A stretch of DNA of 51,337 nt. Origin: a virus (Duplodnaviria; Heunggongvirae; Uroviricota; Caudoviricetes). Of the stretch, positions 1 to 51,337 are shown piece by piece. The DNA lies in IMG/VR virus record IMGVR_UViG_3300043399_001190; one strand, given 5' to 3'. The notes below the pieces were generated by a model that was not told the DNA's origin, ran no database searches, and saw only the letters and a program-made list of their open reading frames with translations. Within the stretch, counting starts at the first letter, position 1. Every line of letters begins with the position of its first letter. A program made the position numbers and the translations under genes.

Positions 1-123
1 TGGCATTCTCCCAATAAAGCATTTGAAAATAAAACTCCTGATGAAGTATATCAATCAGGCGAAGAAGGTCGGGAAAAAGTTGCAAAATATATCCTAGGAT
101 TTATTGGCGCCGGCTATAGTTGA
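1..123 (+). CDS. 3' end of a small protein resembling the MbcA/ParS/Xre antitoxin C-terminal domain (partial)
   Basis: Frame 1 reads WHSPNKAFENKTPDEVYQSGEEGREKVAKYILGFIGAGYS*, matching the W-x2-PN-x-A/L-x4-P...G-x3-V pattern; truncated by the window edge. Confidence 0.5.
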   Translation, partial: WHSPNKAFENKTPDEVYQSGEEGREKVAKYILGFIGAGYS

Positions 124-151
124 CCGGGCTGTGTGAGTACTTTTTTCTGAA

Positions 152-179
152 TTGCCGTTTTCGCCAGTTGTGTTAGAAT
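152..179 (+). promoter_or_regulatory. sigma70-type early promoter
   Basis: TTGCCG-16-TAGAAT with TG extension; AAGGAG RBS before ATG 216. Confidence 0.65.
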
Positions 180-215
180 TCTCTTATTGATTGATTAACA
201 CAACAAGGAGTTTTT

Positions 216-1043
216 ATGCCCCGTGGCGTCCCCAAAGCTGGTTTCCGTAACACCAAAAAACGTATGGCTCAAGCCGCCGACACCGTGGTGTCCAAGGCTG
301 TAGAATCTCGGTTCTCTATTAACCAGCGTTTTGGTTTTGTTGCTGACATGGTGGCAATGCTAGCCAAAGGCGACCAAGCTTCCGTGGTCGTTTCTGGTCC
401 TGGTGGTTTGGGTAAGTCTCACACCGTCACCGCTGCCCTTGAGTCTGCTGGTCTTACCGATGTGACCGTGTTGGATGAGTTCCAGGTTGGTTCCGTGATT
501 GACACCGCCAAGTCCTACCGTGTTATCAAGGGTTACTCTACACCCAAAGGTCTGTACCGCACTCTTTATGAAAACAAGGACGGTGTGGTTGTGTTCGATG
601 ACTGCGATTCCGTTCTCAAGGATCCCGTGTCTCTGAACCTGCTTAAGGCTGCTCTGGATTCTTATGATCGCCGCATTATCTCTTGGCGCGCCGATATGCG
701 GGATGAAGAATTGCCCCAGTCTTTCGAATTCAAAGGTCGTATTATCTTTATCTCCAATCTCCCTTCGGAAGCTTTGGACCAAGCCATTATTTCCCGTTCT
801 ATGGCTGTTGACCTCTCTATGACTGCGGTTCAAAAGATTGAACGTATGCAATTCCTGCTCGATCAACCTAATTTCATGCCTGATTATTCTAAAACTTATA
901 AACAGGATGCATTGAATCTCATTGATGCTTTGCGCGATTCTGTTAAAGAATTGTCTCTGCGTACACTTATTCAAGTTACTAAGATTCGTAAATCGGCTGG
1001 TGCTAAGTGGAAAGACCTTGCTGAATACACTATTGTTGGTTAA
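216..1043 (+). CDS. AAA+ family ATPase
   Basis: Walker A GPGGLGKS, Walker B VVVFDDCD, IIFISN sensor, SRS; basic N-terminal MPRGVPKAGFR. Confidence 0.85.
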   Translation: MPRGVPKAGFRNTKKRMAQAADTVVSKAVESRFSINQRFGFVADMVAMLAKGDQASVVVSGPGGLGKSHTVTAALESAGLTDVTVLDEFQVGSVIDTAKSYRVIKGYSTPKGLYRTLYENKDGVVVFDDCDSVLKDPVSLNLLKAALDSYDRRIISWRADMRDEELPQSFEFKGRIIFISNLPSEALDQAIISRSMAVDLSMTAVQKIERMQFLLDQPNFMPDYSKTYKQDALNLIDALRDSVKELSLRTLIQVTKIRKSAGAKWKDLAEYTIVG

Positions 1044-1060
1044 TTTTAAAAGGAAATAAA

Positions 1061-1468
1061 ATGTCTAAATCGAATGAAGAAAATGTTTTTTACGTTAATC
1101 ACGATAGAGTGATGAAAACAAAAGAATATGTGGCAGCAACCAGACTTTTAGCAATGCACTTTAAAGAAAATCAATATCTCTCAGTTGAAGATTTTCTTCT
1201 TGATCTATCTAATAATGATCTAAAAATTCTAATGGAAAAGGTTGATAAAAATGATTTAGAAGAAATTATTCTACTTGCTGAAATGCTTGCAACAGGTGAA
1301 GGTCTCGAAAATTCTGGAAATGAAGAACAAATTACGGCGAGAACGAATACATTTTCCGGTTTTCTAATTGTTGAAAGTCTGGCGCGTAAAGGTATGGTTA
1401 AGGTTTACCGAGAGAATATGTCCTTCGGTGAAGATTTTGCAAAGAAAATTATTGTGGAGAAACTGTGA
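1061..1468 (+). CDS. hypothetical protein
   Basis: ORF with AAGGA RBS, co-oriented in operon. Confidence 0.8.
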   Translation: MSKSNEENVFYVNHDRVMKTKEYVAATRLLAMHFKENQYLSVEDFLLDLSNNDLKILMEKVDKNDLEEIILLAEMLATGEGLENSGNEEQITARTNTFSGFLIVESLARKGMVKVYRENMSFGEDFAKKIIVEKL

Positions 1469-1617
1469 TGATTGAAAATATTAAATGGATTTTTATGGTT
1501 GATTGGCTTTGTGGTGATGCCGAAGCTCGTGATGAAAAAACTGCGGAAATTCTTGCTGATGCAATTACAGGAAAAATTGTCGCCGTTAAACAACATAAGA
1601 ACTTGTCCAAGAAATAA
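1468..1617 (+). CDS. small hypothetical protein (49 aa, MIENIKWIFMVDWLCGD...)
   Basis: TGATG overlap with upstream stop, GGAG RBS; below ORF-track cutoff. Confidence 0.6.
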   Translation: MIENIKWIFMVDWLCGDAEARDEKTAEILADAITGKIVAVKQHKNLSKK

Positions 1618-1649
1618 ACACTTGCCATTTCTTGGAACTTTGGTATAAT
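1607..1649 (+). promoter_or_regulatory. early promoter with inverted repeat enclosing the -35 box
   Basis: TTGCCA(1622)-16-TATAAT(1644) with TG extension; CCAAGAAAT/ATTTCTTGG arms. Confidence 0.8.
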
Positions 1650-1677
1650 AGAGTCTTCAATTCAAGAAAGGATAATT

Positions 1678-1959
1678 ATGTCTCGCATGTCCGAACTTCA
1701 AATTTCTATTGCCGATCAGATTAATGCCGGTGCATTTTATGAAGATGTTATTGAGTTTCTTGTTACAAAATACGGTTTTGATTATGTGACCGCAGAGGAT
1801 ATGGTCTATACTGTTGAATCACAGTTGACCATGGAAGAAGAAACTAATTATTACGATGATTCTATGGATGGTGACCATGCATCGGCTCTAGCATCTGCTG
1901 GCTGGGGCACTGATGAAGACTATGGTTCTTTTGATGACTACAACTACGATTATGAATAA
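1678..1959 (+). CDS. acidic hypothetical protein
   Basis: RBS AAAGGA; C-terminal MDGDHASALASAGWGTDEDYG motif. Confidence 0.8.
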   Translation: MSRMSELQISIADQINAGAFYEDVIEFLVTKYGFDYVTAEDMVYTVESQLTMEEETNYYDDSMDGDHASALASAGWGTDEDYGSFDDYNYDYE

Positions 1960-2209
1960 TATTGTTAAATTTTTTGATTTTCATGCCACAGTTCTAGAAG
2001 ACCTTTCTTGGTCTTTGGATTCATATCTTAAGGAAGATATGGTAGCAGGAATGCAATTTCAATTTGATTTTCTTTCTCATTATGAGCAATTGGAAAATAT
2101 GTATTTGGAATTTACTGAGGATGAAAAGGAACTACTCGGTGGTGCTTTTAGTCTAATGGGTCTTAATGAACACCTTATTTCTGAAACACGGACATACCTA
2201 TGTATGTGA
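1952..2209 (+). CDS. hypothetical protein (start MNNIVKFF)
   Basis: ATG overlapping the upstream gene end. Confidence 0.65.
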   Translation: MNNIVKFFDFHATVLEDLSWSLDSYLKEDMVAGMQFQFDFLSHYEQLENMYLEFTEDEKELLGGAFSLMGLNEHLISETRTYLCM

Positions 2210-2242
2210 ACGGTAACAAAGAAATGATCTAGGAAAAGGAAA

Positions 2243-2290
2243 AGATGGAAAAGTATACCACTTGCCATCTACCAGATTTAGTGCTACAAT
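2243..2290 (+). promoter_or_regulatory. early promoter
   Basis: TTGCCA(2262)-17-TACAAT(2285) with TG extension; AGATGG/CCATCT inverted repeat. Confidence 0.75.
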
Positions 2291-2316
2291 TTAATTTTAT
2301 TTGATGTGGAGATTTT

Positions 2317-3474
2317 ATGAATCGTAATGCAAGGGCTTTCGTTGAGGCTGCTACAGCCATGTTCGGTAAGAATGCCGTGATGAATCGCGCCCAAATTGAC
2401 CGAGTTGTGGACGAAAAATCTGTTCCTTTTCCTTTTTGGTTTGTTACCAAACCCGACTACCGCGAATCTCGTGGTCAGTATAAACTGCCATCATTGCCTG
2501 ACGGTGAAACCGTGGTAGAACAATCAAGTCTTGTTCAGTCTGCACCAGAGACCGTCAACATGGCGGCTACGGTGACTGTCCTGCGTCAGAAACGCCTGCA
2601 AGATGATTCAGACACGGCTATTCCTAAAAAGTTTCCTGGCTATGTTCCTTTTGGTTTCTACAAAGACCTGTTGAATGTCATTCAGTCTAAGGAATTCTAT
2701 CCTGTTTTTATCACTGGTCTATCGGGTAACGGTAAGACCTTGATGGTCGAACAAGCTTGCGCCATGGAAGGTCGTGAATGTATCCGTGTGAACATCTCTA
2801 TTGAGACTGATGAATCGGATCTTATTGGTTCTAATACACTTGTAGATGGTAACGTGGTGTACCGTGATGGTCCTGTTATCACAGCCATGAAACGCGGTGC
2901 AATTCTTCTGATTGACGAAGTTGACCGTGGTTCTAACAAGCTTATGTGTATGCAAGGTATCCTTGAGGGTAAACCTTATTTCAATAAAAAGTCTGGTGAG
3001 TATGTGCAACCAGCCAAGGGCTTCAACGTGATCGCCACGGCGAACACCAAAGGTCGTGGCTCTGAAGAAGGTCGTTATCTGTCTCAGATTCTCGATGATG
3101 CGTTCCTTGAGCGTTTTCCTATCACTGTTGAACAAAATTATCCGAATGACAAGGTCGAGCTTAAGATTCTTAAGCCTCTTATCAATGATGATGAGTTTGC
3201 GGAAAACCTTGTTAAATGGGCTGATGTGATTCGTAAGACATTTGCTGAAGGTGGTATTGATGAAATCATTTCTACCCGCCGTTTGGTGCATATTGCAAAA
3301 GCATATTCGATTTTCAAGAATCGTAAGAAAGCCATTGAATTGTGTGTGGCCCGTTTTGATGAAGAAACTAAGAATTCTTTCCTTGACTTGTATGCCAAGG
3401 TAGATATCAAGGTTGCTGAGGCAAACACTGCGACAACAATACCTGTTAAAAGTGGTGAAGAAATTCCTTTTTAA
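2317..3474 (+). CDS. MoxR/CbbQ/NirQ-type AAA+ ATPase (phage 'CobS-like')
   Basis: GLSGNGKT, LLIDEVD, ATANTKGRG, LDDAFLERF, ISTRRL motifs. Confidence 0.9.
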   Translation: MNRNARAFVEAATAMFGKNAVMNRAQIDRVVDEKSVPFPFWFVTKPDYRESRGQYKLPSLPDGETVVEQSSLVQSAPETVNMAATVTVLRQKRLQDDSDTAIPKKFPGYVPFGFYKDLLNVIQSKEFYPVFITGLSGNGKTLMVEQACAMEGRECIRVNISIETDESDLIGSNTLVDGNVVYRDGPVITAMKRGAILLIDEVDRGSNKLMCMQGILEGKPYFNKKSGEYVQPAKGFNVIATANTKGRGSEEGRYLSQILDDAFLERFPITVEQNYPNDKVELKILKPLINDDEFAENLVKWADVIRKTFAEGGIDEIISTRRLVHIAKAYSIFKNRKKAIELCVARFDEETKNSFLDLYAKVDIKVAEANTATTIPVKSGEEIPF

Positions 3475-3487
3475 TCGGTATTTCTCA

Positions 3488-3526
3488 AGCATAGTGGTTG
3501 ACACCAGATTACCACTATGCTATCAT
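3488..3526 (+). promoter_or_regulatory. early promoter in a perfect 11-bp inverted repeat
   Basis: AGCATAGTGGT...ACCACTATGCT; TTGACA(3498)-17-TATCAT(3521). Confidence 0.8.
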
Positions 3527-3563
3527 TGAATCTGGTAAAAACTCTTTTATAGGAAATTATATT

Positions 3564-3899
3564 ATGCGTACTAACACAAAACCCAATCGTCATGAGAAAA
3601 TTGCGGCTGTACTGAAAAGTGGTAAGCCTGTTACTCCAAATGAAATTCATGCGGTCTTTAAAGATACTGACCAAGAAAAGGTAATGTATCGCCTTTCTAC
3701 AAACATTTACAACATCCGCAAAGATGGTGGTATTGTCAAAGTAATTAAAGATGGTCGCAAAGTGCAAGCCTATCAATTGGTGAATCATGAAGAATTCAAT
3801 GACCAAGGGCGTTACATTGGCAAGGTGCAGCCTGTAACACCTGTTGCGCCTGTTGCACCGGTGAAGCCTGTTCAGAAGATTGAAGCGGAAATCGTATGA
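3564..3899 (+). CDS. probable winged-helix DNA-binding protein
   Basis: Start MRTNTKPNRHEKI after AGGA; helix-turn-helix-like YRLSTNIYNIRKDGG followed by a beta-wing; Pro-Val tail. Confidence 0.6.
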   Translation: MRTNTKPNRHEKIAAVLKSGKPVTPNEIHAVFKDTDQEKVMYRLSTNIYNIRKDGGIVKVIKDGRKVQAYQLVNHEEFNDQGRYIGKVQPVTPVAPVAPVKPVQKIEAEIV

Positions 3900-4114
3900 A
3901 CGATAAAAAGTTTATCAACTACGGATTCATTACGAATTCACATAACATGACATATACAATTAATCCAAAACGTGATGGTGCCATGTTGTATGTTACACTG
4001 AGTCTACCTAAAGATGTTGAAGCTGAGGTTGAAAAGAAACTTCATTCTATGAACGAAAATTTTATTGACGCTAAAAATGTTTTAGATAGGATTATGAATG
4101 TCAAACGTGATTGA
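3896..4114 (+). CDS. hypothetical protein
   Basis: ATGA-coupled ORF. Confidence 0.7.
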   Translation: MNDKKFINYGFITNSHNMTYTINPKRDGAMLYVTLSLPKDVEAEVEKKLHSMNENFIDAKNVLDRIMNVKRD

Positions 4115-4262
4115 TAAGGCAATGTGGTTTTTATACAGTTCAAGTATTTCTTTGCTTGATGTATTTGTGGTGATTATTTTGTCTTCTCTAGGCGCCTGGT
4201 ATTGGCTTTTGATGCTACCTTGGTTTTTATATTCTTCCAAACAAAAACAAAAGTATGATTAA
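4098..4262 (+). CDS. small membrane protein (54 aa)
   Basis: MSNVIDKAMWFLYSSSISLLDVFVVIILSSLGAWYWLLMLPWFLY...; below ORF-track cutoff. Confidence 0.6.
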   Translation: MSNVIDKAMWFLYSSSISLLDVFVVIILSSLGAWYWLLMLPWFLYSSKQKQKYD

Positions 4263-4380
4263 AAAATTTGTACGCGAATTTCAATTTTATCTGGATGCTT
4301 GGAAGTTTTGTACTGATAATAAAATTCCTTTGGAAAAAATTGTTAAAAAAGATTTCAAGACCTGGATTGTGGTTGAATGA
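4255..4380 (+). CDS. small hypothetical protein (41 aa)
   Basis: MIKKFVREFQFYLDAWKFC...; fills the gap, ATGA-coupled to the next gene. Confidence 0.55.
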   Translation: MIKKFVREFQFYLDAWKFCTDNKIPLEKIVKKDFKTWIVVE

Positions 4381-5498
4381 AAATGGTGAGAAGAAGAAAC
4401 ACTGCCCTTTCCTATTTTATAGATAGAATGATGGGTGTTGATCCTTCAGGTATGAAACAATTGAGATATTCGACACTTAAGAAAAAAAAGGTTGCTATGA
4501 TTAGCGATAATGATAATAAAATTGTGCTTGGTACGAGTGACATTACGGATTTTTTCATCTCCAATATTGTGGAGGAACGTTCGAAACTGAAGATTGACAC
4601 TTGCCGTGAACATTTTGGAATTTACTGCGCCAAAAATGAATGGCGAAATTTCTTCACACAATTGTCCGACCTACGTATCATGGATTTTGGGCATGAGACT
4701 TATTTCTTTGATGATGAAGGCTTGAACTATATTCTTGGCACAAATCATTCCACACACGTAAGTATCACCATTACTGGTGATGCGGTTTTCATTGAGAAAT
4801 TTCAGGAACGTTTCGCAAAGAACTTTGATTTTGTTAAGAATCAAATCGAATGGATTTATTCTTCTGACGGTAACTCCATCGACATTCCTTTGCAGAATGA
4901 ACGTATGCCTGTGGCTGAAATGTATCCGTTCCTCGGTGAGAAATCACTGGAGAAATATTATGATGACTTTATGAAGTCTAGCGCGTCCATCCTATTGCTG
5001 ATTGGACCGCCTGGTACAGGTAAAACCACTTTCATTCGTGGTATGTTGCAGCACACTAATTCTTCCGCCACTCTTACATATGATGCAAACATTCTTGAAA
5101 AAGATTATGTGTTTGCAAATTTCATTGAGGGTGAAAAGAATGTTCTGATTCTTGAAGATGCGGATATGTTCCTTAAATCTCGCAAAGAAGGTAACACTAT
5201 CATGCATAAATTTTTGAACGTTGGTGATGGTCTGGTGACAACCCGAGGAAAGAAAATGGTTTTCTCCACAAATCTACCGTCTATCAAAGATATTGATCCT
5301 GCATTGATTCGCCCAGGTCGTTGTTATGATATCGTGCATTTCACCGAGTTGAATCAAGAGCAGGCACAAAAACTGGCTGACCGTTGCAATGTTGAATTGA
5401 ACGGTAAGCGTGATAAGTGGTCTATTGCTGATGTTTTCTTCAACGAAAATACCAACAATAAGTTTAAAGAAAAAGAAAATAAGATTGGATTTGTATGA
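4377..5498 (+). CDS. AAA+ ATPase (BCS1/FtsH-like ATPase core)
   Basis: GPPGTGKT, LILEDAD, FSTN, IDPALIRPGR second region of homology, C-terminal IGFV. Confidence 0.9.
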   Translation: MKMVRRRNTALSYFIDRMMGVDPSGMKQLRYSTLKKKKVAMISDNDNKIVLGTSDITDFFISNIVEERSKLKIDTCREHFGIYCAKNEWRNFFTQLSDLRIMDFGHETYFFDDEGLNYILGTNHSTHVSITITGDAVFIEKFQERFAKNFDFVKNQIEWIYSSDGNSIDIPLQNERMPVAEMYPFLGEKSLEKYYDDFMKSSASILLLIGPPGTGKTTFIRGMLQHTNSSATLTYDANILEKDYVFANFIEGEKNVLILEDADMFLKSRKEGNTIMHKFLNVGDGLVTTRGKKMVFSTNLPSIKDIDPALIRPGRCYDIVHFTELNQEQAQKLADRCNVELNGKRDKWSIADVFFNENTNNKFKEKENKIGFV

Positions 5499-5686
5499 TC
5501 TATGAAATCTCCGAACCATATCAACAATATCAATATTTTGTTGAGGTGGATGATATACGTGAATTGAAACATGTTAAAATTACAACCAAGTACCAAGGTG
5601 CAAAATTCCCTGATGCTATTCAAACTAAGGTTGAATTTTTCCTTAGCAAAAAGGAATGGGAAAACCTAAAAAAAGCTTTCGCGTAG
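5495..5686 (+). CDS. hypothetical protein
   Basis: ATGA-coupled ORF. Confidence 0.7.
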   Translation: MIYEISEPYQQYQYFVEVDDIRELKHVKITTKYQGAKFPDAIQTKVEFFLSKKEWENLKKAFA

Positions 5687-5691
5687 CATAA

Positions 5692-5717
5692 AGGCAACAT
5701 TTCTGTTGCCTTTTTTT
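5692..5717 (+). terminator. intrinsic terminator overlapping the -35 of the next promoter
   Basis: AGGCAACA-TTTC-TGTTGCCT followed by a T tract. Confidence 0.85.
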
Positions 5718-5733
5718 GTATCTGTGTTATAAT
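5706..5733 (+). promoter_or_regulatory. early promoter
   Basis: TTGCCT-16-TATAAT with TG extension. Confidence 0.7.
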
Positions 5734-5742
5734 GATTTTATT

Positions 5743-5994
5743 ATGAATGCAAATTGGTTTAGAAAACTTGTTTCGGATGAAATCCGTGAAATGATTATGT
5801 GGGCTGGTCTGGCTGACCAGTATGAAGGTATGAAATCGAAAGAGGTTGATAAGAAAGGTAAAACCTTTTATCGGATTAAAACACATATTGGCGATATTCT
5901 CATCTATTCACCCAAGGTTATCTATGTGAATGGGCACAAGTGCCATTCCGTAAATGAAACGAAGCGGCATATTCAATACAACTATGTGAATTAG
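5743..5994 (+). CDS. hypothetical protein (start MNANWFRK)
   Basis: First ATG downstream of the promoter in the 5716 ORF. Confidence 0.65.
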   Translation: MNANWFRKLVSDEIREMIMWAGLADQYEGMKSKEVDKKGKTFYRIKTHIGDILIYSPKVIYVNGHKCHSVNETKRHIQYNYVN

Positions 5995-6016
5995 AATCAA
6001 ACATCTAATTTTTATA

Positions 6017-6046
6017 TTGCAGTGCAACATAATTTTCCTATATAAT
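6017..6046 (+). promoter_or_regulatory. promoter with PhaR-like TGC palindrome over the -35
   Basis: TTGCAGTGCAACA at 6017-6029; TATAAT at 6041. Confidence 0.55.
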
Positions 6047-6106
6047 ATTAGAAGTAACGCCGTTGGGGTTATTACTAATCAACTTGCTTATTTTAAGGAG
6101 AAAAAA

Positions 6107-6310
6107 ATGTTCGCATACAATACTTTTATTGATACTGTACAATCTGGTAAAAAAACTTTCGTCAATATGTTTATTACCGACGAAAAGGTTAAAGCACCAC
6201 TTAATGCATTTGTAGATGCACAAACGGCTTTCGTTAAGCAGATTTTCAAATCCGCCGAAGATTTGACTGCACATGCAACAAACGAAATTCACAAGAAAGC
6301 CAAACAATAA
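6107..6310 (+). CDS. small amphipathic helical protein, phasin-like
   Basis: Strong TAAGGAG RBS; MFAYNTFIDTVQSGKKTFVNMF...LNAFVDAQTAFVKQ; upstream PhaR-like box. Confidence 0.5.
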   Translation: MFAYNTFIDTVQSGKKTFVNMFITDEKVKAPLNAFVDAQTAFVKQIFKSAEDLTAHATNEIHKKAKQ

Positions 6311-6388
6311 TGTTGAATAAGGTTAAACATTTTATTTGTACAATCTCTGATATTTTACAGAGATACAGAAAGGATAAAAAGGCTAATC

Positions 6389-6544
6389 ATGTTCAATGAA
6401 CTAGAAGAAATTGGTCTAAAAGAAGAGATTAAAGAACTAGAAAATCTCATCGAAGATTATAAAATTAATGGCTTTAGAGTTAACGAATTCCTGACAGCAA
6501 AACTGGAAATACTAAAAACCGAATTGGAAGAATGCGCTAAATAA
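6389..6544 (+). CDS. small coiled-coil protein (51 aa)
   Basis: MFNELEEIGLKEEIKELENLIEDYK...; below ORF-track cutoff. Confidence 0.55.
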   Translation: MFNELEEIGLKEEIKELENLIEDYKINGFRVNEFLTAKLEILKTELEECAK

Positions 6545-6571
6545 AAGTGTCTTAAACATTTTGGTTATATC

Positions 6572-6709
6572 ATGGATAATTTTGATTTTTTTCTGGATCA
6601 GGTAAAGTTACATAGAGAAATTGAAAAGCACCGAAGAAGAAGGTTCATAGCCTTGACTCTCGGTGCTTTTTTGTTTATAATGGCTTTGCTATTCTTCGTT
6701 TTCTTTTGA
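6572..6709 (+). CDS. possible small membrane protein (45 aa)
   Basis: MDNFDFFLDQVKLHREIEKHRRRRFIALTLGAFLFIMALLFFVFF*; overlaps a hairpin/promoter, no clear RBS. Confidence 0.4.
   Translation: MDNFDFFLDQVKLHREIEKHRRRRFIALTLGAFLFIMALLFFVFF
6624..6681 (+). promoter_or_regulatory. terminator-like hairpin enclosing the -35 of an early promoter
   Basis: AAAAGCACCGA/TCGGTGCTTTT arms; TTGACT(6653)-17-TATAAT(6676). Confidence 0.8.
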
Positions 6710-6719
6710 AAGGTAAGTT

Positions 6720-7040
6720 ATGTCTCTATTCGTTGAAGTTAATTCTCTTGCACCTAAAAACTGCAAATTGATTATTAATCTGGATTATATCCTAGAAGTT
6801 GCACCGCTAATCACCGGTGGTTGTGTTCTTACAATGGGCGCACAAGAAGCTGGAACATCCCGCACAATTACCGTTTCTGATGATTATATGTCGTTCAAAC
6901 AATTTGTTATGCAAACTGTTACGGCAGAATCAATTCAGAAACGTTTCCCTAAAGTCGCAAAACCCACAGACAACATCAAACCACAACAAGATGGTAAAGG
7001 TGTTGAATTTGATATTCCCACATTTGGAGGCCAAAAATGA
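6720..7040 (+). CDS. hypothetical protein
   Basis: ORF with AAAGGT RBS downstream of promoter. Confidence 0.8.
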   Translation: MSLFVEVNSLAPKNCKLIINLDYILEVAPLITGGCVLTMGAQEAGTSRTITVSDDYMSFKQFVMQTVTAESIQKRFPKVAKPTDNIKPQQDGKGVEFDIPTFGGQK

Positions 7041-7294
7041 AATTCGTATTGACTTGCCAACATGAAGAACATGGTCCAAAAATCACTTATGAATTCAATA
7101 ATGTTTTCTTACCTGATGTTTTGGACAATATACAAAACTTTCTAAAAGGTTGTGGTTTTGTTTTCGACGGAGTTCTTGATATCGTTGAAGAAGATGGTAT
7201 TCCAATGCAGATGCCACACAATTTGACCACCGAAGAACCTGAAGGTGGATTATATCGTAATGCAGATGATGTGGACGTTGATGGTAGATGTTAA
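7037..7294 (+). CDS. hypothetical protein
   Basis: GGAGG RBS; FLKGCGFVFDG motif common in phage small proteins. Confidence 0.8.
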   Translation: MKFVLTCQHEEHGPKITYEFNNVFLPDVLDNIQNFLKGCGFVFDGVLDIVEEDGIPMQMPHNLTTEEPEGGLYRNADDVDVDGRC

Positions 7295-7578
7295 ATGATT
7301 TATTGAAGCCAACATTCGATTGGATACGTGATGATTTTAACTCTCATCCTGTTCGTTTTAGCATTGAGTTGCTTGCATGGGGCATTAGTGTTGGGTGTTC
7401 GATCACCATGGCTCTTACAGTCCCCAATCCGCCCTTACTGGTTCTTTATCCTATTTGGATCATCGGTTGCAGTCTCTATGCTTGGGCTGCTTGGACTCGC
7501 AAAAGTTTTGGAATGTTGGCTAACTATCTCTTGTTAACGACAATTGACAGTGTTGGTTTATTGAGAATGCTTTTATGA
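7288..7578 (+). CDS. three-helix membrane protein
   Basis: Three hydrophobic segments. Confidence 0.75.
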   Translation: MLNDLLKPTFDWIRDDFNSHPVRFSIELLAWGISVGCSITMALTVPNPPLLVLYPIWIIGCSLYAWAAWTRKSFGMLANYLLLTTIDSVGLLRMLL

Positions 7579-8372
7579 AAATTAAAATCTATATTGTTAC
7601 TTGGCAAGATGAGATTGCACTACACAACAATCTTTCAACATTGTTTGCCGGTTTTCAATTTGCAGATGGTGTTGATGTTCATGTTAATGTTATTAACAAC
7701 CACACAAACTTTAAAATTCATAAAAACTATGAACAACATGTGAGAGTTCTACACAATGTTGCTCAGCCAGATTTTGCCACTGCAATGTTGGCCAGAATGT
7801 GGAATACTTCTCTCATTCATGGTTTCAGGAACTTAAACGAGCCTGATGCTGATATTGTTGTTACTGCACAAGACGACACAGTATGGAATTATGATTGGAT
7901 TCCACAACTACTTAAGGTGATGAAAGATTTTACATTCTACGCCGATGATGCTGGTGATTTGGTATGTGCTTATCGACCAGAAGCCGTAAAGAAAATTGGC
8001 ATGTGGGATGAAAGATTTCATTATGGATTTGGTGAAGGTGATTATTTTCTTCGAGCAATTCGATACAACGAAAATAAATCCTCAATAAATGACTTTGCTC
8101 ATGGGCGTGTTTGGAACCCTACACTACATTTAGCCAAAAGACCTGAACCTGATTTGAACAGATACAGTGAACAAAGTCGTTCACATAAATTCCGAAAATT
8201 ATCTTGGGCTAATTTTTTATACAAATGGCGATATGAGGAAATGGAAGGTACGTGGCCAGAAAATATTCAAGAAATGGTATTGACAACACCAACAATACCA
8301 AGTACAATATTGTATCCTTATTTTGAAATGGATGTAGAAAACCTCAAAGACAAAGGTTATATTGTACCATGA
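7575..8372 (+). CDS. GT-A fold (GT2-like) glycosyltransferase
   Basis: IYIVTW start, LARMWN, IVVTAQDD, KKIGMWDERF..GEGDYFLR motifs. Confidence 0.7.
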   Translation: MKIKIYIVTWQDEIALHNNLSTLFAGFQFADGVDVHVNVINNHTNFKIHKNYEQHVRVLHNVAQPDFATAMLARMWNTSLIHGFRNLNEPDADIVVTAQDDTVWNYDWIPQLLKVMKDFTFYADDAGDLVCAYRPEAVKKIGMWDERFHYGFGEGDYFLRAIRYNENKSSINDFAHGRVWNPTLHLAKRPEPDLNRYSEQSRSHKFRKLSWANFLYKWRYEEMEGTWPENIQEMVLTTPTIPSTILYPYFEMDVENLKDKGYIVP

Positions 8373-8656
8373 CAGTAAAATTGAATACACAAATCGTAAC
8401 CACCACATTTAATATGGGACAGTCACCATATCAGCCTGGTGGTCCATATAAACTGGAAGTGCCACAATCATTTGTGGTTATATCAAAATCAGTTTCTTAC
8501 GATTTTCGTGTGGCAGAGTACGTAGATGAAGATGGTAAAATTTCCAAAGTGGGATTACAATACAGAATGTGGGAACATGATAATGATGGTACAGGAACTA
8601 TAATACAAACCTGTACAGATGTTGAACGAGTTCAAATTCCAACTTATCTAGTATGA
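8369..8656 (+). CDS. hypothetical protein
   Basis: ATGA-coupled ORF. Confidence 0.7.
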   Translation: MTVKLNTQIVTTTFNMGQSPYQPGGPYKLEVPQSFVVISKSVSYDFRVAEYVDEDGKISKVGLQYRMWEHDNDGTGTIIQTCTDVERVQIPTYLV

Positions 8657-8853
8657 CTGAAGACCGCGAACACATTGGTTATATCGAACGCGAAGAAGGT
8701 TATTACAAACTGTATGCACCTCCTAAAGATTCAATCGTGACACATGCATTTATTTTGTGTAAATATTGCAACGGTGCTATTGCCACCTGCATGGGACCAA
8801 AGTATGATGCAGTATGTTTTACTTGTTATGAGAAAGAACCGGAGTTACGATGA
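8653..8853 (+). CDS. small Zn-finger-like protein
   Basis: CKYC...CFTC. Confidence 0.7.
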   Translation: MTEDREHIGYIEREEGYYKLYAPPKDSIVTHAFILCKYCNGAIATCMGPKYDAVCFTCYEKEPELR

Positions 8854-9158
8854 TTGACTATCACGAAGCCGTGAGACAGATGCACAAGGGCAATGTTGTT
8901 CGGTATATTGGCACCGTAAATGGCAATGTAATGACTACTAAGGGACACTCTTATTGTATGTGTCGTGGTGTCATTTTCTGTTATCGTGATGGTAAACCAG
9001 ACCACAAATCCAAAAATTGTATAGTATATGATCCAGATTTTCGTTATGAAATGACTGGTGAAACAGTTGATACGAGATGGTGGTATAAAGGTTACAAAAC
9101 TGACAAAGAAACTAAATCAAAACTTGGTTATAGTCGTGTAGGATTAGGTAATATATGA
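8850..9158 (+). CDS. hypothetical protein, paralog of 18996-19307
   Basis: MIDYHEAVRQMHKGNVVRYIGTVNGNVM...CMCRG...VYDPDFRYE...KSKLGYSRVGLGN. Confidence 0.8.
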   Translation: MIDYHEAVRQMHKGNVVRYIGTVNGNVMTTKGHSYCMCRGVIFCYRDGKPDHKSKNCIVYDPDFRYEMTGETVDTRWWYKGYKTDKETKSKLGYSRVGLGNI

Positions 9159-9352
9159 AAATTGAATTGACAAAACCAGACGGAACACCATATCTTTCTC
9201 TAAGAAAAGACACTAGGCTGGCTTACATTCAAATTCACGATTATGATTACTTTGGTGGTCCTGTAGAATTTAATTTTGATGTTAGAGCAATTCCTATGTT
9301 GATTGATGGTTTAAAAAAACTGGAAGAACAAGATGAACGAACGAATCGCTAA
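9155..9352 (+). CDS. hypothetical protein
   Basis: ATGA-coupled ORF. Confidence 0.7.
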   Translation: MKIELTKPDGTPYLSLRKDTRLAYIQIHDYDYFGGPVEFNFDVRAIPMLIDGLKKLEEQDERTNR

Positions 9353-9716
9353 ACTTGCCAATGAATCCGGCTTTGATGTTGATAAATCGGGTGCCTTCGG
9401 AAATTACTCCGAAATGCACCGAATCGAACAATTTGTTAATGCCTTAATTAAGGACGCATGTGTGGGTATCAGTGTCGATGATGCGGTTGAGATTTATGAG
9501 AAATATGGGCTGGAGTATAAGCCCACGATGTATAGAATTCCAGACTATGCGGATGTGTATACTGTCGAAGAATTTGAGCAACATGTAAATTCTGGTGCAA
9601 TTACAGATTATGATGGCTCTGGCTATTGGGCAACCGAAAAAGAAGATTGTGGTTTATCAGTCTGGTCGACCGTTAAACCTGAATGGGCAACTCATGTGAC
9701 TTGGTATAATAAATGA
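9333..9716 (+). CDS. MNER-family hypothetical protein with C-terminal extra domain
   Basis: MNERIAKLA start; C-terminal DYDGSGYWA...PEWATHVTWYNK. Confidence 0.75.
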   Translation: MNERIAKLANESGFDVDKSGAFGNYSEMHRIEQFVNALIKDACVGISVDDAVEIYEKYGLEYKPTMYRIPDYADVYTVEEFEQHVNSGAITDYDGSGYWATEKEDCGLSVWSTVKPEWATHVTWYNK

Positions 9717-9940
9717 AAAGAACTCAATTTGAAGCTGCTATGGATAAAAGACGAGCGGTTAAACAAGATGAAGCCTCAGGTTTAATTGCAGACTCACATG
9801 AAGTACGCTTGAAACTGATGGAAAGTGTGCATTCCGGTGAAATTACTTTGCAGGAAGCACAAAAACATTTGAAAAATATTCAAAATTCTGCTAAAATGAA
9901 TGGTATGAAAACTCGTGCCCAATCCTTCAATGAAGGTTAA
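9713..9940 (+). CDS. hypothetical protein
   Basis: ATGA-coupled ORF. Confidence 0.75.
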   Translation: MKRTQFEAAMDKRRAVKQDEASGLIADSHEVRLKLMESVHSGEITLQEAQKHLKNIQNSAKMNGMKTRAQSFNEG

Positions 9941-9943
9941 ATT

Positions 9944-10204
9944 ATGAACGAACGAACAAAAGAACTATGGGCAAAGTGTGTAATAAAACATGCTAACGAT
10001 CCTATGAACTGGCAAACGGTTGCTGATGGATTCGCCGAGTTGATTATTCGGGAATGTATGAGCATTTGTGATGTGGAAAAAGCCGATTATGATAAGTACC
10101 GAAAAGGTGCCTGGGACTTTGATGAAAAAAACATCTATAGTGAAGGTGCAGCGGCGTGTGATACAATCAAACACAAAATGAAGCATCGTTTTGGAGTTAA
10201 ATAG
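9944..10204 (+). CDS. MNER-family hypothetical protein
   Basis: MNERTKEL...FAELIIREC...HRFGVK. Confidence 0.8.
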   Translation: MNERTKELWAKCVIKHANDPMNWQTVADGFAELIIRECMSICDVEKADYDKYRKGAWDFDEKNIYSEGAAACDTIKHKMKHRFGVK

Positions 10205-10228
10205 TATCTGTGCAAACTCTGTTTTTCA

Positions 10229-10257
10229 TAAATAATCCTGTAGAATATACACAGGAG
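10229..10257 (+). promoter_or_regulatory. late promoter plus RBS-sequestering hairpin
   Basis: TAAATA at 10229; TCCTGT/ACAGGA stem covers the AGGAG RBS. Confidence 0.65.
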
Positions 10258-10262
10258 CAATT

Positions 10263-10793
10263 ATGACAAAAAAGATGCCACAGATGGCCAGAGACGGTAA
10301 AAATGGTCATGGAGAACCTAGACCTAAAGTTGTTTGTGTAGGATGTAAACAACTCTTGCCACAAAACTTGTTTTCGTATATAATCAAAGAAGATCCTTCA
10401 CAAGGTATCCGTGACAGGTGTAAATCCTGTTCGGCTGAAAAAGCCAGAAAAGAACGTGAACGCAGGAAAAATGATTGGAAGTACAAGCCTGCACAACATA
10501 TGTTAAACAATTCCAAACAACGTGCTAAAGCCTCAGGTTTAGAACACAATTTAACTATTGATGATATTGTTATACCGGATGTGTGTCCTGTTTTGGGAAT
10601 AAAATTGGAAACAGGCGACAGAAAAGAACATTACAATGCACCAAGTATTGATAGGATTGATAACACAAAAGGTTATCTAAAAGAAAATGTGGTAATAGTT
10701 TCAACAAGAGCAAACTTATTGAAAAAAGATGCTACAATTGATGAATTGATTATGATTGGTAATTTTTACCGTAACTTGAGAGACCAAAAGTGA
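10263..10793 (+). CDS. free-standing HNH/His-Me finger homing endonuclease-like protein
   Basis: CVGC...CKSC Zn finger; CPVLG...PSIDRIDNTKGY..ENVVIVS.RAN..K nuclease motif. Confidence 0.8.
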   Translation: MTKKMPQMARDGKNGHGEPRPKVVCVGCKQLLPQNLFSYIIKEDPSQGIRDRCKSCSAEKARKERERRKNDWKYKPAQHMLNNSKQRAKASGLEHNLTIDDIVIPDVCPVLGIKLETGDRKEHYNAPSIDRIDNTKGYLKENVVIVSTRANLLKKDATIDELIMIGNFYRNLRDQK

Positions 10794-11338
10794 ATATCTT
10801 TTATTTGTCGGAAAACGCACAAGAATGTGCTCAAATGCATGTGTCAAAGCATGTGACAAAAATGTGCATAGAATACCCCCAACTCATGTCAACGGCGCAT
10901 CGTGTCCTTGACGGTGAAGAATACACTGACTTGACCGCAAATGGTCGGCGTATCAAACGCTGGCGACTGAATGATGAACGTGAACAATCTCTAATGAAGG
11001 CTTCACACATCAATCATCCATCGGCCATCTGGTGTCGTGAAAATATTGAAAACTACAACTGGCTCTATGATATGTGGTCTTGTCTCTGTGACGAATACAC
11101 CTATCGTTACGGTAAAGTACATGCTTGTGCAAGACTCAAAGGTATACTGTATTCGGCTCCACGTAGAATTAAAGATGGTAAATTCTATGCGCCAACACCG
11201 GCAATGCCAGATGATGTAAAAATTCCCGGCAATTCGTTGGCGTCTTATCACAATTATTACAACACATCCAAACGTGGCTTTGCATCATGGCAAGGTAAAG
11301 TGAACTCTCGCCCAACTCCTGAGTGGTACAATGTCTGA
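10790..11338 (+). CDS. pyrimidine-dimer DNA glycosylase (DenV-like) family protein
   Basis: (GTG)NIFYL...KHVTKM..EYPQLMSTAHR, HINHPSAIW, EYTYRYGKVH, PTPAMPD. Confidence 0.8.
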   Translation: MNIFYLSENAQECAQMHVSKHVTKMCIEYPQLMSTAHRVLDGEEYTDLTANGRRIKRWRLNDEREQSLMKASHINHPSAIWCRENIENYNWLYDMWSCLCDEYTYRYGKVHACARLKGILYSAPRRIKDGKFYAPTPAMPDDVKIPGNSLASYHNYYNTSKRGFASWQGKVNSRPTPEWYNV

Positions 11339-11630
11339 CAAATATTTTGTAATTTCTGGCAACGTGCATGAATTCAGTGTTTTCATCAAAAAGAAATGTG
11401 AAGAATTATATGCTGCTGGAAACACCGACATATCTTATTCACATTTTGTCTATGTTGCAGATATTTTCAGCCTTAAAGGTTATTCCAACCCTACAGGTTG
11501 GTTTATTGGAACATGGCGAGAACGAAAAGACATTGATGAAATCATTGTTCAACTATTGATGGCGAAAAATGGTTTTACAAAGACCGAAGAATTTTCTTCG
11601 GTATTGGAATGGTTTAGAAGTAAAGGGTAA
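11331..11630 (+). CDS. hypothetical protein
   Basis: Overlapping ORF in operon. Confidence 0.7.
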   Translation: MSDKYFVISGNVHEFSVFIKKKCEELYAAGNTDISYSHFVYVADIFSLKGYSNPTGWFIGTWRERKDIDEIIVQLLMAKNGFTKTEEFSSVLEWFRSKG

Positions 11631-11638
11631 AAGTAAAA

Positions 11639-12103
11639 ATGAGTAATTTGATAAATCATGCTATGACAGAATTTCGTGCAGCGAAGTTCGTTGATGAGAA
11701 TGGCGTTTACTGTGACGAGATGCAGGAAGCCATTTGCAATCATGTTTTGAAATTGCTTGAAATTTTTTCTGAAGAGGGGCACTCCGGTTCTTCTGCACCT
11801 TATGCAATCAATATGTTTAAGACCTTGGCGATGTTTGAGCCAATCGTGCCACTGACGGGTGAAGATTGGGAGTGGGTTGAAGTTGCTCGACAAAATGGAC
11901 CTCTTTATCAAAATAAACGAGCAAGTCGTGTGTTTAAAGATGATGATGGTGCATATGATATTGATGGTATTGTGTGGTATGACTGGTACACCAATGATGC
12001 GGGTGAAAAATACAAATCACATTTTACCAATCATAAGAGTAAAGTACCTGTGACTTTTCCGTATACACCAAAAACAGAATATAAAGAATGGATTGAAGAA
12101 TGA
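11639..12103 (+). CDS. conserved phage hypothetical protein
   Basis: FSEEGHSGSSA, PLTGEDWEW, YQNKRASRVFKD motifs. Confidence 0.8.
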   Translation: MSNLINHAMTEFRAAKFVDENGVYCDEMQEAICNHVLKLLEIFSEEGHSGSSAPYAINMFKTLAMFEPIVPLTGEDWEWVEVARQNGPLYQNKRASRVFKDDDGAYDIDGIVWYDWYTNDAGEKYKSHFTNHKSKVPVTFPYTPKTEYKEWIEE

Positions 12104-12366
12104 GAGATAGTAAAGAAGTGATGGCCATTCTCCAAGAAGAATGCGCTGAGGTTATTCAAGCAATTTCTAAAATCAATAGATTTGGGCTTGAGTCTGAATG
12201 GCAAGGTGTTACAAATAAACAAGCACTTATTACCGAAATTGGTGATGTTTTAGCACTTATTAGTGTTCTTGTTGATGAAACTGACATAAATATTCATGAC
12301 GAAGATGTACATAAAGCCATCAACGCCAAATACAAAAAATTGGAAATCTTTTTACCCCATACTTAA
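12100..12366 (+). CDS. MazG-like NTP pyrophosphohydrolase
   Basis: LQEECAEVIQAISK..RFG...EIGDV. Confidence 0.75.
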   Translation: MRDSKEVMAILQEECAEVIQAISKINRFGLESEWQGVTNKQALITEIGDVLALISVLVDETDINIHDEDVHKAINAKYKKLEIFLPHT

Positions 12367-12367
12367 T

Positions 12368-12649
12368 ATGCGTTACGATTTTTTAAATAAAGAAACTGGT
12401 GAAGTTGAAACACACACAATGAGTTTCACAAAGCTTGATGAATTCAAAGAGCAAAATCCTCATCTAGAAAGATATTTCTCCGCTGAGAATCTACCAGGTT
12501 TCGGCGATGCTATGAGAATGTCTGTCCCAGGCACACAGAAGGCCGATTCAACATTTGAAAAATATGTCATTGATCGAATCAAGAAAACAGTCCCAGGCAA
12601 CACACTCCACAAAACACATAAAACAACATCAGGAAATAAGGAGTGGTAA
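12368..12649 (+). CDS. FmdB-like small protein
   Basis: MRYDFLNKETGEV...FKEQNPHLE; typical position upstream of phoH in T4-like phages. Confidence 0.6.
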   Translation: MRYDFLNKETGEVETHTMSFTKLDEFKEQNPHLERYFSAENLPGFGDAMRMSVPGTQKADSTFEKYVIDRIKKTVPGNTLHKTHKTTSGNKEW

Positions 12650-12668
12650 AAATAACGGAAGGAATTTA

Positions 12669-13442
12669 ATGGCTAGTAGAAAAACCCCACTACAGAAGCG
12701 TGAAGATGTTATTTCTATGGAAGAATATACAACGAAACATCAACCTGTTACAACAAATTCATTGAAAATAAAACTAGATCATTTAAAAACATTTGATCCA
12801 CTAACAGAAAATCAAAAACTTTTTTTCGATATGTATAGAGGTGGTGGTTACTTTATCGGGTTGTGGGGATCACCCGGTACAGGTAAAACCATGATATCAC
12901 TCTATAGAGCAATCGAAGAAGTTCTATCAAAAGACAACCCATTCAAACAAGTTGTTGTGGTACGTTCAATTGTACCAACAAGAGATGTTGGCTTCTTACC
13001 TGGCACTCTTGAAGAAAAACAAGAAATCTACGAATTACCATACAAAGAAATTTGTCAGACATTGTTCGGTCGACCAGATGCATGGGATAGGTTGAAAGAA
13101 CAAGGTCATGCAAGATTTATTTCGACCACAGCTATTCGTGGTATCTCAATTGACGATGCAATCATTATTGTTGATGAGTCACAGAATGCCACATGGGGTG
13201 AACTATCAACAGTTATGGGTCGTGTGGGTCACCGTTCAAAAATTATTTTCTGCGGTGATAAATTTCAAAACGATTTAACAAAGAAAGGCGATCAATCAGG
13301 TTTATCTACATTCTTAGAAGTTGCTAGAACCATGAATGAATATCAAGAGGTTGTTTTCACACCAGATGATATTGTTCGTTCAAGTCTTGTTAAGAATTTT
13401 ATTATTGCATGTGCAAATAAGAATTTGTTACCCGCTAATTAA
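12669..13442 (+). CDS. phoH: PhoH-like ATPase
   Basis: GSPGTGKT, GFLPGTLEEK, IRGISI, IIVDESQN, FCGD..Q.DL, DIVRSSLVK. Confidence 0.95.
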   Translation: MASRKTPLQKREDVISMEEYTTKHQPVTTNSLKIKLDHLKTFDPLTENQKLFFDMYRGGGYFIGLWGSPGTGKTMISLYRAIEEVLSKDNPFKQVVVVRSIVPTRDVGFLPGTLEEKQEIYELPYKEICQTLFGRPDAWDRLKEQGHARFISTTAIRGISIDDAIIIVDESQNATWGELSTVMGRVGHRSKIIFCGDKFQNDLTKKGDQSGLSTFLEVARTMNEYQEVVFTPDDIVRSSLVKNFIIACANKNLLPAN

Positions 13443-13453
13443 TTGGAGGTTTT

Positions 13454-13702
13454 ATGAGTGCAGTTGAAGTAAAAGAAAAACATAGCAAACGTATTCATGC
13501 TAGAGATGTAGCAATCAAAAAACAAATGAAGATCGCCAAAGCATATGGGATTGATGTTAAAGAGCCACATAAGTTTGCAAAACACCATGCTCTAGATTGC
13601 GGCACTCCCGGTTGCGTAATGTGTGGCAATCCACGTAAACTATATAAAGAAGAAACCATTCAAGAGCGAAGAGCTAAACAAGATAGAATTGAAATAGAAT
13701 AA
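13454..13702 (+). CDS. small basic Cys/His protein
   Basis: GGAGG RBS; HHALDCGTPGCVMCGNPRK. Confidence 0.8.
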   Translation: MSAVEVKEKHSKRIHARDVAIKKQMKIAKAYGIDVKEPHKFAKHHALDCGTPGCVMCGNPRKLYKEETIQERRAKQDRIEIE

Positions 13703-13705
13703 TTT

Positions 13706-14371
13706 ATGATTTATAATCACTGCCCACCTAAACAATTACCAAATTTAATTTCTGAAACACAATCAAACGGTACCAGATTTTACGTAACACCGAACGGTAT
13801 TAAGTTACCATCTGTCACAACAGTGGTTGGTGCCAAGAAAAAAAAGTCCATCATGGAATGGCGTAATCGTGTAGGTGAGCAGGAAGCAAATCGCATTTCA
13901 AAGTTAGCCACTGGTCGTGGTAATCGTGTACATGACTTAGCTGAGAGGTATCTAAAGAACGAAAAGATAGACTGGCAAAGAGAAATGCCAGATTCTGTTA
14001 TGATGTTTCGTTCTTTGATACCTCTCATGTTGAATATCAATAACATACATTACATTGAACAAGCATTGTGGTCTGAGAAAGTTGGTCTAGCTGGTCGCGT
14101 AGACTTGATTGCTGAATGGAACGGTGTTCTTTCTGTTATTGACTTCAAAACATCGAAAAGAATTAAACAAAAGGAAGATATTCCGGAATATTTTGCACAA
14201 TGTACTGCATATGCTGCAATGTATGAGGAACTTGTTGGTTCACCAATAGACCAATTAGTTGTGGTGATGGCGGTTGAAGATGAAAAACCTATCGTTTTTG
14301 TTGAAAAAACTGAAGATCACCTAGAAAATCTGGTGGAACATATAGATTTTTACCATAAAAGTGTTGCATAA
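13706..14371 (+). CDS. PD-(D/E)XK (Cas4-like) exonuclease
   Basis: PSVTTV, RGNRVH, AGRVDLI, VIDFKTS, YFAQCTAYA. Confidence 0.9.
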   Translation: MIYNHCPPKQLPNLISETQSNGTRFYVTPNGIKLPSVTTVVGAKKKKSIMEWRNRVGEQEANRISKLATGRGNRVHDLAERYLKNEKIDWQREMPDSVMMFRSLIPLMLNINNIHYIEQALWSEKVGLAGRVDLIAEWNGVLSVIDFKTSKRIKQKEDIPEYFAQCTAYAAMYEELVGSPIDQLVVVMAVEDEKPIVFVEKTEDHLENLVEHIDFYHKSVA

Positions 14372-14374
14372 ATA
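14369..14374 (+). promoter_or_regulatory. T4-type late promoter for the propeller cassette
   Basis: CATAAATA overlapping the upstream stop. Confidence 0.55.
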
Positions 14375-14401
14375 TAAAGGTAATAATTACAAGAACCTAA
14401 A

Positions 14402-15328
14402 ATGGCAACGACAATAAGTCAAACAACTGTAGTATATCCAGATACATCAACGGAATCATCGCTTAAGTCGCCGGTGAGGGCTATATTTGGATATGGATAT
14501 AATGACATTTCCAACCTCAGTATGACCAATTTCGTTAACAATTATGGCACACTTTCTGTTGATATCACTGGTGTAGGTACACAAAGAAATGTTCTAGCCG
14601 CAGCGGGTTATGGTGGTGATAAAGCCATATTTGGTTATGGTTATGCATCATCACAAGTTTCCTTAACAAACTTGGTTTCCAATCTGGGTGTTGTTGGTAA
14701 TGATGTAACTGGTGTTGGAACTGCAAGATATGAATTGTCCGCAGCGGGTTATGGTGGTGATAAAGCCATATTTGGTTATGGTTATACAACAGTGGAAGTT
14801 TCCTTAACAAACTTGGTTTCCAATCTCGGTGTTGTTGGTAATGATGTAACTGGTGTTGGAACTGCAAGACGAAGCCTTGCTGCGGCAGGTTATGGTGGAG
14901 ATAAAGCCATTTTTGGATATGGTGTCGGATCTGGTTATTTTAATTTAACCAATTTAGTATCTAATACGGGCGTTGTTGGTAATGATGTAACTGGTGTTGG
15001 AACTTCTAGAGAAGGTTTGGCAGCAGCAGGTTATGGTGGAGATAAAGCCATTTTTGGTTATGGTGATACAGGTTCTACATCCGTCAGTTTAACCAATTTA
15101 GTATCTAATACGGGCGTTGTTGGTAATGATGTAACTGGTGTTGGAACAGCAAGACTATACCTTGCGGCAGCAGGTTATGGTGGAGATAAAGCTATATTTG
15201 GATTTGGTTTTATTGGTTCTCCTGTTCGAACAACCAATTTGGTGTCAAATCTTGGTGTTGTTGCGACCAATATTACTGGGATTGGGACATCCAGATATAG
15301 TCTTGCAGCAGCATCATACAGTTCATAA
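14402..15328 (+). CDS. six-repeat beta-propeller-like (Kelch-like) protein A
   Basis: ~47-aa repeat R-xx-LAAAGYGGDKAIFGYG-x(5-9)-TNLVSNxGVVGNDVTGVGT, six AIFG units. Confidence 0.8.
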   Translation: MATTISQTTVVYPDTSTESSLKSPVRAIFGYGYNDISNLSMTNFVNNYGTLSVDITGVGTQRNVLAAAGYGGDKAIFGYGYASSQVSLTNLVSNLGVVGNDVTGVGTARYELSAAGYGGDKAIFGYGYTTVEVSLTNLVSNLGVVGNDVTGVGTARRSLAAAGYGGDKAIFGYGVGSGYFNLTNLVSNTGVVGNDVTGVGTSREGLAAAGYGGDKAIFGYGDTGSTSVSLTNLVSNTGVVGNDVTGVGTARLYLAAAGYGGDKAIFGFGFIGSPVRTTNLVSNLGVVATNITGIGTSRYSLAAASYSS

Positions 15329-17215
15329 AGAGAATAATAAATGGCAGTAACACTCACTTCAACTGGCGTTCTCTACAACGACACTACAACAATCACAAAT
15401 AGTGTGACTGCGACTAGAGCTATATTTGGGTATGGTTATAGTTCTGCTTTTACGGCCGTTAGTGTAACAAATTTAGTTAATAATTATGGGCAAGTTGCCA
15501 CAGACACAACAGGTGTGGGAACTGCAAGATACGACTTAGCGGCCGCAGGTTATGGTGGTGACAAAGCAATATTTGGATATGGCGCACTCACTGACGGCAC
15601 CGTTGTTTCAATGACCAATTTAGTATCTAATTTGGGTGTTGTTGGAAACAATGTAACTGGAGTTGGAACAGCAAGAAAAGGTTTGGCCGCCGCAGGTTAT
15701 GGTGGCGATAAAGCAATTTTTGGTTATGGATGGAACGGATCATCAACTGTCAGTTTGACAAACCTTGTATCCAATACAGGTGTTGTTGGAAACGATGTAA
15801 CAGGAGTTGGAACAACAAGACAACTATTGGCTGCCGCTGGTTATGGTGGCGATAAAGCAATTTTCGGATATGGCGGGGGTGCATCAATTTATTCATTAAC
15901 CAATTTAGTTTCAAATACAGGTGTTGTTGGAAACGATGTAACAGGAGTTGGAACAGCAAGAACACAGTTAGCTGCTGCTGGCTATGGTGGTGATAAAGCA
16001 ATTTTTGGTTATGGTTATGAAAATTTATCAATGACCAATCTTGTATCAAATATCGGAGTTGTCAGCACAGATGTTACAGGCGTAGGTTCGGGAAGACACG
16101 GACCAGCCGCGGCAGGTTATGGTGGTGATAAAGCAATTTTTGGTTATGGTTATGCGAGCACAGTTACATGGTACAATTTGACTAATCTGGTGTCGAATAC
16201 GGGTGTTGTTAGTTCAGATGTTACAGGTGTCGGTACAACCAGATATAGTTTGGCGGCGGCCTCATACAGTTCATAAAGAGAAAATAAATGGCAACAAGTT
16301 TAGTAAGTCAGGGTGTTCAATATCCAAACGGTTCGATACGAACAAGTGGTAAATGGGCCGTTAAAGCAATATTCGGACATGGTGCAATAGTTGGTGGTGC
16401 TTATGGTGTAACAAATTTAGTAAACAACTACGGCGTGGTTTCCACGGATATTACTGCGGTAGGCACACCAAGATTTAGATTGGCCGCAGCAGGATATGGT
16501 GGCGATAAGGCCATATTCGGATATGGAAGTGATGATACAACAGTAAGAAGTTTCACCAATTTAATTTCAAATTTGGGTGTTTCATCATCAGATATCACTG
16601 GTGTTGGTACGGCGAGAAGAAATTTAGCAGCAGCTACTTATGGTGTTGATAAGGCCATATTTGGTTATGGGTTTTCAACTGCGAGTGTATCTTTGACAAA
16701 TTTGGTGTCGAATATTGGAGTTGTTGCAGGCGATACTACAGGTGTGGGTACTGCAAGAAATGGTTTAGCTGCGGCTGGATATGGTGGAGATAAAGCAATA
16801 TTTGGTTACGGATTTTCAACTGTAAATGTGTCATTAACAAATTTAGTTTCGAATTTAGGTGTGGTTGGCACAGATGTTACCGGTGTCGGAACTGCCAGAG
16901 TATATTTGGCCGCAGCAGGATATGGTGGCGATAAGGCCTTATTCGGATATGGTTACACCAGCACTCCTGTTTCAATGACTAATTTGGTTTCAAATGCCGG
17001 TGTAGTTGGTTCAGATGTTACCGGTGTTGGAACTGCTAGATACTATCTTGCGGCCGCGGGATATGGTGGCGATAAGGCCATATTCGGGTATGGAACAATT
17101 GGTAGCGCACCATATATAAATTTGACAAACTTGGTGACTAATTTGGGTTCCGTCGGTACTGATAAAACTGGCGTTGGAACAGCTAGATATGGTTTAGCCG
17201 CGGCATCATATAGTT
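14480..17215 (+). repeat. ~141-nt coding tandem repeats (about 18 units in three genes)
   Basis: For example CCGCAGCGGGTTATGGTGGTGATAAAGCCATATTTGGTTATGGTTAT recurs 141 nt apart in gene A. Confidence 0.95.
15341..16276 (+). CDS. six-repeat beta-propeller-like protein B
   Basis: Same repeat; ends RYSLAAASYSS. Confidence 0.8.
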   Translation: MAVTLTSTGVLYNDTTTITNSVTATRAIFGYGYSSAFTAVSVTNLVNNYGQVATDTTGVGTARYDLAAAGYGGDKAIFGYGALTDGTVVSMTNLVSNLGVVGNNVTGVGTARKGLAAAGYGGDKAIFGYGWNGSSTVSLTNLVSNTGVVGNDVTGVGTTRQLLAAAGYGGDKAIFGYGGGASIYSLTNLVSNTGVVGNDVTGVGTARTQLAAAGYGGDKAIFGYGYENLSMTNLVSNIGVVSTDVTGVGSGRHGPAAAGYGGDKAIFGYGYASTVTWYNLTNLVSNTGVVSSDVTGVGTTRYSLAAASYSS

Positions 17216-17220
17216 CATAA
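16288..17220 (+). CDS. six-repeat beta-propeller-like protein C
   Basis: Same repeat; ends RYGLAAASYSS. Confidence 0.8.
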   Translation: MATSLVSQGVQYPNGSIRTSGKWAVKAIFGHGAIVGGAYGVTNLVNNYGVVSTDITAVGTPRFRLAAAGYGGDKAIFGYGSDDTTVRSFTNLISNLGVSSSDITGVGTARRNLAAATYGVDKAIFGYGFSTASVSLTNLVSNIGVVAGDTTGVGTARNGLAAAGYGGDKAIFGYGFSTVNVSLTNLVSNLGVVGTDVTGVGTARVYLAAAGYGGDKALFGYGYTSTPVSMTNLVSNAGVVGSDVTGVGTARYYLAAAGYGGDKAIFGYGTIGSAPYINLTNLVTNLGSVGTDKTGVGTARYGLAAASYSS

Positions 17221-17251
17221 ATATTATTTTACATTATAGGAGAAAAATGAA

Positions 17252-17905
17252 ATGGCAGCAAAATTAAACAGTGAGTTTAATTATCGTTATCAAGTGATTG
17301 GTGAAACACCTTGGGAAAAAATTAAACAACTACAGAACTTTCTTGAGGGTCGCATTCGTGCAGCAGCATTAGAGGAAGTTTCCAATTTGAAATATAAAGC
17401 CAAAAAATCTGAATTGGATATGGCTATAAAAAACGGTGCCATGGATCATGTCATTATGAATCTACGGGCAGAACTTTTGGAAATGGAATCATTTTTTCCC
17501 GCTCAAGACCAAAGCTTTGAATTGAATCGTCAAGAGATTAAGATTTTAGAAAAACTTTTAGATGAGTTGTTTGAAATTGCGGAGCCAACGAGATTGAGAC
17601 ATGAAGATGGTACACCATATACCGATGAAGAAATGTTTGAAGCTAATGCAGCCAATGAATTTACGGTGATGATTGCAAAAGAAATTCAAGCAGAGATTTT
17701 AGCTAATGGTAGACCATCACCAGCAAAATTGCGTAATGCTATGTCTAATCCACATACATTTCATGCTCTGCAACAAGTTGGGTTTATTCCTAAAGAAGCA
17801 ATTTTGATTGAGGGTAACGTTGATCCGTTAAAAATTGAATTGCGCCCATCACCATCAATGATACCACTAACAGAAGAAGAAATCCAAAGATTGGAGAACA
17901 AGTAA
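17252..17905 (+). CDS. helical/coiled-coil protein of the propeller cassette
   Basis: AGGAG RBS; TAAATA at 17218; helical composition. Confidence 0.8.
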   Translation: MAAKLNSEFNYRYQVIGETPWEKIKQLQNFLEGRIRAAALEEVSNLKYKAKKSELDMAIKNGAMDHVIMNLRAELLEMESFFPAQDQSFELNRQEIKILEKLLDELFEIAEPTRLRHEDGTPYTDEEMFEANAANEFTVMIAKEIQAEILANGRPSPAKLRNAMSNPHTFHALQQVGFIPKEAILIEGNVDPLKIELRPSPSMIPLTEEEIQRLENK

Positions 17906-18312
17906 TGTTTTACCTTTGCACAGTAGAATCAAAAGATTTAGTAACAGTTTTCGGTAACAGAGGATTGCCAGGTGAAGAAGTGATTCCACCGAAATATGAA
18001 AATCTAAATGTCATTATGATTGGCCAAAGGCCAGATTGTTCTGGTTATCTTTTGTTATCTGATACTGTTGTGAGAGAGTTTAAGAAACAAACTTCTGTTC
18101 CTGAAGGTTACGATTTTATCTTCCGTCAAGAATGGGGCCTAAGAATTACCGAAGAAAGTATTCACCGAGTAATTGACACTTTGCGTAAGGAAGCTTATCC
18201 TCCGATGGCCGATTATCTTGATGCCAAAGTCAAAGGTGATTTGGAACAAGAACAAGCTTATCTGGATGCTTGTTTAGCAGTCAAAGCAAAATATCCAAAA
18301 TTTTCTTGGTAA
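17905..18312 (+). CDS. putative tail-fibre assembly/chaperone-like protein
   Basis: C-terminal R-x2-AYP-x2-DYLDA-x-VKGD...ACLAVKAKYPK motif of a kind seen next to phage fibre genes. Confidence 0.55.
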   Translation: MFYLCTVESKDLVTVFGNRGLPGEEVIPPKYENLNVIMIGQRPDCSGYLLLSDTVVREFKKQTSVPEGYDFIFRQEWGLRITEESIHRVIDTLRKEAYPPMADYLDAKVKGDLEQEQAYLDACLAVKAKYPKFSW

Positions 18313-18328
18313 TTTATCAGAAAAACAC

Positions 18329-18364
18329 TTGCCACCTAAATAATAAAACACTATAATAGTGTTT
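18329..18364 (+). promoter_or_regulatory. composite promoter of the original tmRNA locus
   Basis: TTGCCA(18329)-17-TATAAT(18352); embedded TAAATA(18337); AAACACTA/TAGTGTTT palindrome around the -10. Confidence 0.75.
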
Positions 18365-18412
18365 ATGGTTGTACGAAGCAACTAGAAAAATGTTCTGGAC
18401 GCGGGTTCGATT
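18364..18412 (+). pseudogene. ssrA: truncated tmRNA acceptor-piece copy broken at the T-loop
   Basis: GGTTGTACGAAG...GTTCTGGACGCGGGTTCGATT aligns with GCTGTATGAAG...GTCTTGGACGGGAGTTCGATT at 19541-19585 but lacks the 3' T-stem, acceptor strand and CCA. Confidence 0.8.
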
Positions 18413-18911
18413 AAGCCTGTTTTACCATGAAACCACCATGTGTCTTATTACCTCGTAATGACGCATTGGCAAAGGCATTAGCATTGTATCCGCGATCCAT
18501 ACACCACTGACGCAACCCTTCTACTCGCTCAACGGTTCCGTCTGGATGAGTAACATCATAAACCTTCCCAGTCCAAGTTTTACCCCTTGCTTGTCTCGCA
18601 CTCTTGTATTTCTGGTGTAGTTCGGCGGCTCTTTCAGCACCGAAGATTTCTTCCCATTTCTTGCCCTTACGCTGTCTGATGTTTGTTTGTCCACCTTTTC
18701 TACTACCAGCCATGATTGCTTCCTTAGCGGCATCAAAGTTAGCATCAAGTTGGGCAAGTCCTTGCCAAGCAACATAATCCTGCCAATGCCCATGTTGTTC
18801 ATACAATAAACGATGTGCTTCGGCATGTTCGCCCGGTGTTAGTTCGATGAGGTTGCTTGGATCGTCTGAACCGCCCATGTGTTTTGGGATAATATGATGT
18901 TTGTGTCTCAT
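18411..18911 (-). CDS. HNH homing endonuclease (NUMOD-like C-terminus)
   Basis: MRHKHHIIPKHMGGSDDPSNLIELT..EHAEAHRLL (Mob-type HNH), KGKKWEEIFG repeat-like motif; TAAATA 5 nt upstream of the ATG. Confidence 0.9.
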   Translation of the reverse strand: MRHKHHIIPKHMGGSDDPSNLIELTPGEHAEAHRLLYEQHGHWQDYVAWQGLAQLDANFDAAKEAIMAGSRKGGQTNIRQRKGKKWEEIFGAERAAELHQKYKSARQARGKTWTGKVYDVTHPDGTVERVEGLRQWCMDRGYNANAFANASLRGNKTHGGFMVKQA

Positions 18912-18922
18912 ACTATTATTTA

Positions 18923-18972
18923 GTCGAAACCATAGAAAAACGCTTGACAAAGGTTTCGACAAGTGTTATACT
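18923..18972 (+). promoter_or_regulatory. early promoter within an inverted repeat
   Basis: GTCGAAACC/GGTTTCGAC arms; TTGACA(18944)-17-TATACT(18967). Confidence 0.8.
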
Positions 18973-18995
18973 CTGTTAAATTCTGGAGTTAATAA

Positions 18996-19307
18996 ATGAT
19001 TGACTATTATGAAGCCTTGAGAGAAATGCACCGTGGCAATGTTGTAAAGTATGTGGGCACAGTGAATGGCAATGTAATGAGTGACAATGGTGCCAGTTTC
19101 TGTATGTGTCGCGGGTGTATATTTCTCTTTGACCGCGGAGAAATCAAATGGAACAAGTTAGGCTACATGGTCTATGACCCAGACTTTCGTTACGAACTAA
19201 CTGGCGAAACAGTTGACCCGAGGGCATGGAAGCCAGAGAAGAACAGAGACCGTAAAGAGATTAAATCAAAGTTGGGTTATAGTCGTGTAGGATTGGGGAA
19301 TGTATGA
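18996..19307 (+). CDS. hypothetical protein, paralog of 8850-9158
   Basis: GGAG RBS; end-to-end similarity. Confidence 0.85.
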   Translation: MIDYYEALREMHRGNVVKYVGTVNGNVMSDNGASFCMCRGCIFLFDRGEIKWNKLGYMVYDPDFRYELTGETVDPRAWKPEKNRDRKEIKSKLGYSRVGLGNV

Positions 19308-19528
19308 ACGAACGAATTAAAGAACTTGCGAGAGAGGCTGGTCTTCTGGTATATAATCCTGAAGGTGCCCCAACTAAGTTAGAAAAGTTCGCCGAGTTGA
19401 TTGTTAGAGAATGTATCGGTTGTTGTGAGCAAGTGATTAGCGATCCTGTTCCCGAATCGGTAGATACTTGGTTGAATGGTGGTGAACAATGTATCCAAGA
19501 AATTAAACAACACTTTGGAGTAGAATAA
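19304..19528 (+). CDS. MNER-family hypothetical protein
   Basis: MNERIKELA...KFAELIVREC...IKQHFGVE. Confidence 0.85.
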   Translation: MNERIKELAREAGLLVYNPEGAPTKLEKFAELIVRECIGCCEQVISDPVPESVDTWLNGGEQCIQEIKQHFGVE

Positions 19529-19536
19529 ATAAGAGT

Positions 19537-19863
19537 TATTGCTGTATGAAGTGAAGTGAAACAGGTCTTGGACGGGAGTTCGATTCTCCCCACCTCCACC
19601 AAAAGAACACACATCGCTACTCACCTGAAATAGTGCGATGGTACAGATGATAGTGGTGAAGTAATATCTGCTTATGTGTGCTTTTGATGGGGGTGACTGG
19701 TTTCGACAGGGCAAAGAGTAACAGAGTGGACAGCACGGTAGGCGATGACCGTAAATCAAGCAAATCAAGTAAACGCAGCTAATGATAGCCGCTTCGCTCT
19801 TGCCGCTTAAACGGTAATCGAATGGGGATTTGTAGATTGTTCCTTATTAACCAAACAATCTAC
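19537..19863 (+). ncRNA. ssrA: circularly permuted (two-piece) tmRNA: acceptor piece ~19537-19601, intervening sequence 19602-19688, coding piece 19689-~19863
   Basis: T-arm GGGAG-TTCGATT-CTCCC followed by CACCTCC-A-CCA; downstream GGGGGTG-ACTGGTTTCGAC forms a 7-bp acceptor stem with G3.U70; tag frame 19775-19810 AANDSRFALAA*; terminal hairpin GTAGATTGTT/AACAATCTAC; TAAATA at 19526. Outer ends approximate. Confidence 0.93.
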
Positions 19864-19883
19864 CATTTCAAGAAAGGAAAAAT

Positions 19884-20441
19884 ATGCGAAGTAAACCAAT
19901 ACTTTTCAGCATAGTTTTTTCCGCAGCAGTGATATCTTTGGGTATGATTAATGTTGATCTACATGGTTTGTTACCCTTCAAAACATCTTATAACAATCTT
20001 TCAAAAGATGTGCAAAAACAAGTCACATGCCTTGCGGAAAATATTTACTTTGAGGCCGCACATGAGCCACTTTCTGGAAAAAAAGCAGTAGCGTTTGTAA
20101 CATTGAACCGTCTGCAATCTGGAAACTATGCTAATACAATTTGTGATGTGGTCTTTCAAAAGACCAACGGTGTTTGCCAATTCTCTTGGTATTGCGATTC
20201 AAATATACTGAAGAAGAGGTTGACAATACGTGACACTATGCTTTATAATGAGATTCGTGAGTTGGCAACAAACATAGTTGTAAACTTCGAACGCATGAAG
20301 GATGTTACCGATGGTGCAACCTACTATCATGCGGATTATGTGAATCCTGGTTGGAAACTAAAGAAAATTGACCAAATTGGTCGACATATTTTCTATAGAA
20401 GCCATAAGGATAATATTGACAGAAACAAGGAAATTATATGA
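19884..20441 (+). CDS. SleB-like cell wall hydrolase (Hydrolase_2)
   Basis: CLAENIYFEA, AVAFVTLNR, ICDVVFQ, CQFSWYC, GATYYHADYVNPGW, IGRHIFY; N-terminal hydrophobic anchor. Confidence 0.92.
   Translation: MRSKPILFSIVFSAAVISLGMINVDLHGLLPFKTSYNNLSKDVQKQVTCLAENIYFEAAHEPLSGKKAVAFVTLNRLQSGNYANTICDVVFQKTNGVCQFSWYCDSNILKKRLTIRDTMLYNEIRELATNIVVNFERMKDVTDGATYYHADYVNPGWKLKKIDQIGRHIFYRSHKDNIDRNKEII
20220..20249 (+). promoter_or_regulatory. intragenic sigma70-type promoter
   Basis: TTGACA-18-TATAAT within the hydrolase gene, upstream of genes 33/59. Confidence 0.6.
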
Positions 20442-20671
20442 GTGAAGCTAAAAACCAAAATACTTTGATTACAATTATACTTTGTACCACTATTGTAATT
20501 GGTTCAACCGTTATTGGTGCATTTCTGTACAACATCAATGATCGTAATAACATGGCAAAAAACATCGAGGCAGCTATTCAAAAAGGTGTTGATCCACTTT
20601 CTGTCAAGTGTTCTTACGAAATGAGCCCAACTTCTACCTGCATTGCATACGCAATGGCGACCAAAAAATAA
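20438..20671 (+). CDS. small membrane-anchored protein
   Basis: N-terminal TM helix; GVDPLSVKC. Confidence 0.75.
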   Translation: MSEAKNQNTLITIILCTTIVIGSTVIGAFLYNINDRNNMAKNIEAAIQKGVDPLSVKCSYEMSPTSTCIAYAMATKK

Positions 20672-20895
20672 TGCCTACGAAAGATGAAATGAGAGATTTC
20701 AGTGCCATCATTGAAAAGTTGGCACTAGAAAAAGCAATAAGTCTAATGGACGCGGTGGTACTACACTGCGAACAAATTGGTTTTGAAGTTGAATTGGCTG
20801 CTTCCCTTTTAACACCACCAATCAAAGCTAAAATTGGTGAAGAGGCGCAAGCACTAAACTTAATGAAAAAGAAAGTAAATAAATTGCCACTATGA
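20671..20895 (+). CDS. 33: late transcription coactivator gp33-like
   Basis: FSAIIEKL...MDAVVLHCE...E.AASLL...IKAKI.EEA..LNLM; synteny 33-59-32. Confidence 0.8.
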   Translation: MPTKDEMRDFSAIIEKLALEKAISLMDAVVLHCEQIGFEVELAASLLTPPIKAKIGEEAQALNLMKKKVNKLPL

Positions 20896-21497
20896 ACGAA
20901 GCCGGTGGATTTGAAGCCTATGCAATGTACCATGGATTAAAGTTACATTTCTCAGGCAACTATGATTATGTGAAATATAACGGCAAAACAAATGTGACCA
21001 AAGAGCAATTCATGCTTCGAAAGGATAAATTTTCTTATTATAAATTATCCAGAAAATACAAGCGTGAAGAATTGTTTGGTTTCTATGTGGCAAACTTTCT
21101 TAAAAATCCTAAAATTTGGGTCGGCGATCTTCTAATGGAAGATGCTGAATCAGAATACAAACTGTGGCTTCGTGTTCAACAATCACTGTCTTATATCTTT
21201 GAACAAAATTTGGATTACCTATTCGACCAGGTAAATGCTCCAGATGAATTGTTAAAAGTTATTGACGGGCAATATCCGTTGTTGTATAATTATCTAACAC
21301 AGGATAAAATCTATCTTGAAACGGTAGTAATACTTGACGATATTATGAATTTTATTCCTATGTGGAGTAAAAAAGTTGATGATGATATCATTTTCCCCGA
21401 CTTCATAAAAAAATGCCAAAAGTATAAACCATTTTTAAATTATGATAAAGTGAAAATGAAAAAAATATTGAAAGAGAAATTATGTCAGTTAGCGTGA
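20892..21497 (+). CDS. 59: helicase loader gp59
   Basis: Y..LKLHFS.NYDYVKYNGK, RKDKF.Y.KLSRKY, LETVVILD, KYKPFL. Confidence 0.9.
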   Translation: MNEAGGFEAYAMYHGLKLHFSGNYDYVKYNGKTNVTKEQFMLRKDKFSYYKLSRKYKREELFGFYVANFLKNPKIWVGDLLMEDAESEYKLWLRVQQSLSYIFEQNLDYLFDQVNAPDELLKVIDGQYPLLYNYLTQDKIYLETVVILDDIMNFIPMWSKKVDDDIIFPDFIKKCQKYKPFLNYDKVKMKKILKEKLCQLA

Positions 21498-21964
21498 TTT
21501 ATGTGGACATGGATGGCGTGCTTGCCGATTTTGAAAAAGCATACAAGCAGAAATTTTCAATTTCACCGAAAGAAACCCGAGACAACAAAAGTTTTGGTGG
21601 CTATTTCGATAAATTTATTTCTGACCAAGAGTTTGCAAAACTTGACATGATGTCAGATACACCACTCTTGCTTGCTTTTCTTGATACACTTTCTATTCCG
21701 AAAGAAATTTTATCCTCAACTGCAAGCGAAAAATCACATGCAGCCATTCTTCCGCAAAAACAATTGTGGTTGAAAAAACATAACATTCACTACAAAGAAA
21801 ATTTTGTGCCAGGTAAAAAGCACAAATATAAATTTGCCACACCGAATTCAATCATTATCGACGATACAAAAAGTGTTATCGATGATTGGAACAAAGCAGG
21901 TGGTATTGGTATTCTTCACACAGATGCCATCTCTACCATCGCTATGCTTAAGATGTATGTTTGA
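21482..21964 (+). CDS. HAD-family 5'(3')-deoxyribonucleotidase-like protein
   Basis: IYVDMDGVLADF, ILSS, IIIDD...W.KAGGIGILH. Confidence 0.85.
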   Translation: MSVSVIYVDMDGVLADFEKAYKQKFSISPKETRDNKSFGGYFDKFISDQEFAKLDMMSDTPLLLAFLDTLSIPKEILSSTASEKSHAAILPQKQLWLKKHNIHYKENFVPGKKHKYKFATPNSIIIDDTKSVIDDWNKAGGIGILHTDAISTIAMLKMYV

Positions 21965-21989
21965 CTTCGCCTATATAATAGTATATAAT
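21961..21989 (+). promoter_or_regulatory. gene 32 promoter
   Basis: TTGACT-17-TATAAT. Confidence 0.75.
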
Positions 21990-22047
21990 GCTTTATGTGG
22001 ACAAGACGATATACATTTAATACAACGTTTATACAAGGAAAAATACT

Positions 22048-22929
22048 ATGAGTTCATTCGCTAATCTCAAAAAACAATCTGGTAATCTCGACAAACTAGC
22101 CAAAGCTATCGAACAGCTTAACTCGGCAGAATCTCCCTCCAAAGAAGACAATTTCTGGAAACCAGAAGTAGACAAAGCAGGCAACGGCTATGCAGTCATT
22201 CGTTTTCTTCCTGCACCTGGTGTAGATGGTGATGATGGTCTACCATGGGTCAAAATCTTCAACCATGGCTTTCAGGGTCCAGGTGGTTGGTACATCGAAA
22301 ATTCTCTAACGACTCTTGGTCAGAAAGATCCTGTTTCTGAGTACAACTCTCAGTTGTGGAATTCTGGAATTGATGCTAACAAAGAAGTTGCACGTAAACA
22401 GAAACGTCGTCTTTCTTATATTGCCAACATTTACGTTGTTGAAGATCCGAAAAATCCTGAAAACGAAGGCAAGGTTTTCTTGTACAAGTTCGGTAAGAAA
22501 ATCTTCGACAAGATCAATGAAGCAATGAATCCTCAATTTGAGGATGAGAAAGCAGTTAACCCATTTGACCTATGGGCTGGCGCTAACTTCAAATTGAAGA
22601 TTCGTAAAGTTGAGGGCTATCAGAACTATGATAAGTCTGAGTTTGAATCGCCTTCTGTTCTTGGTGGTTTTGATGACGACAAACTTGAACAAATTTGGAA
22701 GAAAGAATATTCTCTGAAAGAATTCTTGCTGCCAGAAAACTTCAAGTCATACGATGAATTGAAAGCTCGCCTTGACAAAGTTCTTGGTGTTGATGGTTCT
22801 GCACCTGTACCACGTACAACTGTTGAACAAGCTAAGGCTGCTCCTGCTGCACGTAAAGCAACAATGCCAGAAACGACAGATGATGACGATGATTTGGCTT
22901 ACTTCTCTAAACTAGCAGAAGAAGAATAA
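22048..22929 (+). CDS. 32: single-stranded DNA-binding protein gp32
   Basis: DKAGNGYAVIRFLP, HGFQGPGGWYIENSLTT, GKKIFDKI, NYDKSEF, acidic tail. Confidence 0.97.
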   Translation: MSSFANLKKQSGNLDKLAKAIEQLNSAESPSKEDNFWKPEVDKAGNGYAVIRFLPAPGVDGDDGLPWVKIFNHGFQGPGGWYIENSLTTLGQKDPVSEYNSQLWNSGIDANKEVARKQKRRLSYIANIYVVEDPKNPENEGKVFLYKFGKKIFDKINEAMNPQFEDEKAVNPFDLWAGANFKLKIRKVEGYQNYDKSEFESPSVLGGFDDDKLEQIWKKEYSLKEFLLPENFKSYDELKARLDKVLGVDGSAPVPRTTVEQAKAAPAARKATMPETTDDDDDLAYFSKLAEEE

Positions 22930-22931
22930 AG

Positions 22932-22957
22932 AAAAAGGACCGAAAGGTCCTTTTTTT
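22932..22957. terminator. bidirectional intrinsic terminator
   Basis: AAAAAGGACC-GAAA-GGTCCTTTTTTT between convergent genes. Confidence 0.92.
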
Positions 22958-24380
22958 ATACCATCGCGGTTGATTGACTGAACACTCTTTCTAATATAGC
23001 AACTTTGTCACGAACGGTTGCAGTTGCTGGTATAGATTCTTCCGTTGATGTGTTATTAACATTGTTCGAAACAATTGGTGCCATTGGTGTGCTTGATGTA
23101 GCTGTTGCCATCATATTCAAATTGTTGTTTTCTTCACTGGCACCATAAACAGATGAACTCATCGGAGTTGAAGGTACTGAAGAAATGGGTGTTTGAATCT
23201 CAGTAGATGTTGGTGCGGTTTCAGTTTTATTTTGTGGAGTTGTTGTTCTGCTCGGTGTTTCGGATGTTCCTTCCACTTGACCAGCCTCTCCAACATTCAA
23301 TTTACTTTGAGAATTCACTGGTTTAGCCGAAGGCTTCAATTTATTATAAACTTGTGGATTGATATCCTTTAATACTTCCGGTACAACCAATGGTTTTGTG
23401 TCATCATAAAGTTGTTCAACTTCATTTTGTGGTACACCCAATTTAGTTAAATACTCTCTTTGTCCTATACCGAAATACTTAGTTTTGAATGGTGCATCTT
23501 TCAACAAAGCTCTACGAACTTCAAATTTTTTATTCAATTCTTCAGGAGAGACATTTTCTTGTTGTTGTTTGTCTATAGCTGAACCCAAAGCATTCGGATC
23601 GACCGCACCTAAAATTTGTTTTGTTGTTTGTTCGGGATTTTTATCACTAGCCAACAAATAGAAAAGAGCACCGGCCGACGCTGCTGCCAAAAAGGCTTGG
23701 CTTGTCAATAATGTTAGTAGATTTGATCCTATTAATTTAAATAATCCTGATTTTCTTAAATCATTAAGCCAAGAAAACATATTTTGAATAGTATCAATAG
23801 TATTTTTTACCGACTCGGCTATCATACTTTTTACCATGTCTAGAAATTGTAAAAGTCCTCCCCCTTCTTTTTCTGGTTTTATAGCAATGGCTGTACCACC
23901 ACTCGTATAATCTTTCAGAACTTTTATAAATTCATTATGTCTTCTTTGGTCTTCGTTGGCTTTTTCTTCTTGGAATGATCTTTCAGTTTCTCTCAATTGT
24001 AGGTCGCGTTCATAGTTCTTTTTAATCAAATTAAAAATTTCACTTAGTGAACCAGAAGAATCTCCGGGAAGTTGACCAAGCGATTTCGTTTTCTTTATTT
24101 CTGTGGCAGTTTTTCTACCGCCAGAAAAATAGTTTATATCCGATTGTTTTCGTCCAGTTAAGCGCCCAAGAATGGCTGGAGCTAAATTACTACCTCCAGT
24201 CAAGAACTTTGCAATGTTAAGTGGATCAAATTTTTCTTTGATGCCGAGGCCTTTAGCTCTCATCTTTTCGGAAACAGAGCTTCGAATAGCAGATGTTACA
24301 CCACCACCGGCTCGTATTTTTTGAGTAATTAGAGAAGATAGTGTTCTACCTCTGATAGATTTTGCTGTGCTGTATTCCAT
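22956..24380 (-). CDS. tape-measure-like/tail-associated helical protein
   Basis: Position after gp26/gp51; helical with a hydrophobic segment and a Ser/Thr/Pro/Asn-rich C-terminus. Confidence 0.55.
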   Translation of the reverse strand: MEYSTAKSIRGRTLSSLITQKIRAGGGVTSAIRSSVSEKMRAKGLGIKEKFDPLNIAKFLTGGSNLAPAILGRLTGRKQSDINYFSGGRKTATEIKKTKSLGQLPGDSSGSLSEIFNLIKKNYERDLQLRETERSFQEEKANEDQRRHNEFIKVLKDYTSGGTAIAIKPEKEGGGLLQFLDMVKSMIAESVKNTIDTIQNMFSWLNDLRKSGLFKLIGSNLLTLLTSQAFLAAASAGALFYLLASDKNPEQTTKQILGAVDPNALGSAIDKQQQENVSPEELNKKFEVRRALLKDAPFKTKYFGIGQREYLTKLGVPQNEVEQLYDDTKPLVVPEVLKDINPQVYNKLKPSAKPVNSQSKLNVGEAGQVEGTSETPSRTTTPQNKTETAPTSTEIQTPISSVPSTPMSSSVYGASEENNNLNMMATATSSTPMAPIVSNNVNNTSTEESIPATATVRDKVAILERVFSQSTAMV

Positions 24381-24381
24381 T

Positions 24382-26148
24382 TTATCTTCCTAATACTGGA
24401 TTTACATCTGTTTGTGTTTCTGATCGTGGGCGCACAACCGTTTTGTTGTTGTTCTGATTATTGTTAATGACGATTGTTGCACCTTGACCTTGTGTCATTT
24501 GTTTTTTCACATCATTATTTTTTATAGACATATCCATTACTCGATTTGAAGTTGCTTCTCCAGAAGAGTGTGGTGTAAAACCTCCCTTTTTTATCAATCT
24601 ACTCTCAAGTATTTTTTCAAATTCGGAAACTTTTATCTTATATAATTCTTCATTTTTGCCAACCTTCAAACCAGAATTAATCATTGCCTGAGCCACAGTT
24701 ATGTCTTCATTTTTTTGTGTTGCTTTATATACAGCATTTGCTCCACCTGCACCAAGATAATGTGCCATATATTGAAATCCTGGTGTAGTGGGAATGCCAA
24801 GTCTTTTTAAGGTTGCAACATCTTTTGAATGCAATAATTCAAATAATTTATCTTGAGTTGCTTCATCAAACCTTGTAGTCATTGGTAAATTTAATTCTTG
24901 AACTAAACCTGGTAAAAAATTACCTTTTTTGTCAGTTCGACCAAACAAAGTCGTAGGCATAAACTGATATTTACCGACTGCTCCTGTTCCGGGAATCTCA
25001 GAATTTTTATAATTCTGAAATTGTTTTACCTCATCTAATGTTAAATCAGTTAAAGGTTTACCAAAAAAATCTTGTGGTGTTTTTAATGTTTGTGATGGAT
25101 CGCTTTTTGATTTGAGTGAATTGATGATTTTTCCAGACTTTGAAATTCTATCACCAAATGTAATATTGTAATTTCCACCAGATTCTGCCGCACCAATAGC
25201 TTTTGATATACCGGCAATGCCGGCAGCTAAAATACCAACTTTTGCGGCTGTTTTTGCTGCTCCCACAACAGCAGGTTTTACAACCGATGGTTTGGCTGCA
25301 ATGGGTGGTGCAGGAACTGCCGTAGGTGGTGGAGGTGGTGAAGATGGTGCAGGCTTAGCTGTAACTGGTGGAACATTAGGTGGTGCCGCCGGTGGAGGTG
25401 GTGCTTTTACTGGAGGTGCCGGCGTTGGTGAAGGTGGTGCAGCCGGAGGAGGTGCAGATGGTGCTGGCGCAGGTGGAGGTGGTGCCGGCGGAGGTGCAGC
25501 AGGTTTTTCTTCTTTTTTTACCTCTTTCTTCTTCACCTCAAACTGTCTCGATGCTCTTCTATTTTTCTTCGTAGCTTCAAGAAAAACATTCATTATTTCT
25601 TTGTGTCGAGACTCTTTAAGTTCCTCTTGCTGTCTCTCAAATGCTTCTTTATCGTTTTGATAAGTTATCTTACTGTCATCAATTCTTTTCATGAGGGATA
25701 AAAATTGTTCCATTGTTTCAGAAACATTTTTACCACCCATAAAGGATGATCTGCTTAAAGCTTTAGATATTGGTGCTTCGAATATTTTTTTGATGAGACT
25801 TGTTCGTTTTGCGGTTTCTTTTTTATCACCAGAAACCAGATTCCCGACATTTGATGCGGTGAATTTATCTTTGTATTCGTTACTTTTTTTGAAAACTGTT
25901 GCTTCTTTGAGAGTTTCTTTTTCAATTTTATTCTGAAACATGTTTTTCAGAATTTCAGTTTTTTCTTGTATCTGTACAAATTCTTTATAGCCAGGCATTG
26001 TGGCTAATTTCATCTGTCGTTGTTGTAGTATCAACGCAGATTCTTCAGCACTACGGGATTTCAATTCATCCAATTCTTTTTTAGATAAGTCTATGCCACC
26101 GTTAATCAGTTTTTCTGAATCGGTAAGCTGTTTCTTTTTGTCACTCAT
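24382..26148 (-). CDS. tape-measure-like protein with Pro-rich linker and lysozyme-like (lytic transglycosylase) domain
   Basis: AESGGNYN, AVGKYQFMPTTL, QDKL, YMAHYLGAGGA motifs; ~70-aa Pro/Ala tract. Confidence 0.7.
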   Translation of the reverse strand: MSDKKKQLTDSEKLINGGIDLSKKELDELKSRSAEESALILQQRQMKLATMPGYKEFVQIQEKTEILKNMFQNKIEKETLKEATVFKKSNEYKDKFTASNVGNLVSGDKKETAKRTSLIKKIFEAPISKALSRSSFMGGKNVSETMEQFLSLMKRIDDSKITYQNDKEAFERQQEELKESRHKEIMNVFLEATKKNRRASRQFEVKKKEVKKEEKPAAPPPAPPPPAPAPSAPPPAAPPSPTPAPPVKAPPPPAAPPNVPPVTAKPAPSSPPPPPTAVPAPPIAAKPSVVKPAVVGAAKTAAKVGILAAGIAGISKAIGAAESGGNYNITFGDRISKSGKIINSLKSKSDPSQTLKTPQDFFGKPLTDLTLDEVKQFQNYKNSEIPGTGAVGKYQFMPTTLFGRTDKKGNFLPGLVQELNLPMTTRFDEATQDKLFELLHSKDVATLKRLGIPTTPGFQYMAHYLGAGGANAVYKATQKNEDITVAQAMINSGLKVGKNEELYKIKVSEFEKILESRLIKKGGFTPHSSGEATSNRVMDMSIKNNDVKKQMTQGQGATIVINNNQNNNKTVVRPRSETQTDVNPVLGR

Positions 26149-26345
26149 CTAATTTTTCTCTCGTTTTGTAACTGTTTTAGTTTTCTGTTTTCTTCCTCAA
26201 TATACTGTATTAATAACGAAACATAGATATCACGTTCCCAAGGCATCATATTTTCAAGTTCTGTCAAACTATACTTGTGATGCTGCATCAATGAAAAATT
26301 TGTTTTATAATAATTTTTCAGATTTTCATGACCAAAAATTAACCG
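26145..26345 (-). CDS. 51: gp51-like baseplate hub assembly protein; probably reached by -1 frameshift from gp26 (first ATG at 26288)
   Basis: RLIFGHENLKNYYKTNFSLMQHHKYSLTELENMMPWERDIYVSLLIQYIEEEN...*; missing from the ORF track. Confidence 0.85.
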   Translation of the reverse strand, partial: RLIFGHENLKNYYKTNFSLMQHHKYSLTELENMMPWERDIYVSLLIQYIEEENRKLKQLQNERKIR

Positions 26346-27064
26346 AAAAAACTTTCTAGACCCTCAACATCTAGTTTGTGTTCAAAACCACAACGAGAAC
26401 ATTTCATTTCAATTTTCTTTTGCAATTTTGGTAAGTTGGCAAAAAAATCTTCAACTTTAGAAAACTGTTTTTGATTTAATGATTCAACAAATTCAATCAA
26501 TTCTTCATGTGGCGTTTCATGTGAATAGTAAAACTGTTCACCGTCATAGATGTATTCTATAGAATCGGCAATCATTTCAAAAGTTATATCAGCAACATCG
26601 GTAAGCTTCGACAGTTTACTGAGAATTGAAAACTCTGGATATTTTAATTTAATTGAAATTTTATCAGTTATTTCAATCACATCATTTTTTTCTTTCACAC
26701 CATCGACTTTGATATCAAGCAAATTCAATGATGTTTCCATGATATTTCCACACGATTTACCCTCTACGATGTTATCGCAGCGATATTTATTTTCGACAAC
26801 CTCACCCACAGACCTTGCACGAAGTTGTAAAAAATAATATTCAACATCAGTAACGGGTAATTTTTCAATGTCAACTTTTGTTGTCAATGTGCAATTTTGT
26901 AACACCTGTTTAATATTATTTTCTATTGATTCTCGATCATTAGATTCCATTGCCATTAACAAGTTTTTTTGTTCTTTGACAAGGAAAGGTCTAAATCTAA
27001 TTTTTTTCTTAGACAGTGGTAGTGTCAAATCATAGATTGGTGTATCTATTTTTGGTAAAGCCAT
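26339..27064 (-). CDS. 26: baseplate hub assembly protein gp26
   Basis: MALPKIDTPIY, FRPFLVKEQK.LL, LRARSVGE, C-terminal CxxC and GLESFF. Confidence 0.92.
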   Translation of the reverse strand: MALPKIDTPIYDLTLPLSKKKIRFRPFLVKEQKNLLMAMESNDRESIENNIKQVLQNCTLTTKVDIEKLPVTDVEYYFLQLRARSVGEVVENKYRCDNIVEGKSCGNIMETSLNLLDIKVDGVKEKNDVIEITDKISIKLKYPEFSILSKLSKLTDVADITFEMIADSIEYIYDGEQFYYSHETPHEELIEFVESLNQKQFSKVEDFFANLPKLQKKIEMKCSRCGFEHKLDVEGLESFFG

Positions 27065-27083
27065 AATTAAACTCCATAAATTA

Positions 27084-27797
27084 TTACGATGGTTCTCCTG
27101 TACCCGAAGATACTATATCTTTTCCTAGTTTCGAGGCAGTCAGACCTCTGAAACCATTTGCAACTGTTTGTAATCCTATTCCAATTCCGGCTGTAGCTGC
27201 ATTTCCACCCAAGCCACCCATTCTATCAATAACTTCTCCGATACCGGCCTCAAGCAATTGCATACCAAGAGCTTCGACAGAATTATTTTTCCAAGTTGTA
27301 AATGCAAATGTCACAGCCAATTTATGATGACCGTCTGAAGACCAATCCAAGTCTAGTGCATTAATAGCAATAGGATATGCATCAATCAGATCAACAGAAT
27401 ATGAAATCTCATTTTTTAAATTGTACTGATTGATTCTGAGCGGCACGGCGTAGTCACCTTTATATTTAAAATTGTGTGTGAGTGATGGATTAATCCATTC
27501 TAGCCATGCATCAAAAAAGATTTTTTCTCTCATATCATCACCAACAATGAAAGTCAAATTAATATCATTGTAGATAGATTGATATGGATATTTTTCTTCA
27601 GGACCATAAACTTTCATAGTTGTTGTTGCGATTGATCTACCTGGTAGTTCGGTATTCTCGCAACGAAAACTTAAACGTCTTGAAGTTCCAATATAAGGAA
27701 TTAGACCAATAGGTATAGGCACCTGTACATCGAATCTACTTGGTCTAGCCAAGTCAGAAGTGAAACTCGATTTGAAATCGTTTATTGAACCTGCCAT
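27084..27797 (-). CDS. tail tube initiator gp54 / gp19-like tube protein
   Basis: LARPSRFDV, CENTELPG, FFDAWLEWI, YPIAI..LDLDWS. Confidence 0.8.
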   Translation of the reverse strand: MAGSINDFKSSFTSDLARPSRFDVQVPIPIGLIPYIGTSRRLSFRCENTELPGRSIATTTMKVYGPEEKYPYQSIYNDINLTFIVGDDMREKIFFDAWLEWINPSLTHNFKYKGDYAVPLRINQYNLKNEISYSVDLIDAYPIAINALDLDWSSDGHHKLAVTFAFTTWKNNSVEALGMQLLEAGIGEVIDRMGGLGGNAATAGIGIGLQTVANGFRGLTASKLGKDIVSSGTGEPS

Positions 27798-27800
27798 TTT

Positions 27801-28394
27801 TTATCCAGCTTTTATTTTTGAAATTGATTCTCTGTAAATTTTTTCACTAGATGCACCATTAAAAATCGCAGTTGGAAGAAACAGAGCAACTTCCCATTCA
27901 TTAGGTTGAATCGGTATAATTCTTGATCTTATTTGTGAATCCAAATATCTCTTGATACATGGCTTAAAATCACGTAAAGATTGTACAGTTTTTAAAATCT
28001 CATAAGTGACTCTAACTCTTTCTGGCTCATTGTTTGAATTCATTACCATTAATGGCATTAATCTGTCTAAAAAATTTGCTCTGTAATTCACGGGTAAATA
28101 ATGCAAATTTAAGCCAAGAAAACCATCATTATTTCTATTCAATGGTATCACCAAAGGAAAAGAATCATAATAAGGTAGTTTGTTTTTTGTCAGTGGATTA
28201 TAATAAAAATGGTATAAACCACCAAGTTGAAATGAACCATTTCTACCTTTTTCCGTGACTATTTCTCTAGCCAATCTAGTAGGAGATTTTAAGCCCTCCA
28301 TTTTACTTTTTAACCATGTGACAGATTCTCTGGACAAAAATTCTTTGTCCAGAGCCGTTTTTTGTGCTGCCAATTGAGTAAGTGTAGAAGTCAT
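27801..28394 (-). CDS. 2: DNA end protector gp2
   Basis: YNPLTKNKLPYYDSFPLV, GFLGLNLHYLP, PCIKRYL, WEVALFLPTA. Confidence 0.92.
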   Translation of the reverse strand: MTSTLTQLAAQKTALDKEFLSRESVTWLKSKMEGLKSPTRLAREIVTEKGRNGSFQLGGLYHFYYNPLTKNKLPYYDSFPLVIPLNRNNDGFLGLNLHYLPVNYRANFLDRLMPLMVMNSNNEPERVRVTYEILKTVQSLRDFKPCIKRYLDSQIRSRIIPIQPNEWEVALFLPTAIFNGASSEKIYRESISKIKAG

Positions 28395-28406
28395 GCCATA
28401 TTTAGG

Positions 28407-30179
28407 CTAGAATCGGTATGCGATTAAATCGTATCCATCTATGAAAGTTTTGTAACCTTTATTGTCGAGAACCCAACGCATCCATACAGATTTATTGTAT
28501 GTTATGTGTGCAATTTCAATTTTGTATATGTCTGCTGTTAAACCATTTTCATGTAGTTGCAGAAATATATTGTAATCGAAACCCTCTGTATCAACCTGAA
28601 TAAAATTAATATCTTTATCCGAGATACCATATTTTTGATAAAGCGATTTAATTGTCAGACCACTAACGGTTTCGGTAACCATATGTTCACGTAAATCCTG
28701 TATGTGGTTTTCTGGCACTAAAGTTGAACAACCTTCAGCCCATTCTCGCACATCGGTACCTATTTTATGCGTGGGAATCCTATGCATTTCAATTGGTCCG
28801 TCTTTGTCGGTTATTGCGGAACACTCAAAAGTTAGCCTAGGATTGTCCTTGTAGTTCTCGGTCAGTCTTTTGAACATATCAGGAAGAGGTTCAACCAGAT
28901 ATCCAGACCATTCATTATTGTTGACATAATCATACAGCTCATCATGCTTGACACCATCCATTGCACCTATTTGCAAGAATGTTACTTTACCGTTTTTTAT
29001 ACGGTTGTATTGATTTAATATCTGTTTGAACGTTTTCTTATTTTCTGGATATTCTTTCGTTAGCCATTCAAGCTCTGTTCTAGAATTATTTGGTGCATAC
29101 CAGCCAGAACCATCTGATACATTTATCAGAGATTGAAAGTATTCGGTATACATTTTACCGACTTTTTCCATATTATAATTTTTTTCTGCCCAATCTCTAC
29201 ATGCTTTGGGTGAAATGGTATCAATATTTTTTGCTGCCCAAACGAACTGTTCGAAAGTCCGGCAACGAAAACCAGTAATTCCGTGTTGCACAGTTTCAGT
29301 GAATGCACCCCAGTCCGTTGAAATGACTGGTGTGCCAGATAACATTGCTTCAATTGCAACATAACCGAATGGTTCATTGTAGATTGTTGGGCAGAATAGC
29401 CCTTTAGCTCCAGCCATCAGTTTCTTACGTTTTTCAACATCAGCATAACCAACATATTCAACGTGTTTTGGCCATTCGTGACCAACGTGGCAATCATGTG
29501 GCCCGTAAGTTGTTCCAGCCAGTACCAATTTTACACCAAGTTTTTCGCACACTTGTGCTGCAATATTGACACCCTTTGACCATACAAGTCTACCTACCAT
29601 TAAAAAATAATCTTGCTTTTCTTCTGTGTACTGAAACTCAGAAAGATCAAAGCCAGATGGGATTGCAACATCATAAAACTTGTATTCTGCATTCGATATC
29701 TTCTCTGGTCCCTGTAACCCGTGCATGACAGCGTAAGATTCATATACTTTGAAAGGTGCGTATGCGGAGCTATAACCAATGCTGGGTTCACAGATAATTA
29801 AATCAGGAAACGCATCTGTGATAGCTTTGTGCCCATATCCAAAAAACGATAGAACAATATCATGTGGTTGTTTTCTTTTATTGATTTCACGTATTGAATT
29901 TTCCGTGAAAGTTTTGTACATTTCATCACTGAGGTCGAAAATCAAACCTTTTTCTTTCCAGTTATTGTGACCATAGACCTTTTCCCAAAGTTCTATAGAA
30001 GAAACTGGCACGTGTTCATCACAAATTACCTGTGAATCTTCTCGCCCATAATGAATAACATACATACCCTGTTCTTTGTACATTTTACAAAAATTGATGA
30101 CTTTTTGAGTAAAAGCACAAACTGTAAATTCTTTTCGTGAAGATGTGTGTGGTATTCCTAATACATGTAATCTAATCAT
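28407..30179 (-). CDS. GT4 glycosyltransferase fused to an FkbM-family methyltransferase
   Basis: GRLVWSKG, EPFGYVAIEAMLSGTPVI; C-terminal QIGAMDG, LVEP, IQVDTEGFD. Confidence 0.9.
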   Translation of the reverse strand: MIRLHVLGIPHTSSRKEFTVCAFTQKVINFCKMYKEQGMYVIHYGREDSQVICDEHVPVSSIELWEKVYGHNNWKEKGLIFDLSDEMYKTFTENSIREINKRKQPHDIVLSFFGYGHKAITDAFPDLIICEPSIGYSSAYAPFKVYESYAVMHGLQGPEKISNAEYKFYDVAIPSGFDLSEFQYTEEKQDYFLMVGRLVWSKGVNIAAQVCEKLGVKLVLAGTTYGPHDCHVGHEWPKHVEYVGYADVEKRKKLMAGAKGLFCPTIYNEPFGYVAIEAMLSGTPVISTDWGAFTETVQHGITGFRCRTFEQFVWAAKNIDTISPKACRDWAEKNYNMEKVGKMYTEYFQSLINVSDGSGWYAPNNSRTELEWLTKEYPENKKTFKQILNQYNRIKNGKVTFLQIGAMDGVKHDELYDYVNNNEWSGYLVEPLPDMFKRLTENYKDNPRLTFECSAITDKDGPIEMHRIPTHKIGTDVREWAEGCSTLVPENHIQDLREHMVTETVSGLTIKSLYQKYGISDKDINFIQVDTEGFDYNIFLQLHENGLTADIYKIEIAHITYNKSVWMRWVLDNKGYKTFIDGYDLIAYRF

Positions 30180-30613
30180 TTAATTCCCAAATCATGTTCT
30201 GTTAATACTTTAAATTGCCAACCTCGGTCTAGACAGAACTCAGTTGCCGCTTTCCATTTCGCTTCATTGATACCCCAAGTTACAACTTCTTGGATGTATT
30301 GTTTTGTCACTCTTTTCTTTTTTTCTGGAGGTTTTGTCTGTTTCGCAGGTTTTATCTCCAAAATCATTGCCTTGATTGTATCATCTTTTTGTCTAACTTT
30401 CACGAAAAAATCAGGAAAATATCTGTGCCAGCGGTTATCTACCGGAGATTTGTAAGGTATGATGATTTCTTCGGAACTCCATTGGATGATGTTTTCATTA
30501 TTATCTAGCCAGTTCATAACTCTACATTCCCAGGTCGAACGGTAGATTATATTCGTGTAGTCCCCACGATATTTTTGTGGGTTTTTTGGAGTAAATTTTC
30601 CGGAATATGACAT
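30176..30613 (-). CDS. 4: head completion nuclease gp4 (TnsA-like)
   Basis: PKNPQKYRGD, YRSTWE, WSSEE, HRYFPDF, EIKP, NEAKWKAA. Confidence 0.93.
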   Translation of the reverse strand: MSYSGKFTPKNPQKYRGDYTNIIYRSTWECRVMNWLDNNENIIQWSSEEIIIPYKSPVDNRWHRYFPDFFVKVRQKDDTIKAMILEIKPAKQTKPPEKKKRVTKQYIQEVVTWGINEAKWKAATEFCLDRGWQFKVLTEHDLGIK

Positions 30614-30620
30614 ATAAATA
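30613..30620 (+). promoter_or_regulatory. T4 late promoter
   Basis: Perfect TATAAATA upstream of the baseplate operon. Confidence 0.75.
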
Positions 30621-30650
30621 TGTATATTAACTTTCTATAAAAATAATAAA

Positions 30651-31784
30651 ATGGCCACTAAATTGTCAATACCAACTTCGATAGCAGGAATTTCGATTCC
30701 TGGTGCAATCACGGGTCCATTATCAAAATTATATAACAATCCATACAAGACGTTTGCTTATACTTATCCAAGAAATTTGGGCAGTGACCCAACAAGAAAA
30801 CATGTGATAGAGTTTGTGACAAGAGTACCGGATCCCACTTATTCACAAACGGCAAAAGCCTTAAATGGTTCATTGGATGTGGCGCAAAAAGCTATAGAAA
30901 CACCAGGCTTTCGAAACAAAGTTTCTGTTTTAGGACAACAGTTTACCAAGGTTGCTAAGAATACAATAGATACCGCAGTAGATATTGGTGAAAAAGTATC
31001 CAATTTTGAGGGGAGAGCAGCGGCGAATGCAGTAGCAGATGCCACTTTCCCCACATTAACCAACGCCTTCCAAGCTTTAAGTGCCTCTGATGTTGTTAGA
31101 AAAGATGGCAATACGATTAGACTGTATGTTCCAGATACTGTGAATGTTTCCTACAGTGCAGCTTATGATGATTTAAGTTTAGCTGGTGTTTTAGGCAAAC
31201 CATACTTCCTTGCTCAAGCTGGCGTTTCAATGTTTGACAAGTATAGAAACTCTTCTGGTGGTTTTGATATCAATAAAATGGTCAATGCGATTGGTGATGA
31301 TCCATACGTAAGACAACTGATTGGAGAAGCCGCTGGTGGTCCGGATGCTGCACGATTATTGACAGCAGGTGTTGGCCAGGCTTTAAATCCACAACTACAG
31401 GTTATCTTTAGTGGTGTTGGGTTTAGAACATTTCAATTTGATTTCACATTAACACCCTATTCTGCGGAAGAAGCTCAAACTATAAAGAACATAGTTTTTG
31501 CTTTCAAACTGGCCGCAGCTCCACAAGTACAAGAGACTTCTATTTTTGGTAAAGGCCTTTTTTATAAAGTACCTGATCGTTTCAAAATAAGATTCCTGTA
31601 CGATGGGCAAGAAAATAGAAATGTACACAAAATAGCAGAATGTGTTTTGGAAAATATAAATGTTGATTATGCACCAATAGGTTGGGCAACATTTGGTGAT
31701 GGCAATCCAGTACAAACAAAACTGACTTTACAATTTAAAGAAATTGAAATTATCGATAAAACAAGAATTGTGGATGGTTACTAA
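30651..31784 (+). CDS. 48: baseplate tail tube cap gp48
   Basis: YPRNL, LYVPD, NPQLQVIFSGVGFRTFQFDF, PVQTKLTLQFKEIE. Confidence 0.88.
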   Translation: MATKLSIPTSIAGISIPGAITGPLSKLYNNPYKTFAYTYPRNLGSDPTRKHVIEFVTRVPDPTYSQTAKALNGSLDVAQKAIETPGFRNKVSVLGQQFTKVAKNTIDTAVDIGEKVSNFEGRAAANAVADATFPTLTNAFQALSASDVVRKDGNTIRLYVPDTVNVSYSAAYDDLSLAGVLGKPYFLAQAGVSMFDKYRNSSGGFDINKMVNAIGDDPYVRQLIGEAAGGPDAARLLTAGVGQALNPQLQVIFSGVGFRTFQFDFTLTPYSAEEAQTIKNIVFAFKLAAAPQVQETSIFGKGLFYKVPDRFKIRFLYDGQENRNVHKIAECVLENINVDYAPIGWATFGDGNPVQTKLTLQFKEIEIIDKTRIVDGY

Positions 31785-32431
31785 TGTTATACTTCGATAC
31801 ATTACCAAAACTTTTAACAACTGATGAATTGGGTTATCCAATTCTCTTGACAAATATTCTTACCAGAGCAAAACTGGTAGAAGAATTGCAAAACAACCCA
31901 ATGTTATTTTATGAATACGCTATACAAGATGGTGATACACCAGAAATAATTGCTTTCAAATATTATGGCGATCCATACAAATATTGGATTATTTTATATT
32001 CAAATCAAATATTAGATCCAATTTGGGAATGGCCTATTTTGGATGAACAACAATTCTTAAATTATTTGGATAACAAGTATGCTAGTGATGCTCAAGCTGC
32101 TGGAAAAACACCATTTGAGTATGTTAACACTACCGTATATTCATATTATAAAGTTATAACGACAACAAATTTAAATACAGATCAAATTGATATCAAGAAA
32201 ATAACGGTTGATCTTGCAACTTACAATTCAATTACGCCTTCCGTAAATACTTATGATATAAAAGATCAATTTAATTCTGTCTATAACGCCAAAATTGAAA
32301 TAGGAAAATCCATTTCCTATATCATAGATTATGAAAGAGAACAAAATGAAAAAAGAAGAACGATCAAAATCTTGAATGAAAGTTATTCTTATAGAATGGA
32401 AGAACAACTTAAATATGTGATGGAAAGATAA
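31784..32431 (+). CDS. 53: baseplate wedge protein gp53
   Basis: YFDTLP, LysM-like DGDTPEIIAFKYYGDP..YWIIL..N, YERE.NEKRRTIKIL. Confidence 0.92.
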   Translation: MLYFDTLPKLLTTDELGYPILLTNILTRAKLVEELQNNPMLFYEYAIQDGDTPEIIAFKYYGDPYKYWIILYSNQILDPIWEWPILDEQQFLNYLDNKYASDAQAAGKTPFEYVNTTVYSYYKVITTTNLNTDQIDIKKITVDLATYNSITPSVNTYDIKDQFNSVYNAKIEIGKSISYIIDYEREQNEKRRTIKILNESYSYRMEEQLKYVMER

Positions 32432-32433
32432 TA

Positions 32434-33897
32434 ATGGAAGAACTTAAAGAAGTTGTAGTAATAGGACAAAAAATACAAAGTGATGATGTTTTACAATCAT
32501 TGGGTGTTTCTTCTATTGTAAATCCGGATGATTATTTTTTACAAAAAGTTGAAATACTAACATCAATAGGTCCAGTAAACATCAAAGGTGTGATGGTTGA
32601 ACTTTCATATTATGAAGATATATTCAAAGGCACTGTAACCGGTAGCGTGTTAATACATGATGCAATCAGTTTAATAGATAGACTCGCTTTAAATGGTACA
32701 GAAATACTTACACTATCATATAAAAAGTCTTCACAAGCTAATATTGAATTTAATAGAACGTTTAGAATTTTTAGAGTTGGTGAGAGAATTTTAAATAATA
32801 ATGCACAAGAAGTTTATGCGTTACATTTTTGTTCTGAAGAATTATTTTTGTCTGAACAAATTAAAATCAGTAAAGCTTATAGTGGTAAAAAAATTAATGA
32901 GATTATCACAGATATACTCGAAAATGAAATGAAAGCTAAGAGGGAATTGATAATCGAACCCACATTAAATGTTTATGATTTCATAATTCCATACAAAAAA
33001 CCTTATGAAGCAATAAACTGGCTGGCAAATTATGCACAACCAACAAGAAGTTCTGGAGCAGATTTTGTTTTTTTCGAAAACGTTGATGGTTTAAATTTTC
33101 GTTCACTTCAATCGTTATATTCTCAAACTCCGTACAGAACTTTTACATATAATTTACGTACCGCAGGTAAAAGAGAAGGTTCTGGTGAAGTTGGTAATTC
33201 ATTAGTTGGTATTAAATCATATAACTTTTTAGATACTTTTGATACTTTATATGCAACAAATTTGGGTGCATTCTCAAATAAAACAATAAGTATTGATCCA
33301 TTAACAAGAAAATATTACACCAGTGTTTTCAACTATTATCAATATTTGGAAGACGCTAAGACATTGAATGGTCATGCTGTAATTTCCCAAAACAAAAATG
33401 CTTTAGGCAAAGCTGCATTCGAAAATGAAGACGCTGTTTTGAAAGTTTTGACAACCAATAAGAGTCAGAAAAAAGCTAAAGGTATCGCCGACAAAAACTT
33501 ACAATTCTCCGTTGCAAACGATGTAGGTATTGAAACATATGTTCCTTATAGAACCGCACAGTTAGCTTTGAGTCATTATTCAAGAATTAAAATAGCAGTT
33601 TCTGGTGACCCATTATTGTCAGTGGGACAAACTTTAAATATTATTTTGCCGTCTATGAGAAGTTCAGATAATACTGGATACCAAGAAGGTAAAAAAGACG
33701 AGTATCATTCAGGTAAATACATTGTGACGGCTGTTAGACACATCATTGATGTTAATTTGAAATATGAAACCATTTTGGAAATAGCAAAAGATACATTGGG
33801 TGCGCCATTACCATTTAGCGAAAAAAGCACAGCCGAAATACTAAATCCTAATTCCGATCCATCTGAACCAGTTTCTGGTGGTATTTTGAGGAAATAA
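32434..33897 (+). CDS. baseplate hub protein (gp27-like)
   Basis: YYEDIF...GSVLI.D, FVFFEN..GLNFRSL, SGKYIVTAVRH; position between 53 and 5. Confidence 0.75.
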   Translation: MEELKEVVVIGQKIQSDDVLQSLGVSSIVNPDDYFLQKVEILTSIGPVNIKGVMVELSYYEDIFKGTVTGSVLIHDAISLIDRLALNGTEILTLSYKKSSQANIEFNRTFRIFRVGERILNNNAQEVYALHFCSEELFLSEQIKISKAYSGKKINEIITDILENEMKAKRELIIEPTLNVYDFIIPYKKPYEAINWLANYAQPTRSSGADFVFFENVDGLNFRSLQSLYSQTPYRTFTYNLRTAGKREGSGEVGNSLVGIKSYNFLDTFDTLYATNLGAFSNKTISIDPLTRKYYTSVFNYYQYLEDAKTLNGHAVISQNKNALGKAAFENEDAVLKVLTTNKSQKKAKGIADKNLQFSVANDVGIETYVPYRTAQLALSHYSRIKIAVSGDPLLSVGQTLNIILPSMRSSDNTGYQEGKKDEYHSGKYIVTAVRHIIDVNLKYETILEIAKDTLGAPLPFSEKSTAEILNPNSDPSEPVSGGILRK

Positions 33898-33900
33898 ACA

Positions 33901-34971
33901 ATGAGTGCTGAATTTAAAAATAGAATCGGGCAAGATAACTTCGTTTGGTGGTTAGGCGTTGTTGAAGACAGACAAGATCCATTAAATTTAGGTCGTTGCA
34001 AAGTTAGAATATTTGGTTGGCATACAGAAAATAAAGAATTAATACCAACAGAGTTTTTACCTTGGGCACAGCCAATGGTACCAGTAAATCAATCTTTAAC
34101 AAATGGTACCGCACAAGAAGGTGATTATGTTTTTGGTTTCTTTTTTGATGGGCTTTCAGGTCAAGCTCCATGTATTGTTGGAGTGTTTCCAGGTATACCA
34201 CAAGAATTCGTAAACAACTCAAAAGGTTTCACGGACGCAAGAACTGAAAGTTTGCTGGAACAGTCACCACGAAAACCAAACATTGAAAACTCTTCATGGA
34301 CAGAAGGTCAACCGAAACTGAACCCAACAATCATCGGAGAACCGACAACAAGCAGAGTTTATAGAAATGAAAAAATTGATGAAACGTTAATAGGCTACAG
34401 AATAAACACTTTGGACGAGAATGTTCCAACAGCAGATGGATCTACTTGGTCGGAGCCAACAACAACTTATGATAGTAAAGCTCCATATAATAGAGTTTTT
34501 GAATCGGAATCTGGGCATTTATTAGAATTTGATGATACACCTGGGCACGAAAGAATAAACTTAACACATAGAAAAGGTTCGTTTGTTGAGTTTTATCCCG
34601 ATGGTCAAAGAGTTACGAAAATTTTAGCAAAAGACTACGAAATAGTTTTGGATGATAAGAATATACATATTAAGGGTACGTGCAATGTAACGATTGACGG
34701 AGACACGAATCTTTATGTTAAAGGTAACGTTAATGAAAAAATTGACGGTAACAAAGAAACGACAATTTTAGGAAACTATGACGTATCTGTTACCGGAGAT
34801 GTAAAAATTGACGGAAAAACAATCAACTTGAATAGTGGCACAAAGGGTGCTGCAAGAATTGGTGATACTGCTGATACTGGTGATGCAGGCACAGGATCAC
34901 ATTTCGATACGAATTCGGCCGGCACGAACGTTATCGAAACTGGTTCTTCCACAGTTTTTATTGGAGATTAA
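33901..34971 (+). CDS. 5: central spike gp5 without lysozyme domain
   Basis: WWLGVVEDRQDPLNLGRCKVRIFG OB-fold, ESESGH..EFDDTPG.ERI, beta-helix repeats. Confidence 0.93.
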   Translation: MSAEFKNRIGQDNFVWWLGVVEDRQDPLNLGRCKVRIFGWHTENKELIPTEFLPWAQPMVPVNQSLTNGTAQEGDYVFGFFFDGLSGQAPCIVGVFPGIPQEFVNNSKGFTDARTESLLEQSPRKPNIENSSWTEGQPKLNPTIIGEPTTSRVYRNEKIDETLIGYRINTLDENVPTADGSTWSEPTTTYDSKAPYNRVFESESGHLLEFDDTPGHERINLTHRKGSFVEFYPDGQRVTKILAKDYEIVLDDKNIHIKGTCNVTIDGDTNLYVKGNVNEKIDGNKETTILGNYDVSVTGDVKIDGKTINLNSGTKGAARIGDTADTGDAGTGSHFDTNSAGTNVIETGSSTVFIGD

Positions 34972-35062
34972 AAATTTCGAAAATCCTTCTCCGGCCACCT
35001 AAATTTTCCGAGCGAATCCTTGGTTTTGAAAAAGTCATTTTACTCCTACGATAAATAATAAA

Positions 35063-35461
35063 ATGGTAGCACAAACATTAACTAAAAGATATTCAGATAT
35101 AGACTTTGCTTTTACCAGAACACCTGGTAGAAATGATATTGCTTTGAGTTATGATGAAATGGCTGTGATAAGATCGGTTAGATATTTGCTTTTAACTAGA
35201 AATTTTGAACGCCCATTTCAACCAAATTTAGGCTCTAAAATGAATGATTTGCTGTTTGAGCCTATCGATGCTTTGACAGCATCTTCTTTGAGAAATGAAA
35301 TAGAAACAACTATCAATAATTTTGAACCAAGAGTGAAGTTAAATACTATAACTGTGACAGAACAACCCGACAACAATGCATATGCTGTGAGACTTGAGTT
35401 TTATATTGGTAATAATTCACAGCCAACCTCGATTAATTTAACACTTGAGAGAACGAGATAA
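35063..35461 (+). CDS. 25: baseplate wedge gp25
   Basis: YSDIDFAF, ERPFQPNLGS...LLFEP, FEPRV; TAAATA at 35052. Confidence 0.95.
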   Translation: MVAQTLTKRYSDIDFAFTRTPGRNDIALSYDEMAVIRSVRYLLLTRNFERPFQPNLGSKMNDLLFEPIDALTASSLRNEIETTINNFEPRVKLNTITVTEQPDNNAYAVRLEFYIGNNSQPTSINLTLERTR

Positions 35462-35463
35462 AC

Positions 35464-37536
35464 ATGGCAGCAGCTAACTCAGGTCTACAGATTACAAATC
35501 TGGACTTTACTTCAATAAAGTCTAGTCTTAAAAACTTTTTATCGCAACAAGATACACTTAAAGATTACAACTTTGAGGGTTCTGCTCTTTCTGTTCTAGT
35601 AGATTTACTTGCATATAATACACAGTATAATGCTTACTACTTGAACATGGTGGCTAATGAAATGTTTTTAGATTCCGCCGTGCTTAGAAATTCGGTAGTA
35701 TCTCATGCAAAAATGTTGAATTATATACCGAAATCTGCCGTAACACCAAAAGCGACTATAAATTTAACGGTTAATCAAGTAACAACACCAACTTTAACTC
35801 TTCCAAAGTTTACTGAATTTGTATCAGAACCAATTGATGGTGTTAACTATATCTTTGTAACGACAGATGATGAAACAGTAAATGTAAATGCAAACACTGC
35901 TTTCTTTGGAAATATACAAATTTCTCAAGGTATACCATCTTCATACACATACGTAGTAAACACTACAACAAATCCAAAACAAATTTTTGAAATACCTGAT
36001 ACTAACGTAGACACTGCAACTATAGTTGTTTCAGTGCAAGAATCTTCTTCAAATCTTAACTCAGAATCTTACACACAAGCAACAGATTATATCAATTTAA
36101 CACCAACAAGCAAGGTTTATTTCTTGCAAGAAGGTATGAATGGCAGATATGAAATCTACTTCGGCGACAATATTTTAGGTCAATCTCTTGTAAATGGAAA
36201 TATTGTTAATATAACATATTTGTCAACTAATGGAACATCATCTTTTGGTGCAAACAGTTTCACAATCACATCACCAGTTTCTGGTTTCTCTAACACTGTA
36301 ACAGAGGGAGTCAGCGCCGCTTTTGGTGGTGCAGATAGAGAATCAATCAATTCAATTAAATTTACTGCACCAAAAGCCTATGCTGCACAAGGTAGAGCGG
36401 TAACAAAAGAAGATTATATTTACCTAATACAGAACAATTCGACTAATTTGCCAATTGATTCTGTGTCGGTTTGGGGCGGTGAAGAAAATGATCCACCAGT
36501 TTACGGGCAGATTTTCTGTGCAGTAAAACCTTCAGGTGGTTTCACTTTAACACCCACACAAAAAGAAAGATTAATCGATGAAGTAATTAAACCAATCAGC
36601 GTTTTGACGGTCACACCAACTATTGTAGATCCAGATTATACATACGTAAAAATTAATACAAAAGTACTTTATGATCCAAATAAAACAACCTTATCTGGCG
36701 GTCAATTAAAACAAACTGTAATTAATTCAATCAGTAATTTTGGTAAACAAACATTAAATACATTTAATTCAACATTTAAAACACCAACATTAATAACGAC
36801 CGTACAAAACGCTGACCTTTCTATTATAACAAATGAGACAGATATAAGACTACAGAAGAAATTTTATCCAACTTTGAATAGTCGATCAACATATTTCTTA
36901 AATTTCGGTGTTCCATTAAAAAGAAATTATTTCAATGCGGGTGTAAATAGTTTCCCCGATTTTAGTGTCACTGACGTTAATGCACCCGGTTTGGTAAGAA
37001 ACGGTGTTTATTTCGAAGAAGTTCCAACAACGGTTGGAGGTATTGAACGAATCGACATAACAAATCAAGGTATAGCATATACAAGACCACCCATAGTATC
37101 AATAGTAGGTGATGGCCGTGGCGCTGAAGCTTATGCAGTGTTGGCCGCCGGCAGAGTCGTTAGCATTGTGGTGACAAATCCAGGTTTCGATTATACCCAA
37201 GCTACGGTTGTAATAACAAATGCTCCTGGCGATACAACAGGAACACTTGCGTATGCCAGCCCGGTTCTACAAGGATCAATTGGTACACTGAGAACTTATT
37301 ACTATTTAAATAATATTAAATTTATATTAAATAGTAATGCAGGAACAATAGATTATTCAAGTGGGCTTGTGACATTGACCGATTTTACACCATTAAGCAT
37401 CAATAATCCATTAGGTCAATTTACAATATCCGCTGTACCAGATTCTTCAATTATTTCATCCACATATAATAGAATTATTGCTTTAGATGAATTTGATCCC
37501 GACGCAATCACAGTAACAGTTAGTGCATCACAATAA
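35464..37536 (+). CDS. 6: baseplate wedge gp6
   Basis: LDFTSIKSSLK, DYNFEGS, LAYNT.YNAYY.NM, RAVTKEDY, WGGEEN. Confidence 0.95.
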   Translation: MAAANSGLQITNLDFTSIKSSLKNFLSQQDTLKDYNFEGSALSVLVDLLAYNTQYNAYYLNMVANEMFLDSAVLRNSVVSHAKMLNYIPKSAVTPKATINLTVNQVTTPTLTLPKFTEFVSEPIDGVNYIFVTTDDETVNVNANTAFFGNIQISQGIPSSYTYVVNTTTNPKQIFEIPDTNVDTATIVVSVQESSSNLNSESYTQATDYINLTPTSKVYFLQEGMNGRYEIYFGDNILGQSLVNGNIVNITYLSTNGTSSFGANSFTITSPVSGFSNTVTEGVSAAFGGADRESINSIKFTAPKAYAAQGRAVTKEDYIYLIQNNSTNLPIDSVSVWGGEENDPPVYGQIFCAVKPSGGFTLTPTQKERLIDEVIKPISVLTVTPTIVDPDYTYVKINTKVLYDPNKTTLSGGQLKQTVINSISNFGKQTLNTFNSTFKTPTLITTVQNADLSIITNETDIRLQKKFYPTLNSRSTYFLNFGVPLKRNYFNAGVNSFPDFSVTDVNAPGLVRNGVYFEEVPTTVGGIERIDITNQGIAYTRPPIVSIVGDGRGAEAYAVLAAGRVVSIVVTNPGFDYTQATVVITNAPGDTTGTLAYASPVLQGSIGTLRTYYYLNNIKFILNSNAGTIDYSSGLVTLTDFTPLSINNPLGQFTISAVPDSSIISSTYNRIIALDEFDPDAITVTVSASQ

Positions 37537-40500
37537 TGACAACAAATTTTGCAAATAAAACCTCATTAAAGGTACCTTTTCAGTTACCGGAATTCGTTAG
37601 GTCTGATGAAAATCAGACATTTGTTGCTTTCATACAAGCATATTATGAGTGGATGGAACAACAGAACATTGGTTCAGGTAAAGAAGGTGTTATATACGGT
37701 ACACAAAATTTATTAAACTACCAAAACATAGATTTTGTTGAACCTGGTCAACAATTCAATAAATTTATTGACTATTACATAAATGATTTTTTACCAAATT
37801 TCCCTAAGGATGCACTAGCAGACAAATCGAAATTGGTGAAGATTGCAAGAAAATTATATGAGTCTAAAGGCACTCCTGCTTCATACCAATTCCTTTTCAG
37901 AGCATTATTTAATTCTGATGCACAAATATTTTTAACAAGAGATGTTGTTCTAAGAGCTTCTGACGGTAAATGGTATGTTTCAAAAAGCCTTAGACTCGGC
38001 ACAAATGACGAACAATTTCTATCGATTAATAATCTTAGAATTTTTGGTTTAACCTCCAAATCTTTTGCAACTGTCGATAGAAGTGTAAGAGTTGGTAATA
38101 GAATTGAAGTTTACATTTCAAACATTGAAAGATTGTTTGTTTCAGGTGAAGATGTTGTCGTGGTTGACAACAACAATCAAACTCTCTATTTTAAAGATGG
38201 TGTAATTGTACCAAAAGAAACATCAGGCGCAACAAAGTTGCAGGCTAAAATCCTAGGAACAATTTCAAGCGTACAAATAAATCCGGCTAAAAGAGGTCAA
38301 CTTTATAAAGGTAGAGACTCCTTATATCCAGGTGACCCCGTTGTTTTCTACGGTGGTTTAAATGACGTAAACGACATAGGTGCAACCGCCTATGTTTATG
38401 AAACAACGTCGGGTTCTTTACGTGATATTTCAGTAATTAATGGTTCTTATGGTTACCGAGAAGATCCTAATACTGTCATACAATTCGTCGGCGGCGGTGG
38501 TTCTGGCGCAATAGCTAATGTTACAACAGTCGATGTGGCTGGTCAAATAAATGTTGCGTTTATTCCAAAAGACTCAATAACATTATCACAATTAACAAGA
38601 ATAGGTAATACTGTATCCAATATGATACAGTTGAACATTAGAGATTATTTTGCTAATTCCACAATCATAACTGGAAATGTTGTGAGTACATCTGGTGTGG
38701 CAACAGGTGACACAATCACGATTGTTGGCTCAAATAATGAACTTAAATTAGATGGTTCTTACACTGTAACAGTTGCAAATGCAAACTATTTCTTTATAAC
38801 AAATACAAATGGTACACCAACTGGAACATGGTCCGGATTACAAAACGTAGGTTTGACCGCAAAAGGTGAATTTACTGATTACGCTTTTTTCCCAGCAAAT
38901 ACGACCGCAGACTTAAAATCTTCATTGGCTAATGCATTTTATTTTGATGCATTTTCAACTTATCCAATCGGTTCTGTTGTTTTAAATAATGGTGGCGGAG
39001 GTTATGTCTCTTTACCTACAGTATCAGCAAAAAGTTTATATGGTGGCACTTCACCATTCCAAAAAAATAGCTTAAGTGAATTGGGTATATTAGGTCCAAT
39101 AACAATCAATACGCCTGGAATTGGTTATGCAAACGGCGATATAATTAATTTTGAAAACTCGGCCGGCGGTGTCGGCGCCAATGCAGTTGTATCAGTAAAT
39201 GCCACAGGTTCAATTATTAGTGCCACATATACCTATGCCAATACAGATTCAATCATAAAATATCCATTAGGTGGTTTGGGTTATAAACAACAAAGTTTAC
39301 CAACATTATCAGTCGCATCTTCTGGTGGAGCTGGAGCCGTATTAACAGTTAACACCGTTTTAGGTGACGGTGCAACATTCTTACCTGTTTCAGATGAAAG
39401 AGGTATTGGTGCTATCACCTCATTTATTATTGAAAATTTTGGTGAAGATTACATTTCTGCACCTTCTGTTTCTCTGCGTGTTAGAGATTTGGTTGTATCG
39501 AACGTATCACTTTCAACATTACCTAAAAAAGGTGACGTAGTTTATCAGGGAACAGATTTAGCAACTTCAGTATTTAAAGCTAATGTCGATTCCATTTTCT
39601 TATTGGAACCAGGACCAACAACAGAAACATCAAAATATGTTCTTAGAACATATAATTATACTTCGAATACGAAAACAAACTTACAATTAACAATCGATAG
39701 AACGCCTTCAGCAAACATCTATCTTGATTTAGATGTAACTTACAATATCGCTAATGTTTCCACAGGTGAAGTGATTTACCAAAGTGGTATCAGAACATAT
39801 GGTAATGGTGCCGCTCAAGCTACAGCAAAATTCTTGAATGGTTTGATTGTAGGTGAAGGTAGATACATCAATGATGATGGTTTCTTAAGTTCAAATCAAG
39901 TGCTTGAAGATGAAAATTATAATAATTACACCTATGACTTGACAGTTCAAGCTTCTTTTGCCGCCTATAAAGATATATTATATAAATTATTACATCCATC
40001 AGGAACAAAAGTCGTTCCTTTCAACGCACTGAAGTCGCAAAAACAGATCAATATACACAGAGAAAGTTTTCAATCAAATTCATACACTTTGGGTCATTAT
40101 ACAGGTGATGCGGGATCGAATGCTGCAATGTTTACAACATTCGAAAGACCAAGCAACAATATTATACATTTCGGTTCTTTAGTTGGTGCAAACATTGCAC
40201 AAATTATCAACGTCGGATCAATTATATCCATATCACAGTATCAAGGACCTAATGTTTATTCGGATATTATTTCTGTAGATTACACCACAGACAATGCTGT
40301 TATACGCAGCAATGTATTTACTTCTTTCGCAAATGTTGCACTGGCTAATGTTACAACTTCAAATGATAGAATAAATATAACATCATTCACTGGGCAATAT
40401 GATTTGATTAACAATGGTGAATACAGTAATACAGAAAACAAACTTCGTGATATAGCCTTCATTGGAGATAGAATTCGTGTCGTTTCAGGTACAAATGTTT

Positions 40501-40724
40501 TCCATGGAACAATTACATATGTTAGTTACCCAAATAATGTTATTTTTGCAAACTCTACACTGGGTTTCACCGCAACAGATGCAAAAGTTTCTATTGCAAG
40601 AGATATTGTTTCAACAGATGTTGTCATATACAACACACTTGGAACAGTATTTTATCCAGAATTACTCACACAAGATGGCAAAAATATAATAACCCAAGAT
40701 GGTAGAACCCTCATTTTAGGATAA
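37536..40724 (+). CDS. baseplate wedge gp7-like
   Basis: QLPEFVR, Y.SKGTPASY.FLFR.LF, ASDGKW, LLHPSGTK; position between 6 and 8. Confidence 0.75.
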   Translation: MTTNFANKTSLKVPFQLPEFVRSDENQTFVAFIQAYYEWMEQQNIGSGKEGVIYGTQNLLNYQNIDFVEPGQQFNKFIDYYINDFLPNFPKDALADKSKLVKIARKLYESKGTPASYQFLFRALFNSDAQIFLTRDVVLRASDGKWYVSKSLRLGTNDEQFLSINNLRIFGLTSKSFATVDRSVRVGNRIEVYISNIERLFVSGEDVVVVDNNNQTLYFKDGVIVPKETSGATKLQAKILGTISSVQINPAKRGQLYKGRDSLYPGDPVVFYGGLNDVNDIGATAYVYETTSGSLRDISVINGSYGYREDPNTVIQFVGGGGSGAIANVTTVDVAGQINVAFIPKDSITLSQLTRIGNTVSNMIQLNIRDYFANSTIITGNVVSTSGVATGDTITIVGSNNELKLDGSYTVTVANANYFFITNTNGTPTGTWSGLQNVGLTAKGEFTDYAFFPANTTADLKSSLANAFYFDAFSTYPIGSVVLNNGGGGYVSLPTVSAKSLYGGTSPFQKNSLSELGILGPITINTPGIGYANGDIINFENSAGGVGANAVVSVNATGSIISATYTYANTDSIIKYPLGGLGYKQQSLPTLSVASSGGAGAVLTVNTVLGDGATFLPVSDERGIGAITSFIIENFGEDYISAPSVSLRVRDLVVSNVSLSTLPKKGDVVYQGTDLATSVFKANVDSIFLLEPGPTTETSKYVLRTYNYTSNTKTNLQLTIDRTPSANIYLDLDVTYNIANVSTGEVIYQSGIRTYGNGAAQATAKFLNGLIVGEGRYINDDGFLSSNQVLEDENYNNYTYDLTVQASFAAYKDILYKLLHPSGTKVVPFNALKSQKQINIHRESFQSNSYTLGHYTGDAGSNAAMFTTFERPSNNIIHFGSLVGANIAQIINVGSIISISQYQGPNVYSDIISVDYTTDNAVIRSNVFTSFANVALANVTTSNDRINITSFTGQYDLINNGEYSNTENKLRDIAFIGDRIRVVSGTNVFHGTITYVSYPNNVIFANSTLGFTATDAKVSIARDIVSTDVVIYNTLGTVFYPELLTQDGKNIITQDGRTLILG

Positions 40725-40727
40725 AAA

Positions 40728-42302
40728 ATGTCAACAGTAAAGATTACCGATTTACCGAAAATTAGTACAATTAATGCCAACACAGCAAATACCGTATTGG
40801 TTGGTGTTGATATACCGACCAATATTACAGGTCAAATGACCCTTACAACATTAGCAGCCGGTTTATATTCAAATAATAATCTTACCGTCGGTGAAAACTA
40901 TACAATTTTACCTAATGTTGTTGGTCAATTTACAGGTAACTCTACAAGTTATATTCAAATTAACTTACAAAACCTTGAAAGTGATGGTTCAGCGGACTAT
41001 GTTATAACTGCCGATATTGGAGATGATACAAATTATTACGTTGATTTAGGTTTAAATGGATCAAATTACAATTATGCAGGTTATACTTTTGCAAATAAAT
41101 TGGATGGGTATCTAGTTGTACAAGGAAGTAATACTGCTCCTGCTTCACCTGGAGGTAATTTGGTCATTGGTACGACCACAGTTGGTAAAGATATCACCTT
41201 TACACAAGGAGCTTTCGACACTTCTGGCCAAGTTGCAAAATTTATTTACAATACTGGTTTTAAACTTCTGAAAAAACCACTAATTTTTGCTGATGGTACA
41301 CAACAAAACACCGCCGTTCTCTATTCAGATGTTGATGCAAGAGTAACAGCAAATGCTGCATCCGCAAACTCCGTAATCAATAGTAGAATATCTTCGAACG
41401 TTGCTACTGTAACTACGTTCACTCAAGCGGCTTTCGATAAAGCTAATAACGCATTAGCTAATGAAACAGGAACATTCACAGGCGATTTGACTATTACCGG
41501 TGACACGAATATTCTGAAAACACTACATGTACACAACACGGCACTACCAGGTAATACACAATTTATTGTTGTAACAAATACGGTCGGTGAAACAATTAGT
41601 GCGCCTTCCAATCCTGGTTATACTTTCCATTCCGCCATTGAAGGCAATGGTAACCGTGTTGTTTCAGAATCATACGGTGCAAACACAGACAATTACACCG
41701 CATTTATTGGCCGCCGTGCAAGAGGTACAGCCTCAGCACCAACAGCCGTACAAAATGGTGACATTATCTTAAGAGTTGGTGGAAATGGCTACGGAGCAAC
41801 GAAGTTTAGTCAATTCTCGGATGCCAGAATTGAATTTGTTGCCACACAAACACATACAGATACCTCAAAAGGAACACAAATACAATTCTGGACAACACCA
41901 TCCGGATCAAACACTGCGGCACAAATTGGTACAATGAATGGTGATGCAGTGTCATTTACTGGGGTTGTTTCACCACAAAAAGGTTTCATTTATACACCAA
42001 GAATTTTGACTGGGGCTCAGACTGCAATTACAATTGATTTTGCCACAGATTCCATGGTTAGAGCAGAATTTAATTCAACATTGACCATGTCCTTTACGAA
42101 TTATACATATGGTAAAGTTGTTGAAGCATGGCTTACAAACACCGCAGGTAATGGGCAAACTATTAACATGGGTGTTCTTGCAAACAATTCTACAACGGGT
42201 TCAGCATCTTTATCTGTAGCTTCAGGTCGATCAGCAAAATTACAATACTTCAGTATTGATGGTGATTTGTCGAATACATTTGTTGCAGTAACTTACGCTT
42301 AA
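40728..42302 (+). CDS. virion structural/fibre-like protein
   Basis: MSTVKITDLP start, FADGTQQNTA, RARGTASAPTAVQNGD; beta-rich. Confidence 0.7.
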   Translation: MSTVKITDLPKISTINANTANTVLVGVDIPTNITGQMTLTTLAAGLYSNNNLTVGENYTILPNVVGQFTGNSTSYIQINLQNLESDGSADYVITADIGDDTNYYVDLGLNGSNYNYAGYTFANKLDGYLVVQGSNTAPASPGGNLVIGTTTVGKDITFTQGAFDTSGQVAKFIYNTGFKLLKKPLIFADGTQQNTAVLYSDVDARVTANAASANSVINSRISSNVATVTTFTQAAFDKANNALANETGTFTGDLTITGDTNILKTLHVHNTALPGNTQFIVVTNTVGETISAPSNPGYTFHSAIEGNGNRVVSESYGANTDNYTAFIGRRARGTASAPTAVQNGDIILRVGGNGYGATKFSQFSDARIEFVATQTHTDTSKGTQIQFWTTPSGSNTAAQIGTMNGDAVSFTGVVSPQKGFIYTPRILTGAQTAITIDFATDSMVRAEFNSTLTMSFTNYTYGKVVEAWLTNTAGNGQTINMGVLANNSTTGSASLSVASGRSAKLQYFSIDGDLSNTFVAVTYA

Positions 42303-42315
42303 TTGGATATAAAAA

Positions 42316-43698
42316 ATGGCAGCTAATACAGGCATTTTAACATATAATAATGGTTACAACCAAACAAAATACATTTATTTTGCACCAACTTCTACGATTG
42401 CAACAACGCAAGAACCCCTTGCAACATATTATTGCTTTCTATCTAGAGTGATACCTTGGACTAATGAAGAGTTACCACCGGCACCACTTCAGGACACAAA
42501 ATCCATTAATCAAGTATTCAAGAATATGTTCGTGGCAAAAAAGATTACGAGCAATGATATTAGCCCAGTAATTGAAAGAATAGATTGGCTTTCTGGTGAA
42601 GTTTATTCGTATTATCAAGATGATGTTAACATGTTTGAGCTTGATATTAACGGAACAATATTAAGAAGATTCTATGTTAAGAATCGATTCGATCAAGTTT
42701 TTAAATGTTTGTGGAACGCAAATGGTGCACCTTCAACAGTTGAACCTTATTTTGAGCCTGGCACATTTAATGATAACTTAATTTTCCAAGGTAATGATGA
42801 TTACAAATGGAAATATATGTATACAATTACAGCGGGTTCCAAACTTAAATTTATGGACGATGCATGGATGCCAGTTCCTGTGGCGAACATTGCACCAAAT
42901 CCAATTTACAATACTGCTGGTTCAGGTTCTATCGACGTTATTAATGTCACGTATGGTGGAACGGGATACGATCCTTCCAATTCTCAAATTTTTGTTACCG
43001 TTACAGGACCTAACACTTCGCAAGCTACAGCAAATGCAACGGTTGTTGCAGGACAAATTACAGATATTGTCGTTGCCAATAAAGGTTCAAATTATGTTTA
43101 TGCAAATGTGGTAATTTCTTCCGCCAATGGCTCAGGAGCCACAGCAATTGCACCAGTTTCACCAATAGGTGGGCACGGATATAGTGTTCCTACTGAACTC
43201 GGTGCCAGACATGTTATGCTTACTGTTAATTTTTCAAAAGATGAAAATGGTAATTTACCAACAAATATTGATTTTAGACAAATAGGTGTTCTTGTTAACC
43301 CATTAGAAATAAAAAGTGCCACATCTTATGGATTAGCTGATAATGAAATCTATAAATTAAGCACAGATTATATTGTCTCACCTGGTTTTGGTAATTATAT
43401 TACGGATGAAATCGTTTATCAGTCTGGCGACGGTACTTTTGAATCGGCGACATTCACTGCAACAGTTTTGAGTTTTGATGATATAACCAATAGACTTCGT
43501 GTAATAAATACCAATGGTACCGCAAATAGCAGTCAAATTATTTACGGTCAAACATCAAGTACAGCTAGAGTTATAACAAAAACTGAAACGCCAGAATTAG
43601 TGCCATTTTCTGGTTATATAACTTATATTGAAAATAGAGAACCAGTTGCAAGAGATCCGGACGGCTCAGAACAATTTAGATTAGTTTTAGGATACTAA
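42316..43698 (+). CDS. 8: baseplate wedge gp8
   Basis: FYVKN..DQVFKCLWN, DYKWKYMY, GGHG, FRQIG, YIENR. Confidence 0.9.
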   Translation: MAANTGILTYNNGYNQTKYIYFAPTSTIATTQEPLATYYCFLSRVIPWTNEELPPAPLQDTKSINQVFKNMFVAKKITSNDISPVIERIDWLSGEVYSYYQDDVNMFELDINGTILRRFYVKNRFDQVFKCLWNANGAPSTVEPYFEPGTFNDNLIFQGNDDYKWKYMYTITAGSKLKFMDDAWMPVPVANIAPNPIYNTAGSGSIDVINVTYGGTGYDPSNSQIFVTVTGPNTSQATANATVVAGQITDIVVANKGSNYVYANVVISSANGSGATAIAPVSPIGGHGYSVPTELGARHVMLTVNFSKDENGNLPTNIDFRQIGVLVNPLEIKSATSYGLADNEIYKLSTDYIVSPGFGNYITDEIVYQSGDGTFESATFTATVLSFDDITNRLRVINTNGTANSSQIIYGQTSSTARVITKTETPELVPFSGYITYIENREPVARDPDGSEQFRLVLGY

Positions 43699-43707
43699 AG
43701 GAAAAAA

Positions 43708-46700
43708 ATGCTTAATTTTAATGTAGATCCATACTACGACGATTTTGATCCAGGTAAAAATTTCCATAGAATTTTGTTTAGACCTGGTCGTGCAGTTCAA
43801 GCAAGGGAACTGACACAATCGCAAACAATTTTACAAGATCAAATCAGTAAATTTGCTAATCATATATTTAAGCAGAATACTCCCGTTACAGGCGGTCAAG
43901 TTACGGTCAATAGTAGAGCAGTATACTTAAAGCTCAATGAAACATATAATGATAATGACATTGTTGCTTCTGACTTTTTAAATCAAGTAATTACTGATTC
44001 AACTGGAGTTGTTTTTGCTAAAGTTGTGGCAACAGAAGAAGCAGTTTCTGGTGATCCTCCAACATTAATCGTTACTTATCTTTCGGGTAAACAATTCAGT
44101 GCAGGTGATATTATCATTTCTACCACAAGTAGCACTACAGCTCAAATTGCTCCAACGAATTTTACAGGATTCGCCACAACAGCATCTATTTCTGAAGGTG
44201 TCTTTTACATTGTAAATGGTTATTCCTTTTCGAATGTACAAAATCCAGATGGTTCTTATTCAAGATTTTCTATAGGTAATTTCGTATCTGTTTTACCACA
44301 AACTATTATTGTACAAAAATATGGAAATACACCAACAAGAAGAATTGGTCTGTCAATTTCCGAATTCGTTTCTGATTACGTAACAGATCCATCGTTGTTA
44401 GATCCAGCCGTAGGTGCAACTAATTACCAAGCTCCAGGTGCTGATCGTTATACAATTAAATTGTATCTGGATACAAAACCCATTGAACTCGGTAATGATT
44501 CCGGTTTCATTGAACTTGTAAGAATTACAAATGGTGTTGTACAGCGTTTGGTTAATGGTACAGTATATGCAACCATTGATGATTATTTCGCCAAAAGAAC
44601 TTTCGACACAAACGGTGATTTCGTAGTTAACGATTTCAAATTGGTACCTAGAGCAAACACAGCAAACTCCCAAACATACCAAGTTCAAATCGGTACAGGT
44701 ATTGCTTATGTGAAAGGTTATAGAGTTGAATCTAATCTAGAAACTGTAGTTGAAGCACCTCGCGCAAGAACGACAGAGTTAATTAACAATAATAATCTTA
44801 CACTAGATTACGGTAACTACATATATGTTAATAATGCAAACGGTGTTTTTGATGTTACAAAAGTAGTTCAAGTAGATTTCCACACAATTAATGTCAACAC
44901 ATCAATTGTAACAACGAATACCACCACATACAGTTCCACAAAAGCAGGTTCAGCTTTACTTCGTGGGCTTGAATATGAAACTGCTTCAGATTCTGCGAAC
45001 ACACAAACGTATGTTTACAAAGCATATCTGACAGATTTGCAAAACTTTTCATTGAGTTCAAATGCAGCAGCAGCAACGACAACAACAATTCAATTCTTTG
45101 ACACAAATGGCAAATTCAGTTCTGTTGCTAATGCATACTATGGTGTAACACTTTCTATTGATTCCGGTACTTCTGCTGGAGATGTTAGAAAAATTGTATC
45201 TTACAATGGTACAACAAAAACTGCTACAGTTGACAGAGCATTCACAGTCACACCAACAATAAATTCTCAATTTACATTAAGATTTGATGTAGGTAATTAC
45301 AACATGATGGTAACACCGTCTTCAGATGCGGCGAATGTTGTATCTTCTGCTGGTGTTGACAATCTAAGTAAAACTGACGGTATAGTATCTGGGGTAAGCA
45401 ATTTACCAACAGTGATTACAAATCCAACTTCACCTGAATTAATTTTCCCGGTTGGTTTCCCTTATGTTTACAATTTAAATGATGAAACATATCAATCATG
45501 GAAAATGTCTCGTTCGGTTAATTTTGCTTCCGGTGTAGGTCTGTTTACTCTAACAGGCGACATTACATTTGTTGGCAACTCAGGAACACAATCTTCAACT
45601 GAAGCGAGAAATAATTGGCTAGTAGTTAAAAGTACAGGTGAGATTATAAATTTCACCTCAACAAATACAATATCTCTAGATGCAACAAAAAAGATTGCAA
45701 CACTTACTGTACCCGGCGGTTCAACATTTACTGCAACAATCTTGGCTAGAACTGCCATAACAGACGCGGGCACAACAGGTGTTGCATTGAAAATTAAGAA
45801 CCTTGTAAATGCAAATACAACAAATGTTAATTTAGCAGGCACTGATGTTGGTGGTGTTAAAGTTGATTTGACGAACGCACAAGTTTATGTCCCAGCAAGC
45901 AATGTCGTTACACCAGGAAATAAGCAATCATTGTATGTGTGTGATGTTAAGAGAATTGTTAAAATTATTGACACTCTTACGCCAACACAGGCACCAATTG
46001 ATGCTATGTTGACAAACTCGGCATATGATGTTACAAACAACTTTATATTTGATAATGGTCAGACTGATGCATATTATGGCCACGCGACAGTAACATTGAG
46101 AAAAGGTGCGCCGCAAATCAAAGGTCAAATGTTGATTTTATTTGACTACTATCAACATGGTGGTGGTGATGGTTATTTCAGTATCAACTCTTATCTCGGT
46201 GCAGGAGATGGTGGTGTATCATCAAGCCCAGAAAATTATTCACAAATTGGAACTTATACAGGCAAAGTTTCTGGTATAACATATAATCTAAGAGACTGTA
46301 TTGACTTCAGACTTAGTGCAATAAATGCACAAGCTACATTGAGTTTCAGATATTCAACATCCATAACAGGCTCAGGTGGAGCTTTATTACCGGTTGATTC
46401 AAGTACATTTATTTCCGATTATCAACATTATCTTGGAAGAAATGATATACTTGTTTTAACGAAAGATAACAGCTTTAAATTGATTACAGGTAAGCCATCA
46501 AATTATCCAACTTTCCCATTGCAACCAGATGGAAGCTTGTTGTTGGCTGAACTTTCATTAGATCCATACACAGCATTTTTACCTGGCGAAACAACAAGAG
46601 TTTTACCAAATCTGTCAACGAATAAGATTCAACATAAGCGTTGGAGAATGCAAGATATTTCCGATTTGCAAACTCGCGTTAACAATATTGAATACTACAC

Positions 46701-49700
46701 TTCATTAAGTCTATTGGAAAAACAAGCAGCAGACTTACAAATTCCTGATGCAAATGGTTTAAATAGATTCAAAAACGGTATTCTTGTTGATAATTTCACC
46801 AGTTTTGGTACTGCTGATCCTGCAAATGAAGATTACAATGCAAAGATCAATAGAAGATTAACTTTCATGACTGCCGCAGATTGGCAATTGAATACACCAT
46901 TAGTACCAAAAGATGGATTGAATGCTTTAGGGAATCTATCAACAACCGCACAAAACAATCTATCTTACAGATATCATACAAAAACTGGTGGTGCAACAAG
47001 TGTTATAACATTGCCATATACAACTGCAAATATGGCAAGCCAAAAATTGGCAAGTAACACAGTTAGTTTGAATCCATTTGCTGTTTCTGTTGATGAGGGG
47101 GTTTTAAATATTAATCCACCTATGGACATGTGGGTTCAAACTGGGCGTGAACCCGATATTGTTGTTGTTGATCCAACTTTGACATTGTTTAGAGAAGGTA
47201 ACACACTCAACACACTTTCTGCATCAGATTGGCAAGGTATTTCTGGTACGCAAGTAACAACGACCACACAATCTGGTAGAACTGTTACAGTAAGCACATA
47301 TCAAGATCAACAAAGATCAGTTATTTCGGGAAATTATGATAAAGTTACATCAGTAACAGGTAATTTTATTACAGACATTTCTGTACAGCCATACATTAGA
47401 GCGCAGAATTTAATTATTCGTGCTAAAGGTATGAAAATTAACACACCTGTCAGTGTTTATTTTGACAATGTGAATGTTAATCAATACATGATACAACCAA
47501 ACGTTATTGTACTTTCAAATGTTTCAGGCACATTTGAAGAAGGTGATGTTATTGGATATTTGTCAGGTGGTACATTTATACCAACAGCGAGAGTATTATC
47601 CGTAACTAAGTTGTCAGGAAATTCTGTAAGACTTTATGTTTCTTCAGATGCAGCGACGACCGCATATTCCACAACAAACTATTTGGGTAACGCACGTTTT
47701 AATGAAAATGGTGTCTATGTTAGTAACACTGCGTTTGGTATATACTCGTCCGCTGCATCTTCACAGATTAGTTTAAGCGGAAAAGTCATTGGTACTTCAG
47801 GCGGAACTTCAGGAAATTTACCTGGCGGAGCTTCATATCAAACTGGTGCAACATCTGTTACTCTTTCACCAACAGCATCATCAGTGAATAATTTCTACAA
47901 TGGGTCAACAATAACTTTCACAACCACAAATCAAGTTGCAAAAACGATATCTGGAAATCCAACAACACAGATGCTATGTGATAATGAAACGTGTTGGATT
48001 GACGTAGTACCCTCAACACAAACTATTTGGGAAACCTATACGCAGACATTTACTTCGACCATAACAGCTTATAATGGTACAACAAAAGTGGCAACACTTT
48101 CAACTCCGGTAAATATTTCCAGAGGTGAAAATGCACAACAGTCTGGTCAAAAGAAAATTGATGTTACATCAACATATAGTATAAAAGGTACAACATTCTT
48201 AATGTCTCAAGGTACATCATCACAGGTTGTACCGACTTTATCAACAGATGAGTATGGTAACTTTAATGGAATATTCCAAGTTCCAGCAGGCACATTTAAA
48301 ACGGGTGATAGAATCCTTAGAGTTGACAATCGTACCGTTGAGAATAACCAAGATACAGCTACAACATTTGCACAAGGTATATTCACCGCATCTTCTATTG
48401 CCACAAAGAGTCAATCACTTAATTTTGGTGGAACAATTCAAGCTGCGGCAAAGAGCACAGTATTTACTTCAATTGAGCAACAAAATAATGTTTTAATCTA
48501 TCAATATAATTACACTGTTGATCCAGTAGCACAAACATTTATCATAGATCAAAACACATACCCTAATGGTGCATTTATTAAGTCCATTAAAGTGTTCTTT
48601 AAATCTAAGGCAACAGGAAATGCTGCACCACCAGTTCGACTGTTTGTTGTCGATACACTAAATGGATATCCAAGTGGTCAAGTTATTGATGGAACATTAG
48701 TTGTTAAAACTTCACAAGAAATTAATGTTTCAGATAATCCACAATATTTGGATGCAAGCGCCTATACGGAATTTGAATTTGATTATCCAGTTTATATTCG
48801 TTCGGGTAATTTGTATGCATTCATTTTACAGACAACATCACCAGATTATGTAATTTGGACAGCAGGGCAAAATGAAATTGCAGTGCCATCTTCTGTTAAA
48901 AATCTACCATCCGACTCACCACCTACAACTATTACGAAAATTGGTGGAACGCCTTATGTTGGTGCATTGTTTGAATCACAGAATGGTATTACTTGGACAG
49001 CAAATCAATCTAAACAGATGATGTTTGTTATCGACAACTGTATTTTTAATACAGCAGCATCACCGACAGTACAGTTCGTTGTACCTAAGAAAGTTCCTAC
49101 CAGAAAAATGGTTGGAATGGATCTACAATATTCAAGCGATGCTAATACCGTAATTAATCAAAATGGTATATTTTATGGGCAAGATGTTGCGGTGGATGCA
49201 TTTAATGTAACCACTACCGATTTCGAACCAACAGGTACATCGCTGTCTTATACTTATACACCAACTCTGTATAACAACGGTTCTTACACCGTTGATAGTA
49301 CAAAAACAGTTGAACCTGGTAAATTTGGTACATCTATGATAGACCACATTTATTTGGATGATGGTAAAGGTCAACGAGTTATTGATGCAAATTCTGCGAG
49401 TTCGTTTACATTAACTGCACAACTGTCTACAACCGATCAATATGTTTCTCCTGTTATTTCGGATGATGGTGTTTCACTGTATTCAGTTAAATACTTAATC
49501 AATAACATGAGCCTTGCAAACAGTGATATCACTGTTACAAGTGGTAATGTAACCAACATTACGGCCGTTTACACTTCGACACCAGCAGTAACAATTTCAG
49601 CACCAACAGCAATTGGTGGTGAACAAGCTTATGCAACAGCCAATGTGATTAGCATCGGTGGTGGTAATTATATTGTAGATAAGATCAATATAACAACTCC

Positions 49701-50217
49701 TGGTTCAGGTTACATTACTACACCAACAATAACTATTGCATCAAACGGTAGTGTAAGTGCAACTGCGGTTGTTGCAGGTGAAACCTCAGCGAAAGGTGGT
49801 AATGGTGCAGCAAAGTATATTACCAAGAAAGTTGTATTGACACCAGAAAATGACTCTGGTGACTTGAGAGTATACTACACTGCTTACAAACCAGTCGGTT
49901 CTCAGATTTATGTGTACTATAAGATTCTGAATAGAAATGATACTCAAAAATTTGAAGATCAAAATTGGCAACTGATGACTGACATTAGTGCAGGTTCAAA
50001 TACAAATTCATTGAGTCGTGATGACCTAAGAGAATTTGTTGCTGCACCTGGAACAAATGGAATTCCAGATAATAGAATTAGTTATACAAGCACAAGTGGT
50101 ATAACATATAATCAATTCAGTCAATTTGCTATCAAGATTGTATTGGCAACTTCTGACTCAACAAGAACACCAGTCATTCACGATTTGAGAGTTCTAGCTT
50201 TACCTTCAGGAGCATAA
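43708..50217 (+). CDS. large virion structural protein (VrlC/DUF4815-like)
   Basis: NVDPYYDDFD, LFRPGRAVQARELTQSQ, APGADR, NRFKNGILVDNF, DPVAQTF, DLRVLAL. Confidence 0.9.
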   Translation: MLNFNVDPYYDDFDPGKNFHRILFRPGRAVQARELTQSQTILQDQISKFANHIFKQNTPVTGGQVTVNSRAVYLKLNETYNDNDIVASDFLNQVITDSTGVVFAKVVATEEAVSGDPPTLIVTYLSGKQFSAGDIIISTTSSTTAQIAPTNFTGFATTASISEGVFYIVNGYSFSNVQNPDGSYSRFSIGNFVSVLPQTIIVQKYGNTPTRRIGLSISEFVSDYVTDPSLLDPAVGATNYQAPGADRYTIKLYLDTKPIELGNDSGFIELVRITNGVVQRLVNGTVYATIDDYFAKRTFDTNGDFVVNDFKLVPRANTANSQTYQVQIGTGIAYVKGYRVESNLETVVEAPRARTTELINNNNLTLDYGNYIYVNNANGVFDVTKVVQVDFHTINVNTSIVTTNTTTYSSTKAGSALLRGLEYETASDSANTQTYVYKAYLTDLQNFSLSSNAAAATTTTIQFFDTNGKFSSVANAYYGVTLSIDSGTSAGDVRKIVSYNGTTKTATVDRAFTVTPTINSQFTLRFDVGNYNMMVTPSSDAANVVSSAGVDNLSKTDGIVSGVSNLPTVITNPTSPELIFPVGFPYVYNLNDETYQSWKMSRSVNFASGVGLFTLTGDITFVGNSGTQSSTEARNNWLVVKSTGEIINFTSTNTISLDATKKIATLTVPGGSTFTATILARTAITDAGTTGVALKIKNLVNANTTNVNLAGTDVGGVKVDLTNAQVYVPASNVVTPGNKQSLYVCDVKRIVKIIDTLTPTQAPIDAMLTNSAYDVTNNFIFDNGQTDAYYGHATVTLRKGAPQIKGQMLILFDYYQHGGGDGYFSINSYLGAGDGGVSSSPENYSQIGTYTGKVSGITYNLRDCIDFRLSAINAQATLSFRYSTSITGSGGALLPVDSSTFISDYQHYLGRNDILVLTKDNSFKLITGKPSNYPTFPLQPDGSLLLAELSLDPYTAFLPGETTRVLPNLSTNKIQHKRWRMQDISDLQTRVNNIEYYTSLSLLEKQAADLQIPDANGLNRFKNGILVDNFTSFGTADPANEDYNAKINRRLTFMTAADWQLNTPLVPKDGLNALGNLSTTAQNNLSYRYHTKTGGATSVITLPYTTANMASQKLASNTVSLNPFAVSVDEGVLNINPPMDMWVQTGREPDIVVVDPTLTLFREGNTLNTLSASDWQGISGTQVTTTTQSGRTVTVSTYQDQQRSVISGNYDKVTSVTGNFITDISVQPYIRAQNLIIRAKGMKINTPVSVYFDNVNVNQYMIQPNVIVLSNVSGTFEEGDVIGYLSGGTFIPTARVLSVTKLSGNSVRLYVSSDAATTAYSTTNYLGNARFNENGVYVSNTAFGIYSSAASSQISLSGKVIGTSGGTSGNLPGGASYQTGATSVTLSPTASSVNNFYNGSTITFTTTNQVAKTISGNPTTQMLCDNETCWIDVVPSTQTIWETYTQTFTSTITAYNGTTKVATLSTPVNISRGENAQQSGQKKIDVTSTYSIKGTTFLMSQGTSSQVVPTLSTDEYGNFNGIFQVPAGTFKTGDRILRVDNRTVENNQDTATTFAQGIFTASSIATKSQSLNFGGTIQAAAKSTVFTSIEQQNNVLIYQYNYTVDPVAQTFIIDQNTYPNGAFIKSIKVFFKSKATGNAAPPVRLFVVDTLNGYPSGQVIDGTLVVKTSQEINVSDNPQYLDASAYTEFEFDYPVYIRSGNLYAFILQTTSPDYVIWTAGQNEIAVPSSVKNLPSDSPPTTITKIGGTPYVGALFESQNGITWTANQSKQMMFVIDNCIFNTAASPTVQFVVPKKVPTRKMVGMDLQYSSDANTVINQNGIFYGQDVAVDAFNVTTTDFEPTGTSLSYTYTPTLYNNGSYTVDSTKTVEPGKFGTSMIDHIYLDDGKGQRVIDANSASSFTLTAQLSTTDQYVSPVISDDGVSLYSVKYLINNMSLANSDITVTSGNVTNITAVYTSTPAVTISAPTAIGGEQAYATANVISIGGGNYIVDKINITTPGSGYITTPTITIASNGSVSATAVVAGETSAKGGNGAAKYITKKVVLTPENDSGDLRVYYTAYKPVGSQIYVYYKILNRNDTQKFEDQNWQLMTDISAGSNTNSLSRDDLREFVAAPGTNGIPDNRISYTSTSGITYNQFSQFAIKIVLATSDSTRTPVIHDLRVLALPSGA

Positions 50218-50218
50218 A

Positions 50219-50446
50219 ATGTTGGTTGAAGTAAAAGATACAAAATATGTACGTGACACAAAATCTATGGCACTGATTAATACCGATAGCAGTGCCAGAG
50301 ATGAATATTATTCGAAAGTTAGAATTCTTTCCAACCAAAAGGAAGAAATAAATAAACTTAGAACAGAAGTGTCAACGGTCAAAGAAGACATTACAGAAAT
50401 AAAACAACTGTTAAAGCAATTAATAGGTAAAGGCGAAAATGGCTAA
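50219..50446 (+). CDS. small coiled-coil protein downstream of the VrlC-like gene
   Basis: VRDTKSMALINTD...EINKLRTEV...IKQLLKQL. Confidence 0.8.
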   Translation: MLVEVKDTKYVRDTKSMALINTDSSARDEYYSKVRILSNQKEEINKLRTEVSTVKEDITEIKQLLKQLIGKGENG

Positions 50447-51337
50447 TCAAGTTACACCACTAAGTCTAGCAAATACGTTTGGTAATTGGCTAGTAACAAC
50501 AAATCAAGTACTAGCTGAAGTCAATGATCTTGGTGCTAACAATTACACCAAAGGTTCTGGAACATTTATTATAAATTCAGCCGGCACAGGTTTACAAGTT
50601 ACGAACGATGCAATTGTTCAGGGAGCATTTCAAGTAACCGGATCAGGTTCTTCAGCATCGATACAGAATAATTTGACCGTTTCTGGCACAATCAGAGCAG
50701 CGAATACAACAACAAATCCTTCGGGAGCTTTAGGTCTCCGTGTTGATGGTACAGCAAATATTGCAAATTTAAATGTTACTGGCGCAGGTGTGGATGGTGG
50801 TGGTTTTTCATTAATTGTTGGAAACAATGCAAACATTAGAGGTTTTGCACAAGCAAATACAGCAAATGTTGGAACACTATCAGCAGTCACCAGAGTTATT
50901 GGTCAAACAATCACAGCCAATAACGAATTAAATGCTGGTTCGGCTAATGTTGTAAACACAATTCAAGCCAACACTGCTAATGTGGGAACATTATCCGCAG
51001 TTACGACGGTTGTTGGTCAAACAATTACTGCGAACGGGCAACTTAATGCAGGTTCAGCAAACGTAGTTGGAACTATTTTGGGTGGTGTCATAACTTCAAA
51101 CACACATCTAAACAGTGCCACATTAAATGTGGATTCTTACGGAAGAATTGCCACAACTTTAAATGTCGGTGTTGTTTCGGTTAATACAAGTGTATATGCA
51201 AGTTCTGTTAACGCTACAACATTATTTTCTAACACAACAATTGGTGCATTAGGTTCATTGAATGTTGCTGGTGTAGGTGTTATTGCTGGTGCGTTAAACA
51301 CAGCATCCGTTTGGGCGAATAATTTTGTTGCAACACC
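50439..51337 (+). CDS. tail fibre-like protein (5' part, runs off window)
   Basis: MANQVTPLSLANTFGNWLVTTN...; open frame, Asn/Thr/Gly/Ala rich; absent from the ORF track because it has no stop. Confidence 0.8.
   Translation, partial: MANQVTPLSLANTFGNWLVTTNQVLAEVNDLGANNYTKGSGTFIINSAGTGLQVTNDAIVQGAFQVTGSGSSASIQNNLTVSGTIRAANTTTNPSGALGLRVDGTANIANLNVTGAGVDGGGFSLIVGNNANIRGFAQANTANVGTLSAVTRVIGQTITANNELNAGSANVVNTIQANTANVGTLSAVTTVVGQTITANGQLNAGSANVVGTILGGVITSNTHLNSATLNVDSYGRIATTLNVGVVSVNTSVYASSVNATTLFSNTTIGALGSLNVAGVGVIAGALNTASVWANNFVAT
50850..51077 (+). repeat. 38-aa coding tandem duplication in the fibre gene
   Basis: QANTANVGTLSAVTxVxGQTITANxxLNAGSANVVxTI occurs twice, period 114 nt. Confidence 0.85.

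Follow-up and report, generated by a model that had tools for sequence, protein, structure and literature searches.

The window analysed here, a stretch of 51,337 nucleotides from a virus of the Caudoviricetes (IMG/VR record IMGVR_UViG_3300043399_001190), carries what is very probably, as judged from genome comparisons, a free-standing HNH homing cassette specialised on the acceptor-piece gene of the phage two-piece tmRNA. Of the recipient gene, the 5' part survives as a non-functional stub of 46 nt behind its old promoter, and a chimeric gene has been reconstituted downstream. The host is a T4-like phage of lytic type, with gp32 and gp59 present on the contig.

The broken and the rebuilt tmRNA gene

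The permuted two-piece tmRNA occupies 19540-19870, and an orphan fragment lies about 1.2 kb upstream of it. The features of the locus, with the evidence for each, are as follows.

17905-18312, plus strand: native upstream gene, 135 aa, function unassigned; left flank common with HNH-less relatives (81-83% nucleotide identity to L004 and L002)
18329-18357, plus strand: orphaned native tmRNA promoter, TTGCCA-17-TATAAT (promoter scan, 11/12 consensus)
18367-18412, plus strand: orphaned 5' remnant of the native acceptor piece (sequence, alignment of relatives, Rfam tmRNA model)
18411-18911, minus strand: HNH homing endonuclease gene, 166 aa (ORF list, Pfam, phrog, homologues)
18923-18972, plus strand: cassette control region (promoter scan; 9-nt inverted repeat)
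18996-19307, plus strand: orfA, 103 aa, a hitch-hiking gene
19304-19528, plus strand: orfB, 74 aa, of a small-protein family (98% identical copy in L234)
19524-19531, plus strand: T4-late-promoter-like box AATAAATA before the replacement acceptor piece (read from sequence; kept in L251, L257 and L036)
19540-19601, plus strand: replacement acceptor piece, cassette-borne, T-arm and CCA end complete (99-100% identity to L251 and L257; 63-67% to relatives of the same context)
19602-19688, plus strand: intervening spacer, cassette-derived (98% identity to L251 and L257; 14-36% to HNH-less relatives)
19689-19764, plus strand: 5' part of the coding piece (acceptor-stem strand and P2 strand ACAGCA), cassette-derived (99% identity to L251)
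19765-19778, no strand: right recombination junction, from cassette-type to native-type sequence (alignment)
19779-19870, plus strand: 3' part of the coding piece, native, with the tag reading frame (19775-19810) (95% identity to HNH-less L004; 15% to L251)
19884-20441, plus strand: native downstream gene, a cell-wall hydrolase, right flank (Pfam Hydrolase_2, 6e-22; 83% nucleotide identity to L004 and L011)

The native promoter is strong and sigma-70-like, with its -35 element at 18329-18334 and its -10 element at 18352-18357. A homologous promoter stands before the intact tmRNA in the HNH-less L002, L004 and L011; in the window it is now directed antisense into the HNH gene. In the 46-nt orphan that follows, the 5' part of a permuted tmRNA's acceptor piece is recognisable by homology; its final bases form the T-stem arm GCGGG (18401-18405) and the T-loop TTCGATT (18406-18412), the break falling after the last T-loop base. 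The Rfam tmRNA model aligns the orphan up to the T-loop, with the final 15 model positions absent (E 0.007, a score below gathering, as expected of a fragment). The HNH stop codon is the complement of 18411-18413, and two of its bases are the last two bases of the T-loop. Both this sharing and the promoter at 18329 leading into an acceptor-piece sequence that ends GCGGG-TTCGATT had been described in the sequence-only reading, and the ORF coordinates, the promoter scan and Rfam agree with it. The fragment is of tmRNA and not of an unrelated tRNA.

The complete permuted tmRNA downstream was recognised by RF04321 (121 bits), by RF01850 (100.6 bits) and by ARAGORN as a permuted gene, with the tag peptide AANDSRFALAA ending in ALAA and a stop codon. 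As the same reading had held, this second acceptor piece follows about 1.2 kb on, after a new promoter and two small genes. Its T-arm is GGGAG/TTCGATT/CTCCC at 19574-19590, followed by CACCTCC-ACCA at 19591-19601. GGGGGTG at 19689-19695 pairs with CACCTCC at 7 of 7 positions, the third pair being G-U (read from sequence). The coding-piece strand ACAGCA (19730-19735) is complementary to TGCTGT of the second copy, whereas GGTTGT of the orphan pairs with it incompletely. It was thus correctly noted that the T-stems differ (GCGGG versus GGGAG) and that only the second copy matches CTCCC and pairs fully with the coding piece, these pairing claims resting only on the window sequence and the Rfam scores. 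A pairing score for P2 and the acceptor stem across loci was uninformative, with loose registers and G-U pairs allowed, and was discarded.

Empty sites, mosaicism and distribution of the junction

In the syntenic, HNH-less L002, L004 and L011, whose flanks are 81-83% identical, one intact tmRNA is present, and its acceptor piece stands directly after the homologous promoter. Exactly such relatives had been predicted, and none of them carries the truncated fragment. Homology of these relatives to the window ends at 18412 and restarts in the coding piece. An intact allele with exactly GCGGG-TTCGATT-CCCGC exists in L247.

The window is a mosaic. Its flanks and the tmRNA from 19779 match the HNH-less relatives, and positions 18413-19764 share 94-99% identity with the cassettes of unrelated phages such as L251, whose flanks are unrelated; the native upstream gene has no nucleotide identity to the cassette-bearing L251 and L257. 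The cassette-derived tract extends from about 18393-18412 to 19765-19778. All segments required to pair with the new acceptor piece fall within it, and the tag-coding part is native. The proposed swap of ssrA alleles therefore holds for the front part of the gene, but not for the tag-coding part from about 19779. Right-hand ends of the co-conversion tracts vary among loci, at 19738 in L096 and L257 and at 19777 in L091 and L251. On the left, the 5' half of the window orphan is 88% identical to the native type of L002 and L011, and its last 20 nt are 100% identical to the cassette-type fragment of L257; left-hand co-conversion in the window is no more than possible, since naturally occurring alleles that lack HNH contain GCGGG as well (L017, L073 and L247). 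Across loci, the 5' halves of the orphans fall into at least 6 allele classes, and the 20 nt beside the break are nearly invariant, which fits target specificity, short co-conversion or both.

The identical junction of T-loop and HNH gene was found at 73 loci, that is, in the window and in 72 other contigs (10 from IMG/VR and 62 from metagenomes), which fall into at least 43 clusters of unrelated upstream flank. It was also recovered in independent run assemblies. Since the junction is repeated in all three sources, the arrangement is neither chance nor an assembly error. In one independent freshwater run, the cassette and the HNH-less allele were both present. ARAGORN is blind to tmRNAs with a gene in the spacer, so its adjacency counts were replaced by motif searches. 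Contigs from RNA libraries have no strand resolution and may derive from DNA, and RNA runs with a small share were left out of the evidence, as were stretches of the window to which the runs gave no read coverage. A search of cultured-phage DNA with the 4.5-kb region gave only four matches, all short and weak; no isolate with the cassette is therefore known.

The HNH gene, its variants and its neighbours

The HNH ORF matches Pfam HNH (PF01844) at 21.4 bits, exactly at the cut-off, and phrog_655 'homing endonuclease' at 3e-17. Among 42 homologues, H5, H6, N20, H29 and H33 of the HNH motif are invariant or nearly so, and the gene is intact in 37 of 42 copies. Purifying selection is evident (dN/dS 0.02-0.16 at dS up to 0.8). 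In total 1168 homologues were found, most without annotation; in cultured T4-like phages, relatives matching over the full length carry annotations as homing or mobile endonucleases, at an identity of only 25-30%. The structure model (pLDDT 86) has as its best Foldseek match the HNH homing endonuclease I-HmuI (1u3e), a weak one (E 9e-3, TM about 0.3). A sequence search of solved structures gave only a match over the HNH motif, to the HNH domain of a group II intron maturase.

Independent, related HNH variants repeat the design with tmRNA breaks at positions close by. Members of a clade 59-69% identical adjoin an orphan whose break lies 4 nt earlier within the T-loop (L261, L263 and L265); this second junction type is known only from four looked-up cases and had no occurrence in the IMG/VR scan. 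A 46% variant in L234 lies behind an orphan broken in the acceptor strand, and the gene upstream of it is the same as in the phage of L257. A nested invasion can be seen in L258, where a second HNH gene has interrupted even the replacement copy, at the T-loop position of the first break. As L099 and L262 have a related HNH gene directly upstream of the tmRNA with no orphan fragment, the orphan is not obligatory.

In the control region, the arms of the inverted repeat (18923-18931 and 18952-18960) bracket the -35 element of a second sigma-70-like promoter (18944-18972, 11/12 consensus), which is predicted to drive orfA and orfB. Both arms are kept in 33 of 40 copies of the window type and also in the 59-69% HNH clades. 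The product of orfA is widespread at 80-99% amino acid identity, members of the orfB family form tandem arrays in other cassettes, and both genes occur also far from tmRNA. Small genes do ride along, as had been proposed, but because orfA lies away from HNH or tmRNA in 67 of 80 loci, they are better called hitch-hiking neighbours than cargo, and a dedicated payload is not indicated. OrfA had no Pfam match even at E 10 (PF11195 included) and no significant Foldseek hit. VIA-align gave Z scores of 6.3, 6.0 and 5.7 to AcrIIA7, ModTad2 and a phage neck protein, the next unrelated protein scoring 3.7, with an rmsd of 2.6 A over 61-62 residues for AcrIIA7 and ModTad2; an atlas lead to DUF2829-type proteins reached only 0.81. 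A DUF2829 fold (Tad2/AcrIIA7-like) is possible for orfA.

The 8 nt before the T-stem distinguish the replacement copies. TTCTGGAC is the commonest form among HNH-less phage tmRNAs. It was found in 0 of 26 linked full copies, of which 23 have TCTTGGAC and 3 have other forms, although these are not 26 independent events, as the changes are inherited with the cassette. Between TTCTGGAC and TCTTGGAC, one position changes in the bulge and one C-G pair becomes U-G, both structure-neutral. It is probably changes of this structure-neutral kind, within the 8-mer, that protect the linked copy. The difference in the T-stem, which had been stressed earlier, is probably not responsible; the linked copy of L252 has the same GCGGG/CCCGC stem as the orphans, so the T-stem was rejected as the immunity determinant, whereas the 8 nt preceding it are altered in each of the 26 linked copies. 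Orphans of the other HNH clade include some with TCTTGGAC or TTCAAGAC, and the 8-mer therefore cannot be a universal immunity motif.

Proposed homing mechanism, rival explanations and known systems

During a mixed infection, the HNH enzyme would cut or nick the cassette-less tmRNA gene at or beside the T-loop, and recombinational repair would then copy the donor. The left end would pair with the orphan 5' fragment of the donor, whose end coincides with the break, and the right end with that part of the donor's complete tmRNA which follows the T-loop. The HNH gene, the control region, the neighbouring small genes, the promoter and a fresh tmRNA 5' part would thereby be copied in. We infer the cleavage, its position and the allele preference from DNA comparison. 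The left homology arm, at most about 46 nt, is short, which counts against this mechanism.

The reading of the locus as a tmRNA-targeting homing cassette is supported by the empty sites, by the mosaic and by the same broken tmRNA being abutted in 43 contexts. It is unlikely that modules were instead shuffled passively by ordinary homologous recombination at the tmRNA, with the HNH gene as a passenger or cutting elsewhere. In mosaic phage genomes, conserved RNA genes serve naturally as linkers for recombination, and this explanation also draws on the occurrence of orfA and orfB elsewhere and on the purely comparative case for cleavage. However, it does not account for the HNH stop codon lying exactly on the T-loop break across 43 contexts, for three more HNH variants that each adjoin a broken tmRNA fragment of their own, for the 20 nt at the break being invariant against a variable rest of the orphan, or for the absence of the common 8-mer from all linked copies.

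Two other explanations involve removal or integration of the insert, and the sequence-only reading had already set both aside; the absence of an intron family and of an integrase agrees with it. It is scarcely credible that the 1.17-kb insert is removed, like an intron, from a transcript of the 18329 promoter so as to link the orphan with the 3' part further downstream. The tmRNA T-loop does harbour group I introns at four subsites, and some of these contain endonuclease genes (PMC11915505), but no intron family reached its gathering score in an Rfam scan of the window, and the insert has a second 5' part, complete and under a promoter of its own. Moreover, the orphan GCGGG mismatches CTCCC, the orphan 5' end pairs incompletely with the coding piece, and such a transcript would run antisense to the HNH gene. 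A scar left by an integrase-mediated island or prophage, with the tmRNA as attachment site, is likewise extremely improbable. HNH, orfA and orfB are the only ORFs of the insert, and no integrase lies in or beside it. Integrases displace the 3' fragment and leave an intact gene first; the fragment displaced here is the 5' part. The host, moreover, is of the lytic T4-like type. In favour of a scar, tmRNA genes are classic integration sites of genomic islands (PMC11915505, PMC9004378).

The closest analogue of the homing cassette is found in fungal mitochondria, in mORFs with a foreign gene terminus (Allomyces macrogynus atp6; Glomus atp6, atp9, cox2 and nad3; PMC3630166). There too, an endonuclease gene has inserted into an essential gene, with no intron or intein involved, and brings a foreign copy of the displaced part, the native part remaining beside it as an unexpressed remnant; in mORFs the hybrid gene works. 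The mORFs replace, in frame, the 3' (C-terminal) end of protein genes and encode LAGLIDADG or GIY-YIG enzymes, whereas in the cassette the 5' part of an RNA gene and its promoter are replaced, the enzyme is an HNH protein encoded antisense, a phage serves as host and additional genes are aboard. Free-standing homing endonucleases of T4-like phages, MobE and SegB, the latter in a tRNA cluster (PMC2790892, PMC2330249), are likewise intron-less genes beside their targets, sporadic among relatives, and act through break repair with co-conversion of flanking markers; SegB shares with the cassette a location in an RNA-gene region. Unlike the cassette, which lies inside a gene and restores it with its own copy, they are intergenic and lack a duplicated gene fragment. 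T-loop group I introns invade the same few nucleotides of tmRNA, and some carry homing endonuclease genes (PMC11915505), but these encode LAGLIDADG enzymes and splicing keeps the gene intact, whereas the cassette has no ribozyme and replaces part of the gene. Methylophilales phage Melnitz and pelagimyophages are, like the host of the window, T4-like aquatic myophages with a permuted ssrA behind an early promoter, and the study describing them mentions neither an endonuclease cassette nor an orphan fragment or allele replacement (PMC9004378). A literature search of incomplete coverage found no paper on an HNH cassette in phage tmRNA, nor a description of the same design in an RNA gene, in a 5' part or in phages.

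On balance, we lean towards a broader view, in which a whole 'exon-replacing' HNH family would be specialised on phage two-piece tmRNA. Its promoter and resistant 5' segment would patch the gene and, together with the stub, would provide the homology arms for the next jump. Such a family would drive an arms race over the nucleotides about the T-arm (swapped 8-mers, odd T-loops and nested re-invasions) and would ferry small genes between unrelated aquatic phages, among them possibly anti-defence genes such as one for a Tad2/AcrIIA7-like protein. The cassette by itself, in bringing along a spare part and a promoter, points to a third route, beside introns and inteins, for a homing endonuclease to reside inside an essential gene; earlier records of such gene-end replacement concern the 3' ends of protein genes in mitochondria. 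It also marks phage tmRNA as a contested, fast-exchanging locus. As the cassette explains chimeric ssrA alleles, phage tmRNA phylogenies from which host switches are inferred need care. The insertion contexts, at least 43 in number, offer a natural system for target recognition, fold-keeping immunity mutations and hitch-hiking of accessory genes, and a compact 166-aa enzyme predicted to recognise a highly conserved T-arm sequence could be of practical interest.

Layout of the broken tmRNA and the HNH cassette

The T4-type replication genes gp59 and gp32 identify the window as a T4-like phage contig, and the runs containing it are chiefly freshwater, wastewater and similar metagenomes. ARAGORN and Rfam detected a single complete tmRNA, circularly permuted and with the tag peptide AANDSRFALAA (RF04321, 121 bits at 19540-19810; RF01850, 100.6 bits at 19489-19870). 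The sequence-only reading proposed that an HNH cassette breaks a phage tmRNA at the T-loop and supplies a replacement copy; all elements on which it was built were found where it had placed them.

Features of the locus (window coordinates)
18329-18357: promoter before the orphan, 11/12 consensus positions in a promoter scan
18367-18412: orphan, a broken copy of the acceptor-piece 5' part by alignment, 46 nt, ~1.2 kb upstream of the complete tmRNA
18411-18911, antisense: HNH endonuclease gene, 166 aa
18944-18972: second promoter, upstream of two small ORFs
Between the small ORFs and the complete tmRNA: late-promoter-like box
19689-19695: acceptor-stem strand, within the cassette tract
19730-19735: ACAGCA, within the cassette tract, pairs with the new acceptor piece
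20892-21497: gp59
22048-22929: gp32

The orphan ends at the last T-loop base (18412). Against the Rfam standard tmRNA model it aligns as far as the T-loop, the last 15 positions being missing, and the HNH stop codon starts, in antisense, right at this break. The His-His, Asn and His positions of the enzyme are conserved in 42 homologues, and its AlphaFold model is confident (pLDDT 86), with a weak best Foldseek match to the HNH homing endonuclease I-HmuI. Full-length relatives in cultured T4-like phages are only 25-30% identical and are annotated as homing or mobile endonucleases; nearly all of the 1168 family members (E <= 1e-5) are unnamed.

Empty sites, mosaic structure and recurrence

Related IMG/VR loci were retrieved by searching with both neighbouring genes, the 135-aa one upstream and the cell-wall hydrolase downstream. 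In three HNH-less loci with the same flanks (L002, L004 and L011), a homologous promoter leads straight into a single intact permuted tmRNA. BLAST homology between the window and these empty sites ends at 18412 and restarts only in the coding piece, demonstrating an insertion with defined boundaries. A mosaic was read from segment-by-segment identities and the alignment. The window shares its flanking genes with the HNH-less relatives at 81-83% identity, and these genes bear no relation to L251 and L257, which carry the cassette between other flanks. By contrast, L251 matches 18413-19528 at 94% identity, a stretch of which ~1% can be aligned to the HNH-less relatives; over the second acceptor piece, the spacer and the coding piece up to its 76th nucleotide, identity to L251 is 98-100%. 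Coding-piece identity with L257 stops at ~19738, and 19779-19870 is 95% identical to HNH-less L004 versus 15% to L251. These clean switches, with native flanks and an L251-like middle, indicate that a native locus received a ~1.37-kb block by recombination. The right crossover lies at 19765-19778, immediately upstream of the tag reading frame. The left crossover probably lies inside the orphan, whose 5' half is native-type (88% identity to L002 and L011) and which over its final 20 nt matches the cassette-type fragment base for base. Every segment required to pair with the new acceptor piece is included in the cassette tract, and the outcome is a chimeric tmRNA that keeps the native tag. An independent freshwater run contains cassette contigs and one contig that departs from the window at 18412 and rejoins it at 19697, an HNH-less allele within the same sample.

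Close HNH homologues, found with the protein as query, lie in loci with the same T-loop/HNH junction. Exact-pattern scans detected this junction in 10 IMG/VR and 62 metagenome contigs, giving 73 loci with the window. The 80 nt upstream of the orphan form 43 unrelated clusters in these 73 loci, many with promoters of their own, demonstrating recurrence in unrelated contexts. At least 6 allele classes are represented among the orphan 5' halves, and the break-proximal 20 nt are nearly invariant. From break to replacement copy the distance is 596-3027 nt, and the cargo is clearly variable, the intervening small genes differing between loci. Of the 42 HNH copies that could be scored, 37 are intact and 5 broken; the pairwise dN/dS of the gene, 0.02-0.16 at dS up to 0.8, demonstrates an old, selected gene. 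Additionally, third-codon-position diversity over 28 distinct HNH copies drops from ~0.25-0.40 to ~0.10 in the last 30 codons by the junction (18411-18500), which might be a trace of recent conversion close to the break or of a function at the nucleotide level, for instance one serving the transcript from the orphan promoter.

Probable homing and the alternative explanations

The locus is probably explained by a homing cassette, in which the HNH enzyme would cleave at or near the tmRNA T-loop, the orphan and the replacement copy would serve as homology arms in repair, and the linked copy would be immune through an 8-mer change. The main competing explanation has the block shuffled passively at conserved tmRNA sequence; this gives no account of four different HNH variants exactly adjoining four broken tmRNA fragments and leaves the invariant target-proximal 20 nt unexplained. 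Readings as an intron or an integrase element fail on their defining features.

The variants are as follows. In L261, L263 and L265 an HNH gene 59-69% identical also adjoins an orphan, whose break lies four nucleotides further 5' in the T-loop; here the cargo is an ArsC-like gene or ORFs within the spacer. L234 has the same architecture (HNH 46% identical, orfA present, orfB 98% identical) with an orphan extending through the T-arm into the acceptor strand; it shares its upstream gene with L257, indicating invasion of two related phages, each at a different position. L258 displays a nested invasion (oriented, junction +1100 to +1990): deletion has left a stub of roughly 35 nt from the first HNH, the replacement acceptor piece is re-broken at the same T-loop position, and a second, sense-oriented HNH gene (209 aa) encodes a third acceptor 5' part in its 3' end. 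In L099 and L262 the HNH gene lies immediately upstream of the tmRNA without an orphan, an arrangement that may represent either the ancestral, free-standing form or the product of a later deletion. More distant relatives occur inside the tmRNA spacer (L034, L102, L122-type, L129, L140), which seems to be a safe harbour for endonuclease genes, and in L005 (5408-6100) and L007 (747-1510) an unrelated endonuclease separates the native tmRNA promoter from the acceptor piece. Such varied arrangements mark the phage tmRNA as a hot spot for endonuclease genes.

The spacer genes are in sense, ~55-60% identical in the N-terminal half, and begin 10-75 nt past the CCA end; in L034 (gene at 4188-4900) just 2 nt separate the gene's end from the coding piece. 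The L005/L007 endonuclease (179-182 aa, sense) overlaps the acceptor-piece 5' end with its last codons, and in L005 the native acceptor 5' end survives upstream as just 12 nt. Non-canonical T-loops (GGCGGTA, GGCAGTA, GGCAGTG) occur in endonuclease-associated linked or orphan T-arms of L265, L005 (linked, GGCAGTA) and L234, and may be escape alleles, altered where targeting is heaviest.

The homing interpretation of the sequence-only reading is supported with corrections. The T-stem difference to which it pointed (GCGGG versus GGGAG) does not generally explain protection of the linked copy, since linked copies also carry GGGGG, GCGAG and, in L252, GCGGG with a matching arm. The 8-mer TTCTGGAC just before the T-stem, the commonest form among HNH-less phage tmRNAs and retained in nearly all orphans, is absent from all 26 linked copies, 23 having TCTTGGAC and 3 other forms. 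In the Rfam alignment one change falls at an unpaired position and the other replaces a C-G pair by U-G, so these changes cost the RNA little. Loss of TTCTGGAC is a candidate immunity signature, and stays a candidate because the linked copies have common ancestry.

The tmRNA T-loop is a known group I intron site, some introns carrying LAGLIDADG genes (PMC11915505), two-piece tmRNAs are known in phages (PMC9004378), and the spread of T4 Seg and Mob enzymes is accompanied by co-conversion (PMC2330249, PMC2790892). In its logic the cassette comes closest to the mORF elements of fungal mitochondria, whose design it mirrors: these bring in a foreign gene end on insertion, and the native end remains as a remnant (PMC3630166); the phage cassette, however, replaces the 5' part and promoter of an RNA gene, with an HNH enzyme. 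Literature searches found no description of such an HNH cassette in a phage tmRNA.

Control region, small genes and repeats

A 9-nt inverted repeat (18923-18960) flanks the -35 box of the cassette's rightward promoter. Its arms are conserved over HNH clades of 59-100% identity, with variable sequence between them, and resemble the T-arm and a motif conserved at the 5' end of the tmRNA coding piece; the repeat is a candidate operator through which HNH might regulate its own expression. No Pfam family was found for orfA (18996-19307). The three best structural matches of its model are AcrIIA7, anti-Thoeris Tad2 and a phage neck protein (Z 5.7-6.3, next 3.7), and it occurs at 80-99% amino acid identity in many phage contigs, some >300 kb, mostly not near tmRNA. 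orfB (19304-19528) belongs to a family of 65-100-aa proteins with N-terminal MNERIxEL and C-terminal HFGVE, which forms tandem arrays of at least 6 paralogues in other cassettes (L257, junction +890 to +2990). Its 60-nt core (19359-19419) reaches ~28x local contig depth in the source run, indicating a motif highly repeated in the source community. Upstream, at 14402-17220, lie three tandem ~310-aa genes made of repeats with the motif AAAGYGGDKAIFGYG; two such genes lie between the 135-aa gene and the tmRNA in L003 (412-2298), a different placement suggesting that this family also moves around the locus.

Follow-up and report, generated by a model that had tools for sequence, protein, structure and literature searches.

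The window analyzed here is a 51-kb stretch of viral DNA (51,337 nucleotides) that carries genes for a T4-type baseplate, gp59, gp32, and gp33. Judged from its sequence, the segment at positions 19540-19863 is very probably a working two-piece (circularly permuted) tmRNA gene of the betaproteobacterial type, borne by a T4-like myophage related to the pelagimyophages, Melnitz, and the cyanomyophages. A permuted tmRNA (tmRNA*) with the tag AANDSRFALAA was called by ARAGORN. The locus scored 121.1 bits against the Rfam model RF04321 (tmRNA_permuted; gathering score 47, E = 3.4e-23), with model positions 1-213 of 213 covered, and 100.6 bits against RF01850 (beta_tmRNA; gathering score 84, E = 2e-29), 17 bits over threshold. 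Beta_tmRNA was the best-scoring member of Rfam clan CL00001 at the locus, the Rfam output giving only the best member per clan. The combined support from Rfam and ARAGORN is far beyond chance. An earlier, sequence-only reading had claimed a permuted tmRNA with this very tag and had named the permuted mode of ARAGORN and the Rfam covariance models as the check; both came out positive.

The order of the gene's parts is permuted, in that 19570-19601 (T-arm, 3' strand of the acceptor stem, and CCA) lies ahead of 19689-19810 (5' strand of the acceptor stem and tag ORF), all on the + strand. The acceptor piece (19540-19601), as delimited by the Rfam alignments and ARAGORN, begins with the 5' strand of outer P2 (TGCTGT, 19540-19545) and continues through the 5' strand of P2a (GTCTT, 19565-19569), the T-arm (GGGAG/TTCGATT/CTCCC, 19574-19590), the 3' strand of the acceptor stem (CACCTCC, 19591-19597), the discriminator A (19598), and an encoded CCA (19599-19601). 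The 5' part of the coding piece (19689-19774) opens with the 5' strand of the acceptor stem (GGGGGTG, 19689-19695), which forms a 7-bp stem with CACCTCC. The Rfam alignment then places a D-loop analogue, the 3' strand of P2a (AGGGC, 19708-19712, pairing with GTCTT), the 3' strand of outer P2 (ACAGCA, 19730-19735), the PK1 hairpin (ACGGT/ACCGT, 19735-19752), and the resume context GTAAAC, directly before the GCA at 19775. With the G3.U70 wobble (G19691.T19595), the discriminator A, and the CCA, the tRNA-Ala identity elements are all present. Each part that had been named from the sequence (T-arm, acceptor, G3.U70, P2, resume context, and tag) was found in its place.

The minimum free energy fold of the precursor regains the T-arm, the acceptor stem, the spacer stem, the outer P2 helix, and the 3' hairpin, while the inner helices in the middle of P2 are flagged as noncanonical here in the Rfam alignment. 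Among 86 unique family members, outer P2 is 97.1% and P2a 98.6% canonical, and compensatory pair types occur in both helices (e.g., TA in 49 and CG in 35 at one position). The PK1 hairpin is only 53.7% canonical by alignment column owing to misalignment by MAFFT; compensatory changes in it are visible by eye.

The two pieces are separated by an intervening segment of 87 nt (19602-19688, + strand), which is presumably removed on maturation. This spacer folds into a stem that prolongs the acceptor stem (fold z = -2.0 and -2.2), and 85 of its 87 positions are identical in four related viral contigs (L001, L051, L053, and L169); across the wider family, spacers range from 28 to 208 nt and are unrelated in sequence. 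A protein encoded by the spacer was considered and rejected, as the segment contains just an 8-codon ORF.

Tag peptide and 3' module

The tag ORF called by ARAGORN (GCA GCT AAT GAT AGC CGC TTC GCT CTT GCC GCT TAA, 19775-19810, + strand) has its codons at 19775-19807 and its TAA stop at 19808-19810. Alignment reveals the second Ala codon as a 3-nt insertion that nearly all relatives lack, and the AND motif is accordingly displaced by one residue in comparison with almost all of them. In the 80 family members whose tag was located, the pattern is A-N-D-x-x-[F/Y]-A-L-A-A, and GTAAAC or GTAAAT stands ahead of the GCA in most. At conserved tag residues the codons vary synonymously, Leu being encoded by TTA, TTG, CTA, CTT, or CTG and the last Ala by GCC, GCT, or GCG. 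The tag sequences indicate selection at the level of the peptide across the family.

Beyond the stop codon, the beta_tmRNA alignment places a hairpin within 19821-19863 (+ strand), formed by GTAGATTG (19832-19839) and CAATCTAC (19856-19863) around the loop TTCCTTATTAACCAAA. The stretch AATGGGGA (19821-19828) is able to pair with TCCTTATT of the loop, giving a candidate pseudoknot; the model aligns both the hairpin and the loop CCUUGuuACcaAA, with which the upstream G-tract can pair. In contigs with the same class of 3' module (L005, L013, L019, L085, L088, L102, and L114) the 3' stem covaries, and an upstream UGGGG or UGAGG remains complementary to the loop CCUUA, the statement about the pseudoknot being a by-eye reading of the sequences of this class. 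The remark that the coding piece leaves little room for pk2-pk4 was apt: a single hairpin or pseudoknot follows the tag, as it does in the beta Rfam model. The terminator hairpin of that model (positions ~309-328) is deleted in the alignment, and no terminator was predicted in the interval before the next gene (19863-19884); the coding piece therefore has no defined 3' boundary.

Relatives in phages and bacteria

Close members of the family, with ANDxx[F/Y]ALAA tags and helix covariation, occur in more than 100 IMG/VR contigs. More than 119 viral and 30 bacterial contigs have one and the same 32-nt T-arm/acceptor sequence, and a permuted tmRNA with an ANDxxFALAA-type tag is present at 111 of 119 viral loci that share it. 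As a host marker this 32-nt probe was rejected, since it also matches one-piece tmRNAs of Patescibacteria and others. A blastn search of the locus against deposited phage genomes returned nothing at E 1e-5, and only short partial matches at E 1.

The resemblance of the tag to betaproteobacterial tags, noted in the sequence-only reading, stands: RF01850 is the best match in its clan, and permuted genes in the sampled Burkholderiales genomes carry similar tags (ANDENFALAA, ANDESYALAA, and ANDEHFAIAA). The closest bacterial genes in this sample come from two genomes of ~2 Mb with 40-45% local GC, and the nearest are 78-83% identical to the window gene, over part of the coding piece only. The betaproteobacterial two-piece tmRNA, reportedly described by Sharkady and Williams in 2004 (as cited in PMC9004378), shares with the window gene the gene order, the tRNA-like domain, P2a, the PK1 hairpin, the ANDxx[F/Y]ALAA tag type, and, downstream of the tag, just one hairpin or pseudoknot, which has the loop CCUUnUUAnCCAAA. 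The two nevertheless differ in several respects. The bacterial genes score 165-169 bits on RF01850, as against 100.6 in the window (its close relatives L001 and L023 reach 127-134 bits). In the window the inner P2 helices misfit the model, the terminator hairpin is missing, and the spacer is longer, with an insertion of 79 nt as against 21 nt in the model. Further, the window gene has one extra Ala codon, is phage-borne, and is preceded by a phage-late motif. Because the gene fits the existing beta model, there is no need for the independent permutation that had been raised for it.

The novelty that the sequence-only reading implied did not hold. Passages of one paper (PMC9004378) present phage two-piece tmRNAs of all three lineages, including that of the OM43 phage Melnitz, together with a survey of 53 unique phage examples, and the family is abundant in viral contigs. 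The tmRNA gene is one more example of a published, abundant class, and it leaves existing knowledge unchanged. The Melnitz ssrA (MZ577097.1, gene 86; PMC9004378) is likewise a two-piece permuted tmRNA in a T4-like marine/aquatic myophage; it scores 113 bits on RF04321, compared with 121 in the window, its tag also ends in ALAA, and it occupies the same slot, with the order PhoH - PDDEXK - tmRNA - gp33 - gp59 - gp32. Unlike the beta-type (RF01850) window gene, it is alpha-type (RF01849, 106.7 bits), with the tag ANDNYVPVDYALAA, and it is followed by a glutamine riboswitch, for which Rfam yielded no match at the window locus. In passages of Buchholz et al. 2022 (PMC9004378) the Melnitz ssrA is assigned an early promoter, whereas the window gene has a late-type motif and an upstream HNH cassette with a dead stump. 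The gp6 proteins of the two phages are only ~39% identical. The slot for the tmRNA is conserved in the T4-like phages of this group, and the lineage inside it differs (alpha in Melnitz, beta in the window).

We also found permuted tmRNAs, unannotated, in two cultured Schitoviridae, Alcaligenes phage vB_Af_QDWS595 (OK149171.2) and Achromobacter phage JWDelta (KF787094.1). These resemble the window gene in being phage-borne permuted tmRNAs in phages of Betaproteobacteria. The QDWS595 gene, with the tag ANDNVYAAAA, reaches 93.8 bits on RF01850 and 111 on RF04321. For the JWDelta gene the RF04321 score is 95.8 bits; ARAGORN assigns it a much longer span and a tag that is implausible. Both phages, however, are N4-like podophages, not T4-like myophages, their nucleotide identity to the window is only ~82-87% in short stretches, and the QDWS595 gene lies within a tRNA cluster. 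The tmRNAs of the Bxz1-group mycobacteriophages and of Bacillus phage G are phage-encoded too, and no phage smpB is reported alongside them, but they have the one-piece, nonpermuted form and belong to other host phyla (PMC4131195). Among uncultured phages the beta-type family is very widespread, and it had escaped annotation in the records of two cultured ones.

An HNH gene and a truncated tmRNA upstream

At ~1.1 kb upstream of the working gene lies the remnant of a tmRNA acceptor piece, a dead 5' fragment that corresponds by sequence and alignment to nucleotides 1-48 of another tmRNA subtype (ATGGTTGTACGAAGCAACTAG...GGACGCGGGTTCGATT, 18365-18412, + strand). Ahead of this fragment the promoter scan placed a sigma-70-like promoter (TTGCCA-N17-TATAAT, 18329-18357, + strand; 11 of 12 matches), and its spacing to the RNA start is that of the TATAAT boxes in most family members. 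The fragment breaks off within the T-loop, at precisely the point where the stop codon of an HNH homing-endonuclease gene lies (183 aa, - strand, 18411-18962). The same junction (...GGACGCGGGTTCGAYT joined to AAGCC) recurs in contigs L164-L169, L171, and L174, with differing 5' subtypes and promoters to its left, and the GCGGG T-stem of the fragment was never present in the intact neighboring copies. The stump and the HNH cassette (18329-18962), as well as the mosaic makeup of the locus, had not figured in the sequence-only reading.

The HNH gene matches PHROG 655 'homing endonuclease' (E = 6e-17) and, marginally, Pfam HNH (PF01844; 22.5 bits vs. a cut-off of 21.4). A tmRNA gene or fragment lies beside the HNH gene in 18-19 of 21 viral homologs (at least 41% identity); some relatives, for example contig L023, have the same tmRNA module and no HNH match in their available sequence. 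Between the HNH gene and the tmRNA, the ORF list shows two small overlapping ORFs of 103 and 74 aa (18996-19528, + strand), neither of which has a Pfam or PHROG match, and a sigma-70-like promoter found in the scan (18944-18972) points into them. The segment with the HNH gene and the small ORFs (18314-19518) is conserved in L001 at 93%. In the window, the outer neighbors of the whole locus are an ORF at 17905-18312 on the left and a hydrolase gene at 19884-20441 on the right.

As far as the 3' strand of outer P2, the sequence is 97-100% identical to that of four contigs (L001, L051, L053, and L169); past this strand, identity falls to 58-67% across the tag ORF and to 28-52% across the 3' region. 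The module formed by the tag and the 3' pseudoknot has a different history from the tRNA-like/P2 module, and the tRNA-like domain and P2 module probably arrived together with the neighboring HNH cassette. A conversion tract ending just after P2 would be consistent with this profile of identity.

T4 SegB is a free-standing homing endonuclease located in a tRNA cluster. As with other homing endonucleases of RNA genes, the nuclease gene in the window sits at a highly conserved RNA gene, is present or absent among related genomes, and is accompanied by an identity pattern that resembles a co-conversion tract. Group I introns in the T-loop of tmRNA genes can also carry homing-endonuclease genes (PMC11915505), and this loop is the insertion region for both these introns and the HNH cassette of the window. 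We considered and rejected a group I intron in the T-loop spanning 18413-19582: (i) Rfam found no group I intron match, (ii) the HNH gene is on the opposite strand, (iii) the segment holds a second complete promoter and 5' part, and (iv) the T-stem of the stump, GCGGG, mismatches the downstream CTCCC. Unlike the intron-bearing tmRNA genes, the window gene would be restored by this second promoter and second complete 5' part, not by splicing, and the dead stump remains.

The HNH cassette with its dead tmRNA stump is the new element at this locus. We tentatively propose, at a little short of an even chance, that the HNH family specializes on phage tmRNA genes and that its cassette, both here and in no fewer than seven related contigs, is lodged within the T-loop of a resident two-piece tmRNA gene, which it would restore with its own promoter and a complete tRNA-like/P2 module. 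The promoter and 5' part of the resident gene would be left behind as a dead stump, possibly serving as a left homology arm for further homing. If this is true, the tRNA-like domain and the tag/pseudoknot part would be separately exchangeable modules. Such an insertion would also explain (i) the break in identity just past the outer P2 strand, as pairing partners would travel together, (ii) the presence of an alpha-type tmRNA in Melnitz and a beta-type tmRNA here in one slot, and (iii) the switch of the working copy from a sigma-70-type to a late-type promoter.

Alternatively, the tmRNA gene could be of little or no benefit to the phage and persist mainly as the target and cargo of a selfish HNH cassette, which would carry a replacement tRNA-like domain, making its insertion harmless, and home between coinfecting phages. 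The tight linkage of the HNH family to phage tmRNA genes, the conserved junction of the dead 5' fragment, and the 97-100% identity of the HNH-side module between contigs with differing tag modules all point in this direction. Most family members, however, have no HNH gene nearby and yet keep the covariation of P2 and a tag selected as a peptide, and the gene is found in a conserved slot across distantly related phages. Selfish spread would account for how the gene travels, but not for why the whole gene and its tag remain intact, and we consider this explanation unlikely.

Transcription and predicted function

A T4-late-type promoter motif, AATAAATA (19524-19531, + strand), overlaps the stop codon of the ORF at 19304-19528 and ends 8 nt before the RNA start. 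The heptamer ATAAATA is rarer than expected in the window (11 copies vs. ~20 expected), yet of the 10 copies on the + strand, 7 precede a gene or RNA start by 3-45 nt (binomial P ~2e-8). A TAAATA promoter had been suggested from the sequence, and this suggestion is strengthened both by the motif ahead of the gene and by its positional bias, which is far above chance in the window. The late-type motif is conserved in four relatives (L001, L051, L053, and L062), and a gp33-like late-transcription coactivator is encoded at 20608-20895. Across the 86 family members, a sigma-70-type -10 box is commoner (55 members) than the late motif (13 members), so late timing is no general property of the family.

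In the mechanism that we envisage, the late transcription apparatus of the phage would start at the late-type motif, with read-through from the sigma-70-like promoter at 18944-18972 also possible. The precursor would fold such that its halves pair via P2 and the acceptor stem; host tRNA-processing enzymes would cleave on the 5' side of G1 (19689) and trim back to the CCA that the gene encodes (19601), and the 87-nt spacer would be lost, leaving two base-paired RNAs. The product could be charged by the host AlaRS through G3.U70 and A73 and brought by the host's SmpB and EF-Tu to ribosomes stalled on broken mRNAs, where translation would resume at the GCA (19775) and append AANDSRFALAA. The ALAA end would direct the tagged product to ClpXP-type proteases. 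The expected outcome, and the putative benefit to the phage, would be that ribosomes are kept available in late infection. Besides ribosome rescue late in infection, the sequence-only reading had put forward a second candidate role, in which the phage RNA would stand in for host tmRNA destroyed by defence nucleases. No SmpB (PF01668) was found among the 30 window ORFs tested, in agreement with the earlier statement that the window has no smpB. The RNA is presumed to work with the SmpB of the host; bacterial tmRNAs have an identical T-arm/acceptor sequence, which fits the use of both host AlaRS and host SmpB.

With no smpB found in the window, the RNA might instead interfere with host trans-translation, as an inhibitor or as a decoy that titrates SmpB, for instance, rather than serve as a rescue RNA. 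There is a precedent in mycobacteriophage DS6A, in which an RNA consisting of the tRNA-like domain only has been reported as such a decoy or inhibitor (PMC4131195), and the tRNA-like domain is the most conserved module. A decoy, however, needs neither a tag ORF nor a resume context nor an ALAA end, and the window gene has a full tag ORF with a canonical resume context, a stop codon, and an ALAA end, in a family whose tags appear to be selected as peptides; we therefore judge this role very unlikely. It is scarcely credible that the sequence is host-derived and no phage gene proper (an error of contig assembly, an attachment site, or a bacterial ssrA acquired when excision was imprecise), for although tmRNA genes are frequent integration sites according to PMC4383910 and bacterial genes have an identical T-arm/acceptor sequence, T4-type phage genes flank the gene on both sides over 51 kb, no integrase was seen among the annotated window ORFs, the gene recurs with the same flanks in several independent viral contigs, its promoter is of the phage-late type, and even the nearest sampled bacterial genes, matching part of the coding piece, are only 78-83% identical.

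For a phage-encoded rescue RNA, the variation in promoter class within the family suggests that phages may use the tmRNA at different stages of infection. Should the insertion of an HNH cassette into a resident tmRNA gene hold up, it would matter more than the tmRNA gene itself, and would offer a testable route by which selfish nucleases shuffle essential stable-RNA modules between phages without splicing. It would also serve as a warning for annotation, in that truncated tmRNA or tRNA-like stumps adjoining HNH genes would be scars, not genes.

Structure and conservation of the two-piece tmRNA gene

The permuted tmRNA gene occupies 19540-19863 on the plus strand. Its 5'-most part holds the T-arm (GGGAG/TTCGATT/CTCCC, 19574-19590), followed directly by the acceptor 3' strand CACCTCC, a discriminator A and an encoded CCA ending at 19601. 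An 87-nt spacer separates this CCA from the acceptor 5' strand GGGGGTG (19689-19695), whose pairing yields G3.U70 and next to which lies the D-loop analogue. Beyond that, AGGGC pairs with GTCTT to form P2a, ACAGCA (19730-19735) pairs with TGCTGT (19540-19545) to form the outer P2, and a PK1 hairpin precedes the resume context GTAAAC|GCA. The tag frame, AANDSRFALAA-TAA, begins with this GCA at 19775, and a terminal hairpin closes the gene at 19863. The sequence-only reading had placed a permuted tmRNA at 19526-19863, and all of the anatomy it listed (permuted order, CCA, G3.U70, discriminator A, P2 pairs, resume context and tag) is present; it was also correct that little room is left for pk2-pk4, an ordinary trait of the beta type. 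ARAGORN called a permuted tmRNA with the tag AANDSRFALAA, and two Rfam models scored the gene above gathering: RF04321 (tmRNA_permuted; 121.1 bits versus 47) and RF01850 (beta_tmRNA; 100.6 bits versus 84), the latter being the top member of its clan. In the minimum-free-energy fold of the precursor, the T-arm, acceptor stem, a spacer stem, outer P2 helix and 3' hairpin all appear. The locus is a real two-piece tmRNA gene of the beta type, carried by a T4-like phage, and very probably a functional one.

The gene's 32-nt T-arm/acceptor sequence recurs in more than 119 IMG/VR contigs, and ARAGORN reported a permuted tmRNA in 111 of the 119 fetched, with tags that are nearly all ANDxx[F/Y]ALAA. 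Across the 86 unique members of this family, canonical pairs make up 98.6% of P2a and 97.1% of the outer P2, with compensatory types (TA 49 and CG 35 at one outer P2 position; TA 48, GT 23, GC 6 and AT 4 at another). The 29 unique tag frames of 10 codons keep residues 1-3 and 7-10 near-invariant and leave positions 4-5 free to vary; synonymous variation extends to five codons for Leu and three for the last Ala. Such constancy of residues while codons change indicates that the tag peptide itself is under selection, and thus that the tag is read. Because the resume context GTAAAC/GTAAAT|GCA is common to the family, GCT, the second Ala codon of the window's tag, represents a 3-nt insertion relative to other members, found elsewhere in the family only in contig L013.

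Downstream of the tag, the window carries a "class 2" module (UGGGG, spacer, 8-bp stem, loop UCCUUAUUAACCAAA, stem), the hairpin loop of which agrees with the bacterial beta consensus. The stem covaries in seven contigs (L005, L013, L019, L085, L088, L102 and L114), and complementarity between the upstream G-tract and the loop CCUUA is kept in class 2 sequences, which fits a predicted pseudoknot.

Phage lineage, genomic slot and known relatives

PHROG and Pfam matches identify the window as part of a T4-like myophage, with T4-type baseplate genes (gp5, gp6, gp7, gp25, gp53 and gp48-like), the gp59 helicase loader, gp32 single-strand-binding protein, a gp33-like late-transcription coactivator, PhoH and a PDDEXK nuclease. 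The Pelagibacter phages HTVC008M and Mosig, the Methylophilales phage Melnitz and cyanomyophages have gp6 proteins just 38-41% identical to that of the window. Other matches include a candidate anti-defence gene (11639-12103, plus strand; Pfam Tad3, a type I Thoeris inhibitor, 122 bits, E 1.5e-35) and, within the baseplate block on the opposite strand, a 590-aa ORF (28407-30179), parts of which match a glycosyltransferase (PHROG 3408) and a methyltransferase (PHROG 8156), adjoining an ORF with a TnsA-like endonuclease N-terminal domain (30176-30613; PF08722, 81.7 bits).

The tag's resemblance to betaproteobacterial tags, noted earlier, was borne out: RF01850 is the best model in its clan, and permuted-gene carriers among 301 sampled genomes of the Burkholderiales, the order of a Herminiimonas MAG, have the tags ANDENFALAA, ANDESYALAA and ANDEHFAIAA (RF01850, 165-169 bits). 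The two closest of these genes are 78-83% identical over part of the coding piece and come from genomes of about 2 Mb with a local G+C of 40-45%; that of the window is 31-41%. Our best guess is a low-GC Burkholderiales host with a two-piece tmRNA. An independent permutation need not be invoked.

Phage-borne two-piece tmRNA was already known. The two-piece ssrA of Melnitz was reported by Buchholz et al. 2022 (PMC9004378), whose survey of 18,146 phage genomes yielded 53 unique two-piece structures (50 from marine or aquatic phages) and whose tree puts phage genes into the cyanobacterial, gamma(beta)proteobacterial and alphaproteobacterial lineages; a tmRNA database paper of 2025 includes 79 sequences from bacteriophages (PMC11915505). 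Two cultured Schitoviridae carry permuted tmRNAs that lack annotation in their records: Alcaligenes phage vB_Af_QDWS595 (OK149171.2, locus L162 1452-1872; RF01850 93.8 bits, tag ANDNVYAAAA) and Achromobacter phage JWDelta (KF787094.1, locus L163 1463-2148; RF04321 95.8 bits). The window's gene therefore adds to a known class, and its novelty had been overstated. In QDWS595 the gene ends a tRNA cluster, and an ARAGORN "tRNA-Stop (tta)" call comes after it.

Melnitz and the window place different tmRNA lineages in the same slot. The Melnitz order is PhoH, PDDEXK, two small ORFs, ssrA, late-transcription coactivator, gp59, ..., thyX, gp32; that of the window is PhoH (12555), PDDEXK (13706), inserted ORFs, tmRNA, hydrolase, gp33-like (20608), gp59 (20892), NT5C, gp32 (22048). 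The Melnitz gene is alpha-type (RF01849, 106.7 bits) with a glutamine riboswitch 3' of it, whereas the window's is beta-type, with no Rfam riboswitch match at the locus. Where Melnitz has only its two small ORFs, the window has three consecutive ORFs of 308, 311 and 310 aa (14402-17220, plus strand), lacking Pfam matches, the first preceded by ATAAATA.

Promoters and transcription

A T4-late-type motif, AATAAATA (19524-19531, plus strand), ends 8 nt 5' of the RNA start. Although ATAAATA is rarer than chance in the window (11 copies; about 20 expected), seven of 10 plus-strand copies lie 3-45 nt 5' of a gene or RNA start, baseplate genes included (P ~2e-8), which supports its role as this phage's late promoter, as the sequence-only reading had proposed for the tmRNA. 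At the same position across the family, a sigma-70-type -10 box (TATAAT-type) occurs in 55/86 members versus 13/86 with ATAAATA, so expression timing is not uniform; promoter class has been exchanged repeatedly before the same RNA gene, at a fixed distance from its start. No terminator was predicted 3' of the tmRNA, and transcription may thus continue into the cell-wall hydrolase gene (19884). The tmRNA gene could, in addition, be reached by read-through from a sigma-70-like promoter further upstream (18944-18972). As first noted, smpB was not seen: none of 30 window ORFs matched SmpB.

The HNH cassette and the mosaic tmRNA locus

Upstream lies a stump, the first 48 nt of an acceptor piece of another tmRNA subtype (TGGTTGT...GCAACTAG...GGACGCGGGTTCGATT; 18365-18412, plus strand), 3' of a near-consensus sigma-70 promoter (18329-18357, plus strand). 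Its truncation point, inside the T-loop, coincides exactly with the stop codon of an HNH gene (18411-18962, minus strand; PHROG 655 "homing endonuclease", E 6e-17), so oriented that transcription from the stump's promoter would now be antisense to it. Among 21 viral homologs of this HNH protein (at least 41% identity), 18-19 directly adjoin a permuted tmRNA gene or fragment, mostly diverging from its 5' end; the tmRNA neighbour of one is a one-piece gene. The junction ...GGACGCGGGTTCGAYT|AAGCC is common to eight contigs (L164-L169, L171 and L174; GGCGG in L171), among which the stump's 5' part and promoter vary. Intact neighbouring tmRNAs have the T-stems GGGAG, GGGGG, GCGAG or CCGGG, never the stump's GCGGG. 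The working gene and those of L001, L051, L053 and L169 share 97-100% identity from the promoter to the end of the outer P2 3' strand (19540-19735); past 19735 they share 58-67% within the tag frame and 28-52% further on.

A group I-type intron was rejected, given no intron match, an HNH gene on the opposite strand and a second promoter in the segment. The simplest reading of these alignments is that an HNH cassette invaded a resident tmRNA gene: it would enter at the T-loop and supply a promoter and a tRNA-like/P2 module of its own that restore the gene, and the conversion tract would stop just past the last nucleotide required for matched P2 partners. We found no paper describing a stump-plus-HNH layout at a phage tmRNA in the literature searched.

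The HNH-to-tmRNA interval is itself variable. L062/L112 (IMGVR_UViG_3300007169_000322) has partial repeats of the small ORF 5' of the tmRNA (19304-19528) in this interval, window 19380-19518 matching two or three places, and about 1.4 kb of extra DNA between these repeats and the tmRNA. Separately, L126 1803-2440 (= L150; MAG contig DITF01000195.1, "bacterium UBP17_UBA6191") holds a complete one-piece tmRNA (RF00023, 136.8 bits; tag ADEDYALAA) whose 3' T-arm/acceptor/CCA continues directly into a spacer and second coding piece 94.6% identical to the window's, so that ARAGORN and RF04321 pick up an overlapping permuted gene as well, with the tag ANDDTYLLAANA. L126 could be (i) a recombinant of one-piece and phage two-piece genes, (ii) a "one-and-a-half" tandem of the kind expected as a permutation intermediate, or (iii) an assembly chimera.

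What makes the locus of interest is its HNH cassette and modular mosaic, a conserved slot that holds differing tmRNA lineages, and a variable promoter class.
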